Shown here in pieces: positions 1 to 64,000 of a stretch of DNA of 64,000 nt. The DNA lies in assembly GCF_004010195.1 (NCBI RefSeq), contig NC_057749.1:6012862-6076861 (forward strand), written 5' to 3'. The position numbers were made by a program, and so were the translations under genes. The stretch's first letter is position 1; each line of letters starts with the position of its first letter. Origin of the DNA: Chiloscyllium plagiosum. Taxonomy: Eukaryota. The notes beneath the pieces are model-generated. The model saw only the letters and a list, made by a program, of their open reading frames with translations, was not told where the DNA came from and ran no database searches.

Positions 1-272
1 AGGGGACACAACTTTAAAGTGAGGGGAGATAGGTATAAGACAGATATCAGAGGTAGTTTCTTTACTCAGAGAGTAGTAAGGGTATGGAATGCTTTGCCTG
101 CATCAATAGTAGATTCGCCAAGTTTAAGTGCATTTAAGTCATCATTGGACAGGCAAATGGACATACATGGAATAGTGTAGGTGGGATGGGCTTCAGATTA
201 GTATGATAGAGCGGCGCAACATCGAGGGCTGAAGGGCCTGTACTGCGCTGTAATGTTCTATGTTCTATGTTC
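1..272 (+). mobile_element. CR1/HER1-type LINE 3' end
   Basis: RT C-terminal motif (RGHNFKVRG...FFTQRVV..WN), 3' stem-loop gggctgaagggcctg and (GTTCTAT)n tail; same subfamily as 36860-37836 and 44690-45040. Confidence 0.8.
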
Positions 273-1007
273 TATAAGAGCGGGATGCTCTTCGAAAGGT
301 CAGTGTGGACTCAATGGGCTGAACGGCCTGCTTCCACACTATAGAGATTCTGTGAATTGTACACAGTACTCAAAATGTGGCCGTACCAATATCTTGTACA
401 GCAGTAACATGGCGTCACAACTCCTGTATTTAGTGCTCTGACTGATGAAAGTGAAATCTTATGGGGGCCTGAGCAACTGGGTATGGCAATATATATGGCA
501 GAATGTGATGAGAAGTCCGGCAAGGCTCATCGCCACAATAGGCCTGGTGCCATTGTTTATGCTTTAACCAAGTGGCGAAATGGGTTTCTTTCTGGGTGAT
601 GGCAAGTTGCTATTCAAAGGGGATTATTTCTTGTTTAATTGCCTTGTTGATGAACAAAATCTCCCCTTTAACATTCAGTCTTACCAAATGCTCCAAATAC
701 ATTAGATATTCTAGAAATATTCACATGGAGCAGGTAGCTATTGGTTTCAGCTTACCGCTGGAGGCTCTGGAAGAAAAGATCTTGCTCACAATAGGACAGC
801 ATCTCAGGGCACCATCCATATGAATCCCTTGTCCATTAATACTGGCATCTGGTATTTTCCAACCCCTCACAGACTTTGTGGCACCACTCCAATCCACTGG
901 GAACTGCTCAGGAAGCACACAGTTGCACTGCAGAGTAACTACTGGTGAAAGGCTGCTGCCGTGAGGACAGGGAGGGGCACCCAGCTCACATATCGAATCA
1001 TGCAAAC

Positions 1008-1272
1008 CCTACAGTGCAGAAAGAGCTCATTCAGCTCATTGAGTCTACACCGACCCTCCACAGAGCATCCTACCCAGATCCAGTCCCCACACCCTATCCC
1101 CGTAACCCCATATTTTCCACGGCCGATCCACCTAACCTGCACATTTTGGACTGTGGGAGGAAACTGGAGCCCATGTAGTCACGGGAATAACCTCCACATG
1201 GACAGTTGCCTGAGGCTGGAATGGAACCCGGTTTCCTTGTGCTATTAGACAGCAGTGCTAACCACTGAGCCA
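1008..1272 (-). mobile_element. HE1-type tRNA-derived V-SINE, degenerate
   Basis: Reverse complement of the GGCTCAGTGGTTAGCACTGCTG head and CCCACAGTCCAAA..GTGCAGGTTAGGTG core. Confidence 0.75.
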
Positions 1273-2979
1273 TCTCAATGCAATCGCAGCAGGAATTGGA
1301 CTAGGCTGCATCTCAGGGCTGCTCATTTGCTTTGTGGGTGCTCACTCATTGAGGGTCTACAAACATGCTCAAGCATCCCTGCCTTGGCCACCATTCCAGT
1401 TAATGTGTTGGTCGTCCCTCAAGCACAACTGTATTGACATGCTGTTTTGTGCAGACCCACAGATAGGCTATCAAGACCTGATGTAAGTGGGAAGTGAGGG
1501 CATTTCGATGTTCAGAACACTTAGATATCAGTTTCACACCTTGGGAATGTGCCAACCATTTGCACTCTGTTGGGGAGTCAAGGCAGTGGGTGAGGGGGAG
1601 GGAGGGACTGTAGCAAGCATTTCTGGAGATGAGATGGGGGACAAAGAAGAGTAAACTCAAGGTGTGTGGGAGTGGTTTGCAATACAAAATTGGGTTGGCC
1701 TCAGAGAAGGCATAGTGACACTGACCATCACCATGGCATCCATAAGGGTAGCATTGTGGAGCAGGATAACATCACTAAGGTGTAATTATGGGATTAGAGA
1801 AGAGAGATAGAGGCACAATTCAATATGGTGGATCTCTGCGCTGGGGGAATGGTGGATATGGGCCATTGGGGTATAGCAAGGATAAAAGTGGACATTGAGT
1901 CTCTTGGTAGAGAGTATGTACTTGGTGATTAGATGGAATCCAGTGCTGATGGTGTTCACCACAAGCTGTGTCCCCTTCCATCTTGTGTCATTGGTTAGAG
2001 GCGATATGCAACTGGAATGTGCCTGGTACAATGCCTAAGTTGGGTGATCTGTGTAGCTAAACAATAACATGCACATACTCTGAACCCAGTTCTCTTGAGA
2101 GACTTTAATGTAAGTAGCTATTAAGTATTCTGTAACAAACCTGGTCTGTTTATCAAGGCTGGGCCTTTGTTGTGGACATGCTCCTCACTTATTTAGTAAT
2201 TTAGACTAACTCCAATAAACAAAATTTGTGGCAATAAGTCAATGCAAAGCATCTCAGATATTAACAGTAGTCATGTCCACAAGATAAACCAACTCATTTT
2301 ATCAAGCAAACTTTTGGTTATTAAATTAAATTTTTTGGTGCCAAATTAGGCTTGCTAATCATTGCTGTGAGTTTCTGCATGTGCTTTGGGATGTCAAAAG
2401 TGCTATCTAAATGTATGTTGCCATTGTAGCCTGTACTGAATTCCATTTTCAAGCTGAGCTAGTTGTCATTGGTATTGATTGTGAATACTGTGAAATAGTC
2501 TGACAAACTACTGGAATTTTTTTGAAGCTATAACCGGTGGAATAGAGATGGGTGAACCAGTAGATGTTGTATATTGGGATTTTGATAAACTCTAACATAA
2601 GAGGTTAATGTGTAAAATTAAAGCACATGGCATTGGATGTAATATAGTGAGAGTCTGCAGTGAGAATTGTTGGAAGACAGGAAATAGGGTAGAAATAAAT
2701 GCATCTCTATCTGAATGGAAGATGCTGACAAATGGGCAAATATGTTTAAGAAGGCTTTTTTTTCTATAGGCTAAGGGTATTGAGAGGTGTGGAGAGAAGG
2801 GAAGTATGGTGTTGATGGAGGATCATGTTGAACAATGGGGTGAATGACTTACCATACTCCTATTTTCTAAGTTTCTATGTATGAATTATTCATTCTTGGG
2901 ATATGGGCATCGCTGGCAGTGTGTATCTTTATACCCCATCTATAGCTGACTGAGTAATTTGCAAATATACTTCAGAGAG

Positions 2980-3305
2980 TGACATGGTGATTCATTGGTT
3001 CGTACTGCTGCCTCATAACCCCAGCGTCACGTGTTCAATTCCACTCTTAGGCTACTGTCTGTGCGGAGTTTACACATTCTTTCCGTGTCTGCGTGGGTTT
3101 CCTTCAAGTGTTCTGGTGTCCTCCCACAGTCCAAAGATATGCAGATTAGGTGGGTTGGCTGTGCTAAGTCGCCCATAGTGTCCAGGGATGTGTTGGCTAG
3201 GTGGATTGGCCATGGGAAATGCAGGGTTCCAGGGATAGCATAGGAGGTGGGTCTGGGTAGGAGGGTCAGTATGGGCTGAATGGCCTGCTTCCACACTGTA
3301 GGGAC
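2980..3305 (+). mobile_element. HE1-type SINE
   Basis: tRNA-like head, V-domain-like core GCGTGGGTTTCC, CR1-derived tail. Confidence 0.8.
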
Positions 3306-4529
3306 TGAATGATCAGAGAGCAGTTAAGGGTTCATCACAATGGACCATTTTATTTTTGGCAGGATTATAAAAAACACACAGCCACCATTGCATTTCCATT
3401 TCTGCTGTACGTATTCTGTAGAAAATGAAATCTGTTGCAAATGCAGATGACTGGGTGCCTTCAATAAAAGACCAAAATTCAAAATTATTTCTTTGTCAGC
3501 TTTGCAGAGAGTGTACACACGTAGTATGTACCATTTGTCAATGTTCATCATATTACATTTTTATATTTAATCTCATTTACCTTGCTTAACCAGTATACAT
3601 AATCATCCCAGATTTAATTTGCCTGCTGAAAATCTATCATATAGGTGTCTGCACAAATACTGAAATTCTTTCAGTAAAGCTGCTATTTTACCAAACCATG
3701 CTTCTGTTCGGTCGTGTTTGATTGTAGAATTATGTGTTCGGAAATCAATGTTTGCTTCTCATGATTTTCTATGTTATGACTAAAAGATTCTGGAAAGAGC
3801 CAAGCCTTACGTATCTGTCTGTGTCACTGGTGAGTGGATTTTCGAGGTAGGAATATGTTGTAATGCCCTTCCCACATCTTCCGAGGCCAAAACTATAACA
3901 AACAGCAAAAGGAGCAGATCGTACAGCCCTCGGCCTTCTTCTTAAATTAATAGGATCATGTTTGACCCTTTAAATCAACTCCTCCTTCCTTACCTCCTGA
4001 CAATTGATTTTAGCCTTCAACATACTCAGTGCCAGTCTGAGGTAGAGTTTCAGAAGATTCAGTGCTGTTTGAGTGGAGAATATCCTCACTGCAGCCTGAA
4101 ATGACCATTCCATTATCCTGTGATTATACCCCCTAGTTCTCTCTCCAAGGAAAGCTATAACTTCTCCAGTCTAACTGGAAGGTATTAAATTGCAGCATTG
4201 TTAATAATGGCAGGTTTGGTACAGTCAGTAAAATAGTCAGTCAGTCAAATCTGATGCTGAAATTGCTCCCATGAAAAGGGGATAAAATAGAATAACTGCA
4301 AATGCACAAAATCAACAAGTACCTGCAAACCGTTATGGTTCATTTTAAGGATGCTAACTTTCTAAATCTATTAATTATAATTCAAATTATTATGATTTTC
4401 TTGTTCTATTAGGTAGATTCATGTTCTGCAGTTCCTTCAACCTCTTATTTAAAATTCATCGCAGATAATCGGCCAACTCTTCCGTTTACAACTCCTACAG
4501 TAACAGAGAAATGTAGGTATTTGCTAACT

Positions 4530-4630
4530 AACCTGTTCAGAAGACGTTATTACACACCTCTGGAGCAGTGGAACTTGAACCTATGATCTCCTGGCTCAGA
4601 TATAAATGCAACACACTGACCAGCAAAGAC
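4530..4630 (-). mobile_element. Short tRNA-headed SINE-like element (related copy at about 44180-44265)
   Basis: B-box-like GGTTCAAG followed by CTGCTCCAGAGGTGTGTAATAAC on the minus strand; second diverged copy in the window. Confidence 0.45.
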
Positions 4631-5337
4631 TGACAATCACGACAATGATAATGTCATAGAGTCATAGAGACGTACAGCACAGAAACAGACCCTTCGGTCC
4701 AACCCGTCCATGCTGACCAGATATCCCAACCCAATTTAGTCCCACCTGCTAGCACTAATTGCTCATAATCTTGTAAAATGAGGCAATGATTCCTGTTTTC
4801 TAATGTTGACCACTGATTTAGCATAGAGAGTATTGCTAATTTCTTTTAAAATCCCACTTCCAAAATTATCCTCAATGGCGTTTCAACTCTTCGGGCAGGC
4901 AGATGCTGTCGAGGCATTTTAGCTGTTAATCTGTCTTCACCAAATCTCTCGTTCACAAAAGCAAGCAAAAAGTTAAAAAAACTGTTCAGCTCAGGCAATC
5001 TATTTAATTTAGAGGTTTGTAGGATGATAAAAGGCAATAAGAGCTTTGTGGAATTAATTCTTCACATTGTACAAGATGGTGCGAAGCCAGATTGCGAAAT
5101 ATTTTCAAATGAAATTATTAGGAGCAGCTATCGGTCACTTCGTTCATCAAACCAGTTTGTAAACGTGTGGCTGATCTGGTGATCTTAACTCCACTTTCCT
5201 GTCTGTTCCTTGTAACTCTTTATGTCTTCACCAATCTCTCTGCTTCAGCCTTGAATTTAATCCTCCATCTTCCATTTCTAACTGGGGAAGAGGATTCTAT
5301 TGATTTCCGACCCTTCGTGAGAAGAAATTTCGCTTCA

Positions 5338-5990
5338 TAGAATCACAGAGCAGTACAGCGTGGAAACAAACCTTTCAGTCTATTTCGTCCATGCCAACCA
5401 GATATCCTAAATTAATCTAGTCCCATTTGCCAGCATTAGGCCCAAATCCCTCTGAACCCTTCCTATTCATGTGCCCATCTAGATGCCTTTTAAATGTTGC
5501 ATTTGTACCAGCATCCACCACTTCCTCTGGCAGCTCATTCCATACACGCACCGATGCCTGTGTCAAAACGTTGCCCCTTAGGTCCCTTTTAAATCTTTCC
5601 CCTCTCACCTTAAATCTATGCTCTTTTGTTCTGTGCTCCCCTATCCCGGGGAAAATAACTTGTCTATTCACCCTATCCATGCCCCTCATGATTTTATAAA
5701 CCTCTCTAAGGTCACCCTTCAGCCTCTGAAACTCCAGGAAAAATAGTCCCAGCCTATTCTGTATAGCTCAACCCCTCCAACCCTGGCAACATCCTTGTGA
5801 ATCTTTCCTGACCTCTTTCAAGTTTCACAACATCCTTCCCATAAGAAGGACACCAGAATTGCATACAAAAGTGACCTTACCAATGTCCTGTACATCTGCA
5901 TCTCCTACATTCAATGCACTGACCAATAAAGGCAAACGTACCAAATGCCTTTTTCACCATCCTATCTACCTGTGACTCCACTTTCAAGGA
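5338..5990 (-). mobile_element. CR1/HER1 LINE 3' fragment
   Basis: ORF 5417-5689 (MRGMDRVN..FKVRGERFKRDLRGN..VWNELPEEVV) is the CR1 ORF2 C-terminus. Confidence 0.88.
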
Positions 5991-6094
5991 ACCTCTTAGT
6001 TTGAAATTGTGGACAAATTGGACCTCTTAGTTTGAAATTGTCCACAAATTGTCCTCTTAGTCCACAAATGGCGGACCTCTTAGTTTGAAATTGT
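5991..6094. repeat. Local triplication of ACCTCTTAGTTTGAAATTGT with scrambled spacers
   Basis: Copies at 5991-6010, 6022-6041 and 6075-6094, plus a partial copy at 6053-6061. Confidence 0.85.
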
Positions 6095-6920
6095 GGCTCC
6101 TAGACTCCAAACCTCTGAAAAGGGGAAGCATTCTTTCAGGATCTTCCCTGTCAATCCTTCCCAAAGTCTTACATGTTTCTCTAAGATCATCAGCGATTCT
6201 TCTAAAGGTTTCGAGAGTTTTGAGAACTTCTTCCACGAGTTGGTGGTCTAGAGCTCGGGTGTGTAATCTGACAGTGAGGCTCAGACCACTCAGAAGAGAT
6301 TAGAAAGCACTTCTACACACAAATGGTAGTAGATGTTTGGAAGTTCCTTCCACAGTTGGTATTGAATGCAGGTTCAGTTGTTAATTTTTAATCTGAGATG
6401 GATAATTTTTTTTGGAAACAGTTATTAAGTGATATAGGCCCAGGGTACATGTATACAGTTAACGCCACAGATGAGCCATGATTTCATTAAATGCTGGAAC
6501 AGGCCCGAGGATCTGAATAGCCTTCTCCTGTCCTTATCATCCCATGGTCCTAACTGCAATGAGTATCGGTCCAACCTGTTCAACCTTTCCTCATAAAATA
6601 TTCACTTTATACCAATCAATCTCATGTTCGAAGACTGAGTGCAATTTGATTTTAGCATTGTGTTTTAATTAAGGACAAAAGTCTTCTCATTGTTAATTCC
6701 AGTGAAGAATAGTATTGAGGGATAGGTATATTATCTATATATTGAGATATAGATAATATGCAGAAATAAGTTGTTTCTTGTGCTTATTACTGCTCTAGTT
6801 ATTCCTAGCCATTTCAAACTAATCATAAAAGTAAATAAAGCCACTTCTTAAGCAAAAGATATTACTCTGGCATCACAGACAAAAAAGTTTTGAGACTCAA
6901 TAAAAAGACCTTTCATTTTG

Positions 6921-7010
6921 GGTTAAAAATCATACAACACCAGGTTATGGTCCAACAGGTTTAATTGGAAGCACTAGCTTTCGGAGCGATGCTCCTTCAT
7001 CAGGTGGTTG
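6921..7010 (-). mobile_element. Penelope-like terminal-repeat fragment (family A) with minimal hammerhead core
   Basis: Minus strand CAC-CTGATGA-A-GGAGC-ATC-GCTCC-GAAA-GCTA-GTG. Confidence 0.75.
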
Positions 7011-7649
7011 GGTCATTAAGAGGAATTGGAAAATGAATTTCGCTATCTTTCTTTCTGTTGTTTTGGTCTGGAGAAAAATCTACTCTTAAAGAGGCTGAAA
7101 AGTGCATTTAATATTTTTTAAACATCTCCAAATTGGGTAACGATCATGATTGTTGTCTCAGTTTTAAAAATGAACAAGAGACAAAGAAATGGCAAAGCTT
7201 AGAAATGAAGCTGAGACATGGGTTTATACACTGAATTGTAAGCTGTGTAAAACCATTTACAGAAACAAAAGTGTTAAATATAACAATCAGAATAAATAGA
7301 TTGCTACATTCTGTAATTTATTTTGTTTTTTTTCTGTATTTCCAGCAGCTTGTGGTGGATATAAAAATACTCCCTTTCCTCTTGTGTGCACTCCAGTGCA
7401 GTTATAAGATTCCTGGGGTTTTTTTATAGAATGTCAAAGCGTGTTTTCTGCCCTGACATTTACAAACACTAATCAAAAATTTCAGGAGCAGCAGGATTTA
7501 CCTTGATCAGTCACTCATTTAACAACCCACTGAAGTAAACATGTGCCTCACCACTTCAAAAACAAAATCAGTCCTGGACAACATGCTTGAATCGCATTTG
7601 GTATTTCTTTTTCAGGTAGCCCCACAACGCCAACATCTTGCCACAATTG

Positions 7650-8090
7650 GGCTGGCACGGTGGCTCAGTGGTTAGCACTGCTGCCTCACAGCACCAAGGA
7701 CCCGTGCTCTATTCTAGCCCCGGGTGATTGTCTGTGTGGAGTTTGCACATTTTCCAACATTCCCAACATTCATGGTGGCTCAGTGGTTAGCACTGCTGCC
7801 TCACAGCGCCAGAACCCGGGTTCAGATCCACCCTCGGGCAACTGTCTGTGTGCAGTTTGCACATTCTCTCCGTATCTGCGTGGGTTTCCTCCCACAGTCT
7901 AAAGATGTGCAGGTTAGGTGGGTTGGCCATGCTAAACTACGTATTCAGGAATATGTAGGTTAGATGTGTTAGCCATGGGTAATGCAGGGTTATAGGACAG
8001 GGGGATAGATCTGGGTGGGATGCTCTTCGGAGGGTTGGTGTGGACTTGTTGGGCCAAATGGCTTATTTTTGCACTGTGGGGATTCTATTA
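7650..8090 (+). mobile_element. HE1-type SINE preceded by a second, truncated SINE head
   Basis: GGTGGCTCAGTGGTTAGCACTGCTGCCTCACAGC at about 7659 and again at about 7774. Confidence 0.85.
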
Positions 8091-8144
8091 AAATAAATAA
8101 ATTGCAGTGTTTTGTATAATTTCTTGGCTCAGACACACAAAGAA

Positions 8145-8400
8145 AATGACTTGCATTTGTGTAGCACCTTTCACCATCCTGAAGAGCTTTAAAACCAATG
8201 GCATACTTTAGAAGTATGGCTGCTATTGTAATGTAGGAAATGTTCCAACCAGCTGGACACACCAGCCATTATGAAATAAATAACTGGATCACCTGTTCCC
8301 ATGATGTTGGTTGATGAATAAATATTGGCCATCACGTCAGGGCCAATATTTATTCATCCCCTTGCTCTTTTTACCAAATGGTGCCATGAAATCCTTCGAA
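8145..8400 (-). mobile_element. DeuSINE-like (SacSINE1/AmnSINE-related) 3' portion
   Basis: Minus strand GGCCAATATTTATTCATCAACCAACATC...TTTCCTACATTACAA...GTGAAAGGTGCTACACAAATGCAAGTC; related pieces at about 15165-15420, 20080-20250, 33240-33760 and 52425-52770. Confidence 0.6.
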
Positions 8401-8719
8401 ACAGCAAAGTTTTCCATGACAACAAAGGCCAAGTTCAACAATCAAGTGTGATCTCTGCTCTCCAAATGGTTGTGGAACTTGGAGCCTGAAGGAAGAAACT
8501 GGATGCCTTTGATAGCAGATGTCTTTGTGTGGTTTTAGGCAGACACTTGAGGGATTTTTTTTACTCAACTCTGAAGGTACAAATCGCTCAGAAGTGAGTC
8601 CAGTTTCAAACAGCATCTGCATTATACCATGCAGCTGGTTTGGTCAAGTCTGCGTTACCTTGACCAATGGCCTGTGCATCCTGTTCCCGCCAATGGGCCT
8701 CCTTCGTAGAAGAGGATAA

Positions 8720-9060
8720 TGTTATGGACCAAGCTAGACAGCCTCAAAATATTTCAAGAAAGTAGCCCAGACCCTAATGTTGCCAGCTGTTTTAAGCAGG
8801 TGTAAAGTAGATATTCCAGGAGAGATGCAGTTGATCAAACCACCTAGTTTTAAACAAAACAGAATTTATTTACAAGATCACCAAATGAAGTACAAACAAA
8901 AGAAACATAACACAGATAACTTGTCCTATCCGAAAACTCAACAGATTATTCCAGCTTAATGATGCTGTTCCCAATACTTGCAACATTCCCCATAGACACC
9001 CCTTGGAATAAAAGGAGAAATCAAACGCAGGGTCTTACAGAAGAGAAGTCAGAGAGAGAG
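8720..9060 (-). mobile_element. Partial solo LTR (same family as 44562-45851 and 49432-50053)
   Basis: Starts TGTTATGGACCA on the plus strand; minus-strand AATAAA; three related copies in the window. Confidence 0.6.
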
Positions 9061-9067
9061 TACCAGA

Positions 9068-9160
9068 ATTGAAAAGTGTGGTGCTGAAAAAGCACAGCAG
9101 GTAGGGTAGCATCAGAGGAGTAAGAGAATCAACGTTTCAGGCATTAGCCCTTCATCAGAT
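9068..9160 (-). mobile_element. Penelope-like terminal-repeat fragment (family B) with hammerhead core
   Basis: Minus strand CTGATGA-AGGGC-TAAT-GCCT-GAAA-CGTT at 9131-9158. Confidence 0.7.
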
Positions 9161-9444
9161 TTCCTAACTGTTCACCCATAATTCTAGACACCCTTGTCAA
9201 TCGAGAATCTGTCAAACTCAGCCTTGAATACATCCAATGACCCAGCCTCGACTGCTCTTTGGAAAAAACAATTTCACAGCAAATCGATCCTATGAGAGAA
9301 AATATTTCTCCTCTTTGAGTCTTGGATAGACACATGTAATCTTCAAACTATGTCCCCAACTTCTTGACACCCACAAAAAGCAAAGAGTCATCTTCCTGGC
9401 ATCTACCCCCTGTCAAATCCACTCAGCATCTTAATAAACACCGA

Positions 9445-9652
9445 AAGAACTGCAGAGGCTGGAAATCAGAATCAAAAACAAAAATTGCTGGAAAAGCTCA
9501 ACAGGTCTGGCAATATTTGTGGAAAGAAATCAAAGTTAATGTTTCAAGTCACAGAGTTCTTAGGCAGGGTCACTCAACCCAAAATGTTAACTCTGATTTC
9601 TTTCCACAAATGTTGCCAGACCTGCTGAGCTTTTTCAGAATTTTCTTTTTTT
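9445..9652. mobile_element. Inverted pair of a third Penelope-like terminal repeat (family C); related pieces at about 10605-10960, 34390-34470 and 51745-52340
   Basis: ctggaaaagctcaacaggtctggcaatatttgtggaaagaaatc and its reverse complement gatttctttccacaaatgttgccagacctgctgagcttttt. Confidence 0.6.
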
Positions 9653-12600
9653 TGCCACTCAGGATCCTAATTGTTACAGTTAGATCACCTCTCATTCTTC
9701 CAGACTCCAATGGGAACAAGCCTAAGCTGCTGAACCTTTCCTCATAAGTTAACCCACTCATCCCCGGAGTCAAATAACCCTTTTCAGAACTGTTTATAAC
9801 ACAACTTTCTGAAGTAACAGGGCCAAAATAGCACACAGTGCTTTAGATGCAGTCTAACTAAGACAAGTTAAGGTCAGTCTTAGTAATAGAGTGCTACTCA
9901 GCTTTACTTTAATGTCAGTCCAAACTCAAATTGTTGCATTTACACCCTGGTTGATCTAGTTAACTTAATCCCAATAACCACACGAGCATGATTTAACTCG
10001 TGTGAGGGTGGATCAGAACATTATGTAGAAATGAATGGTACAACATATAAAAGATAGTATGCTACTGGTCAGAAACTGGAATTAGGTGGCAGGAAGACAT
10101 TGTCATGAAACAGTGGGAACATTCCAGGCATTCCCTGCAAAGCCCTAAGGGTGATTGGGATGAGCAATGATGGTTCATGGTAGATTGTTATATGGAATCA
10201 AAAGTGGAGGAAAAATAGAGCTTAGTTTTCTGGTGTTCTTTTTAACAAGGTCAGAAAATCATTTGGAACAGCAAGTTAAGGTAAACAGCATGTTCCAAGA
10301 AAGCACGTGTAAAAATCAACAGCAAGGGAAATAATTGCTAGGATGCTTGTTAACCAGGGAGACATGGAGAGTCAAAGGGGCGCATTCAGACAGAAATAGG
10401 TTGATTCAGAGAGAAGAAGGTCTGCGAAAAGGCAGAGGCGCTGTTATTAGCAATCCAAGCAGTTAGGGCTGGTGGAAGGGTCCCAGAGTTTCTCCATAGA
10501 AAACTAGAAGCAGAAGGCTATGGAAGTGTCAGAGAAGAAGACATCCAACCAGACCCTTGCCTAGATGTCGTTATTCACATACTACTTTGTTAAGTAGTAT
10601 GTGAATAAAAGCAAAATACTATAAATGCTGGAAGTCTGAAATCAAAACAGAGAATACTGGAGAAACCCAGCAGGCCTGGCAGCATCTGTGGAGGGAGAGA
10701 TAGTTCTCCATATAACTACAGGAACAGGAAAAATTTGGGGGTATATGGGCCAAAAGCAGACAATTGGGACTAATTTAGTTTGGGAACATGGTCAGTTTGG
10801 ACTAGTTGGACTGAAGGGTCTGTTTCCGTGCTGTATAACTCTATAACTCTATTTTGAGTTTAATATAACTTCTTCAGAGCTCTGCAAATACCAACTTTGA
10901 TTCTCTCTCCATGGATCCCACCAAGGTTGCTGGGTTTTACCAGTTCCTTCTGTTTTAAAATAGAAATGAGTTGAGTTAGCAGGTTGATTAAGGGAAGAGA
11001 TACTAACTAAGAAAAATAACATGGAATGAATGCATTAATTTGCTGATATCAAGTTGATAAAAGAGGCTTTATTACGGAGAGAGAGAGAGAGCTGACTGTT
11101 CCCTGACAATTGTACCTCTGTAAGGTTGATTCTTTCTTACTGATATTTATATTGAGATAGTTCTTGTATAATGTGGCAGAGGTTGTGTTTTGCTTTTGCG
11201 ATAAACTTTAATATTCTTTTGTTAAAAGTAAACTGGTAGCTTCTTTTGACTATGTTTCAGTGGCTGACCTCCATGATAAGAAGAAACAATTGCTCTATAA
11301 AGCCAGGTTACACACTGGGATCAGAATGTCCATTATTACCATTAACCAATGTCACAGCATGTACAAATGGCAGCATGGGCCATTGAGGCTGTCATTTCAA
11401 CCCCTGCTAACTGCAGCATTAGCACAAAGCAAAGCTGACTTGGATTTATATTGCACTTACTGAGTTTATAGCAGCCTTGTGTCTTGTTAAATGATGGATT
11501 CTTGCTATACTGGTCAACTTCATATTAAACATCGGCTGATGTGGGTCAGGAATCCCATTCGGTCATGATAACCGTTTGCTGCAGAGTCAGAAGGGTGGCT
11601 GAGAAAGTGCAGGATGCAGTAGCCTCTGTTTTCTTGGGCCCTCTTCTCATTCAGCTAGTATCTTCCAAACAGACAGCCTCCAGAGGTCACAGCCCATCTC
11701 TAGCTGTCCGTGTCATTGTCTGCCATCTTGATATCTCACTTGCTGGTGTTCCTGTAGGAGAGATACAAATGTTGAGAAGAATGTGACCCATTAGTCATTT
11801 CACAGACTAGACAATTTATGGTAACAGGCCCTCATCCTTTTGATGAAAATAGAGTTATAGAGTAATACATCATGGAGAATGACCCTTCAGCTCAACCTGT
11901 CCATGCTGACCACGTTTCCTAAACTGAACTATTATTCTATGAGTCTCGTTCCATTTGCCTGCATTTGGTCCATGTTCTAAATCTTCAAACATCTTTTCAA
12001 TATTGTGATTGTATTCGTCACTTTCTCCAGCAGCTTGTGCCATATGCTCACCACCCTCCCTGTGACAATGACTAAGACTTGTAGGCTTAGCTGATCGGCA
12101 TGGATGAGTTAGACCAAAGGGTCTGTTTCCGTGCTGTACATCTCTATGACTCTATGACTCTAGCAACGTGTGATGGAATTCACACCCTCTAGAACCTCAG
12201 AGCTGCTAACTCAGTACTCCTAAGAGACACCAAGTACAGATTTGAGATGATGAAGATGGAAACAGTTCAGCCTTTTATCCTGACGAGCATGTGTTGTACA
12301 TGTCACACTGTTGGAGAGGAATGAGCTGAGGATGCAGGCTTGTAAGACTCGTAGTTTGGTATTCTCAGTCAAATTGCTATTTGTCTGTTCTATTTTACTC
12401 AGCTTGTCAATAACAGCTGTAGTATTTGTAATGCAGGTGTTGCTTTTAGCATCAAGGGACAGATTGCTCGTGATTGTAGGGACTCAATACATGAACTGCA
12501 CCTAGAAGCACAGATGCATGAAAATGCTACCATTAAGTTCCTCTTCATGCTCACACCATGGAAATATCTCGCCATTCCTTCACTAGGGTCAAAATCCTAG

Positions 12601-13059
12601 AATGCTCTTTTTCATAGCACTGTGGATGCACCTAGACAAAATAGAGAGGGAACCCTGTAGAATTCTCTGCCACGGAAATTGGTCAAGACCAAAATATTGA
12701 ATGTTTTCAAGAAAGAGCGAGATATAGTTCCTCGGACTAAAGGGAGACAAAGGACAGGGGAGAAGATAGTAATAGGTAACTGAGTTGGATGATCAGCCAT
12801 GATCATATTGAATAACACAACAGGCTCAAAGGGCTGAATGGCCTACTCCTGCTTCCATGTTTCCACGCTCCTGTGAAGGCACTGGAACCTGGAGCCTGGG
12901 AACAAGAGCTGACCCAGCCAGAGACACCCACATTTCATGAATGAATAATTTAAAATAAAAATCACATTACCACACTGCCATCTCTTATTGTTGACAATCC
13001 TGAACCATCACATTAGTCTTTCAGATACTTACTGTCAAGTATAAGAGAGTCTGTCTATT

Positions 13060-13890
13060 TGCCAGTGGGCCGAGGAGTGGCAGATGGAGTTTAATGTAGA
13101 TAAATATGAGGTGTTAAAACAAACCAGGGCAGGGCTTACACAGTTAATGGTAGGGCCCTGGGGAGCATTGTTGAACAGAGAGATCTAAGGGTGCAGGTAT
13201 ATAGTTCCCTTAAAATAGTGTCACAGGTAGACAAGGTGATGAAGGAGGTATTAGATACACTTGCCTTCATCCGTCAGAGCATTGATTACAGGAGTTGTGA
13301 CATCAAGTTGATGCTGGACAAATTATTGGTATGCTGCATTTGGAGTACTACATACAATTTCGATCACCTTGCCATAGGAAGGATGTAATTAAGCTGGAAA
13401 GGCTGCAAAAAAAAGATTTACAACGATGTTATCAAGACTGGAGGGTCTGAGTTATAAAAAGAGGCTGGATAGGCTGGGACTTCTATCCCTGGAGCACAGG
13501 AGACTGAGGAGTGACCTTATAAAGGTTTATAAAATCATGCAGAGTCTAGGTAAGGTGAATAGCTAATCTCTTTTCCCCGGGGTCGGGGAGTTGAAAAGTA
13601 GAGGGCACAGATTTAAAGTGAGAGGGAAAAGATTTAAAATGGACCCGAGAGACAATATTTTCACACAAGAGGTGGAACATACATGGAAGGAGCTGCCAGA
13701 GGAAGTGGTAGAGGTGGGAACAGTTACAACATTTAAAAGGTATTTGGACACGTACATGAATGGGTAAGGCTTAGAAGGGTATTGGTCAAACACAGGCAAA
13801 TGGCACAAGTTTTGTTTTGGAAACCTGGCCAGCATAGATGAGTTGGGCTGAAGGGTCTGTTTCTGTGCTGTATGACACAATGGCTCTATG
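13060..13890 (+). mobile_element. CR1/HER1 LINE 3' fragment, frameshifted
   Basis: WQMEFN..., LGVQVYSSLK, RLRSDLIKVYKIM and CR1 tail. Confidence 0.88.
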
Positions 13891-14184
13891 AAGGTACAGA
13901 ACCAGCATCGTTAGTATGGAGCAACTTTCTCATGAGGATTTGGTGCATTTTTGTCTCAGACATCAGGTGGGTATGGCTGAACAGATTTCCTCAGTTCAGA
14001 TTTGTAATGAACTTCCTCCACAGATGAACTCTTCCCCCTTATACTTACACCAATCTGTTCCAAAAGCTTTTGATTCAGAGCCTCATTGGCGCAGGGCAAT
14101 GGGGATGTGCCTGCACCCTTCCATTTGGCTCCTTTTGAGAGCTTTCAGTGCTCCCGAGGCTGCAACTGATCCATATAGAATTAG

Positions 14185-14391
14185 TACAGGTCGTTCAGCT
14201 ATAACTCGCGTTTTGTTAACACAGATTCACTGTAATGTGATTGACAAACTGGGGACACTGTTTCTAAAGCATGAATTCTTAAAACATGTAGTGGCTGAAA
14301 CGCGAATACATCGCCAACAAATTAAGCGATTTTTCTATAATGCAGGATTGCACAAGAGTGCAACTATCGTGTTCTCAAAGAACTGCCATGT
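14185..14391. mobile_element. Possible degenerate Tc1/mariner (Tigger-like) MITE
   Basis: Begins TA|CAGGTCGTTCAGCTATAAC; weak complementary end tcgtgttctcaaagaactgccatgt. Confidence 0.35.
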
Positions 14392-15432
14392 GCCCCACAT
14401 AGGTACTGAACCAGAGAGATAAAAAACAGTCTATTTTGTTATGTGTTCATTCAAACATTTCACACAAGCAATTTGGTTTACTGACATATTTTGAGGCCAC
14501 AAATAATTCTTATGCAGACTCCTAGACTGTACAGTGCATTTCGTCAAAAACAATATTATCTTTGCTCATTACCTGAACCACTTACAGAATTGGATGGAAG
14601 ACAGTGCTGCTGCTCAGTGCTCTGTTTCCCAGGTCTCTTAGAGTCACTTAGGCTTACTTGACTCATTCCTTCTTTCCCATTCTGTGGTAATTTCCCAGCT
14701 ACTCCAGAACTCTGTCTTATTTGTTGTTGAATTGACTTTGCACCTTGTCTGGAGGAGTGTGTGGCTCTCATTGAAAGTGACGTGGAATTTCAATGCGAAA
14801 TCTATTTGGAATCAAATACACCAGGCGGGGAGGAAATGATAGTTAAAGCAGGCTATTCAGAGGCTGTGAATGCAAGACATGCAAGAAGCCCTCTTTGTGG
14901 TCAGTTCAAGAGGTAGCAATATTGCCAACTTGGCTTAAAAATGGCATTTCAACTGATGGTTGAATGGCAGTAAAGTGACAAAGGAGGTTTGATGATGGCA
15001 CACTGTAGAGTTTGAGGTGATTAATATCACGCTAGCCAAAGGAAAATAAGCCTAGAGGAAATGAAAAGGGATGAACCCAACTTAACCTGTGACTCAGGTG
15101 AACTTGTATGTGGTAACACGTTCCTGACAGGAATCAAACTTGCAGGCATGACAGATCAACAATGTGTGGTCAGTATTTCTCAGTGGGTTGGACTCTTGTG
15201 TCGGAATCTGAAAGTTCTGGTTTCAAGCCGGACTCCAGAACGTACTGAAATCTAGGCTGACTCTCCAGCGCAGTAGCGAGGGAATGCTGCATTGTGGGAT
15301 GAGATGAGATGTCAAACTCAGTCCTAATCTGCCCTCTCAGTTCGATGCATTAGTTTCCATTTTAAAGAATAGAAGGTACCTCCCTGGAGTCAGCTTGGCC
15401 AGTACTTATTCCTTGTTACATTCAATTGAATA

Positions 15433-15615
15433 AAGTCAGCAGTCACACAACACCAGGTTAAAGTGCAACAGGTTTATTTGAAATCACAAGCTTTTGGAGC
15501 ACTCCTTCATTGTCAGGTTCACCTAAATGAATAAACCTGTTGGACTATAGCCTGGTGTCATGTGACTTCAGACTTTATCCACCCCAGTGCAACAACGGCA
15601 CATCCACATCATCAC
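15433..15615. mobile_element. Penelope family A inverted cassette
   Basis: acaccaggttaaagtgcaacaggtttatt versus aataaacctgttggactatagcctggtgt; flanked by TTCAATTGAATA (15421-15432) and TTCAACTGAATA (15616-15627). Confidence 0.7.
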
Positions 15616-16274
15616 TTCAACTGAATAGGTACCCCTTTACTTTAATTCCTTTGTTTGGATACAAAAAATATTTGGTTTCTTCATAGCACAATTCAATTTA
15701 ACTGTAGGTCATTCTTTCAAAATTAAGAAATCAACTACGTGGTTTTCTCGAGTGAACTCTCAGAGCAGTAATAAAACACAACAGCAAATGCATGCACAAG
15801 CAGCGGTGAAAGGTTTATAAAGGAGAGAGTGTGTGGTGCATAAAGGAAGACAAAAGACTATACAACTGAGCATAGTGATCTTAACACGCGGTTACAATCA
15901 GACCAGCCATAATTTTATTGAATAGCAGGACAGGTTGAAGTAGTTGAGCTACCTACTCGTATATACATATGTTTAGATGTTGGAGGTGTTAAGTCTGTCT
16001 CAATACCTGGCAGATATAAAACAGATGAGATGTGTTGTTCCAATTGTTGAGATAGGCCTCGCTGGACTTCTTATGTGATTCTGCCATAAATCTCAGCATG
16101 GCCACCTCACCTGGGCCCCTAAAGGATTTTATCCAAGTTAACTTTGACTCAGACTATTCATGTTTACTGATGGTTTTGTGGCTCAACTCATAGTCAGCTG
16201 AACTTTGCATCTGTGTTGCGCTTTCGTTTGCCAATACTATTTTAAGTCCATGAATGTACCCAGATATTTGTATC

Positions 16275-16606
16275 ATAGATTTCCTGAAGTGCAGATGAGG
16301 TCATTTGGCCCATCAAACCTACCCCAACTCTCAAAAGAACATCCTACCCAGACCCCACCCTGACCCACTTCCCCACTCTATCCCCATAACCCCCATTTAC
16401 CATGGTTAATGCACCTAGCCTTAGACCCTTGGACACTACAGGGGAATTTCGAACAGTAAATCTACCTAACATTTGTGATACTATGCAAGGAAATCAGAGC
16501 ACATGGCAAAAATTCATGTAGACAAGAGGATAACTTGTAAACTCCACACAAACGCTGGAACCCAACGCTGGAATCGAACCAGGGTTCTTGGCACTGTGAG
16601 ACAGCA
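16275..16606 (-). mobile_element. Old HE1-type SINE, 5' end cut by the adjacent CR1
   Basis: Degenerate core and tail; head stops at gcactgtgagacagca. Confidence 0.65.
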
Positions 16607-16733
16607 TAGAGTCTTAGAGTCATACAAGAAGGAAACAGATCCTTAGGTCCAACCATTCCTTGCTGACTATAATCCCAAACTAAACTAGTCCCACCTCCCT
16701 GCACTTAGGCCATATTCTGTCAAACATTTCTTA

Positions 16734-17060
16734 GGTTAGATTAGATTCCCTACAGTGTGGAAACAGGACCTTCATCCCAACAAGTCCATACCACTCTCCG
16801 TAGAGTAACCCACCCACACTCATTTCCCTACTTTACCCCTGACTAATACACCTAACACTATGGAGCAATTTCCCATGGCCAATCCACCTAACCTGCACAT
16901 CTTTTGGAATGTGGGAGGGAACCAGAGCATCCAGAGGAAACCCACACCGACACGGGGAGAATGTACAAGCTCCACACAGACAGTCGCCTGTGGTCGGAAT
17001 CAAATCTGGGTCCCTAGCGCTGTGAGGCAACAGTGCTAACCACTGAGCCACTGTACTGTC
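16734..17060 (-). mobile_element. HE1-type SINE inserted in CR1
   Basis: Full length, (TCTAA)n tail, short CTTA duplication at 16730-16733 and 17061-17064. Confidence 0.85.
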
Positions 17061-17186
17061 CTTATTCATGTACTTTTCTAAATGTCTTTTAAATGTTGTA
17101 ACTGTATCCGTGTCTACCATTCCCCCTGGAAGTTCATTCCACATGCAAACCACTTCCTGTTGAAAGAAATTATCCCTCATATCTTT

Positions 17187-17506
17187 AGATTAGAATAGAT
17201 TCCCTACAGTGTGGAAACAGGCTATTCGGCCCAACCAGTCCACACCAACCCTCTGAAGAGTAACCCACCCAGCCCCATTTCCCTCTGACTAATGTACCTA
17301 ACACTACGGGCAATTTAGCATGGCTAATCCACCCTAACCTGCACATCTTTGGACAGTGGGAGGAAACCGGAGCACCCGGAGGAAACCCACGCAGACACGG
17401 GGAGGATGTGCAAACTCCACACAGACAGTCGCCTGAGGCTGGAATCGAATCTGGGACCCTGGTGCTGTGAGGTAGTGGTGCTAACCACCGAGCCACCATG
17501 TCACCC
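17187..17506 (-). mobile_element. HE1-type SINE, the 3' module of the tRNA-tRNA-SINE chimera
   Basis: Full length, from GGGTGACATGGTGGCTCGGTGGTTAG to the GGAATCTATTCTAATCT tail. Confidence 0.9.
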
Positions 17507-17526
17507 TCAAATAAAGTGAGCTTCAG

Positions 17527-17591
17527 TGAGCCTAACGTGATTTGAACACACAATCTTCTGATCTGGAGTCAGATGCACTGCCGTTGTGCCA
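17527..17591 (-). pseudogene. tRNA-Trp(CCA)-derived copy lacking its first 7 nt
   Basis: Minus strand TGGCACAACGGCAGTGCATCTGACTCCAGATCAGAAGATTGTGTGTTCAAATCACGTTAGGCTCA matches vertebrate tRNA-Trp from nt 8 onward. Anticodon arm TCTGA-CTCCAGA-TCAGA is intact. Confidence 0.88.
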
Positions 17592-17602
17592 AAAGCGAAT
17601 GT

Positions 17603-17684
17603 TGGCAATAGTGGGATTTGAACCCACGCCTCCAAAGAAACTGAAACCGTAATCCAGCATCTTAGACCATTCGGCCACACTACC
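17603..17684 (-). pseudogene. tRNA-Leu(AAG-family)-derived copy, 82 nt, anticodon position reads ACG
   Basis: Minus strand GGTAGTGTGGCCGAATGGTCTAAGATGCTGGATTACGGTTTCAGTTTCTTTGGAGGCGTGGGTTCAAATCCCACTATTGCCA is colinear with vertebrate tRNA-Leu (GGTAGCGTGGCCGAGCGGTCTAAGG...GGGTTCGAATCCCACCGCTGCCA). T-arm intact, D-stem damaged, CpG-decay pattern. Confidence 0.88.
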
Positions 17685-18301
17685 ATACAATGTTAGATCT
17701 TTTTAAAATCTTTCTCCCTTCACCTTAAAAATATGTCCCCTAGTCTTGAAATGCCCCACCCCAGGGAGAAGGCAACTGCCATTCACGTTATTTATCCCCC
17801 TCATGATTTAATAAACTTCTATAAGATCATCCCTCAACCTCCTACCCTCCAGCCTATCCAGCCTCTCCCCATAACTCAAACCCTCCATTCACAGCAACAT
17901 CCTGTCAAGCTTTTCTGAACCCTTGCCAGCTGAAAAATGTCCTTCTTATAAAAAAAAAGGGAGGCCAGAACTGAACACAGTATTCCAGAAGAGGTTCCGT
18001 CAATATGTTGTTCAGCCTTAACATGACGTCCCAACTCCGATACTCAAAGGTCTGAGTGATAAAGGCAAGTGTGCTAAACAACACCTTAACCACCCTGTCT
18101 ATATGTGATGTAAACTTCAAAGAATTATGTACCAGAACCTCCTTTCTGTTCCACAACACCACTAAAGGCCTTACTTTTAATTGTATAGGTCCTGCCCTTG
18201 TTTGTTTTACCAAAGAGCAATACCTTGCGTTTATCCCAATTAAACTCCACCTGACACTCTTCAGCCCATTGACCCAATTGATCAGGATCTCTTTGTAATT
18301 A

Positions 18302-18849
18302 ACAGCTAACCCGAGAATGCAACTTTTAAAAAAAGGTTTTGTGATTTACACATGAAAGAAGTGAAACTATCACTGTAATGGGCGGCACGGTGGCACAGTG
18401 GTTAGCACTGCTGCCTCACAGCGCCTGAGACCCGGGTTCAATTCCCGCCTCAGGCGACTGACTGTGTGGAGTTTGCACGTTCTCCCCGTGTCTGCGTGGG
18501 TTTCCTCCGGGTGCTCCGGTTTCCTCCCACAGTCCAAAGATGTGCAGGGTCAGGTGAATTGGCCATGCTAAATTGCCCGTAGTGTTAGGTAAGGGGTAAA
18601 TGTAGGGGTATGGGTGGGTTTCGCTTCGGCGGGTCGGTGTGGACTTGTTGGGCCGAAGGGCCTGTTTCCACACTGTAATGTAATCTAAATCTAAATGTAT
18701 TCCAACAGATGAAAGGCTTAACAGACAATCAATTTTTCAAGGTATAATTTCAGTTACATCACACTGCAAATTTTTGCTATAAATTCTGTGTTACGATCGA
18801 GCCCCCCACTATCACCAAGGGACTATAACCTGGTGTTGTGTGATTTTTA
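18302..18849 (+). mobile_element. Penelope family A 3' fragment inserted in CR1 and itself split by a SINE
   Basis: Homologous to 39180-39586; 12-bp TSD TCTTTGTAATTA at 18290-18301 and 18850-18861. Confidence 0.75.
18380..18695 (+). mobile_element. Young, CpG-rich HE1-type SINE
   Basis: GGGCGGCACGGTGGCACAGTGGTTAG head with A/B boxes, CpGs retained, TAATCTAAATCTAAA tail, TGTA duplication. Confidence 0.92.
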
Positions 18850-19677
18850 TCTTTGTAATTAGGTAACCTTCTTCTATGTCCACTAATACCGCCAATCTTG
18901 GTGTCATCTGCAAATTTACTGACCATTGACCACTGCACCAGTTGATGGAAGTCGAAAACTAATTACCACTATGTTAGCACCCTGAATCACTAAGATGGAT
19001 TATTTCTGCATTATGTCACTTGTGCAACCTTGTTGAATTTTACAAGTGTCTCATTTCACAAGTTGGTTGCAAAGTGCACATCCTGAGGGCACGACAAGCA
19101 TGACATGAATACCTTTGTTTTTAATAATTTCAATTGATAGTTGGAAAGCCTCTCAAATTGTTGGGGCAAGTAAATTATGTTTACTGAATTTATTTATCCT
19201 TGTTCTGAACATGACTTGCAAAACCTGCTATTTCAACTCTGAATGAATTGGAAACCTAATACAGCACATACTAATTGTTTCTGTGCCTTAACAATTGGCA
19301 GTAACTAAAGGGCTATGTGGATTCCTAAACAATGACTTTTCTGAGGAATTGGTTCATTGTCAGTTTCAGAGGCAAACTGGTTCTTTACCATGACATGAAA
19401 TTAACCTTGCCTTGATCTGTGGGAAAGAACCATGCCTACTTCCTCATGATTAATGTGCAGCAATCAGTGAGCATGAGTGATGAGGCTATAAGTGTGTTGT
19501 GACTCATTCAGTCACTGTTTATGGAAAAAAAATGTCACATCACAACCATCTTAAGTGAGCACATAGAAGGCACTGATAAGTTTCAACATGGGACAACAGA
19601 TTGAGGGAAGGAGTGCGTGTATAGAATGAGCTGCCAGAGGAAGTGGTGGAGGCTGCTACAATTACAACATTTAAAAG

Positions 19678-19891
19678 CCATGATGTGGAGGAGCAGGTGT
19701 TGGACTGGGGTGGGCAAAGTTAAAAATCACACAACACCAGGTTATAGTCCAACAGGTTTATTTGGAAGTACTGGCTTTCGAAGTGCTGCTCCTTCATCAG
19801 GTGATTGTCACCACTTGATGAAAGAGCAGCGCTCCGAAAGCTAGTGCTTCCAAATAAGCCTGTTGGACTATAACCTGGCGTGTGTGATTTT
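19678..19891. mobile_element. Penelope family A fold-back cassette inside a CR1 3' end (about 19610-20045, +)
   Basis: Inverted arms of about 80 bp, each with a hammerhead-like core; 13-bp TSD CAACATTTAAAAG at 19665-19677 and 19892-19904. Confidence 0.85.
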
Positions 19892-20329
19892 CAACATTTA
19901 AAAGGCAAATGGATGGGTAAATGAATAGGAAGGGTTTAGAGGGATATGGGCCAAGTGTGGGCAAATGGAATTGGATTAGGTTGGGATATCTGGTTGGCAT
20001 GGACGAGTTGGACTGAAGGGTCTGTTTCCATGCTGTACATCTCTATGTTAAGTACAATTTTGCTTTCTGTTAACATCCCTTCAATAGATTATCTAGTTAT
20101 TATCACATTGCTATCTATAGGAACTTGCTGTGCTCACAGGAGCTCACATGCATCCTTCACAAAAACAACTGCAAAAGCTCTTAATTGGCTATAATACAAC
20201 ATTGGGATGCCCTCAGTTCATGAAAGGTACTAAATAAATGCAAGGCTTTCTTTTAGTGGTTTCTTAACTCTCATTCTGTTTTTTTTTTCAAACCAGGTAC
20301 TGTTACTGGTTGTCTCCCTTTTCATACTC

Positions 20330-21960
20330 AAAGAGATGTACAACATGGAAACAGACCTTTTGGTCCAACTCACCCATGCCGACCAGTTATCCAAAATTAA
20401 TCCAGCCCCATTAACCAGCATTTGCCTCATAACCCTCTAAGCCCATCTTATTCATATACCCACCCAGATGCCTTTTGAATGTTGTAATTGTACCAGCCCC
20501 CATCACTTCCTCTGGCAGCTCATTCCATACACGTACCACCCTCTGCGTGAAACAGTTGCCTCTAACATATGAGGAACGGCTGAGGATACTGGGATTGTAT
20601 TCGTTGGAGTTTAGAAGCTTAAGGGGAGACTTAATAGAGGCGTACAAAATAATACATGGCTTGGAAAAGGTGGATGCTAGGAAATTGTTTCAGTTAAACG
20701 AGGAGACTAGGACCCGTGGACACAGCCTTAGAATTAGAGGGGGTCATTTCAGAACAGAAATGCGGAGACATTTCTTCAACCAGAGAGTGGTGGGCCTGTG
20801 GAATTCATTGCCACGGAGTGCAGTGGAAGCCGGGACGCTAAATGTCTTCAAGGCCGAGATTGATAGATTCTTGTTGTCTAGAGGAATTAAGGGCTACGGG
20901 GAGAACGCTGGTAAGTGGAGCTGAAATGCGCATCAGCCATGATTGAATGGCGGAGTGGACTCGATGGGCCGAATGGCCTTACTTCCACTCCTATGTCTTA
21001 TGGTCTTATGGTCTTATTCCTTTTAAATCTTTCCTCTCTCAGCTTAAGCATATACCTCTAGTTCTGGACTCCCCCACCCCAGGGAAAAGACATTGTCTAT
21101 TCACCTTATCCATGCTCCACATGGTTTTATAAACATCTGCAAGGTCATCCCTCAGACTCCGACACTCCAGGGAAATAGCTCCAATCTATTCAACCACTCC
21201 CTAGAGCTCAAACCCTCCAACCTTGGCAACATCCTTGTGAAGCTTTTCTGAACCTTTACATGTTTCACAACATCCTTCCTATAGCAAGGATACCAAAATT
21301 GAATGTAGTATTCCAACAGTGGCCTAACCAGTGGTTTGTGCAGCCACAACATGGCCTACCAACTCCTACACTCAATGTACTGACCAATAAAGGCAAACAT
21401 ATCAAATGCCTTCTTCACTATCCTATCTAACTGCAACTCCACTTTCAAGGAGCTATGAACCTGCACTCCAAGGACTCTTTGCTCAGCTACACTCCCAGGA
21501 CATTATCATTAAGTATATAAGTCCTGCTCAGATTTGCCTTTCCAAAATGTAGCATCTCACATTTATCTAAATTAAATTCCATCTGCCACTCCTCAAGATC
21601 TTGTTGTACTCTGAAGTAAACTTACTGTCCAGTACGTCTCCAATTTTGGTGTCATATGCAAACTTACTAACCATACTTCCTCTGCTCACATTCAAATCAT
21701 TTATATAAATGATGAAAAACAGTGAAATCAGCATCAAACCCTTGTGGCACACCACTGGTCACAGGCCTCCAGTCAGAAAAGCAACCCTCCACCACCACCA
21801 ACAACCTGCCCACAACCGATGTCAGACTCTAGTGGCCTATATTACCCTGGCTTTTCCTTACCACTTTGCTTAAATAATGGAACCACATTAGCCAATCTCC
21901 AATCTTCCGGCACCTCACCTATGGCTATTGATGATAGAAATATCTCAGCAAGGGCCCCAG
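20330..21960 (-). mobile_element. CR1/HER1 LINE fragments, interrupted
   Basis: ORFs with LVRPLLEYYIQFW, KFAYDTKIG (degenerate FADD) and GEVPEDWRLANVVPLFK. Confidence 0.85.
20562..21016 (+). mobile_element. Young CR1-clade LINE 3' end (different subfamily) inserted antisense into an older CR1
   Basis: Uninterrupted LTYEERLRILGLYSLEFRSLRGDLIEAYKI...GKWS*, 3' stem-loop and (TATGGTCT)n tail. Confidence 0.9.
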
Positions 21961-23352
21961 CAAACACTTCCCTTGCTTCCCACAGAGGTTTAGGATACAC
22001 CTGATAAGGACCCAAGGATTTATCCACATTAATGTGTCCTTTAAGAGTGTAGAAATAATAAAAATCTAAATGTTTTGTCACCCAACACTTCAAGTTGGAC
22101 TTTACCCAACCGTCTTAATAGCATGAGAAAAGATTCCAGAAGCTTCTATCTGCCCAGAAACTCTGAATATTTATATAATGTCATGTTCTCCATTATATAT
22201 CCTAGACTAGTTGAATTTCTTGGTCTGATGGTTTTAATGATGAGAGATCATTGTTCCCCCAGAGTATTCAATTACCTCAAACTAAATGTACTTGCATTAT
22301 TGACTGTTTAATGCATAATTAATCGTTTAACTACCTACTGCATAAAAGATATTTAATGAATAGATACAAATACTTAAAAAATCTTTACTTTCAAATCAAT
22401 AAAATGGTGTCTATGTTACAATAGCGTGATCAATAATTTCTGATACCTTATATTGGCTTGCATTTCCCCTTTAATTCCCCCTGATACTTGACTCCACTTT
22501 TGTCTACTTTTAGGGCTCTTTCAATTTGGGTGGTACTGACATTTCCTTGTTGGGTGCAGGCAATATCAGACTCACCCCGGGGAAAAGACCTTGTCTATTT
22601 ACCCTATCCATGCCCCTCATGATTTTATGAACATCTGTAAGGTCACCCCTCAGCCTCCAACACTCCAGGGAAAATAGCCCCAATCTATTCAACCACTCCC
22701 TAGAACTCAAACCCTCAAACCCTGGCCTGTGATAAACCAAGTGGAGTTATATAGAATTGAAGGAGGCTATTCAGCTCAAGAAAGCTATGAAGATTATATT
22801 AACAGCTATCCACTCCCTTACTACTTTCCCATTATCTGAAAATCTTTTCTCTTCTCCATTTCCATCTGGAAAGTTTTGATTGAATCTGCTTCCTTTACTC
22901 TTTCATGGAGCATATTTCAGATCAAATCAATGCACAACAACCAATAATTTATCTTCATCTGACTCCTTATATCTGAAGCAATGAAGAGATCCCCAAATAA
23001 GACAATGATTCTGCACTTTTCAGTCACAACATGCCACACTTACTTTGCTTTTTTTTTTATTGGATGTAGGCATCAATGACAAGGTCAGCTTTTGTCACCC
23101 ATTCCTAATTGCCCTTGGACTGATTGGTATGTCAGTTTGAAGCCCTGAAGAGTCAATCACATTGCCATGAGTCTCAAGTCAAATGTAGGCCAGACCAGGT
23201 AGGGATGGCAGATTGTAGCTATCTTTGCTAAAGGAGATTAGCGAACCTGATGGAGTTGGATGACTATCAATGATAGATTCATGGTCACTGTCAATCAGAC
23301 TAGATTTATATTCCAGATTAGAAATTGGTGGGATTTGAACCCGTGCCCAAAT

Positions 23353-23678
23353 GGGCGGTGCAGTGCCTCAGTGGTTAACACTGCTGCATCAGAGCGTCAG
23401 GGACCCGGGTTCAATTCCAAGTTGGGCGACTGTGTGGAGCTTGCACATTCTCCCCCTATCTGTGCAGGTTTCCTCCGGGTGCTGGTTTCCTCCCACAATC
23501 CAAAGGTATGTAGGTTAGGTGAATCGGCCATGCTAAATTGCCAAAATTGTTCAGGGATGCGTAGGCTAGATGCATTAGTCAGGGATAAATATAAGGTTGG
23601 GGAATGGGTTTGGGTGGGTTACTCTTCAGAGTGGACTTGTTGGGCTGAAGGGGCAGTTTCCATGCTGTAAGAATTCTA
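23353..23678 (+). mobile_element. HE1-type SINE inserted in the head of a second SINE family (about 23050-23720, -)
   Basis: Head, core and tail motifs; host SINE sequence resumes after it. Confidence 0.75.
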
Positions 23679-23834
23679 ATGTCTTCAGTGCATTACCTTG
23701 GACCTCTGAATTGTCAGGGGTGTGGCACCACCACTATGGCCCTGTCACCCCCTACTGGATCAATTACATGGAGCCATACAACATGGGAACCGACCTTAAA
23801 GGCCCAATTTGTCAATGCTGACCTGATTTCGTAA

Positions 23835-24835
23835 ATTTGGCCCATATTCCTGGAAACCCATCCTTTCCATGTAACTGTCCAAATGTCTTTGCATTGTTGT
23901 AATTGTACTAGCCTTCCTCTGGCAGCTCATTCCATACACACACCACCTTCTGTGTGAAAAAGTTGCCCCTCAGGTTCCTTTTAAATCTTTCCCCTCTCAA
24001 CTTAAACTTATGCCTTCTATTTTTGGACTTCCCTAATCTGGGGAAAAGACCTTGGCTATTCACCTTATCTGTATCCCTCATGATTTTATAAAACTCCATA
24101 GGTCATCCCTCAGCCTCCTAAACTCTAGGGGAAAAGGTCCCTGCCTATCTAAGCTCTCCTTATAACTCAAACTCTCTTGTCTCGGCAACACCCTTGTAAA
24201 TCTTTTTTGCATCCTTTCCAGTTTAACAACATCCTTCCTAGATGTAGCAGGGCAAACAGAGTGGTATGTAAAACTCCAAAAGTGGCCTTATCAATGTCTT
24301 GGACATCCATAACAAGACAGCTCAACTCCTATCATCAATGCTTTGACCAATGTAGACAAGCATGCCAATTGCCTCTTCACCATCCTGTCTACATGTAATG
24401 CCACTTTCAAAGATTTATGTACCTGCATCCTAAGGTTTCTCTATTCGACAACACTCCCCAGGGTCCTACTATTAACTATGTTAATAGAACTGCCCTGGTT
24501 AGCCTTACCAAAATGCAACACCTCACATTTATCTGAATTAAACTCCATCTAACATTCTTCCGCCCACTGGCCCAGTTAATCAAGATATACTTGATTTACT
24601 TAGATAATATATACTTAGACAACCTTGTTCATGTCCACTATACCACCAATTTTGATGTCACCTGCCAACTTACTAGCCATGCCTCCTATATTCTCATCCA
24701 AATAATTTTTATAAATGTTGAACAACAATGGACACAGCCCCGATCTCTGCAGAATACCACTGGTCACAGGCTTCCAGTCTGAACAACAATCCTCACCCAC
24801 CACCCTGTCTCCTACTATCAAGCCAAATTTGTATC
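23835..24835 (-). mobile_element. CR1/HER1 LINE fragment
   Basis: DWKPVTSG..Q.S.L.PLLF and KLAGDIKIGG (degenerate RT motifs), FFTQKVVCVWNELPEE. Confidence 0.85.
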
Positions 24836-25164
24836 TGATTAGCTAGATCTCTGTAGACATAAATATTGCATAGGATATAGAACACAGAAACAAGCCATTT
24901 ATCCTAAACAGTCCACACCAGCATTATGCTCCTCTTAACAATCAGGAACAACAATTAGTTTCCAAGTTACCTCAGCATTTGTTTACTCAGTTTACACGCA
25001 CACAGGGAGTATTGAACAGGATTTTATTTTAACATTTCTTCAGTTAAATTTCATTACACAATGTGGACTGACTGGCTTTAAAACAGTTCCTTCTCAGTAA
25101 ATGAGCAATGAACAGATGGATTTATTCTGGAAGTACTAGGATCTAGGAAAAAAATTATCAAACT

Positions 25165-25615
25165 GGAGAGGCGTCAGAAGAGATTTACCAGGATGTTGCC
25201 GGGTATTGAAGGTTTGAGTTATAAGGAATGGCTGGATAGGCTGGGACTTATTTCACTGGAGCATAGGAGGTTGAGAGGCGATCTCATAGAAGTTTATAAA
25301 ATAATGAGAGGTATAGATGGAGTTAATGACTGTTGTATTTCTCATGGATGGGGGTTTTCATGACCGGGGGCACATTTTTAAGGTGAAAGAAAAGAGATTT
25401 TAAAAAAGACATAGGAGGTAAAGTTTTTACACAGAGTGTGGGTACAATTACAACATTTAAAAGATATTTGAATAGATACATGAATAGGAAAGGTTTAGAG
25501 TGATATGGGCCAGGAGCAGGCAGTGAGACTGGTTTAGTTTGGGATTATGTTCGGCATGGATTGGTTGGACTGAAGGGGCTGTTTCCATGCTGTATGACTC
25601 TATGACTATGACTCC
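25165..25615 (+). mobile_element. CR1 LINE 3' fragment
   Basis: QRRFTRMLPG..RLRGDLIEVYKIM and (ATGACTCT)-like tail. Confidence 0.8.
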
Positions 25616-25635
25616 ATGTGTGCTAATATTTATTA

Positions 25636-26085
25636 GGCGAAAGTGAGGACTGCAGATGCTGGAGATTAGAGTCAAGTTGGAGTAATGCTGGAAAAGCACA
25701 GCAAGTCAGGCAGCATCCGAGGAGCAGGAAAATCGATATTTCGGGCAAAAGCCCTTCATCAGGAATGTCAATTTTCCTGCTCCTCGGATGCTGCCTGACC
25801 TGCTGTGCTTTTTCAGTGCCACTTTAATCTTGACTCTGATTTCCAGCATCTGCAATCCTCACTTTCACCTAGTTGATTTTAACTTTACTGCGAATCCTCT
25901 TCCAAGGATGCCTACCTTGAAGAAGTTCTCCTCCTCTCTCTACAAGGATCTCAGTGAGTCTCTCTCTCTCACTGCAAGCCCCAGGTCATCTCCTCTGCCA
26001 TTCCTGATAAAACCCATTTGCCCGAAATGTCGATTTTCCTGGTCCTCAGATGTTGCCTGACCTGCTGTGCTTTTCCAGCACCAAT
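25636..26085. mobile_element. Penelope family B: inverted terminal repeat, direct repeat running into a probable ORF start, then a second direct repeat
   Basis: 25636-25762 is the reverse complement of about 25766-25870; MPTLKKFSSSLYKDLSES follows; the repeat restarts at about 26000. Confidence 0.75.
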
Positions 26086-26119
26086 CTAACCTTGCCAATA
26101 TTTCTTGCCTATTTTGTGT

Positions 26120-26625
26120 TCCCCTGGAGATGATGGTGGTGGACCACCTTGAGCTGCTGCCATCGTTAGATGTGGGGAAACCCACAATGTTGTTTGTATT
26201 GATGGATTCCAAGATTTTGACCCAGGGACAGTAAAGGAACAGCAATGTAGTTCCAAATAAGGATGGTGAGTGGTTTGATGGGGAACTTGCAGGTAGTGAT
26301 GCTCCCATGCATCTGTTACCCTTGTCCTTCCAGTTGGTAGGAGACGTGGATTTGGAAGATGCTGTCAAAAAGGAACCTAAGTGAGTTATTACAGTGCATC
26401 TCATGGGTGGTACAAACTACTGCTACTGTGTGTCAATGGTGGAGGAAGTGTTGAAGTTGATTGACTGGGGGGACAGTCAAGTGGGCATCCTTGTCCAGAA
26501 GTTGTTGAGCTTCTTTATCTGCACCTATCCAGGCAGGTGAAGAATATTCTATCACGACACTGACTTATGCCTTGTAGATTGTGGACAGGCATTGTGGAGA
26601 TAGATGGGTTATTCACGGCTGAATT
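26120..26625 (-). mobile_element. Second LINE family (CR1/L2 group) 3' fragment; related copies at 50385-50975 (+) and 58990-59335 (-)
   Basis: Shared AGATGCACTG..., GGGTCAAAATC.TGGAA and CAGCTCA blocks across the three copies. Confidence 0.65.
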
Positions 26626-27515
26626 ACATATAAAATAGGAGCAGGAGTAAGCCATTTGGCCCTTTGAGCATCCTCCATCATTCATTCTGAGCATGGCTAA
26701 TCATCCAACTCCATATCCTATTTTCTCCTCATACTTTTTGGTCCCTTTAGCCCTAAAAACCATATCTAACTACTCCTTGAAAAACAAAAACTTCCTAGCC
26801 TCTGGCCTTCTGTTGTCGCCACAGTATTTACAGAGCTTGTGCATTTCAGTTTCTGATCAATTTATTTATGCTCCGGTATGTTTTCCACCCCCATCCTCGA
26901 CAGTGACTTTCCAGCTATATGGAAAAAGCCATGGGAACACAGATAGGCCATGCAGCCCTTCAAGCCTGTTCCACCACTCGGCCAGGCCATGTCTAATCCA
27001 TAAACACTAACTCCATTAGCTTCTGTAATCCATAACTATGTCATGAGTGCTCTGCTTGGAGACAGGTTCTTGACTCATTATCAGCTGATATGTCATCTTG
27101 AGCTAATTTCTTAGCAGTTTCTTATTCATTCATGAGACGTGGGATTGCTGGCTAGGTCATCGATGGTTTTTCTATTGCCTTCTAAGTTATACTGGACTTA
27201 GTGGGGGTGCTAGATGAGCACACAGTCCCCACGTCTGTCTGAGCTAGAACAGGAATTGAACTAACCTTGTTAGTGTTGTGCTGAACCACAAGCTATCCAA
27301 CCACTTTCCAGCTCCACACCCTTAATGTTCTTCATAAGATCACTACAGTGTAGAAAGAAGCTTTTCAGCCCATTAAGTCCATACTGACCCTCAGAGGAAC
27401 ATCCCACCCAGACCTCCCTGCTACCCTATCCCTATAGCTCTGCATTTGCCATGGCGAATCCGCCTGGCCAGCACATCACTGTGACACTATTGAAAATTTA
27501 GCATGGCTAGTCCTA

Positions 27516-27855
27516 TAGGGAGGCAATGACCTAGTGGTATTATCACTGGACTGTTAATCCGGAGATCCAAGTAATATTCCGGGGACCTGGTTCAAATCCT
27601 GCCACTGCAGATCCTACAATTTGAGTTCAATAGCAAATCTGGAATTAAGAGTCATGAAGCCATTGCTGATTGGCAGAAAACCCCATCTGGTTCACTAATG
27701 TCCATTAAGGAAGGAAACTGCCATCCTTACCTAGTCTGATAGACATGTGACTCCAGATCTGCACTCATGTGGTTGACTCTTAACTCTGGACAATTAAGGA
27801 TGGACACTAAACGATGACCTAGCCAGCAATCCCACGTCTCATGAATGAATAAGAA
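27516..27855 (+). mobile_element. Second tRNA-headed SINE family, inserted in a minus-strand HE1 copy (about 27340-27985); other copies at about 34470-34790(-), 41650-42500(+, split), 46100-46440(-), 47780-48130(-), 49020-49370(-) and 62160-62450(+)
   Basis: TAGTGGTATTATCACTGGAC head, GGTTCAAATCC B box, CCCATCTGGTTCACTAATGTCC core; its ATGAATGAATAA tail resembles the 3' end of the second LINE family. Confidence 0.75.
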
Positions 27856-28254
27856 AAATCTGGAAGTAAGCCAGAGCACCTGGAGGGACAGACACAGGGT
27901 GAATGTGTAACCTCCACACAGACTGTCACTCTCAAGGACACTCAGGTCACTGGTGCTAAGAGACAGATGAACCACATCGATGCCTGAGAAAAGTCTCTTA
28001 ACCTTGCCGTACAAAAATCTCTGTCTCAGTTTTGAAATGTTTCTGTTGTTCCTCACCAGGCTCACCATATTTCCAGGCCAGTTGGGAGCAGGGAAGAGCT
28101 TGAGTTTCAGATTGCTATCCTTTGGAAGTACAGCTTCCTGACATCACCCCTAAACAGCCTCACTGTAAGTTTAAGGCTGTGCCCAGTTTACGCTCCATGT
28201 CAACTGGTAGGACCCTATCTCCAGCTGCTCCACATTCCGACCAATCACACATTG

Positions 28255-28432
28255 GATAAGGGACCTCAATTATCCAGCAGTCGATTATCTGACATTTGGA
28301 TTATCTGGCAAGATGGCAAGGTCCCGATGCTTGGCTAAACTGTGTTATCCGGCATTCGATTATCCGAACATTCGATTATCCAAACAAAATACTCCCTGCT
28401 CGTGTCGCTTGGATAATCAAGATTCCTATGTA
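28255..28432. mobile_element. Probable Tigger/mariner-like MITE with internal CATTCGATTATCC subrepeats
   Basis: acctcaattatcca ... tggataatcaagatt ending in TA; about six ATTATC(C)-like units. Confidence 0.55.
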
Positions 28433-28834
28433 ATGTGGTCCTTATAAAGCAGAGCATCCTCTGCAAACTTAACTTGGGAAACACTGTAGGACGTTAACTG
28501 GTAAAGCAAATAATGGGCCACAAACAGTGATGCATAAATCATGTGTAAGTCAAAATTATCTGCAAATATTCAGGCAAAATCATTGACCTTTGTTTTGAAT
28601 GTAATAAAATGCTAACAGTTTGCGATCTTAATTTTGAACAACAGCGGATACTTTTGAAATCTCAGCCACAGGGCAAGTGCAGGCCCGGTGGGTTTATTTT
28701 GCTTTAAGTCTGTGATGTCATTTCCACCAACAAGAAATCAGCAGGTTACGTGTCAAAGGGGTCGAATTAAGACTTTGCACGACTCCAGCTTTTGTTGGCA
28801 GAGAAAGGTTGACTTATTATTTTTTTTTAAATCA

Positions 28835-29461
28835 CAGGATCACAGGATCCCTACAGTATAAAAGCAGGCCATTCGGCCCATCAAGTTCACGCCAACTGTC
28901 TGCACAGCATCCCACCCAGAACCCCCAGCCTTATCCCCGTAACCCAGCATTTCCCATGGCTAACACGCCTAGTCTGCACAAGCCTGGACTCCATGTGGCA
29001 AGTTAGCATGGCCAATCCACCTAACTTGCATATCTTTGGATTGTGGGAGGAAATCGGAGCAACCGGAAGAAACCTACACAGACACAGGAAGAACATGCAA
29101 ACTTGGTGGCACAGTGGTTAGCACTGCTGCCTGATAGCGCAAGAGACCCGGGTTCAATTCCTGCCTCAGGCAACTGTCTGTGTGGAGTTTGCGCATTCTC
29201 CGGGTGCTCCAGTTTCCTCCCACAGTCCAAACATGTGCAGGCTAAGTGAATTGGCCATGCTAAATTGGCCGTAGTGTTAGATGAAGGGGTAAATATAGGA
29301 GAATGGGTCTGGGTGGGTTGCTCTTCGGAGAGTCGGTGTGGACTTGGTGGGCCAAAGGGCTTGTTTCCACACTAAGTAATCTAACCTAATCCTCAGGCTG
29401 GGATCAAAGTCAAGCCCCTGGTGCCATGAGACAGCAGTGCTAACCACTGAGCCACCGTGCC
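28835..29461. mobile_element. Plus-strand HE1 SINE (29105-29390) nested in a minus-strand HE1 SINE (28835-29104 and 29391-29461)
   Basis: The minus copy's body and head lie on either side of a complete plus copy. Confidence 0.8.
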
Positions 29462-29820
29462 ATAGAGATGTACAGCACGGAACCAGACCCCTCAGCCCAA
29501 CTCGTCCATGCTGACCAGATATCCTAGATTCGTTAAGTCCCATTTGACAGAACTTGGCCCATAACCCTCTAAATCCTTCCTATTCATATGCCCATTCAGG
29601 TGCCTTTTAAATGTTGTTATTGTACCAGCCTCCACCACATCCTCTGGCAGCTCATTCCATACACGCACCACCCTCTGCGTGAAAAAGTTGCCCCTTAGAT
29701 CCCTTTTAAATCTTTCCCCTCCCACCTTAAACCAATGCCCCCTAGCTCTGGACTCACCCACCCCAGGGAAAAGACCTTGTCTATTTACCCTATCCATGTC
29801 CCTCATGATTTTATAAACTT
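29462..29820 (-). mobile_element. CR1/HER1 LINE 3' end
   Basis: ORF 29492-29806 ...RGHWFKVGGERFKRDLRGNFFTQRVVRVWNELPE. Confidence 0.88.
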
Positions 29821-30284
29821 ACCACCTGAAAAAAAATGGATAAATCGGAGGAATGATCATTGTGTTTATTAGGCTCTAAATCTTTCCACTGTGTGATAAA
29901 ATGCAGCTTTGTACCCATGATCTTGGGTACCACGAGTGTCTGAATGCGCTGCAGTAGGAGTGTAGAGTTGCAGATTAAGCATTTGTCCAGTGATTTAAAT
30001 TGAGATGGTGTTTCAGAGACTTTTTAGACTTCTTGTTCGGGCTCTTGGTTGCAAGCGTTGTGTGCTTCAAGGGAACGTATGGGGATAAAACATCTTCAAG
30101 GTAAGTCCAGGCAAAACATGTATAAAAAATATTGGGTGGAATTTTAAAGGATTCCCATAAAGCCATTGTGATACCCATCCCACACCATTGTAGGTTTGCT
30201 CTGCAACTATCTAAGATTCAAGAAATGCAATAAGTGACTCAGGGCAAGGCTTCCACCTTATCCGGTGAAGAACTTTTCAGTGAA

Positions 30285-30512
30285 GGAGTTTGCACATTCT
30301 CCCCGTGTCTGCGTGGGTTTCCTCCGGGTCCTCCGGTTTTCTCCCACAGTCCAAAGATATGCAGGTTAGGTGAATTGGCCATGCTAAATTGCCCATAGTG
30401 TTAAGTGCATTAGTCAGAGGGAAATGGGTCTGGGTGGGTTACTCTTCGGAGGGTTAGTGTGGACTTGTTGGGCTGAAGGTCCTGTTTCCACACTGTAGGG
30501 AATCTAAATCTA
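30285..30512 (+). mobile_element. 5'-truncated HE1-type SINE
   Basis: Starts at GGAGTTTGCACATTCTCC; tail GGGAATCTAAATCTAA. Confidence 0.85.
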
Positions 30513-31264
30513 ATAACTCCAATTAGCTTGACCAGCAGCTCTCCAGTCTCAACAACAGCACCGCCGGGAGAAGTGGCCATCACAGGAACTGCAACAGTCT
30601 CCAACGATGAAGAACTGGGAACTGAGCGAGAGGTGAAAAATGGTGCCCGAGATTGGCAACGTTGTCGTTGGTTGGGTCCAGCGGGGGCAGAAGGGCAATA
30701 TTGACAAGGTGGGCCGCAGCAAGAGGCTCCGACATTGCTGGGTCTGGCTCAGGGAGTGGTGGAAGTGAATCGGCAAAGCAGCAAAAGATAGCGTTTAAGG
30801 ATTGGCGTCATCGACATTAGTTGGGTCTGGCATAGATGGCGGTAGAGAGTTGGTGGCTCTGAGCCAGCGCAGAACCTAAACGTCAATGGAGTTCTCTTTA
30901 AGCAACACCTTTTCACTTTTCTCTTATTCTTAAACTATCAAAATGGCACCACATGGTGGCTTTTCATTGTATTTTAGTGTATTTCTTACAGGAAAACATG
31001 CGTGACAACAAAAATCATTCATTCGTTTAATTTTGAGTGAGGTTCTTGTTGGGGCCGTGAGTTGAGGTCTTGGGGAGAGCTGGCCTGCACAGACCAGAGA
31101 CACAAACAAGGAGGATTGCTGAGCAATGGGAGAGGGTCTCTCTTATGGAAAAGAGCACGACTGAAGGAGGCCCCTTCCCACCAAGACTAAAGCATACTAA
31201 CCTTCCAGGCTTCTCACCCATTGCCAACCTCCAAGCACTCACCTGTTATAAAATTGCAATCATA

Positions 31265-31390
31265 TGAAGGCTTATGCCCGAAACATTGATTCTCCTGCTC
31301 CTCGGATGCTGCCTGTCCTGCTGTGCTTTTCCAGCGCCACCCTTTTTAACTGTGATCTCCAACATCTGCAGTCCTCTCTTTCTTCCTGTA
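31265..31390 (+). mobile_element. Penelope family B terminal-repeat fragment
   Basis: tgaaggcttatgcccgaaacattgattctcctgctcctcggatgctgcc. Confidence 0.75.
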
Positions 31391-33410
31391 GGAAATTAAT
31401 TGTCTATTTGAAGATTATTTTTGGCCAAAGAAATAAAAATCATGGAACATGGGTCTTCCTAGAACTTCCATGCTTTGATGCCCATCCTTAATTGCCCTTC
31501 AGCTGGGTGGCTGTGTAGGCTATTTCAGAGGGAAGTTAAGAATAGACCATGTAGTTGTGGATCTGAGGTCACGAGTGGGTGGGCAACAAGAGAAGCACCA
31601 ATGGAAGCTGACAGGTCTTCTCTCCTGGAAGCCAGCACACAGGGAAGCATAAAACTCAACCCTCTGTGTCAATGTTCCTTTTCCTCAGAACTAAGAGACT
31701 TTGTGATTCTTTTGTGGAAATAGAATGACATGTCTTTACCCTATTTAGCAAGTTGTGCAATGCCTATCAGATCCAATCACTCAACAATATTTACAGATAC
31801 CAGGAGCTGATGAAGCACTAGGTTGGGCAACCTAAGTGACCTTAACCTATTAAGAACATAAGTGAAGGAAGTGAATGAATAGAACTATCACAGGAAGTCT
31901 AGAACATTCTTTAAGCAATAGGTCATTTTCCAAGAATCAAGTGACAGCTGGAAAGATAATTAATGAATCATAGAGTACACCAAACGTCTTATTTTTAACA
32001 ATTGGCTCTATCTCTGAAGATTATGTTCTCCATATCACAACAGTCAGTGGCATTAGCAGTAGATGCATGCACATCTCATTTAACCGTCAGAGGTACAGTC
32101 AAGTACAGTAGAGTGAAGTGTGAAATGTGCGCTATTTAAGTGTACACTATTCTTGACAATGACGGTGATGATTATTGAGTATCCAGAGCTTGCAATGTGT
32201 CACAATGTCCTGGACACATGAGTTAAGTGCAATGGCAAAATATGATATCGATTTTCACTCTGTGGGATACTGGTAGAACATTCTGCAACAGCGATTCACT
32301 GTGCCACAGACAAGAGAGCGTGACAATGCTTCTGTAATGTCTCCTCACTCAGTGAGCTTTCAAGTAGCTTTTGGGCTGGCAAAAGGGGATGTACTGAGCA
32401 TAGCCCGAATCAGTGTTGCCTCTTGTCCCTTAGCCAGTCTAGTGTTGACTTAGGAGAGGATTGGTTAACAAAGAAACAAAGCAATGTCTGATATTGACAA
32501 GCGTTGTAACATGCCCTGAGGCTTTAGAATAGAAAACGTAACTCGTGAACAAATCACCAATGCTGTCAAGGAGTATCAAGTATCATTTTTATGTTGGGAT
32601 TATATTCACTAAAATGTTATGGAGAAAACCCTCTCGAAAGCACACATTATAGAGAATAGGCTCTGAAATAAAAGGTGAGATTAGAATTCACGGTGATCCA
32701 CCTTAAAAGGCCTTGAGCTTAAGACCATAAATCATAGGAGTGGAAGAAGGCCATTCAGTCCATCAAGTCTGATCTGCAATTCAATGAGATTCACAGCTGA
32801 TCTGACAATCTTCAGCTCCACTCTCCTGCCATTTCGTTATATCCTTGATACCCTGACTGATTCAAAATCTGTGTCTCAGCCTTGAATGTACATATAGGAT
32901 TGAAACTATCCACCATGGTTGACATTTATAACAGAGGAGAATAAAAGACTTGAATTTATATTGCATCTTTCAGGAACACTGGAAATTTTTTCAAGCAGAG
33001 AGTGAGGAGCCTGTGGAATTCTCTGCTGCAGGAAGCAGTTGAGGTCAAAACATTAAATGTTTTCAAGAAGGAGTTAGATATTGATTTTAGGATGAATGTG
33101 ATCAAAGAATATGGGAGAAAGTGGAAACAAGGCACTGAGTTTGATGATCAAATGTGATTAAATTGGATGATGGAGCAGGCTCAAAGGGTTGAGCGGCCTA
33201 ATCTTGCTCCGATTTTCAATGTGTTCCGATGTTCCAAAATGCCAACTGCGAATTAAGCTCTTCTGAAGTATAATTACCATGACGATGCAAAAAAAGGGCG
33301 TGGTTAGTACACAGCAAACTCCCACAAAGGGCCATATGGTGATGACCCAAAAATCTATTGATTGAGGGATAAGTAGCATCCGGGCCAACTCCTCTGTACT
33401 TTTGCAAAAG

Positions 33411-33595
33411 TAAAAATCACACAACACCAGGTTATAGTCCAACAGGTTTATTTGGAGGTTGTCTTCACCAACCACCTGATGAAGAAGCAGCATTTCGAAA
33501 GCTAGAACCTCCAAATAAACCTGTTGGACTATAACCTGGTGTTGTGTGATTTTTATATTTTGTTCACCCAGTGCAACACCGGCTCCTCCAAATCA
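33411..33595. mobile_element. Penelope family A cassette with a perfect 50-bp inverted repeat around a hammerhead core
   Basis: 33411-33460 is the exact reverse complement of 33506-33555; CTGATGA...GAAAGCTA at 33476-33504. Confidence 0.85.
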
Positions 33596-33939
33596 GTGCT
33601 TTTTCAAGAAAGGTATCTCATATAAAAGATAGCACCTTTGCAGTGCATCAACCTCCTGATACTACACTTGGAATGTCAACCTTGCTTTGGTGTTCAGGCC
33701 TTGGAATAAGACATGGACACACACCATTTTTGATTCCAAGGTAAGAGCGCCACCTACAGAGCCACTGGACTGTGTGCAGCTGGTTTCTTCACAAGGGAAA
33801 ATATTGTTTCATATTCCAGCAAATAATCAAATGTGAAGTAGATAAGCTTTAATTTGTTAAAGGGACACTGTCTTCACCAAAAGGCTGTTGGCCAACATTT
33901 TCTTTGAATAGGATAGAGTGGGAAGTTGAAGCATAGTTT

Positions 33940-34205
33940 GATGGTGGCACAGTGGCTAGTACTGCTGCCTCACAGTGCCAGAGACCTGGGTTCAATTCAT
34001 GCCTCAGGCAACTGTCTGTGTGGAGTTTGCACATTCTCCCTGTGTCTGTGTGGGTTTCTTCCCACAGTCCAAAAATGTGCAGGTTAGGTGAATTGGCCAA
34101 GCTAAATTGCATGTAGGGGAATGGGTCTGGGTGGGTTGCTCTTTGGAGGGTTGGTGTGGACTTGTTGGGCCGAAGGGCCTATTTCCATACTGAAAGTAAT
34201 CTAAT
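33940..34205 (+). mobile_element. HE1-type SINE, internally deleted
   Basis: Head, core and tail motifs. Confidence 0.85.
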
Positions 34206-35161
34206 AAAATCAATTATTATTAATAATACCATGGCGATGTTGTGAAACACATCACATGCTGCTCTTTTCTTATGAATTGCCATTAGCAAGGAGACCTTTC
34301 TATTGTTACAAGAGGTGACAAAGATCACTATACTGTTGATGAGAGTGTTTGTGCATATTTGTTTGAAAAATCTTGCATTTATATCCTTGAATAAAAGCAA
34401 AATACTGCAGGTACTGGACACCTGAAACAAACAAAGGACAAACCCAGCAGATGTGGCAGCATTGGTGGCTTTCCTTTATTCATTCATGAGATGGGCATGT
34501 CGCTGGCTAGACCAGCATTTATTGCCCCATCCCTAAATACCCCAGAGGGCAGTTATGAGTCACATGCAGACCTGAGCTTCCGTAAAGGACATCAGTGAAC
34601 CAGATGGCCTTTTCCTGACAATCGGCAATGGATTCAGAGTCATCATTAGACACTTCATTCCAGATTTTTTAAATTAAATATCAAATTCCACCATCTGCCA
34701 TGGCAGAATTTGAACCCAGATCCCTAGAATGTGACCTGGGTCTCTGGATTAACAGTCCAGCGACAATACTATGAGGCCATCGCCTCCCCCCTGCACTTAG
34801 TCGAAAGGTCCAATTCTCTCCCATGTGTAAACTTTAATTTGCACACTTTTTTACATTTTTGTTTCCTTTTTGCACCATTAAGAATCCCTTAGTGTGAACA
34901 TCTCTTTTCTTTCTCCCACCAATGACACCATGTCTCTAGCGGCTGACTCTCTGCAATCCCATCTAAACTCACTCTCTTTCAACGTTTAAACTGCTCCTTC
35001 GAAACAACCTTTTTGACCATCTGCCCCAGAATCTCCTTAAGTAACCCAGTGTCCCCTCTCGTTTGCTAATACTCTTGAAGTGTTTCACGTGTGACTATAT
35101 GCAAGTTTTGACAGCACCGTGGAATGTGAAATTGACAAATGTAAGGGAAAGAGGACAATTT

Positions 35162-35447
35162 GGGGCGGCACGGTGGCTCAGTGGCTAGCACTGCTGCCTC
35201 ACAGCTGCAGGGTCCCTGGTTCAATTCCTGCCTCGGGCGACTGTCTGTGTGGAGTTTGCACGTTCTCCCTGTGTATGCGTGGGTTTCCTCCCACAGTCCA
35301 AAGATGTGCAGGTCAGGTGAAATGGCCATGCTAAATTGCCCATAGTGTTAGGTGCATTAGTCAGAGGGAAATGGGTTACTCTTCAGAGGGTCAGTGTGGA
35401 CTGTTTGGCCCATAGGGCCTGTTTCCACACTGTAGGGAATCTAATCA
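35162..35447 (+). mobile_element. HE1-type SINE about 250 bp upstream of the HCN exon
   Basis: GGGGCGGCACGGTGGCTCAGTGG head to GGGAATCTAATC tail. Confidence 0.88.
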
Positions 35448-35667
35448 AAAGGAAAAACTTCAGGAAAACGAATGGTTAAAATATATCCCTCGTTCCTCTT
35501 AAAGCTGCTGTAGCATTGCAGGAAGGATGGGATTTCCAGAATAGAACATAACGTGCTCCTTCTCAACTTCCTCTCAAATGAAATGTCGGCATGCAGATTG
35601 TTCACATTTAGTTTGGCCACTGCTGAACTCACTTTGCAAATCTGTGCCGATGGGTTTCCTTGCTGCC

Positions 35668-35693
35668 CTCTAACGGTTTGTTCTCTTTCGCAG
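35668..35693 (+). promoter_or_regulatory. Branch point, polypyrimidine tract and 3' splice site of the HCN exon
   Basis: CTCTAAC at 35668-35674, then ggtttgttctctttcgcag. Confidence 0.75.
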
Positions 35694-35912
35694 GATGAAA
35701 CCTGGTCGAAGCAGTACACCTACGCTCTGTTCAAGGCAATGAGCCACATGCTGTGCATCGGGTATGGAAAGCAGGCACCTATTGGCATGTCTGATGTCTG
35801 GTTGACCATGCTCAGCATGATAGTGGGCGCCACCTGCTATGCCATGTTCATCGGCCATGCCACGGCACTCATCCAGTCATTGGACTCATCTCGGAGGCAG
35901 TATCAAGAGAAG
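35694..35912 (+). CDS. HCN4: Internal coding exon of an HCN (hyperpolarization-activated cyclic nucleotide-gated) channel: pore helix, GYG filter, S6, C-linker start; equivalent to exon 4 of mammalian HCN genes; HCN4-like
   Basis: Translates as [73 protein letters not shown]. Acceptor ttctctttcgcag| and donor AAG|gtaagg; 219 bp, phase 0-0. The HCN family call is secure. The paralog call rests only on [13 protein letters not shown] matching HCN4 best, so it is less certain. Confidence 0.93.
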
Positions 35913-36859
35913 GTAAGGGCCCTCTACCTTCATTCGCATCCAATGTGGTAACCTCCTGTCTACAGAAATCACGATGGCACTAACGCTGGATGGCTGAGAG
36001 CCGCTGGTGCCTGAAACTAATGCTATCAGTTTTATTAGAAACAAATTCTTTATTCAGGAACCTGCAATATTGTACTGAATAATAGATACCCGAGAGTGAA
36101 TACAAGACTGTAATCTAATCGAGGGTTCCATTCTTGTCGTAAACTGTGAGAATATTCAGGTGTCACCTGAACTCAGAGATTGTATTGCTCTTTTTAAATC
36201 GCTCCAAGTTATTTGTGTTGAACACAACGCTATTAATTCAATAGAAGCATGCAGTCATCTAACTGTGGATGAAGTTTTTAGTGTTCTACATTGTTGATCT
36301 ATGGTGGCAGTTATCTGAAGGGTTAATGATTACAGTGCAGCATTACTTAGAAATGATATTCAACAAGAACATGGCTGCTATCTATGTGCATAAAGCCATT
36401 ATTTTCAGTAAGCCTAAAATCAGGGAATGAAGAAATGTACTTACTGTGTTGAAATCTGCACTATTAACGTTAGTACTTCTATCAGGAACCACCAAACTTG
36501 CATTTGTTTAATATCGTAAATGATTAAGGAAGGGTAAAGTGAGACAAAAGTTGAATGGATGTCATACAAAGAAGCAAACTTGGTAGAGCTGACCAACAAT
36601 GTTGTCAAAGAGACGCATTTTTTGGAAAAATTGCGATGGAACAAGAATGGGAAGTCCAGAAAGGGACTGAGAACTGAGGCAGCTGAAGGCTGGGCTGGTT
36701 AAAGGAAGCATGAGGTGATTTGGCTCATGAGGATCTTGAGATGATGTGGGGTGGAAACCATGGGGTGTGAGGAGGTAAAGCCAACAAGCAAGGCAGTGGG
36801 CAGGTGAGGCTGAGGTGATGCAGTGGAGGGATCACTTAGTAGAGAAAAAATGTATGATT

Positions 36860-37836
36860 AATGTGGTACGTTTTGTGGCCACCGCTGTTTGTTATTTTTA
36901 TAAATGACCTAGATGAGGGCGTAGAAGGATGGGTTACTCAGTTTGCGGATGATATTGAGATCATTGGAGTTGTGGATAGTGCTGAAAAATGTTGCAGGTT
37001 ACAGAGGGCTATAGATAAGCTGCAGAGCTGGGCTGAGAGGTAGCAAATGGAGTTTAATGCAGAAAAGTGTGAGGTGATTCACTTTGGAAGGAGAAACAGG
37101 AATGCAGAGTACTGGGCGAATGGTAAGATTCTTGGTAGTGTAGAAGAGCAGAGAGATCTCGGCGTCCATGTACATAAATCCCTGAAAGATGCCACCCAGG
37201 TTGATAGGATTGTTAAGAAGGCATATGGTGTGTTAGCTTTTATTGGTAGAGGGATTGAGTTTTGGAGCCACAAGGTCATGCTGCAGTTGTACAAAGCTCT
37301 TGTGCAGCCACACTTGGAGTATTGCGTACAGTTCTGGTCACCGCATTACAGAAAGGATGTGGAAGCTTTGGAAAGGGTTCAGAGGAGATTTACTAGGATG
37401 TTACCTGATATGGAGGGAAGGTCTGACGAGGAAAGGCTGAGGGACTTGAGGCTGTTTTCATTCGAGAGAAGAAGGTTGAGAGGTGACTTAATTGAGACAT
37501 GTAAGATAATCAGAGGGTTAAAAAGAGTGGATAGGGAGAGCCTTTTTCCTCAGATGATGATGGCTAGCACAAGGGGACATAGCTATAAATTGAGGGGTGA
37601 CAGATATAGGAGAGATGTCAGAGGTAGGTTCTTTACTCAGAGAGTAGTAGGAGCGTGGAATGCATGCCTGCAAGAGTAGTAGACTCGCCAATTTTAGGGG
37701 CATTTAAATAGTCATTAGATAAGCATATGGATGAAAATGGAATAGTGTAGGATAAGTAGGCTTCAGATTGGTTCCACGGGTCAGTGCAATATCGAGGGCT
37801 GAAGGGCCTGTACTGTGCTGTAACGTTCTATGTTCT
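36860..37836 (+). mobile_element. CR1/HER1 LINE 3' portion (RT C-terminal half)
   Basis: PLFVIFINDLD..QFADD and 210-aa ORF 37047-37679 MEFNAEKCEVIHFG..PHLEYCVQFWSP..; in-frame TAG at the conserved W; GTTCTATGTTCTA tail. Confidence 0.93.
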
Positions 37837-39179
37837 AATAGAGTTTAATCAATGAAAGGGAAGGATAAGAGGAGACTTTAGGGAAATGTAATTGGGGAAA
37901 CAAAACGCTCTACTGCTGTAACAAGGAACTTGTGTCATAGGGACAATATTTGGAAATGTTCCCTTTTACAGTGTTCGAATCCTTGAAAATTATGACACAT
38001 TTTCTTTTAAATGAGTTCTTTGCCATCCTGATTGTTCACCCTTATTCTTACTCCCCTTTCCGAAATGGATGAATTATGCAGGTTCCTGATGCCCTAGATA
38101 GTTGTTGCCTTGCAGGAACATGTCTGAAAGCCTCACCAACCACATACAACATTGGGCCACCAAACATTTCGCTGAAGATTGGCTTTTCCTGCAACTTTGC
38201 CCTCTCTGATACCTCACTGAGAAGCTGAGGCCTCTCAGGAAGCAATTTGTCACCTTTGACTGCAGCAAACCCACTCTCGGCATCATGCTTAGGTTCTCCA
38301 CTTTATTTATAATGGTGATGATGATTGAAACGCAGTACAAAGCAAGCAATGCTGACGTTACATTGTGTGCTGGAGACTTGACAACTGAAGCAAGTGCTTC
38401 CTTTCTGGGGCTGTGGACTGCAGTCATTAACGTTTGATCATTTGACAAAGCGACAGGACTTGTGGCCCCTGCTACATGCCGAACTCCAGGTGGTCATTGC
38501 ACAGGCTGTCCTGCTGTATTCAACTCTGCCAGGGATAAGGTTACAGCAAAGCTGTTGACAGAACCTTCATCGATGCTCACAGCAAGATAGAAAGATGAGT
38601 AACAATTAAACTGGTTGAAACTCGTTTCTTCAGTTTCTGATTCATTTTAACAACTATTAAAATGAAATAACATCTCCAGAACGAAAGATTTTAGAACGTT
38701 AAGGCCTGATCTGAACAAAGTCTTCAAGATGTTAACAGGGAAAGACAGGAAAGAAAAGCTTTTTTTTCACTGGTTGGAGATTCAGAACTAGAGCGCATAG
38801 TCTGAGATTAAGGCCAGACCTTTCAAGAGAGATGTTACACATCTACACACAGAGGATGGTAGGCTGTTGGAGCTCTCCTCCAGAAATAGCAGGTGATCAG
38901 TTACTAATATTAAATCTGAGAGATTATTTTGTTAAGCAAAGGTATTAAGGGATTTGTACCAAGAGCAGACATGTGGAGTTAGGCCACAAATCAACCATGA
39001 TCTCATTGAATGGCAGTATAGAATGGAGGGGCTGAATGGCCCATTTCCGTTCCTATCTTCCTCTGAAGTGAAGAATGACTTCATCTGGAGTGTACTCAGA
39101 TTCAAATTACATGATCAAGATGTTAGGCACCTTCCAATACAGAATGTATGAGGCAGAATTATATTTTATATTGCTTAAA

Positions 39180-39836
39180 AACTGCATTAATCCATTTAAG
39201 GTTCGATAAATCCCTTTTATAGAATAGAATCAGTCTGAACATTGGGGCACAGATAGCCTTACACAAGGCACCTCGAATTTTCAATGCATTACCTGGGCAG
39301 ACATGGCACCTATTGTACACTTGAGAACATTACTTTAAAAAGTTCTACGATTTACATATGAAAGAACTGAAACCAACATGGTCATTCTAAAAGATGAGAA
39401 ACTTAACAAACAATCCAGGTCTTTTTCAATATATAATTTCAGTTACATCACACTGTAAACTTTTGCTATATATTCTGTGTCTTACGATCTTATACTCCAC
39501 AACCACCTGATAAAGGAGCAGCGTTCTGAAAGCTAGTGCTTCCAATTAAACTTGTTGGATTATAACCTGCTGTTGTGTGATTTTTAGTAGAAAGTGAGGA
39601 CTGCAGATGCTGGAGATCAGAGTGGAGAGTGTGGTGCTGGAAAAGCACAGCAGGTCAGGCAGCATCCGAGGAGCAGGAGATTGATGTTTTGGGCGTAAGC
39701 CTTTCATCAGGAATTCCCTAAATGTCAATTCTCCTGCTCCTCGGATGCTGCCTGACCTGCTGTGCTTTTCCAGCACCACACTCTTGTGTGATTTTTAATT
39801 TTGTACACCCCAGTTCAACACTAGCACCTCCAAATG
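39180..39836 (+). mobile_element. Penelope family A 3' end with a family B fold-back cassette (39587-39783) inserted in its terminal repeat
   Basis: 14-bp TSD TTGTGTGATTTTTA at 39573-39586 and 39784-39797. Confidence 0.8.
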
Positions 39837-39902
39837 ACAGTTTATCTAGATTCTGTTCATCTGAACAGACAGAAAATGATGGTCCCTAATTATTAATTAT
39901 TT

Positions 39903-40305
39903 GGACAGCACAGTGGCTCAGTGGTTAGCACCGCTGCCTCCCAGCACTAGGGACCCGGTATCGATTCCTGAAGAAGGGCTCATGCCCGAAACATCAATTC
40001 TCCTGCTCCTTGGATGCTGCCTGACCTGCTGCGCTTTTCTAGCAACACATTTTCAGCTCTGATCTCCAGCATCTGCAGTCCTCACTTTCTCCTACCCGGT
40101 ATCGATTCCACCCTCGGGGGACTGTTATGTGGCATTTGCACATTCCCCCCTATGTCTGCGTGGGTTTCCTCCAACAATGTACAGGTTAGGTGGATTGGCC
40201 ATGGGAACTTCAGGGTTTAGGAGAGGGGGATGGGTCTAGGTGGGATGCTCTTACGAGGGTCAGTGTGGACTGAATGGCCTGCTTCCGTAATGTTGGGATT
40301 CTATG
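39903..40305 (+). mobile_element. HE1-type SINE split at its B box by a family B cassette (39969-40093)
   Basis: Direct repeat ACCCGGTATCGATTCC at 39953-39968 and 40094-40109. Confidence 0.85.
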
Positions 40306-41034
40306 ATGTTTCCTGTTAATGTGCTTCCCCATGCTCCTCTGAACTGTTTGGTTAGTGAGTCTCATCATCATCAATTAATACAAATTTTCTTTTACTTTAA
40401 AGTTGTGCTAATGAGAGCGTTTAGCTTGTTACCAGTGTCCACATGTTGCTTACAGCTCATACTCGCTTGTGCCCTCACCAAAATCGGGTGGAGAAATTCA
40501 TGTCAACTTTCCCCCCTCCCCCTTCCTTAAGTGTAGCAGAGGTCAGCTGGACCAGTCTGACCACAAGCTGGGTGGATCTCACACTGAAGAATCCAACCAG
40601 GAACAACACAAGTCCTTATGACTCAACTGCTCAGTGCATAAAGCCATCAGAGAATTCACAGTGCACTTATTGATTTATGGCATTGCTTCTTTCTGAGAAC
40701 CAAGCAAATCTTTTTAGCTGCTCGAGCTGTCTTTTTTTCCAAAGGACAGCTGCATTTAAAAATAAACAGTCATTAAGCCTTATTTTCTGTTATTTTCTCA
40801 ACTCGAGGAGCGACTTAGTCAGCGCCCTGACGTTATTGTTATATCCATCTGAATTTTTGTTTGACAGTTAATCAATTTCCCCTTTACAATTACCTTCTAC
40901 CTTCTACGACACTTTTATGTATGATGATGGGTGTAATGGACTATACTGAAATTACAATGAACATCTGACATCCTTAGATTAGCACTAAGGACTGCAGGTT
41001 TTGACATGACTGAACCACCACCCTTCTTAATATA

Positions 41035-41430
41035 TCATAGAATCCCTACAGTTTGGAAACAGGCCCTTTGGCCCAATGAATGCACACTGACCCTCCAAAA
41101 AGTAACCCACCTAGACCCATTCCCCAATCCTATTACTCTACATTTACCCCTGCACCCAACCTACACATCCCTGAACGCTATAGATAATTTAGCATGGCCA
41201 ATTCACCCTAACCTACACAACCCTGAACACTATGGGCAATTCAGCATGGCCAATTTACCCTAACTGCACATTTTTGGATCATGGGAGGAAACTAGAGCAT
41301 CCAGAGGAAACCCACGCAGACACGGGGAGAACGTGCAAACTCCACACAGACAGTTGCCCAAGGCTGGAAACGAACCAGGTCCCTGGTGCTGCGAGGCAGC
41401 AGCACTAACCACTGAGCCACCGTGCCACCC
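41035..41430 (-). mobile_element. HE1-type SINE with an expanded internal unit of about 52 bp
   Basis: cctacacatccctgaacgctatagataatttagcatggccaattcacccta repeated at about 41160-41262. Confidence 0.88.
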
Positions 41431-41839
41431 ATTTTATTGGCGCATCAGTTTTTTTGGCGCATCAGTTAATTTAACTCCTCTACATCTACATTAAGATAGA
41501 TGTTCTATACCTTGTTCTTGAGCTCTCTATTCAAAGCCTGACTGATAGCATGACATCCTGCCCTTTGGATGGAGAGAGGAGGCAGTTCCAGTATCCAGCG
41601 CAGCCACAATGGGGATTGAATGCATTGTCACCAATCCACTCCATATCAGAGATGATGGCATCATAATGTGTTCAATGCGCGGGTTGTCCAGTGCTAAGAG
41701 GCCAAATGCTTTGGAGACATGGGTTCAAATCCTACTCTGGCAGGAATGGTGCAATTTGAATTCCATAAGATCTAGCATTAAGACAAACTAACCTAACGGT
41801 GACTGCATAATTACTGTGAAAACCATTTGCTTCTCTTGT

Positions 41840-42352
41840 GCAGTGTTGGTCTCCTAGTCTGAGGAAGACATTCTTGCTATTGAGGGAATGCAGCAAAGGT
41901 CACCAGACTGATTCCCAAGATGGCAGGACTGACATATGAAGAAAATTTGGGTGGACTGGGCTTTTACTCGCTGGAATTTAGAAGAATGAGGGGGGAAATC
42001 TCATAGATACATATAAAATCCTGATGGGATTGGACAGTCGAGATGTGGGAAGAATGTTCCTGATGTTGGGAAAGTCCAGAACTAGGTGTCACACCCTAAG
42101 AATAAGGGGTAAGCCATTCTGGACTGAAGAATGTCTTCACTGAGAGAGTTGTGAACCTGTGGAATTCTCTACCACATGAAACTATTGGGGCCAGTTCATT
42201 AAAACATATTCCAGGGGAGCTGGATTTGGCCCTGGTGGCTAAAGGGATCATGGGGTATCGGGAAAAAGTGGGAGTGGGTTACTGAGATTAATCAGTCATA
42301 ATCATATTGAATGGTGGTGAAGGGCCAAATGTACCTATTTTCTATGTATCTG
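41840..42352 (+). mobile_element. CR1-clade LINE 3' fragment inside the second SINE family
   Basis: GLTYEE..LGFYSLEFRRMRG motif and catattgaatggtgg tail. Confidence 0.8.
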
Positions 42353-42570
42353 TGTCCTCAAGGGAAAGAAATCTGCTGTCCTTACCTGATCTGGTCTACA
42401 TGTGAGTCCAGACCCACATGTAGGGTTGACTCTTCACTGCTACCTGACATGGCCTAGTCAGGTGGTCAGTTCAAAGACAGTTAGGGATGGCCAACAAATA
42501 TATCATACAAAAAATGGGCAACTCACATTCCATATTATAAAAAAAAAGGTCTGCTAGCCACCACAGCAAT

Positions 42571-42606
42571 ATTCCTGAAGAAGGGCTAATGCCCGAAACG
42601 TCGATT
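42571..42606 (+). ncRNA. Minimal type I hammerhead ribozyme motif
   Basis: ATTC-CTGAAGA-A-GGGC-TAAT-GCCC-GAA-ACGT-C^GATT: CUGANGA and GAAA core, 4-bp stem II, palindromic ACGU in place of stem III, GUC cleavage triplet; stem I is weak. Confidence 0.7.
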
Positions 42607-42659
42607 CTCCTGTTCCCTAGATGCTGCCTGACCTGCTGCGCTTTTCCAGCAACACATTT
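42573..42659 (+). mobile_element. 87-bp Penelope family B insertion made up of a minimal hammerhead plus about 55 nt
   Basis: 15-bp direct repeat CCACCACAGCAATAT at 42558-42572 and 42660-42674. Confidence 0.85.
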
Positions 42660-43799
42660 CCACCACAGCAATATACACAGTAGCATGTGGTTTGGAGTTG
42701 TGGATACTGATGGCACAGACTCGAATTTCCTTCCAGCACATGGCTGATCAAGGATCTCCCCCACTCTTACCTCCTGCCATTGATGTGTGTTGGGAGGTGA
42801 TACTCAACCTGTTTAGCCATGTCATGACTGTGCTGTCCTTGGCTGTCAAATACTGGATTGGGACTTGAAGCTGGAGTTTTTGGCTGTGAGGTATGACAAT
42901 GTCCACTGCCCACCACAAAACATCCTTACATTAGTACAGTTATATTCAGCAGGTGTTTTACAAAGTGATAGATCAAATGACCTAAAAACATTTGAGCACA
43001 AAGGTACACACTTGAATATAAGGGTGGTGTAACCTACAGAACTATAGACTAAGAGCTGGAAGGTGGGTTAGTCTGGAGAGCTCTTTCTCATTGGGCATGG
43101 CCATGATGGGCAGAATGGTCACCTACCGTGCCATAAATCTTAGTGTTTCTAATTGTTACGCTGTAGTCTGTGCATTGGCAACTTCACTGTCAATGCATCA
43201 TGCTCAAACCCCACTGAAGCATTAAATCTTGAAGGCAGATGAGACACTTATTGAAACATTAACCAAAGTACCTCTGTGTCTTCAATCACTGCATCTGTGG
43301 AAATTTGATGCGTGTGGAGTCTTATTGCCTCAGATGTGGAAAGCTCACATCACAATCAAGGGCGGCATTTATTGCTCATTTCTTGTTGTTTTCAAGTAGA
43401 TGGTGGCAATTCATCCACTTTAGCTGCTGCTCTCTGCAAGTGGTTGGAGTCTTGATCCTGAGAGTGTGATGGAGGCAGTCATGCCAAAGGGAACCAGCTC
43501 AGTAACCAATAAGGAAGAAGGTTAAGAAGTATGGGGAGAAGGCTTGGTGGTTGTGAGGGGGAGGTGGAGACCATGGCCTTCTTTTGTACTATAGATTCTG
43601 TGTATTCCAACAAACCATAATATATTTGTGTGACTGCTTTCCCACTGATGTGTAGTTGTGCATCAAATTGAAAGTTGCATATAACTTGGGTCCTTGAGCT
43701 AATTTAAATGTGCACGAAGGCACCACATCTAACACCCAAAGCGGGAAGTAGAAATAAACCAATTGACCTTTACATTTAACCCGGCATAATTCTAAACAT

Positions 43800-44172
43800 T
43801 TTCCAAAAGCCAACCTTCCATCCATTGACTCCATCTACACTTCTCACTCCCTTGGGAAGGCAGCTGACATCATCAATGACCCCTCTCACCCCGGTTATAA
43901 TCTCTTCCATCAGGCAAAATATACAAAAGCTTAAACACGCGGACCAACAGGTTCAAGAACAGCTTCTTCCCTGCTGTTATTAGACTGCTGAATGGCACTC
44001 TCAAATTTTAAATTGAATGTTGATCTCGCTCTCTGTGCACCTCTTTGCAGCTGTAACATGGTATTCCTCGCTCTGTCCCATTATCCTAATGCTCTTTGTA
44101 TGGGATGATCTGTCTGTAGTGCATGCAAACCTGCACCTAGGTACATGTGCCAATAATAAATCAAATCAAATC
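43800..44172 (+). mobile_element. Rex1/Babar-like LINE 3' end (another at about 48145-48345, -)
   Basis: KANLPSIDSIY...RFKNSFFPAVIRLLN and AATAAATCAAATCAAATC tail. Confidence 0.75.
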
Positions 44173-44561
44173 AAAGATGGTATTATACCCCTCTCGAGCA
44201 GGTGGGATTTGAACCCTCCTGACTCCAGGGAAGGGACACTACCACCTGCATCACAAGAACGCTATCATTTAACATTCACTATTTTTCTTTATATCTGAAG
44301 GTGCTATCACACTGATCCAAATGGCTTTTCCATCACCAAATCACCGTGACGTTTAAACATTTTTCCTAACTACAAATCATGTATGCAATTAAATATTTAC
44401 AAGCGAAGTCCACAGAGGGCAATGCAATCCATCTAAAGTTAATAAGTGTTACAGAGAGTGGGGAGGAAACTGCTTAACATTCCCTGTGATAGGAGAAACC
44501 AGTCACACCTACCTATACCTCCCTAACTACAAATTAATCCTTGAGAGATAACTGAACGTTA

Positions 44562-45851
44562 TGTTATGGACCAGGCCAGACCCCTCAAAACATTTCAAAA
44601 AGGTGGCCCAGTCCTGACCTTTCTAGTTGTTTTAAGCAGGTGTAAAGTGGATATTCCAGGAGTAATGCAGCCAGTTAAACCACTGTTTTAGAGCGTAGAA
44701 CATAGAACATAGAACAATACAGCATAGAACAGGGCCCTTTGGCCCTCGATGTTGCACCGACCTGTGAACTATTCTCAGCTCGTCCCCCTACACTATCCCA
44801 AAATCATCCATGTGCTTATCTAAGGATGGTTTAAATCTCCCTAATGTGGCTGAGTTGACTACATTAGCAGGTAGGGCATTCCACGCCCTTACCACTCTCT
44901 GCGTAAAGAATCTGCCTCTGACATCTGTCTTAAATCCATCACCTCTCAATTTGTAGTTATGCCCCCTCGTACAAGCTGACATCATCATCCTAGGAAAAAG
45001 TCATTCACTGTCTACCCCGTTCTAATCCTCTGATCACCTTGTATTTCAACAAAACAGAATTTATTTACAGACTACCAAATGAAATAAAACAGAATATAGA
45101 ATAACTTAACCTATCCGAAAACCTAAGTGACTCTATTTCAACTTGTTCCAATTGGTTGCTGTTCCAATTTCCTGCAACATCCCCAAAAACACCCCCTTGG
45201 CAAAAAAAAGGTTAAATCAAGCGCAGGTTCTTACAGGAGAGAGATGTTGGAGAGAGAGTCAACCAGAAAGCCTTTGCTGAATCAGGGAACCTCTTTCCCC
45301 AGCAGTTTTAAACTAAGGAACTGGAATATAAACTTGGGCTGGGAGAACTGGCCACTCCCCTTTCATTGCACCACTATTTTTTTAAAGAGATAAACCCTAA
45401 AGACCTCCTCTGATTATTGACTTAGGCAGTATTTGCTCGCTATTGTTAAAGTAGCCGGCATGGGTGGCACAGTGGCACAGTGGTTAGCACTGCTGCCTCA
45501 CAGCGCCAGAGACCCGGGTTCAAACTGTGTGGAGTTTGCACGTTCTCCCCGTGTCTGCGTGGGTTTCCTCCGGGTGCTCTCGTTTCCTTCCACAGTCCAA
45601 AGATGTGCAGGTCAGGTGAATTGGCCATGCTAAATTGTCTGTAGTGTTAGGTAAAAAGGGGTACATGTAGGGGTATGGGTGGGTTGCGCTTCGGTGGGTC
45701 GGTGTGGACTTGTTGGGCCGAATGGCCTGTTTCCACACTGAAAGTAATCTAATCTAGCCAGTTCAGATATACCAGCACCTCTACATTTATGACCTCTCTC
45801 AAAAACAAAACAAAGGCAAAATAACTTTGTTAAAGGGGCAACATCATCGCA
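44562..45851 (-). mobile_element. Solo LTR interrupted by a CR1 3' end (about 44690-45040) and an HE1 SINE (45461-45757)
   Basis: TG...CA termini (TGTTATGG ... CATCGCA), flanks GTTA/GTTC, colinear with the 49432-50053 copy. Confidence 0.6.
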
Positions 45852-46964
45852 GTTCTCACTAGAATGCTTATGCGTACCATTATCATTGATGTACCACAGT
45901 AGCCCCGACTTGTCCATTGCCCTAATTCCAATTCCTCTCAATTTAGACCTCAACTACATAAGCAGCTACCACCTCCACATTTTTATCCCTCCCCGGTAAT
46001 TGTAATTGTGGAGTAAGCCAAAAACAAACTTCGGGAATTAGCACTTGTGCAGCTAAATGTGGAAAGTAGCATTCCAGCTATCTGACCCACCCACAAGCTT
46101 TTTTTTATTCATTCATGGGATGGGGGCCATCTAGGCCAGCATTAATTTCCCATCCCAGAGGGCAGTTAAGAGTCAACCACATTGCTGTGGGTCTAGAGTC
46201 ACATGTAGGCCAGATCAGGTAAGGATGGCCGTTTCCTTCCTTAAAGGATATTAATGAACCAGATGGGCTTTTTTAAAGCAAACAATGGTTATTATTGGAT
46301 TCTTCAATTCCAGGTTTTCTTTTATTAAGTTCAAAGTTCGCCACTTGACATGGCAGGATTCAAACTCAGATCTTCAGAACATTCCCTGAGCCTCAGGATT
46401 AACAGTCCAGTGATAATACTGCTCAGCCACCACCTCCCTGCTATAGGCTGCACTATAGCAGTAGCTTGCTGATTGGTTCACAACATTGATATACAGGCAG
46501 CCCCCTGGGATGCAACTGGGTTCCACTCTGGTGCTCGGTTGCAAGTCGATCTGTACATAACTCGGAATACAATATAGCTCAATGTAAAGCAGCTGTTCAT
46601 AAGCACTGGAGATCTTCATTAAAACCATGTACGGAACTGAGTTCGTTAAGTCAGACTTCCATAAATCGAGAAACCATCCCCATCGCCTCAGCCACACATG
46701 CAATGGAGTGAAATTGATCCAGTTTCCCAGGACCAAGTACAGCCAGTAAATTCAGGAGTTTGTGAAGTTTTGGCAACACAAAAAGAGGGAACAGGAAAGG
46801 GTCATTAGATCTCTTCCAGCCTGCTCCACCATTCAAAAAGACTATGGCTGATCTGATTGTAAACTCAACATTTGTGTTCCCACTTATACTTTTGATACTC
46901 TCCCCATACCCACCTCCAACTTAAACAAGGGTCTACCTGCTTCTGCATTATAAATCTCCCCACT

Positions 46965-47485
46965 TTTGAAAAGATGTTGTTAAACTAGAAAGGGTTCAGG
47001 AACGATTTACAAGGATGTTACCAGGGTTGGAGGGTTTGGGCTACAGGGAGTGGCTAAATAGGCTGGGGCTGTTTTCCCTAGAGTGCTGGAGGCTGAGGAG
47101 TGACCTTATAGAGGTTTATAAAATCATGACAGGCATGGATAGGGTGAAGAGTCATGATTTTTCCCTCAGGGTAGGGGAGTCCAAAACTGAAGGGCATAGA
47201 TTTAAGGTGAGAGGTAAAAGATTTAAAAGGGACCTAAGGGGCAATTGTTTCATGCAGAGGGTGGTACATGTATGGAACGAGCTGCCGGAGGAAGTGGTGG
47301 AGGCTGGTACAATGACAACATTCAAAAGGCATCTGGATGAGTATATGAATAGGAAGGGTTGAGAGGGATATGGGCCAATTGCTGGCAAATGGGACTAGAT
47401 TGATTTCAGATATCTGGTCAGCGTGGACGAGTTGGACCAAAGGGTCTGTTTCAGTGGCTGTATATCTCTATAACTCTATGACTCT
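46965..47485 (+). mobile_element. CR1/HER1 LINE 3' end
   Basis: ORF 47015-47362 MLPGLEGL..RLRSDLIEVYKIM..WNELPEEVV. Confidence 0.9.
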
Positions 47486-49431
47486 GCTTCCACCACCTTT
47501 CCAGGAAGAGGATCTCAAAGACTCACAATCCTCTGTGAGAAAAGAAATTCACCTCATTCTGTTTTAAATCAGCAACCCTTTACTGAACAGCTTTCCTGCA
47601 GCTTTTTAATTTACATTATTTCCTCTTTGGCAGAAACAAAAGTTATGCCTAATTGTTTTGCTTCAACTGCTCAATGCAAAAATTGCCCTCACAGCATATA
47701 GCTGTAGATCGTCTGTGGCATTGCTCATTGTGTTCAGGGCATTTAGTGGAGCTACAATGCCACCTGGTGGCTTTTAAAAGAAAATCTTTAATGGGATATG
47801 GGTGTCACTGGCAAGATTGGCTTTTGCTGCCCGTCCCCAATGGCCCTTGGACTGAGTTATTCTCTAGTCCATTCCAGAGGACAACCAAATCTCTGAGGGT
47901 TTGAAGTCACATGTAGACCAGACCAGGTAAAGATGGCATACTTGCTTCATTAAAGGACAACAGTGAACCAGATGGGTTTTTAACCACCGTTGGTCATGAT
48001 TGTTGAGCTCACCATTACTGAAACCAATTTTACAATCAAAATGTATTAATTAAATTTAACTTATATCAGATGTCACGATGGGAACTCAAGTGCCCAGAGA
48101 AACTTCATGGGTCTCTAGCTTAATAGCTTAGTTATTACAATTATTTGATTTGGTTTATTACTGTCACATGTACTAGTGAGAAGTTTTGTTTTGCATTTAG
48201 TATGGGCAGAACAGAGCGAGGAATACAGTGTTACAGCTGCAGAGAAGGTACACAAAGAGCAAGATCAACATTAAATTTAAGATTTGACAGGAACATTCAG
48301 AAGGCTAATAACAGCGGGGAAGAAGCTGTTCTTGAATCTGTTAGACTGTGCCACCATCCTTTCCATCATCTGAACTCTGCCTCAGTCAGCAACTCCAGAA
48401 TCACTAGAATTGACAATTGTAATTAAAAATGAAAATGTAGGGAATTCCAATGCGAAATATTAACATAAAAAGTGTGACCAAAAATAGTCACAACTTGAAG
48501 TGAAGTTTCTGGATAGGAAGACTTTTCTTAACCTAATATACAAAGATCAGCTCCACTTTGAAATATACAAGACTGCTTGGACCACGAACTGTCATATATC
48601 ATGAGACTAGCAAATCTAATGGACGTTTTTGAAGATGTGACGAAATGATGAAGATAGGGTAATCTATGTAGTTTTATGAATTGCAGCAAGGTCTTTGACA
48701 AGGCCCACATATGAAACTAATAAAGAAGGTAAAGCTCATCAGATCCACGTTAACTTTGCAAGTTGAATCCAAAACTGGCTTAATGGTGGGAGGCAGAGGA
48801 TGGTAGGAGGCTGCTTGTGGGATTGGAGCATGATGTGCAGTGACATGGCACAGGGACCACTGCTGGTCCCTTATTGTTTCTGATATTCATAAATGATGGA
48901 GATTAGATTGTGAGAGGGATAACACAAGGATTGACAGTAAGGAAGGTATAAACAGATTAGTCACATGGACAGGTCAGATAGAATTTAACCCTGATAACTG
49001 TGATGTGATGCAGCTTTTTAATTCATTCAAGGGCAGAGGGCAATGCTGATTAGGTCATCATTTATTGCCCAGACCTCATTGCCAAGAGGGCAGTTAAGAG
49101 TCAACCACTTTGCTGTAGGTCTGGAGTCACATGTAGGCCAGACCAGGTAAGGATGGCAGACTTCTTTCCCTGAAGGACATCCATGAACCACATGGGTTTT
49201 TCCTGACAACCCCATCAATGGATTCATGGTCATCATTAGACTCTTAATCCCAGATTTTTTTTTGTTGAGTTCAACCTCCACCATTTGCCACTCAAATTCA
49301 GGTCCTGAGAACATTACCTGGGTCTCTGGATTAATAGTCCAGAAACAATACCACTAGGTTATTGTCTCCCCAAGGAGGGATATAGGAACAAGACAAGGTA
49401 GTACTCAATCAATAGCAAAACACTAGGAAGC

Positions 49432-50053
49432 ACAGGCCAGACCCCCTCAAAACATTTCAAGAGGTTGCCCAGGCGTTAACTTTGCTAGTTGCTTTAAGCA
49501 GGTGTATATTGGATATTCCAGGAGCGATGCAGCTGGTCAAACCACGTAGTGTTAAACAAAACAGAACTTATTTGCAAGATTACTGAATGAAACACAAACA
49601 AAAGGGAACAGAGTACAGAATAACATTACTATTTAACAAACCAAATTACTTGATTGCAACTGAATGATGCTGTTCCAAATGCCTGCAACAGTCCCCATAA
49701 ACACCCCATTGGCAAAAAAGGTAAAATCAAACCCAGGTTCTGACAGAAGAGATGTCAGAGACAGAGAGAGGATCAGCATGGAGCTGATTCTTTGACCAGC
49801 AGCTTCTGAACAGCAGGATTACTAAAAACTAAAAATAAAACAAAGGAACCCCCCCCAACCCCCCCCCCCAAAAATAGAGAAAAGCTCAGCTGGAAGAACT
49901 AGCCACTCCCTATTCATTGTACAAAGTTTTGTTTTAATTTAAAAGCTTCTTCAAGTAGATAAACCCAGACATCTCGGCAACTCTGCCTAGTACAACACTT
50001 TGGAAAAAAAATCCAAGGACAACGCAGCCTTGTTAAAGGAGCAGCATCGACGC
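49432..50053 (-). mobile_element. Solo LTR inserted in an old CR1 fragment (about 48600-50370, +)
   Basis: Homologous to 44562-45851; CR1 sequence ctaggaagc|agaggaacag resumes on both sides. Confidence 0.6.
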
Positions 50054-51009
50054 AAGAGGAACAGCGGGACCATGGGATGCCATCCACAGATCCCAGAAGG
50101 TGGCTAATAGTGTAGTTAGGAAGGCAAGCAGGACACTAGCCTTTATCAATCATGGCATAGGTTATAAGACCGGGGAGGTTGTGTTGAAGCCAGTCAAAAC
50201 CTTGTTGAGGCTATAGATGGAATACTGTCACCACACTATAGGAAGGATGTGATTGCATTAGAGAGGGTGCAGAGGAGATTCACCAGGAAGTTGCTTGGGG
50301 TGGAGCACTTGAACTACGAAGATACTAGATAAGCTCGGGGTTGTTTCATTTGAGCTGTGATGGTTGAGGGACAGATATTTTTCCTATCAACATCCTCTGG
50401 TTTACCATTGATCAGAAACTTAACTGGACTTGCCGTGTGGCTACAAGAGCAGATCAGAGACTAGAAAGCTTTCAGGGAGTAACTCACCACTTAACATTCC
50501 AAAGCCTGTCCACTATTTACAAGGCACAAGTCAGGAATGGGATGAATCTCCCTCACTGGGTGCAGCGCCAACAAACCCAAGATGCTTGACACCATCCAGG
50601 ACTCAGCCCACTTGATTTGCCCCACATCCACAAACATCCACTCCATCCACCACTGATGCTTAGTAGCAGCAGTGTGTACTATTGACAAGATGCACTGCAG
50701 AAGTTCACCAAAAGATTCTCAGACAGCATTTTCCAAACCCACGACCACTTCTATCCAGAAGAACAGGGCAACAAATACATGGGAACACCACCCCCTGCAA
50801 TATCGCCATTCCTTCAGTGTTGCTGGATCCAAATCCTGGAGTATTTTTCCGAACAGCATTGTGAGTTTACCTGCAGAAAATGGACTGAGGCAGCTCATCA
50901 CCACCTTCTCAAGGGCAATTGGGGATGGGAAATAAATATTGCACCAGCCTAATCTGATGACTGAACAAAAAAAATTACAATCCTACACTTCATTGGTTGC
51001 AAAGTAGTC

Positions 51010-51332
51010 ATCATAGAATCCCTACAGTGTGGAAGCAGGCCATTCGGTCCATCGAGTCCACACCGACCCTTTGAAGAACACCCCACTCAGATCAGCCCCA
51101 CCCCTCCCCATGCATGTAACCCTGCATTTCCCATGACTAATCCACCCAGCCTGTATATCCCTGGACACTACATGCAATTTAGCATGGCCAGTTCCCCTGA
51201 CCCACACATCTTTGGACTGTGGGAGGAAACTGGAGCACCCAGCGGAAACTCGTGCATACACGAGGAGAATGTGCAAACTCCACGCAGACATCGTCCGAGG
51301 CTGGAATCGAACCCGGGTCCCTGGTGCTGTGA
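51010..51332 (-). mobile_element. HE1-type SINE
   Basis: Core and tail motifs; head clipped. Confidence 0.85.
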
Positions 51333-52079
51333 GTACTTTCGATCATCGTGAAAGGGGCCATATAAATGCAAGTATTTCTTTTCATTGTAACAGGCAATGA
51401 TTTGGATTTCACTGCCTGAAAAGCCGGGAATCAGATAGAGTTGTACCTTTCCAATGGAAGTTGGATCTCAATTTAAATAGGAAACATTGGCAGATCCACA
51501 AAGACAGAACAGGAGAGTCTGACTAATTGGATCATCCTCTCTCTAACAGCTTTCATGTCCTCAAGATGTTACTGTTACTTTGTAGATATGCAGAGGAGGT
51601 AACTTGTACACAGAAGGATCTCACAAATGGCCAAGGTGTTGCGTGAACAATGATTGTACGTCAGGGAGTCCCCAACACCTTTGTTTTATAAACAGTCATG
51701 AGATCCTGAACAGATACACAAGCCTAACTAAAAACCCAGAGAGGCATGGATGCTGGAAATCAGAAAGAAAATGGGAAATTACTGGAAAAGCTCAACATGT
51801 CCAGCAGCATCTATGGAGAAAAATTGGCATGACCATTTCAGGTTCAGTGGGAACGTGAGGACTGCAGATGCTAGAGATCAGAGTCAAGAAGTGTGGTGCT
51901 GGAAAAGCGCAGCAGGTCAGGCAGCAATCATGTTCAGAGACCCTTCCTCAGGAGCTTTTCCAGATGTACAATCTTGCTGCCTAACATTCCATCAACAGAG
52001 ATGGCAGATCTGATCATTTCAGAATGAGGGTCAATGGCCTCAAAACATTACCTCTGTTTCACTCTGCACAGACACTGGA

Positions 52080-52293
52080 GGCATAGGGAAAGTACAGCAG
52101 GTCAGGCAGCATCTGAGAAGCAGGAAAATCGACGTTTCGGGCAAAAGCCCGTTTATCAGGAATGAGAAAGAAGGTCTTTTGCCCAAAACGTCGATTTTCC
52201 TGCTCCTCAAATGCTACCTGACCTGCTGTGCTTTTCCATCACCACTCTAATCTAGACTCTGATCTCCAGCATCTGCAGTCCTCACTTTCGCCT
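52080..52293. mobile_element. Penelope family B fold-back cassette inside a family C repeat
   Basis: 10-bp TSD AGACACTGGA at 52070-52079 and 52294-52303; two opposed, mutated hammerhead cores. Confidence 0.8.
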
Positions 52294-52869
52294 AGACACT
52301 GGATGCATGCTGAGCATTTCTAGCAATTTCTGTTTTTCTTTTTGATGCGATGTGACCATTACCCTGCAGCACTGAAATGTACATTATGTGCTTAAGCTGT
52401 GGCACACAGCTTCAACTTTATGAAAGAGCTTGCATTTCTATCAGAGCTTTCACAACCTCACGACATCCCGATGCATTTCACAGCCCGTGGACGAGCTTTT
52501 GAATTCTGGTGATTGTAGTACCATTGATAGCATGGCAGTCAATTTGTACGCAGCTAAGCTCCCTGAAACAGCAATGTGATAAAGACCAGATAATTGTAAC
52601 TTTTTAAACACTGAGAAAACAGTTATCTAGTCATTATCACATTGCTGTTTCGGGAGCTTACCACATGCAACTGAGCTACTTGATTACATGTCAAAAGCAC
52701 CACTTTGGCTCTAAATTGGAGATGTCCTGAGATTGTGCATTGCACCGTAGATATACATATTCTTCCATGATCTAAATGTTGTGCTTTAGCTTTTATACAA
52801 CAGAGTGAAGAGCTGGTTCATAATTCTGGTCCAGAAGACAGAGTAGTAGATTTGAGGCTTGCATTTACA

Positions 52870-53190
52870 TTAGATTAGATTCCCTACAGTGTGGAAACAG
52901 GCCCTTTGGCCCAACATGTCCACACCAACCCTCCAAAGAGCAACCCATCCAGACCTACTCCCCTACCCTACCCTACCCTATATATACACCCCTGACTAAT
53001 GCACCTAACACTATGGGGCAATTTAGCATGGCCAATTCACCCAACCTGCACATCTTTGGATTGTGGGAGGAAACCCACACAGACACAGGGAGAATGTGCA
53101 AACTCCACACAGACAGTGGCCTGAGTTGGGATTGAACCCAGGTCCCTGGCACTGTGAGGCAGCGGTGCTAACCACTGAGCCACCGTGCCA
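52870..53190 (-). mobile_element. HE1-type SINE
   Basis: Full length with (TCTAA)n tail. Confidence 0.88.
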
Positions 53191-54299
53191 CGTGGATAAT
53201 GAACAGAAAGTCACAAGGTTTGCACGTCAGGCACTGCAACCTTCATAATTTGAACGCTGCACAGAAAGAGGCATTCTTCCCTCCAGCCTGTACCGGTATT
53301 TTGAGAAAACTATCATAAGACCGTAAGATATAGGAACAGAAAGTAGGCCATTCAGCCCATCGAGTCAGCTCCACCATTCAATCATGGCTGACATGTTTCT
53401 CAACCTCATTCTCCCGCTTTCTCCCTGTGACCCTTGACCCCCTTGATACTCAAGAACCTATCTGTGTCAGTCTTTAATTAATTCTGCTCCCCTGCTCACG
53501 ATCCGTGGCCTGAACAACTTTTCATTCTCAGTGTACAATCAGTACTCATCTTGTCTCCACTATGAGATTGATCAAAGAACAGAGACAATTACTTGAAGAT
53601 GTGGAACTGCCTTTTTATTCCAAGCCATTGTTACAATATCTATAATGTATGTCACATCTGTTGATAATCCTTTGGCAAGATTTGTAATGGTGTAACGACC
53701 TTTCTGAACTGCAAACTAAACTTCACTTAATGTTATTTATTTTTTTAAAAATCTCCATATATCTTTTGAAAAATATCGAAAGCCAAGTAGCTGTCTTCTG
53801 ACACAATGTCACTGCTTATTGTGAAGCCAAGTCTGTGGCTCTGTGTTCTGGCCGTACCTACATTAGAACCTGGTTTCCCTGGCAACGAGCAGTTCAGGGA
53901 CAAACACAACAGGCTTGCTATCATATCTGTCACTGGAACTGACCTGGAGCCCAGCACAGTGGAAAGCATCACTGACTGAGCTAAAGATTCCTCTCCCTAA
54001 TCATTCTTGAACCTGATTAAAGGGCGGCTACTGTGTCAATGAGGCTTTTGTAGCACTTAATACAAAACAAACTTTAGGAAAACAAAATTCCCATGGCATG
54101 ATATTTAGAAGTAAAAGTCTCAAATTTGTAGGTTTAATCAGTTGTGCTTAATGCTCTGACTAGAGTTTGAAATTGTGCTGCTTTATATTTCTGACATGCT
54201 TAGGTTTCCAATATCCCCTCAGTTGGTTGCACAGCTTGTTAGCACCTTACTGTAGTTGTCTCCATCTTCCCACAGAGATGTCCTTTGTTGTATGATGTG

Positions 54300-54862
54300 T
54301 CATAGGGAGTTGTAGAGTCATACAGCATGGAAACAGACCCTTCGCTTCAACCAGTGTATGCCGGTCATAATCCCAAATTAAACTAGTCCCAGCTGCCTGC
54401 TCCTGGTCCACATCCCTCCAAACATTTCTTATTTATGTACTTACCCAAATATCTTTTAAACATTGTAAATGTACCCACATCCACCACTTTCTCTGGCAGT
54501 TCATTCCACACACAAACCATGCTCTGTGTAAAAAAAGGTTGCCCCCATGTCCTTTTTAAATCTTTCTCCTCTCACCTTAAAAATATTGCTCCTAATTTTG
54601 AGCTTCCCCACCCTAGGGGAAAAAAGCTCTTATCATTCACCTTTCTGTGCTCCTCATAATTTTATAAACCTCAATAAGGTCGCCCCCCCTCAACCTCCTA
54701 TGCTCCCAGCCTTTCCAGTCCATTTTTATGTCTCAAGCCCTTCCTTCCTGGCAACATCTTCATAAATCTTTTCTGAATCATCTCCAGTTTAACAATACCC
54801 TTACTGTAACAGGCAACCAGAACCGGGAACAGTATTCCAGAAGAGGCATCACCAACATCCTG
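54300..54862 (-). mobile_element. CR1 LINE 3' fragment
   Basis: Same subfamily as 16607-18926. Confidence 0.8.
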
Positions 54863-54869
54863 GATCCTT

Positions 54870-55205
54870 TATCCCCCATTTCCGTCACCTCCAGTGGGGT
54901 GCCCCCAACCAGAAACATATTCCCCTCCCCTCCCTGTCAGCCTTTTGCAAGGACATTTCCCTCCCACAAACCTTCAGCACTTTTCCTGCACTTCTCACCA
55001 TCTAGTCTACTGCATTCGCTGCTCACAATGTGGCCTCCCCTACACTGGGGGACAACGAAGCATGGACTGGGTGACCACTTTGCAGAGCACCCACGTTCTG
55101 CCCACAAAAAAGACCCTGAGCTTCCTGTTGCCTGCCACTTCAACACACCACCCTGCCCCCTGAACAACATCTCTGTCTCAGGCTTGCTGCAGTGCTCCAA
55201 TGTCT
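54870..55205 (+). mobile_element. Penelope-like element GIY-YIG endonuclease remnant
   Basis: FSCTSHHLVYCIRCSQCGLPYTG, frameshift, then TKHGLGDHFAEH..SAHKKDPELPVACHFN: VY..CxxC..Y.G motif typical of PLE endonucleases. Confidence 0.85.
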
Positions 55206-55669
55206 TTTGATGGTAGCTATTATTGTACAAGCCAGTTAGTACCTGAAAGGATTAAAACAACACCATCTAAGTTCTGCCCATCAAGACATACAGGAATGTT
55301 CCTGGAGGAGCTAACCAGTGTTCTGCTTGTGTTCACCAGAGGGTATATAGTGCTTCAGTGATTGTTCTTAATGTTACCAGGATGTAGCTAAAGTTATCTT
55401 GAATGAGCCTGGTAATCTCTCAAGAGACTACCACGTATCATAGATATAATGTAAGTAGCTACTAAATAATATGAAATAAACCTATTTATTGTTCATCAAG
55501 ATTGAGACTTTCTTCTGCCAAAGGGTTTGTGTGTCCACATGATTGTAATAACTTACATTATTAACAAGAGGGAATCTCCCCCAATCATTCCAGACGCTCA
55601 CAGCAGAAACCAATATTCACAAGATGCTGGCAGTGCTAGGAATTGAACATACAAGAAAAATGATTACAT

Positions 55670-55995
55670 TTAGAATCGCTACAGTGCAGGCTATTCGGCC
55701 CATCGTGTTCACACCGACCCTCTGAAGAGCATCCCACCCAGACCCACTCCATCCCTGTAGCCCTGCTAACCCGTGGCTAACCCACCTAGCCTGATCCCCA
55801 GATACTATGGACAATTTAGCACCGCCAATCCATCCAACCTGCACACCTTTGCACTGTGGGAGGAAACCAGACCACCCGGAGCAAACACGGAGAGAGTATG
55901 CAAACTCCACACAGACAGTCACCGAGGCTGGGATTGAACCCGAGCCCCTGGTGCTGTGAGGCAGCTGCGCTAACCACTGAGCCACCGTACCACCC
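55670..55995 (-). mobile_element. HE1-type SINE
   Basis: Head, core and tail motifs. Confidence 0.85.
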
Positions 55996-56769
55996 TCAAC
56001 TCTTAAAACAAGACAATTATCGGTGATTCTGTGAAAGTTATGTGGTGTGTGGATATCATTGATGTAGCTGTCTCTTTGAATTAAGGACTGAGTAAAGGAC
56101 AAATGCGAAGGTCAAAGCCATCAATCTTCCACCATATCTGTTGTCCCACCAGGAAGTACACAGAAAGTCCATTACCGCTATTCAATCACCTTAGTGGATT
56201 TTATAGGGCACTACCTTTCATATTTAATTTCAACATCCTTGAAACTGGACTGTGTGACAGTATAGTGATGCTTCAAGTTGGCATTATATTCTGGGCAATG
56301 GTTTAACCGAAGAGGTTGGGCAGAGGTAACACTCTCAACATCAGTAGGTTGACATCAACAATTGAGTAACTTGCTCCCACGCTGTTTCTAAGTAAAGTCT
56401 AAAGAAGTAAACTCCTGAACCAAGCATGGAGCAAACTAGTCAAAAGCCCTTTCTCGGAGATATTGAAGAGTTACCTGCCCATGTACCTGGCCTTTGGGCA
56501 TCCCTGATGTGAATCTTTCCACCATTTGTAGTTGTACCTTTAGCTCCCTGGGACCTAAACTGTGGACTTCCTTCCCTGAAACTATCCTCTCACTTTCTCT
56601 CTATCCTCCTTTCAGACACTCCTTAAAACCCATATCGCCCAGCAAGCTTTTGCTCATCTGACCCAATATGTCTTTTTTGCCTCTTCACTGGGCCTTGCTG
56701 GCTGGCTGAGTCAACATTTATTGCCCATCCCTAGTTGCCCTTGAGAAGGTGCTGGTGAATCACCCTCAA

Positions 56770-58980
56770 GAAGATGTTGCCAAAGTGCCACCAACACATC
56801 TCCTGACCCACTAGAGGACTGGACACCCTGCTACATAACCATTAAAGATGCCTCCTGCATCACCACGCCACCCATACTTCGGAAAATCTGATCATGGCGC
56901 TGTGTTCCTCCTGCCCGTCTTACAAGTAGAAGCTGAAACAAGGATACTTCACAAAAGGAAATACAATTCTGGTCCGAGGCAGCAGAAACGTGTCTCCGGG
57001 ACTGGTTGGATTTGGTGGCATACTCGGCAGGAACCCTAGACAAGTATGCCGCCGCCATCTCAGGTCTCATCAGCAAATGTGTGGAGAACTGCGTGCCAAA
57101 GAAGTCAATCCGAGCGTTACCTTGGATGAGCCGGGAAATTCACTTACCGTTGAAGACCAGGTGTGCAGTATTCAAGTTGGATGATCCAGATCAGTAAAGG
57201 AAGTCCAGATGTGACCTCCACAAAGCCATCAGAGATGCCAAGAAGCAGGGCCGGACCAGGTTAGAGGCCCAAACCAACCAAACTCCCACTATCTATGGCA
57301 AGGCTAAACAGCATAACGGTTATACAGTGAAGCAGAGCAAGATGGCGGACACAGACACATCCCTCCCTGATGCGCTCAATGCTTTCAAGTGCTCGGTTTG
57401 AGCAGAATGCCAGTGGCGTGGTGACTCCTGCCCCGGACACACCCGTTCCCTTGCTCACTGCTGCAGACGTCTGATCAGTCTTCCTGGGAATCACCCCAAG
57501 GAAAGCGATGGGTCTGGATGGTGTCCCCGGCCGACCGGATGGTGTCCCCAGATCCTGTGTGGACCAGCTGACGGAGGTATTCCCTGATAGCTTTAACCTC
57601 TCCCTCCTACAAGTTGAAGTCCCCACCTGCTCCAAGAAGACCACCATCATTCCCATACCTCAGAAAACACATGCAATGTGCATTAATCACTACTGTCTGG
57701 TGGCTCTGACCACAATAATCATGACGTGCTTCGAGAGGCTGGTCATGGCCCACATTAACGCCAGTATCCCAGCCTGTCTCGATCCCTTACAATTCGCCTA
57801 CTGACATAACAGGTCCACAATGGATGCCATATCCCTAGCCCTGCACTCACCCCGGGAACATCTGGACAACAAGGACACCTACATCAGACTCCTGCTCACC
57901 AACTACAGCTCCGCCTTCAATACCACTATCCCTTCCAGACTGATCTCAAAACTCCATGACCTTGGTCTCAGCTCTGCCCTCTGCAACTGGATCCTTAGTA
58001 TGTTCTCCACAATAACACTCAACACTGGAGCCCCCCACGGATGTGTCCTCAGCCCCCTAGTGTACTCCCTGTACACCTACGATTGTGTTGCCAAATTCCA
58101 AACAAATGCCATCTCCAAGTTTTGTCGACACAGCCATGGTGGGACAGATATCAAACAATGATGAACCAGAGTATAGAAGGGACTTGGTGACGTGGTACAA
58201 TAATAATAACTTCTCTCTCAACAAAAGAACTGATCATTGACTTCAGAAAGAAGGGAGGAGGCCATGCTCCCATCTCCATCAATGGAGGAGAGGTTGAGAG
58301 GGTGGAGAGCGTCAAGTTCCTCAGAGTGACGATAACTGACGACCTGTCCTGGACTTTCCCACGTAGGTGCGAGGGGCAAGAAGGCACAACAATGCCTCCT
58401 CTTCCTCAGGCAGCTCAGGAAATTCGGCACATCCATGAGGACCCTCACCAACTTCTACAGATGCACCAGTAAGAGGAGAGCATACTGTCCGGGTGCATGA
58501 TGGCCTGGTATGGTGACTGTACTACACAGCACCATAAGAAACTGCAGAAGGTGGCGTTCGCAGCCCAGACCATCAGGAAAGCCAACCTCCCATCCATGTA
58601 CTCCATTTACATGACTCACTGCCGTGGAAGGGCTGCCAACATCATCAAAGACCCCTCCCATCCAGGCAACGATCTCATACGAACTCTTCCATCAGACAGA
58701 AGCTACAGAAGTTCGAACACACGCAGCAACAGGTTCACAAACAACTTCTTCCCTGCAGTTATTAGACTGATGAATGGATTTTCTAACTTCAAATACTGCT
58801 GATCTTGTTCATGTTGGTCTTCTCGACAGCAAGCTCTGTGTGGTGTAACCTGTATGCCTCTGTCCAAGTTTTTCTCACCCTATGATCTGTACATGCTTGC
58901 TTGCTATGATTTGCCTATACTGTTCACAGACAAAGCTTTTCACTGTACCCAGGTACGCGTGACAAGAAATCAAGTCAAAC
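56770..58980 (+). mobile_element. Rex1/Babar-clade LINE, 5'-truncated and decayed (endonuclease end, RT, 3' UTR)
   Basis: FGKSDH; Gx[78 protein letters not shown]; multiple stops and frameshifts. Confidence 0.88.
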
Positions 58981-59484
58981 CGTCTTGAATCAGTCCAGTC
59001 CATTTGGTGGAGGGAGACCCATGACACAGTTGTGAAGGAAGTTCCAGGAACTTGACCCAGTGTCACTGAAGAAACAGTACTTTGTTCCAACTCAGGATGA
59101 TGAGTGTTTTGGAGAGGAAATTACAGATGGTGTTGATCCCACGTATCTGCTGCCCTTGTCCCTCTGGACGGCAATGGTCACGGCCAGTGCTGAGTTAAGA
59201 AACCTTAGTGAAGTTCTGCAGTGCATCTTGTAGACGGTACATACTACTGCTACTGAGCTTCAGTGGTGGATGGAGTGGTGCTAATCAAACAGGCTGCTTT
59301 GTCCTGGAAGGTGTCAAAGTTCTTGAGTATTGTGAGGACAGCTACAAGAACGCTGTGTTGGAGAAACTTAGCAAGTTTGTGGAAATAGAAACATAGTTTC
59401 ACATCCAAAGACTATTCTTTGGAATCCTGAGACGTTCTGCTCCTATTTCAGATTAGCATCATCCACAGCATTTTGCTTGCATAA

Positions 59485-59778
59485 GGGTGGCATGGTGGCT
59501 CAGTAGTTATCACTGCTGCCTCATAGCACCAGGGTCCCAGGTTTGATTCCAGCCTCGGATGACTGTCTGTGTGGAGTTTGCACATTCTCCCCTGTGTCTG
59601 TGTGGGTTTCCTCCAAGTGCTCTGGTTTCCTCCCACAGTCCAAAGATGTGCAGGTCAGGTGAATTGGCCATGCTAACTTGCCCATAATGTTAGGTGCATT
59701 AGTCAGAGGGAAATGGGTCTGACTCTTTGAAGGGTCAGGTTGGGCTGAATGGCCTGTTTCCACACTGTAGGGAATCTA
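59485..59778 (+). mobile_element. HE1-type SINE
   Basis: Head, core and tail motifs. Confidence 0.88.
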
Positions 59779-60699
59779 CTCAGAACAGTCTCACCAATGT
59801 GCATGAATTCTGACTGAATGTTAGGACAGCTAACTTGTAGTTAATTCCAGCTTTCCTCTTACTTTAGAAATTGAACAGCACCCTTTAAAATAAAACTAAA
59901 ATGTTGGATTGAACTGACAAGTGAATACCGTGATCAGAGGCAGTAATGTACCCAAATTAGTTTGAGAGGTCAAAGTAGTGTCACAGTGTGCAGCCAACTC
60001 AGTTGTGGTCTGCTGATAGCCAGATGTCTGTAATTACGATGCGAGTCTGCATTACCCATCTCAGGGACAGCAAAGGGCAGTGAGTGCTTGGTGTTTAAAG
60101 AGATGTGACACATATCACCACAAGTTGCACATTCTTGTGAGCTCCAGACTCTGCGTGCAATACTGTATATCAGAGCACTGACACTTCCCACAGACACTAG
60201 CCATGAGCAGTCCATTAAACATTGGCAACTCCAAATGCGATCTATAAGGAAATAATTACAGGCACCTTACAGCAGCTGAGACCCTGTCAGAAAGGCAAGG
60301 TTTTAAAGGGGGTGCTGGTCTTAAAAGACTCCTTACACTAATACGTTGTACACGACTCCATTCAGAGGTGATGGTTAAAACATTGGAATTTGTTAAATAC
60401 AACAGATTGCACCTAGACAGAGGCTAAATTTTAGGCATTTGGAATTTTTTGCCAACACTTTGTGAGCCACAGGTTTGGTTTAATCTTGCCACCAATTTGA
60501 ACACTGGCATCGAGACATTCCGTGTTACTGTAATTCCAATTCCTGCACTTGATTAGGGCAGGAGGTGTTTTTTTATTTGCAGACAAAATTGAGCTTGTGC
60601 CCCAGGCTGGTCCAATAAACAATGGGGGTCACAGTGAAGGACTGCTCCTGTTCATTGGCTCATTCCGCAGCCTGCAGGCTCCACAACTTCCCCCCTCAT

Positions 60700-60820
60700 A
60701 CAAACTCACCGCCCCCACACCCCCCCCCCCAATATCACACATACACACCCTCCCCCACACACTCCCCCTCCATCCCACACACACTCTCTCCATCCCACAC
60801 ACACTCCCCCTCACCCCCTC
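60700..60820. repeat. C/CA-rich low-complexity repeat
   Basis: Units such as ctccatcccacacacactc. Confidence 0.8.
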
Positions 60821-61076
60821 TGGGGTGAAGAGATAAATGGGAGGGGGGGCCTGGGTCCGGGGAGAAGGTAGCTAAGAGTACAATAGGTGGATGGAGGTAG
60901 GGATGAAGGTGATAGGTCGGAGAGAAGGGTGGAGCGGATAGGTGGGAAGGACGATTGGCAGGTAGGACAGGTCATGAGGGTGGTGCTGAGCTGGCAGGTT
61001 GGAACTGGGGTAAGGTGGGGGAGGAGAAATGTGGAAACTGGTGAAGTCCACATTGATGCCCTGGGGTTGAAGTGTT
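60821..61076 (-). mobile_element. Penelope-like ORF C-terminus and pyrimidine-rich 3' region
   Basis: Minus strand TLQPQGINVDFTSFHISPPP, typical of the end of a PLE GIY-YIG domain. Confidence 0.75.
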
Positions 61077-61559
61077 TAGGCTACATACCACAATTTCCAA
61101 GCTTCTGCCCTCTTTCAAACCTATTAGTGGGATCTGTAAAACTCTACCCCAAGAATAACTCATTACTGCAAAGCTCTGAGACATCCTGAGGTCAAGGAAT
61201 GTGCTGCATAGAAACACCTTCTTTGAGCCCACATTACCTTGTCCTACTTCCACAGTTTAATTTAGAGTAATATTCCAGTTTTACATTTTCCAGTCCCCTG
61301 ATCATATTATCTAACATCAGCTCTGAAAACCCTCTCATTTGGGCTGACAAGTCCAAGTTCCTCCGGTCCTTCATCATAACTCGGCATCTCGACAGGAAGG
61401 CTGTTAGTTTGCAGTAATCCAACTAAGACCCCACATCACCCATAGCTGCTCCACTGGAGATAAAATCCTAGACTTCTCTTCATCTTCCAGTTGAATGAAA
61501 AAAAAAGCTATATCATGTAAGTGGCAGCCATCATGATCCAGTGCAATGATCATCATTGG

Positions 61560-61990
61560 TGGTCCCTCACAGATGGGGATGACTCTCTCCCACTCTCAGG
61601 GTGAGTCTATAGGTGGCTACACAGACCAATGCAGCTACCCCAGGCTCTGTTACACCGGGGGTCACCAGAAGGGGGTGGGTGAGGTATTGGTGAGGCACTG
61701 CATTCCTTACGCTGTTTCCCCCCTCCCCGGGCTTCAGCTTTTTCCTGACAGCGTGTCTCGAGGACCTTGACGCCTTCGTGGATGTTCCTCCCTCACTTTG
61801 GAACAGTCTGGGGGCAGTGATTCCCAGATGTCTGTGGGAATGCTGCACTTCCCCAGTGAGGCCTTGAGGGTATCCCAGAGGCCGTCCCTCTGTCCCACCT
61901 GGGGCTGGCCTGCCATTTCGGAGCTGGGAGTAGAGCATCTGCTCAGGGAGTCTCATGTCAGTCATGGGATCAAAGTGCCCAGCCCATATC
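61560..61990 (-). mobile_element. RTE-clade LINE C-terminal remnant
   Basis: WAGH..M.DMRLPEQMLYSQLRNGR..GG and DTLKASLGKCSIPTDIWESL match the RTE ORF C-terminus. Confidence 0.75.
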
Positions 61991-62454
61991 AGGGTGAAAT
62001 ACATGGTTAATGGCTGAAGGGCACAGTTCTTTCGAGAATATTGCTCACAGATTCAACTCATTGGACAGAATTTTCCAAATCCTGGTGTGGCAAAGCGAGA
62101 GGCTGGTTGTTGGTGGGACAGGGCAGGAAGCATTCTCCCACTGCCATGGGGATTTCCTGTGGGTGGTGATTATGTAGTGGTACTGTCATCTGACTAGCAA
62201 TCCAGAGGTCTAGGGTAATGCTCTAGAGATGTTGGTTCAAATCCCAGCATGGGAGATGGTGATGTTTGATACAAAGAAAAACTTTGGACAAGCAGCTGGT
62301 CTAATGGTGATTATAGAACCACTGTCAATTGTTTTATCAACCCATCTGGTTCACTCGGATCCTTCAGGGAAGCAAATCTGCATCTCTTACTTGGTCTAGC
62401 CTACATAATAAATACCAGCCCAGCCAGTGATATCCATATCCCAAGTATGCATAA

Positions 62455-63207
62455 AACAAATTGAATTGAATTATTGTCACGTGTATCGAGGCACAGTGAA
62501 AAGCTTTGTCTTGCGAACAATACAGGCAGATCACAGAGTTAAGTAGCATAGATAGTAAATAATAGGTAAACAGCAGCAAAAACAAAAACACAGGTACAGA
62601 CATATGTTAAGAGCTTGTGAGTCCATTCAGTATTCTAACAACAGTAGGGTAGAAACTGTTATTATGTTCAAGAAATGAGAAAGGGCCATCATTGCTTAAT
62701 TACTACAAAGAGAATTAAAGTGTTCCAAAATAATTAAAGAGGATAGGCAGGGTAGATGTATGTAAGATATGGCAACTGTACCATTCAAGATTAGAGATGA
62801 TTACAGAGAGTGATGAACTCGGCCCGGACAATCACAAAGGCCAACCTCCCATCTATAGAATCCACCTACCAGGCCCGCTGTCAAGGAAAGGCCGCCAGCA
62901 TTCTCAAAGATCCATCCCACCCCGTCAATGTTTTTCTACAACCTCTATCATCGGGAAGAAGGTACAGAAACGTGAACACATGCCCCAGCCGGTTTCTACC
63001 TGACTGTTGTGAGAATACTGAATGGACTCACAAACTCTTCGCATTCGCCTGTACCTGTGTTTTTGTTTTTGCTGCTGTTTACCTATTATTTACATATCTA
63101 TGCTATTTAACTCTGTGATCTGCCTGTATTGCTTGCAAGACAAAGCTTTTCACTGTGCCTCGGTACATGTGACAATAAATTCAATTCAATTCAATTCAGT
63201 TCAATTC
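62455..63207. mobile_element. Two Rex1-like 3' ends in opposite orientation (62455-62658 minus; about 62770-63207 plus)
   Basis: About 200 bp of near reverse-complement identity; (ATTCA)n tails; ITKANLPSIESTY..KAASILKDPSHP. Confidence 0.85.
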
Positions 63208-63762
63208 ATAAGATGTTTCACCTGGTTGGGAGTCTAGAACTGGGGGCGCACTTGAAAAATAAACAGGAAAGCTGAGGAGAAATGAATTATTCAGAACCTT
63301 TGGGACGCGCGATCACTGAGGGCTGTGGAAACTCAAGTCTTTGAGCATGTTTAAGTTAGAAATTGATCAATTTTTGATTACCAGTAGTGTATAGAGTTAT
63401 GAGGTTGGGTTAAGTAAAAAGCATTGAAGTATTCAATCAGCCATGATCATATCGAATGGTGGTGCAGACTTGATGGACTAAATCACTTCCTCATGTTCCA
63501 ACCTTCCCAACTTTAAAATACAATTACAGCCAAAAACCTCGTTCTTTGACTTTGTTCAATATTGAGGTCTTTGAATGTGCCCTGCACTGAGTTTACCCAG
63601 ATTGTTGCGGCGATAGATGATGTTACCTCCAAGATTTGAACAAGTCGTCAATGCTAATGCTGCAGAGGAAGAATAACAACAACTCGCATTTATATAGCAC
63701 CTCTAAAGCATTGCACAACACTTTGCAGGAATGTTGTTCATACACTGAGCCATTGAGGGAGA

Positions 63763-64000
63763 GGCTCAGTGGTTAGCACTGCTGCCTCACAGCACCAGGG
63801 ACCTGGGTTCAATTCCTGCCTCGGGCGACTGTCTTTGTGGAGTTTGCACATTCACCCCGTGTCTGCGTGGGTTTCCTCCGGGTGCTCCGGATTCCTTCCA
63901 CAGTCCAAAGATGTGCAGGTCAGGTAGATTGGCCATGCTAAATTGCCCATAGTGTTAGGTGTCAGGGGTAGATGTAGGGGAATGGGTCTGGGTGGGATGC
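63763..64000 (+). mobile_element. HE1-type SINE running off the window end
   Basis: GGCTCAGTGGTTAGCACTGCTGCCTCACAGC head and core. Confidence 0.88.

Follow-up and report, generated by a model that had tools for sequence, protein, structure and literature searches.

Tripartite chimeric retrocopies with flanking direct repeats have been reported from Magnaporthe (WEIRD/Mg-SINE/MGL) and from the mouse (B2/U6/L1), and the accessible text of that report ascribes them to a double template switch (PMC2104539). For one bird SINE, an origin has been proposed in which a CR1 enzyme left a SINE RNA and continued on a tRNA, the step from TguSINE1 to PittSINE in passerines that is set out in the accessible part of PMC5729268. 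Template switching is also cited as the source of SINE tails derived from tail-specific LINEs in the accessible part of PMC4476161, and the same text cites Schmitz et al. 2004 for pre-tRNA and “tailless” tRNA retropseudogenes in mammals. A different route is given for U6 chimeras, which according to the accessible text of PMC6789731 arise by RtcB ligation to 5'-truncated L1. The tRNA pieces associated with L1 in primates are described as mostly antisense halves (10.1101/2025.02.02.635956, accessible text). The kind of event considered here is thus already known, since both three-part chimeras and the exchange of SINE heads by CR1 have been published as products of template switching. The suggestion of the preliminary description of this DNA that such events could be a route for building composite SINEs is consequently not a new idea, as template switching has been invoked for both the heads and the tails of SINEs in what is accessible of PMC5729268 and PMC4476161.

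The locus described here lies in a 64-kb stretch of shark DNA, called the window in the following, the whole of which was analysed. On its minus strand, from 17696 to 17187, it carries a 510-base unit that consists of a leader, a copy of tRNA-Leu, a trailer, a shortened tRNA-Trp, a second trailer, the dinucleotide GA and a SINE. The unit resembles the chimeras of PMC2104539, as far as the accessible text describes them, in that three RNA copies stand head to tail in one orientation, the element recognised by the enzyme comes last, on the 3' side, and a single pair of direct repeats encloses the whole. It differs from them in its 3' part, which is a SINE and not a LINE, and in its passengers, both of which are tRNA precursors. 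The direct repeat measures 6 bp in the shark unit compared with 14-16 bp in the chimeras of that report, and the presumed enzyme is of the tail-specific LINE type and belongs to a cartilaginous fish. In the case of PittSINE, the old head was lost to the new one in the jump, and an active family arose from the product (PMC5729268, accessible part), whereas the shark unit retains the entire SINE, carries two tRNAs in a row with their terminators in front of it and has no family in the window.

With the mammalian small-RNA/L1 chimeras, as portrayed in the accessible parts of PMC6789731, 10.1101/2025.02.02.635956 and PMC4476161, the unit shares an oligo-U-ended Pol III transcript that lies in sense orientation at the 5' end of a retroelement within one insertion. 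In contrast to the U6/L1 and L1-tRNA chimeras of these texts, its acceptor element is full length and its tRNAs are in sense orientation, one of them complete with leader and trailer. There is a further likeness to the mammalian pre-tRNA retropseudogenes, as these too are retrocopies of tRNA precursors and imply the recruitment of unprocessed nuclear RNA. The mammalian copies, however, stand alone and are ascribed to L1, while the shark precursors ride on a SINE (PMC4476161, accessible part). The shark unit differs from these cases in the SINE as the 3' partner, the two sense tRNA precursors with their terminators and the cartilaginous fish as the host. No description of such chimeras in sharks was found among the titles and abstract openings of literature in journals outside subscription.

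The unit and its insertion site

The features of the locus, all on the minus strand and given from the 5' to the 3' side of that strand, are as follows.

17703 to 18345, minus strand: portion of the host LINE upstream of the insertion, with a decayed reading frame
17697 to 17702, minus strand: upstream copy of the target-site duplication (AAGAT with an A before it; AAAGAT on the minus strand)
17685 to 17696, minus strand: leader of 12 nt, CTAACATTGTAT, 5' of the Leu-like tRNA and presumed to be a pre-tRNA 5' leader
17603 to 17684, minus strand: decayed class-II tRNA of the Leu-AAG type, 82 nt (Rfam, ARAGORN and comparison with human Leu)
17591 to 17602, minus strand: Leu trailer, ACATTCGC followed by TTTT, a run resembling a Pol III terminator
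17527 to 17590, minus strand: copy of tRNA-Trp(CCA) minus its first 7-8 nt, which starts at G9 (or U8), keeps the D, anticodon and T arms and reaches the discriminator A (Rfam)
17509 to 17526, minus strand: Trp trailer, CTGAAGCTCAC and then TTTATTT, which resembles a terminator but lacks an uninterrupted T4
17507 to 17508, minus strand: GA dinucleotide between the T run and the SINE, either added at a jump or the original beginning of the SINE transcript
17187 to 17506, minus strand: full-length, tRNA-headed SINE of 320 nt, with a LINE-like 3' tail that ends in ATCTATTCTAATCT
17181 to 17186, minus strand: downstream copy of the target-site duplication (AAAGAT on the minus strand)
17060 to 17180, minus strand: 3' region of the host LINE, which resumes after the insertion (alignment of LINE copies and BLASTN)

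The order of these parts on the minus strand, from the leader to the SINE, agrees with that given in the preliminary description when it is followed through the sequence, and between the parts there is nothing but trailer, 12 nt at one junction and 20 nt at the other. The same description had the 510-bp unit interrupt a LINE that resumes colinearly, with ATCTTT on both sides, and this is borne out by an alignment of the LINE copies in the window. Here, the two halves of the host LINE fall on the same consensus positions in six of seven other copies, and the hexamer AAAGAT, which is duplicated around the unit, occurs a single time in those six; the seventh copy is itself interrupted at the position of the hexamer. 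As the LINE halves are colinear and the hexamer is single in the other copies, the 510 bp are bracketed by a true, if short, target-site duplication. Its 6 bp carry weight only through the LINE alignment, since a duplication of this length is short and those around the other SINE copies of the window are just as short or are indistinct. One duplication surrounds the whole unit and all three parts lie in the same, minus, orientation, and inspection of the unit revealed no internal duplications around the Trp or the Leu piece.

The host LINE may be a CR1, a label suggested by a motif in the translation of its frame. None of the 12 reading frames of the window that were compared with Pfam gave a match, nor did a protein search with the 146-aa frame of the host LINE. 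The host LINE is broken a second time at about 17051 by another, independent SINE copy (17051-16731), 130 bp downstream of the unit.

The tRNA copies and the SINE

When the whole 64-kb window is searched with Rfam at the gathering score, two matches are obtained, both with the tRNA model and both within the insertion. The Leu-like copy (17684-17603) scores 38.6 bits over model positions 1-71, with a variable-arm insert in the alignment and a discriminator A. A discriminator A at position 73 is counted as an identity feature of Leu tRNAs. The copy is also the only gene that ARAGORN finds in the window, although it is named Arg(ACG) there and given a length of 85 nt. Compared by eye and without gaps with human tRNA-Leu-AAG-1-1, the copy is identical at 68 of 82 positions, and in the same comparison it is clearly nearer to Leu-AAG than to the three other Leu and four Ser sequences of the table in PMC10359600. 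The 14 differences from this human reference, again counted by eye, comprise 13 transitions and one transversion. The transversion lies in the anticodon, which is now ACG in place of AAG, and this explains the Arg call of ARAGORN. The complete Leu tRNA body claimed at the outset has accordingly stood as an 82-nt class-II copy of Leu-AAG affinity, but a Leu anticodon is not among its present features. The Leu copy is a pseudogene and no working Leu tRNA. Half of the 14 changes fall on six of the seven CpGs of the reference, while elsewhere 7 of 68 positions (10%, by eye) have changed; the observed/expected ratio of CpG in the window is 0.28, as expected for methylation decay.

The second match at the gathering score, of 40.9 bits (17598-17527), is the Trp copy. 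In the covariance-model alignment its D, anticodon and T arms are paired, and the anticodon loop CUCCAGA holds the anticodon CCA. The 7 nt that are modelled as the 5' acceptor strand belong to the Leu trailer and its T run, which is why three of the seven acceptor pairs are broken and why the Trp copy begins at nt 8 or 9 (U8 or G9), a start that is read from the covariance-model alignment alone. The T at 17591 is ambiguous in this respect, being either the last T of the TTTT behind the Leu copy or U8 of Trp. The earlier reading of Trp as running from nt 8 to its 3' end thus holds for the CCA-bearing tRNA fold and for the discriminator, which is reached, while the start is refined to nt 8/9. 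Neither copy is followed by CCA: ACA comes after the Leu copy and CTG after the Trp copy. As had been observed before, both tRNAs end at terminator-like runs of T, TTTT in the one and TTTATTT in the other.

A permissive Rfam scan of the window yields 16 matches, with one further match to the tRNA model below the threshold (21.8 bits, 46346-46436). BLASTN of 17800-17100 against the window returns 40 matches, namely the query itself, 30 copies or pieces of the SINE, 8 matches to the LINE and one to another SINE. Seven of the LINE matches belong to the part upstream of the insertion and one to the part downstream. No match in the window is found for the Trp body, the leader or the trailers, and a single 28-nt match joins the T arm of the Leu copy to the head of a different SINE at 41709-41736.

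The SINE itself has a tRNA-related head and a LINE-like tail, and it may belong to the HE1/V-SINE family. In a table row within the accessible part of PMC3747384, HE1 is listed for sharks and rays with a tRNA head and HER1 as its partner. The first bases of the SINE in the unit, GGGTGACATGG, are aligned in register with the start GGGYGGCACGG of 18 other SINE 5' ends, which shows that the copy is full length and, at 320 nt with its tail, agrees with what had been claimed for it. None of these 18 other 5' ends in the window is preceded by tRNA-like sequence or by the Trp trailer. One other copy, at 55999 (minus strand), is also preceded by TTGA. Measured against a consensus of 17 copies from the window, the SINE of the unit has 32 mismatches in 313 aligned positions (10.2%), and divergence from the consensus among the copies of the window ranges from 6.1 to 21.0%. 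The last 38 nt before its short-repeat tail share 27 identical positions with the 3' end of a LINE in the window when compared without gaps. This similarity is modest but exceeds all of 500 shuffles, which reached a maximum of 25 (mean 18); a gapped alignment of the SINE and LINE tails is no better than the best shuffle, and it is the ungapped 38-mer alone that stands out. As the SINE tail resembles the 3' end of the LINE, the SINE can supply the start site of the enzyme.

Joining of the three parts

At each of the two internal junctions there is a T run, which follows the 3' end of the tRNA by 8 nt in one case and 11 nt in the other, and the next part begins 0 and 2 nt later. With the T-run frequencies of the window itself (0.008 for TTTT at a fixed position), the joint chance of both junctions falling at such runs is about 6e-4. 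The only two tRNA matches above threshold in the 64 kb stand 4 nt apart, on the same strand and directly upstream of a SINE 5' end. The arrangement of tRNA, tRNA and SINE is not due to chance. In the window, no second copy was found of the leader (at up to 1 mismatch) or of the Trp trailer (at up to 2 mismatches), and with as much as about 15% mismatch allowed, none turned up for the leader, for the trailers or for the two junctions. The window holds about 30 SINE pieces, and junctions of the kind that a composite family would show are present in none of them. Outside CpG sites the Leu part has decayed by about 10%, which matches the 10.2% of the SINE part in a comparison that is rough, with a human tRNA as a stand-in for the original and a consensus of only 17 window copies from mixed subfamilies. 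Because of this match in decay, the parts may well be of one age. Taken together, these features suggest that Pol III transcripts were joined by their ends while still RNA, and that the product integrated once, by way of the tail of the SINE.

The reading that we favour, with a probability of roughly 0.6, is that the unit would be a one-off tripartite chimeric retrocopy, formed by a LINE enzyme that started from the tail of the SINE and twice changed its template for a Pol III transcript with an unprocessed 3' end. The reverse transcriptase, from a LINE family whose 3' tail is common to the SINE, would have nicked the old LINE copy, primed on the tail of the SINE RNA and copied this RNA to its 5' end, which is consistent with the full length and the LINE-like tail of the SINE. 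A first jump would then have led to a nascent pre-tRNA-Trp, still unprocessed on its 3' side, where the enzyme would have landed on the oligo-U end and copied the trailer and the body as far as about nt 8/9. This step would account for what is present in the DNA: a trailer with its T run, no CCA and a missing 5' acceptor strand. A second jump, onto the oligo-U end of a pre-tRNA-Leu of the AAG type, would have been followed by copying through the 12-nt leader to the 5' end of that transcript, as the preserved structure suggests. The cDNA would finally have been joined to the target, where the one 6-bp duplication AAAGAT is left, and would later have decayed by the roughly 10% seen at non-CpG sites, with loss of the Leu anticodon and most CpGs. 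The unit today is a dead pseudogene cluster. The preliminary description had proposed much the same course, a single retroinsertion by a LINE reverse transcriptase with priming on the SINE tail and two jumps. The single duplication, the shared orientation, the junctions at T runs, the 5' end of the SINE and the decay all agree with this proposal, whereas the jumps themselves we infer.

Three observations sit less easily with a double template switch. The run TTTATTT, taken as the terminator of Trp, has no uninterrupted T4; the second jump at nt 8/9 of Trp has no explanation; and the pattern differs from that of human L1 chimeras, in which the tRNA parts are mostly antisense halves according to the accessible text of 10.1101/2025.02.02.635956. 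A block at a methylated G9 would be a speculative cause of the break in Trp and was dropped from the main account. Human Trp-CCA is placed among the tRNAs modified at position 9 only at lower confidence in the accessible part of PMC7293042, which also reports that the position-9 signal is very weak in reads that run past the mature ends.

Other histories would leave a similar unit behind. The fusion of Leu, Trp and SINE may have existed earlier at another place, as a composite element of low copy number, of which a single RNA, begun at the Leu promoter and continued across the two T runs, was retroposed. This appears unlikely, though it would not be astonishing: the internal promoter regions of the Leu copy can still be recognised and its leader has a plausible length, the LINE enzyme could use a transcript of this kind because it would end in the SINE tail, and new SINE heads acquired in this manner have been proposed in birds (PMC5729268, accessible part). 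Against it stands the absence of a second copy of either junction in 64 kb with about 30 SINE pieces, including 0 of 18 other SINE 5' ends. Runs of T such as TTTT stop Pol III, which in this case would have to pass TTTT right after Leu and then TTTATTT. Moreover, the first fusion would still require a template switch, so that the origin is only moved back by one step. A stronger version, in which the unit is a member of an undescribed composite SINE lineage of elasmobranchs and a Leu promoter captured by two jumps drives read-through into the older SINE body, is distinctly improbable. If true, such a lineage would represent head acquisition by a tail-specific LINE/SINE pair at an intermediate stage, with both terminators in place.

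The three RNAs might also have been ligated end to end before reverse transcription, by an activity of the RtcB type as for U6/L1, and then copied from the SINE tail. The resulting DNA structure would be identical to that of a double switch, and cleavage could have yielded a Trp fragment that begins at nt 8/9 with a 5'-OH. Nascent pre-tRNAs, on the other hand, end in a 3'-OH, the SINE begins at its full 5' end like a primary transcript, and the extra GA at its junction is more in keeping with a jump at which bases were added than with a ligation that leaves none. RtcB joins oligo-U-ended U6 to other RNAs in human cells, but it needs a donor with a 2',3'-cyclic phosphate and an acceptor with a 5'-OH, and the reaction was greatly reduced by a 3'-OH donor or a 5'-triphosphate acceptor (PMC6789731, accessible text). 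Prior ligation, which had been named from the start as an alternative, is hence the weaker option for the Trp/SINE junction in particular, where a 5'-OH acceptor is needed and the 5' end of the SINE looks primary, and as an account of the whole unit we consider it very unlikely. Least probable, and in our view highly so, is a separate arrival of the parts or a capture at the DNA level, in which the SINE came first and its 5' edge afterwards received the tRNA pieces, either through nested retro-insertion or as filler DNA at a break. Nested repeats are abundant in the window, and the same LINE contains a second SINE 130 bp downstream. Two later events would nevertheless each have to strike the exact 5' boundary, in the same orientation and with junctions at T runs, and to do so without internal target-site duplications at the Trp or Leu pieces, which have no LINE-like or A-rich tail on which to prime.

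Significance of the locus

If the double switch is the correct reading, the locus would be an unusually legible record of two successive jumps onto the oligo-U ends of unprocessed Pol III transcripts, made by an enzyme that belongs to a LINE/SINE pair dependent on a specific 3' tail. It would support two ideas already published for birds, mammals and fungi, namely the uptake of nascent nuclear RNAs by enzymes of this kind and the acquisition of SINE heads in this way, and it would extend the record of such events to the cartilaginous fishes. It would also point to a route by which tRNA pseudogenes spread in genomes where the main LINEs cannot copy RNAs that lack a tail. As a single decayed locus without a sign of function, the unit is of value chiefly because it exemplifies such events and invites a census across the genome, and it would gain higher interest only if such a census revealed a family or a systematic preference for oligo-U-ended acceptors.

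Words sampled from 13000-22000 were also sought in 24 sequencing runs. The shares recovered are silent on the insertion and its copy number as well as on an empty site; they lie between 0.45 and 0.65 in organism A and between 0.18 and 0.37 in organisms B and C.

A second SINE insertion in the host LINE

The old LINE copy that is split by the 510-bp chimera, in which copies of tRNA-Leu and tRNA-Trp precede a full-length SINE, carries a further member of the same SINE family as an independent insertion.

16731-17051, minus strand: further copy of the chimera's SINE family, inside the same host LINE

This copy lies about 130 bp downstream of the chimera, its 5'-most bases are absent or diverged, and its visible duplication is no longer than 3-4 bp (TAAG/AAG). 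The two independent SINE insertions show that hits on this LINE copy were dense.

Possible additional bases at SINE 5' junctions

The SINE copy at 45462 (plus strand) has a candidate 7-bp duplication (TAGCCGG/TAGCCAG), with three additional bases, CAT, separating its 5' end from the upstream duplication copy. Together with the GA that precedes the SINE in the chimera, this suggests that additional 5'-junction bases may be common in the family. At 55999 (minus strand), TTGA stands directly 5' of the SINE copy, as it does in the chimera, and TTGAGGGTG is present at the 5' junction of both. The common TTGA may be due to chance, or transcription of some source copies may start a few bases upstream.

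A separate tRNA-derived family and hairpin-forming segments

Two SINE heads belong to a tRNA-derived family distinct from that of the chimera.

41670-41760, plus strand: tRNA-derived SINE head
46346-46436, minus strand: tRNA-derived SINE head

Both are followed 3' by a common segment of the form ...TTTGAA(T/C)T..ATAA; the first has a 28-nt match with the T arm of the chimera's tRNA-Leu copy, and the second reaches a sub-threshold tRNA-model score of 21.8 bits.

A hairpin at 25702-25801 (minus strand), which adjoins a LINE copy, was matched by two miRNA precursor models at 34.1 and 27 bits, both sub-threshold and far under the gathering scores. At 39652-39758, miRNA hairpin models were matched on both strands with near-equal, sub-threshold scores of about 26 bits, which indicates a near-perfect palindrome of roughly 100 nt, possibly a small inverted-repeat element.
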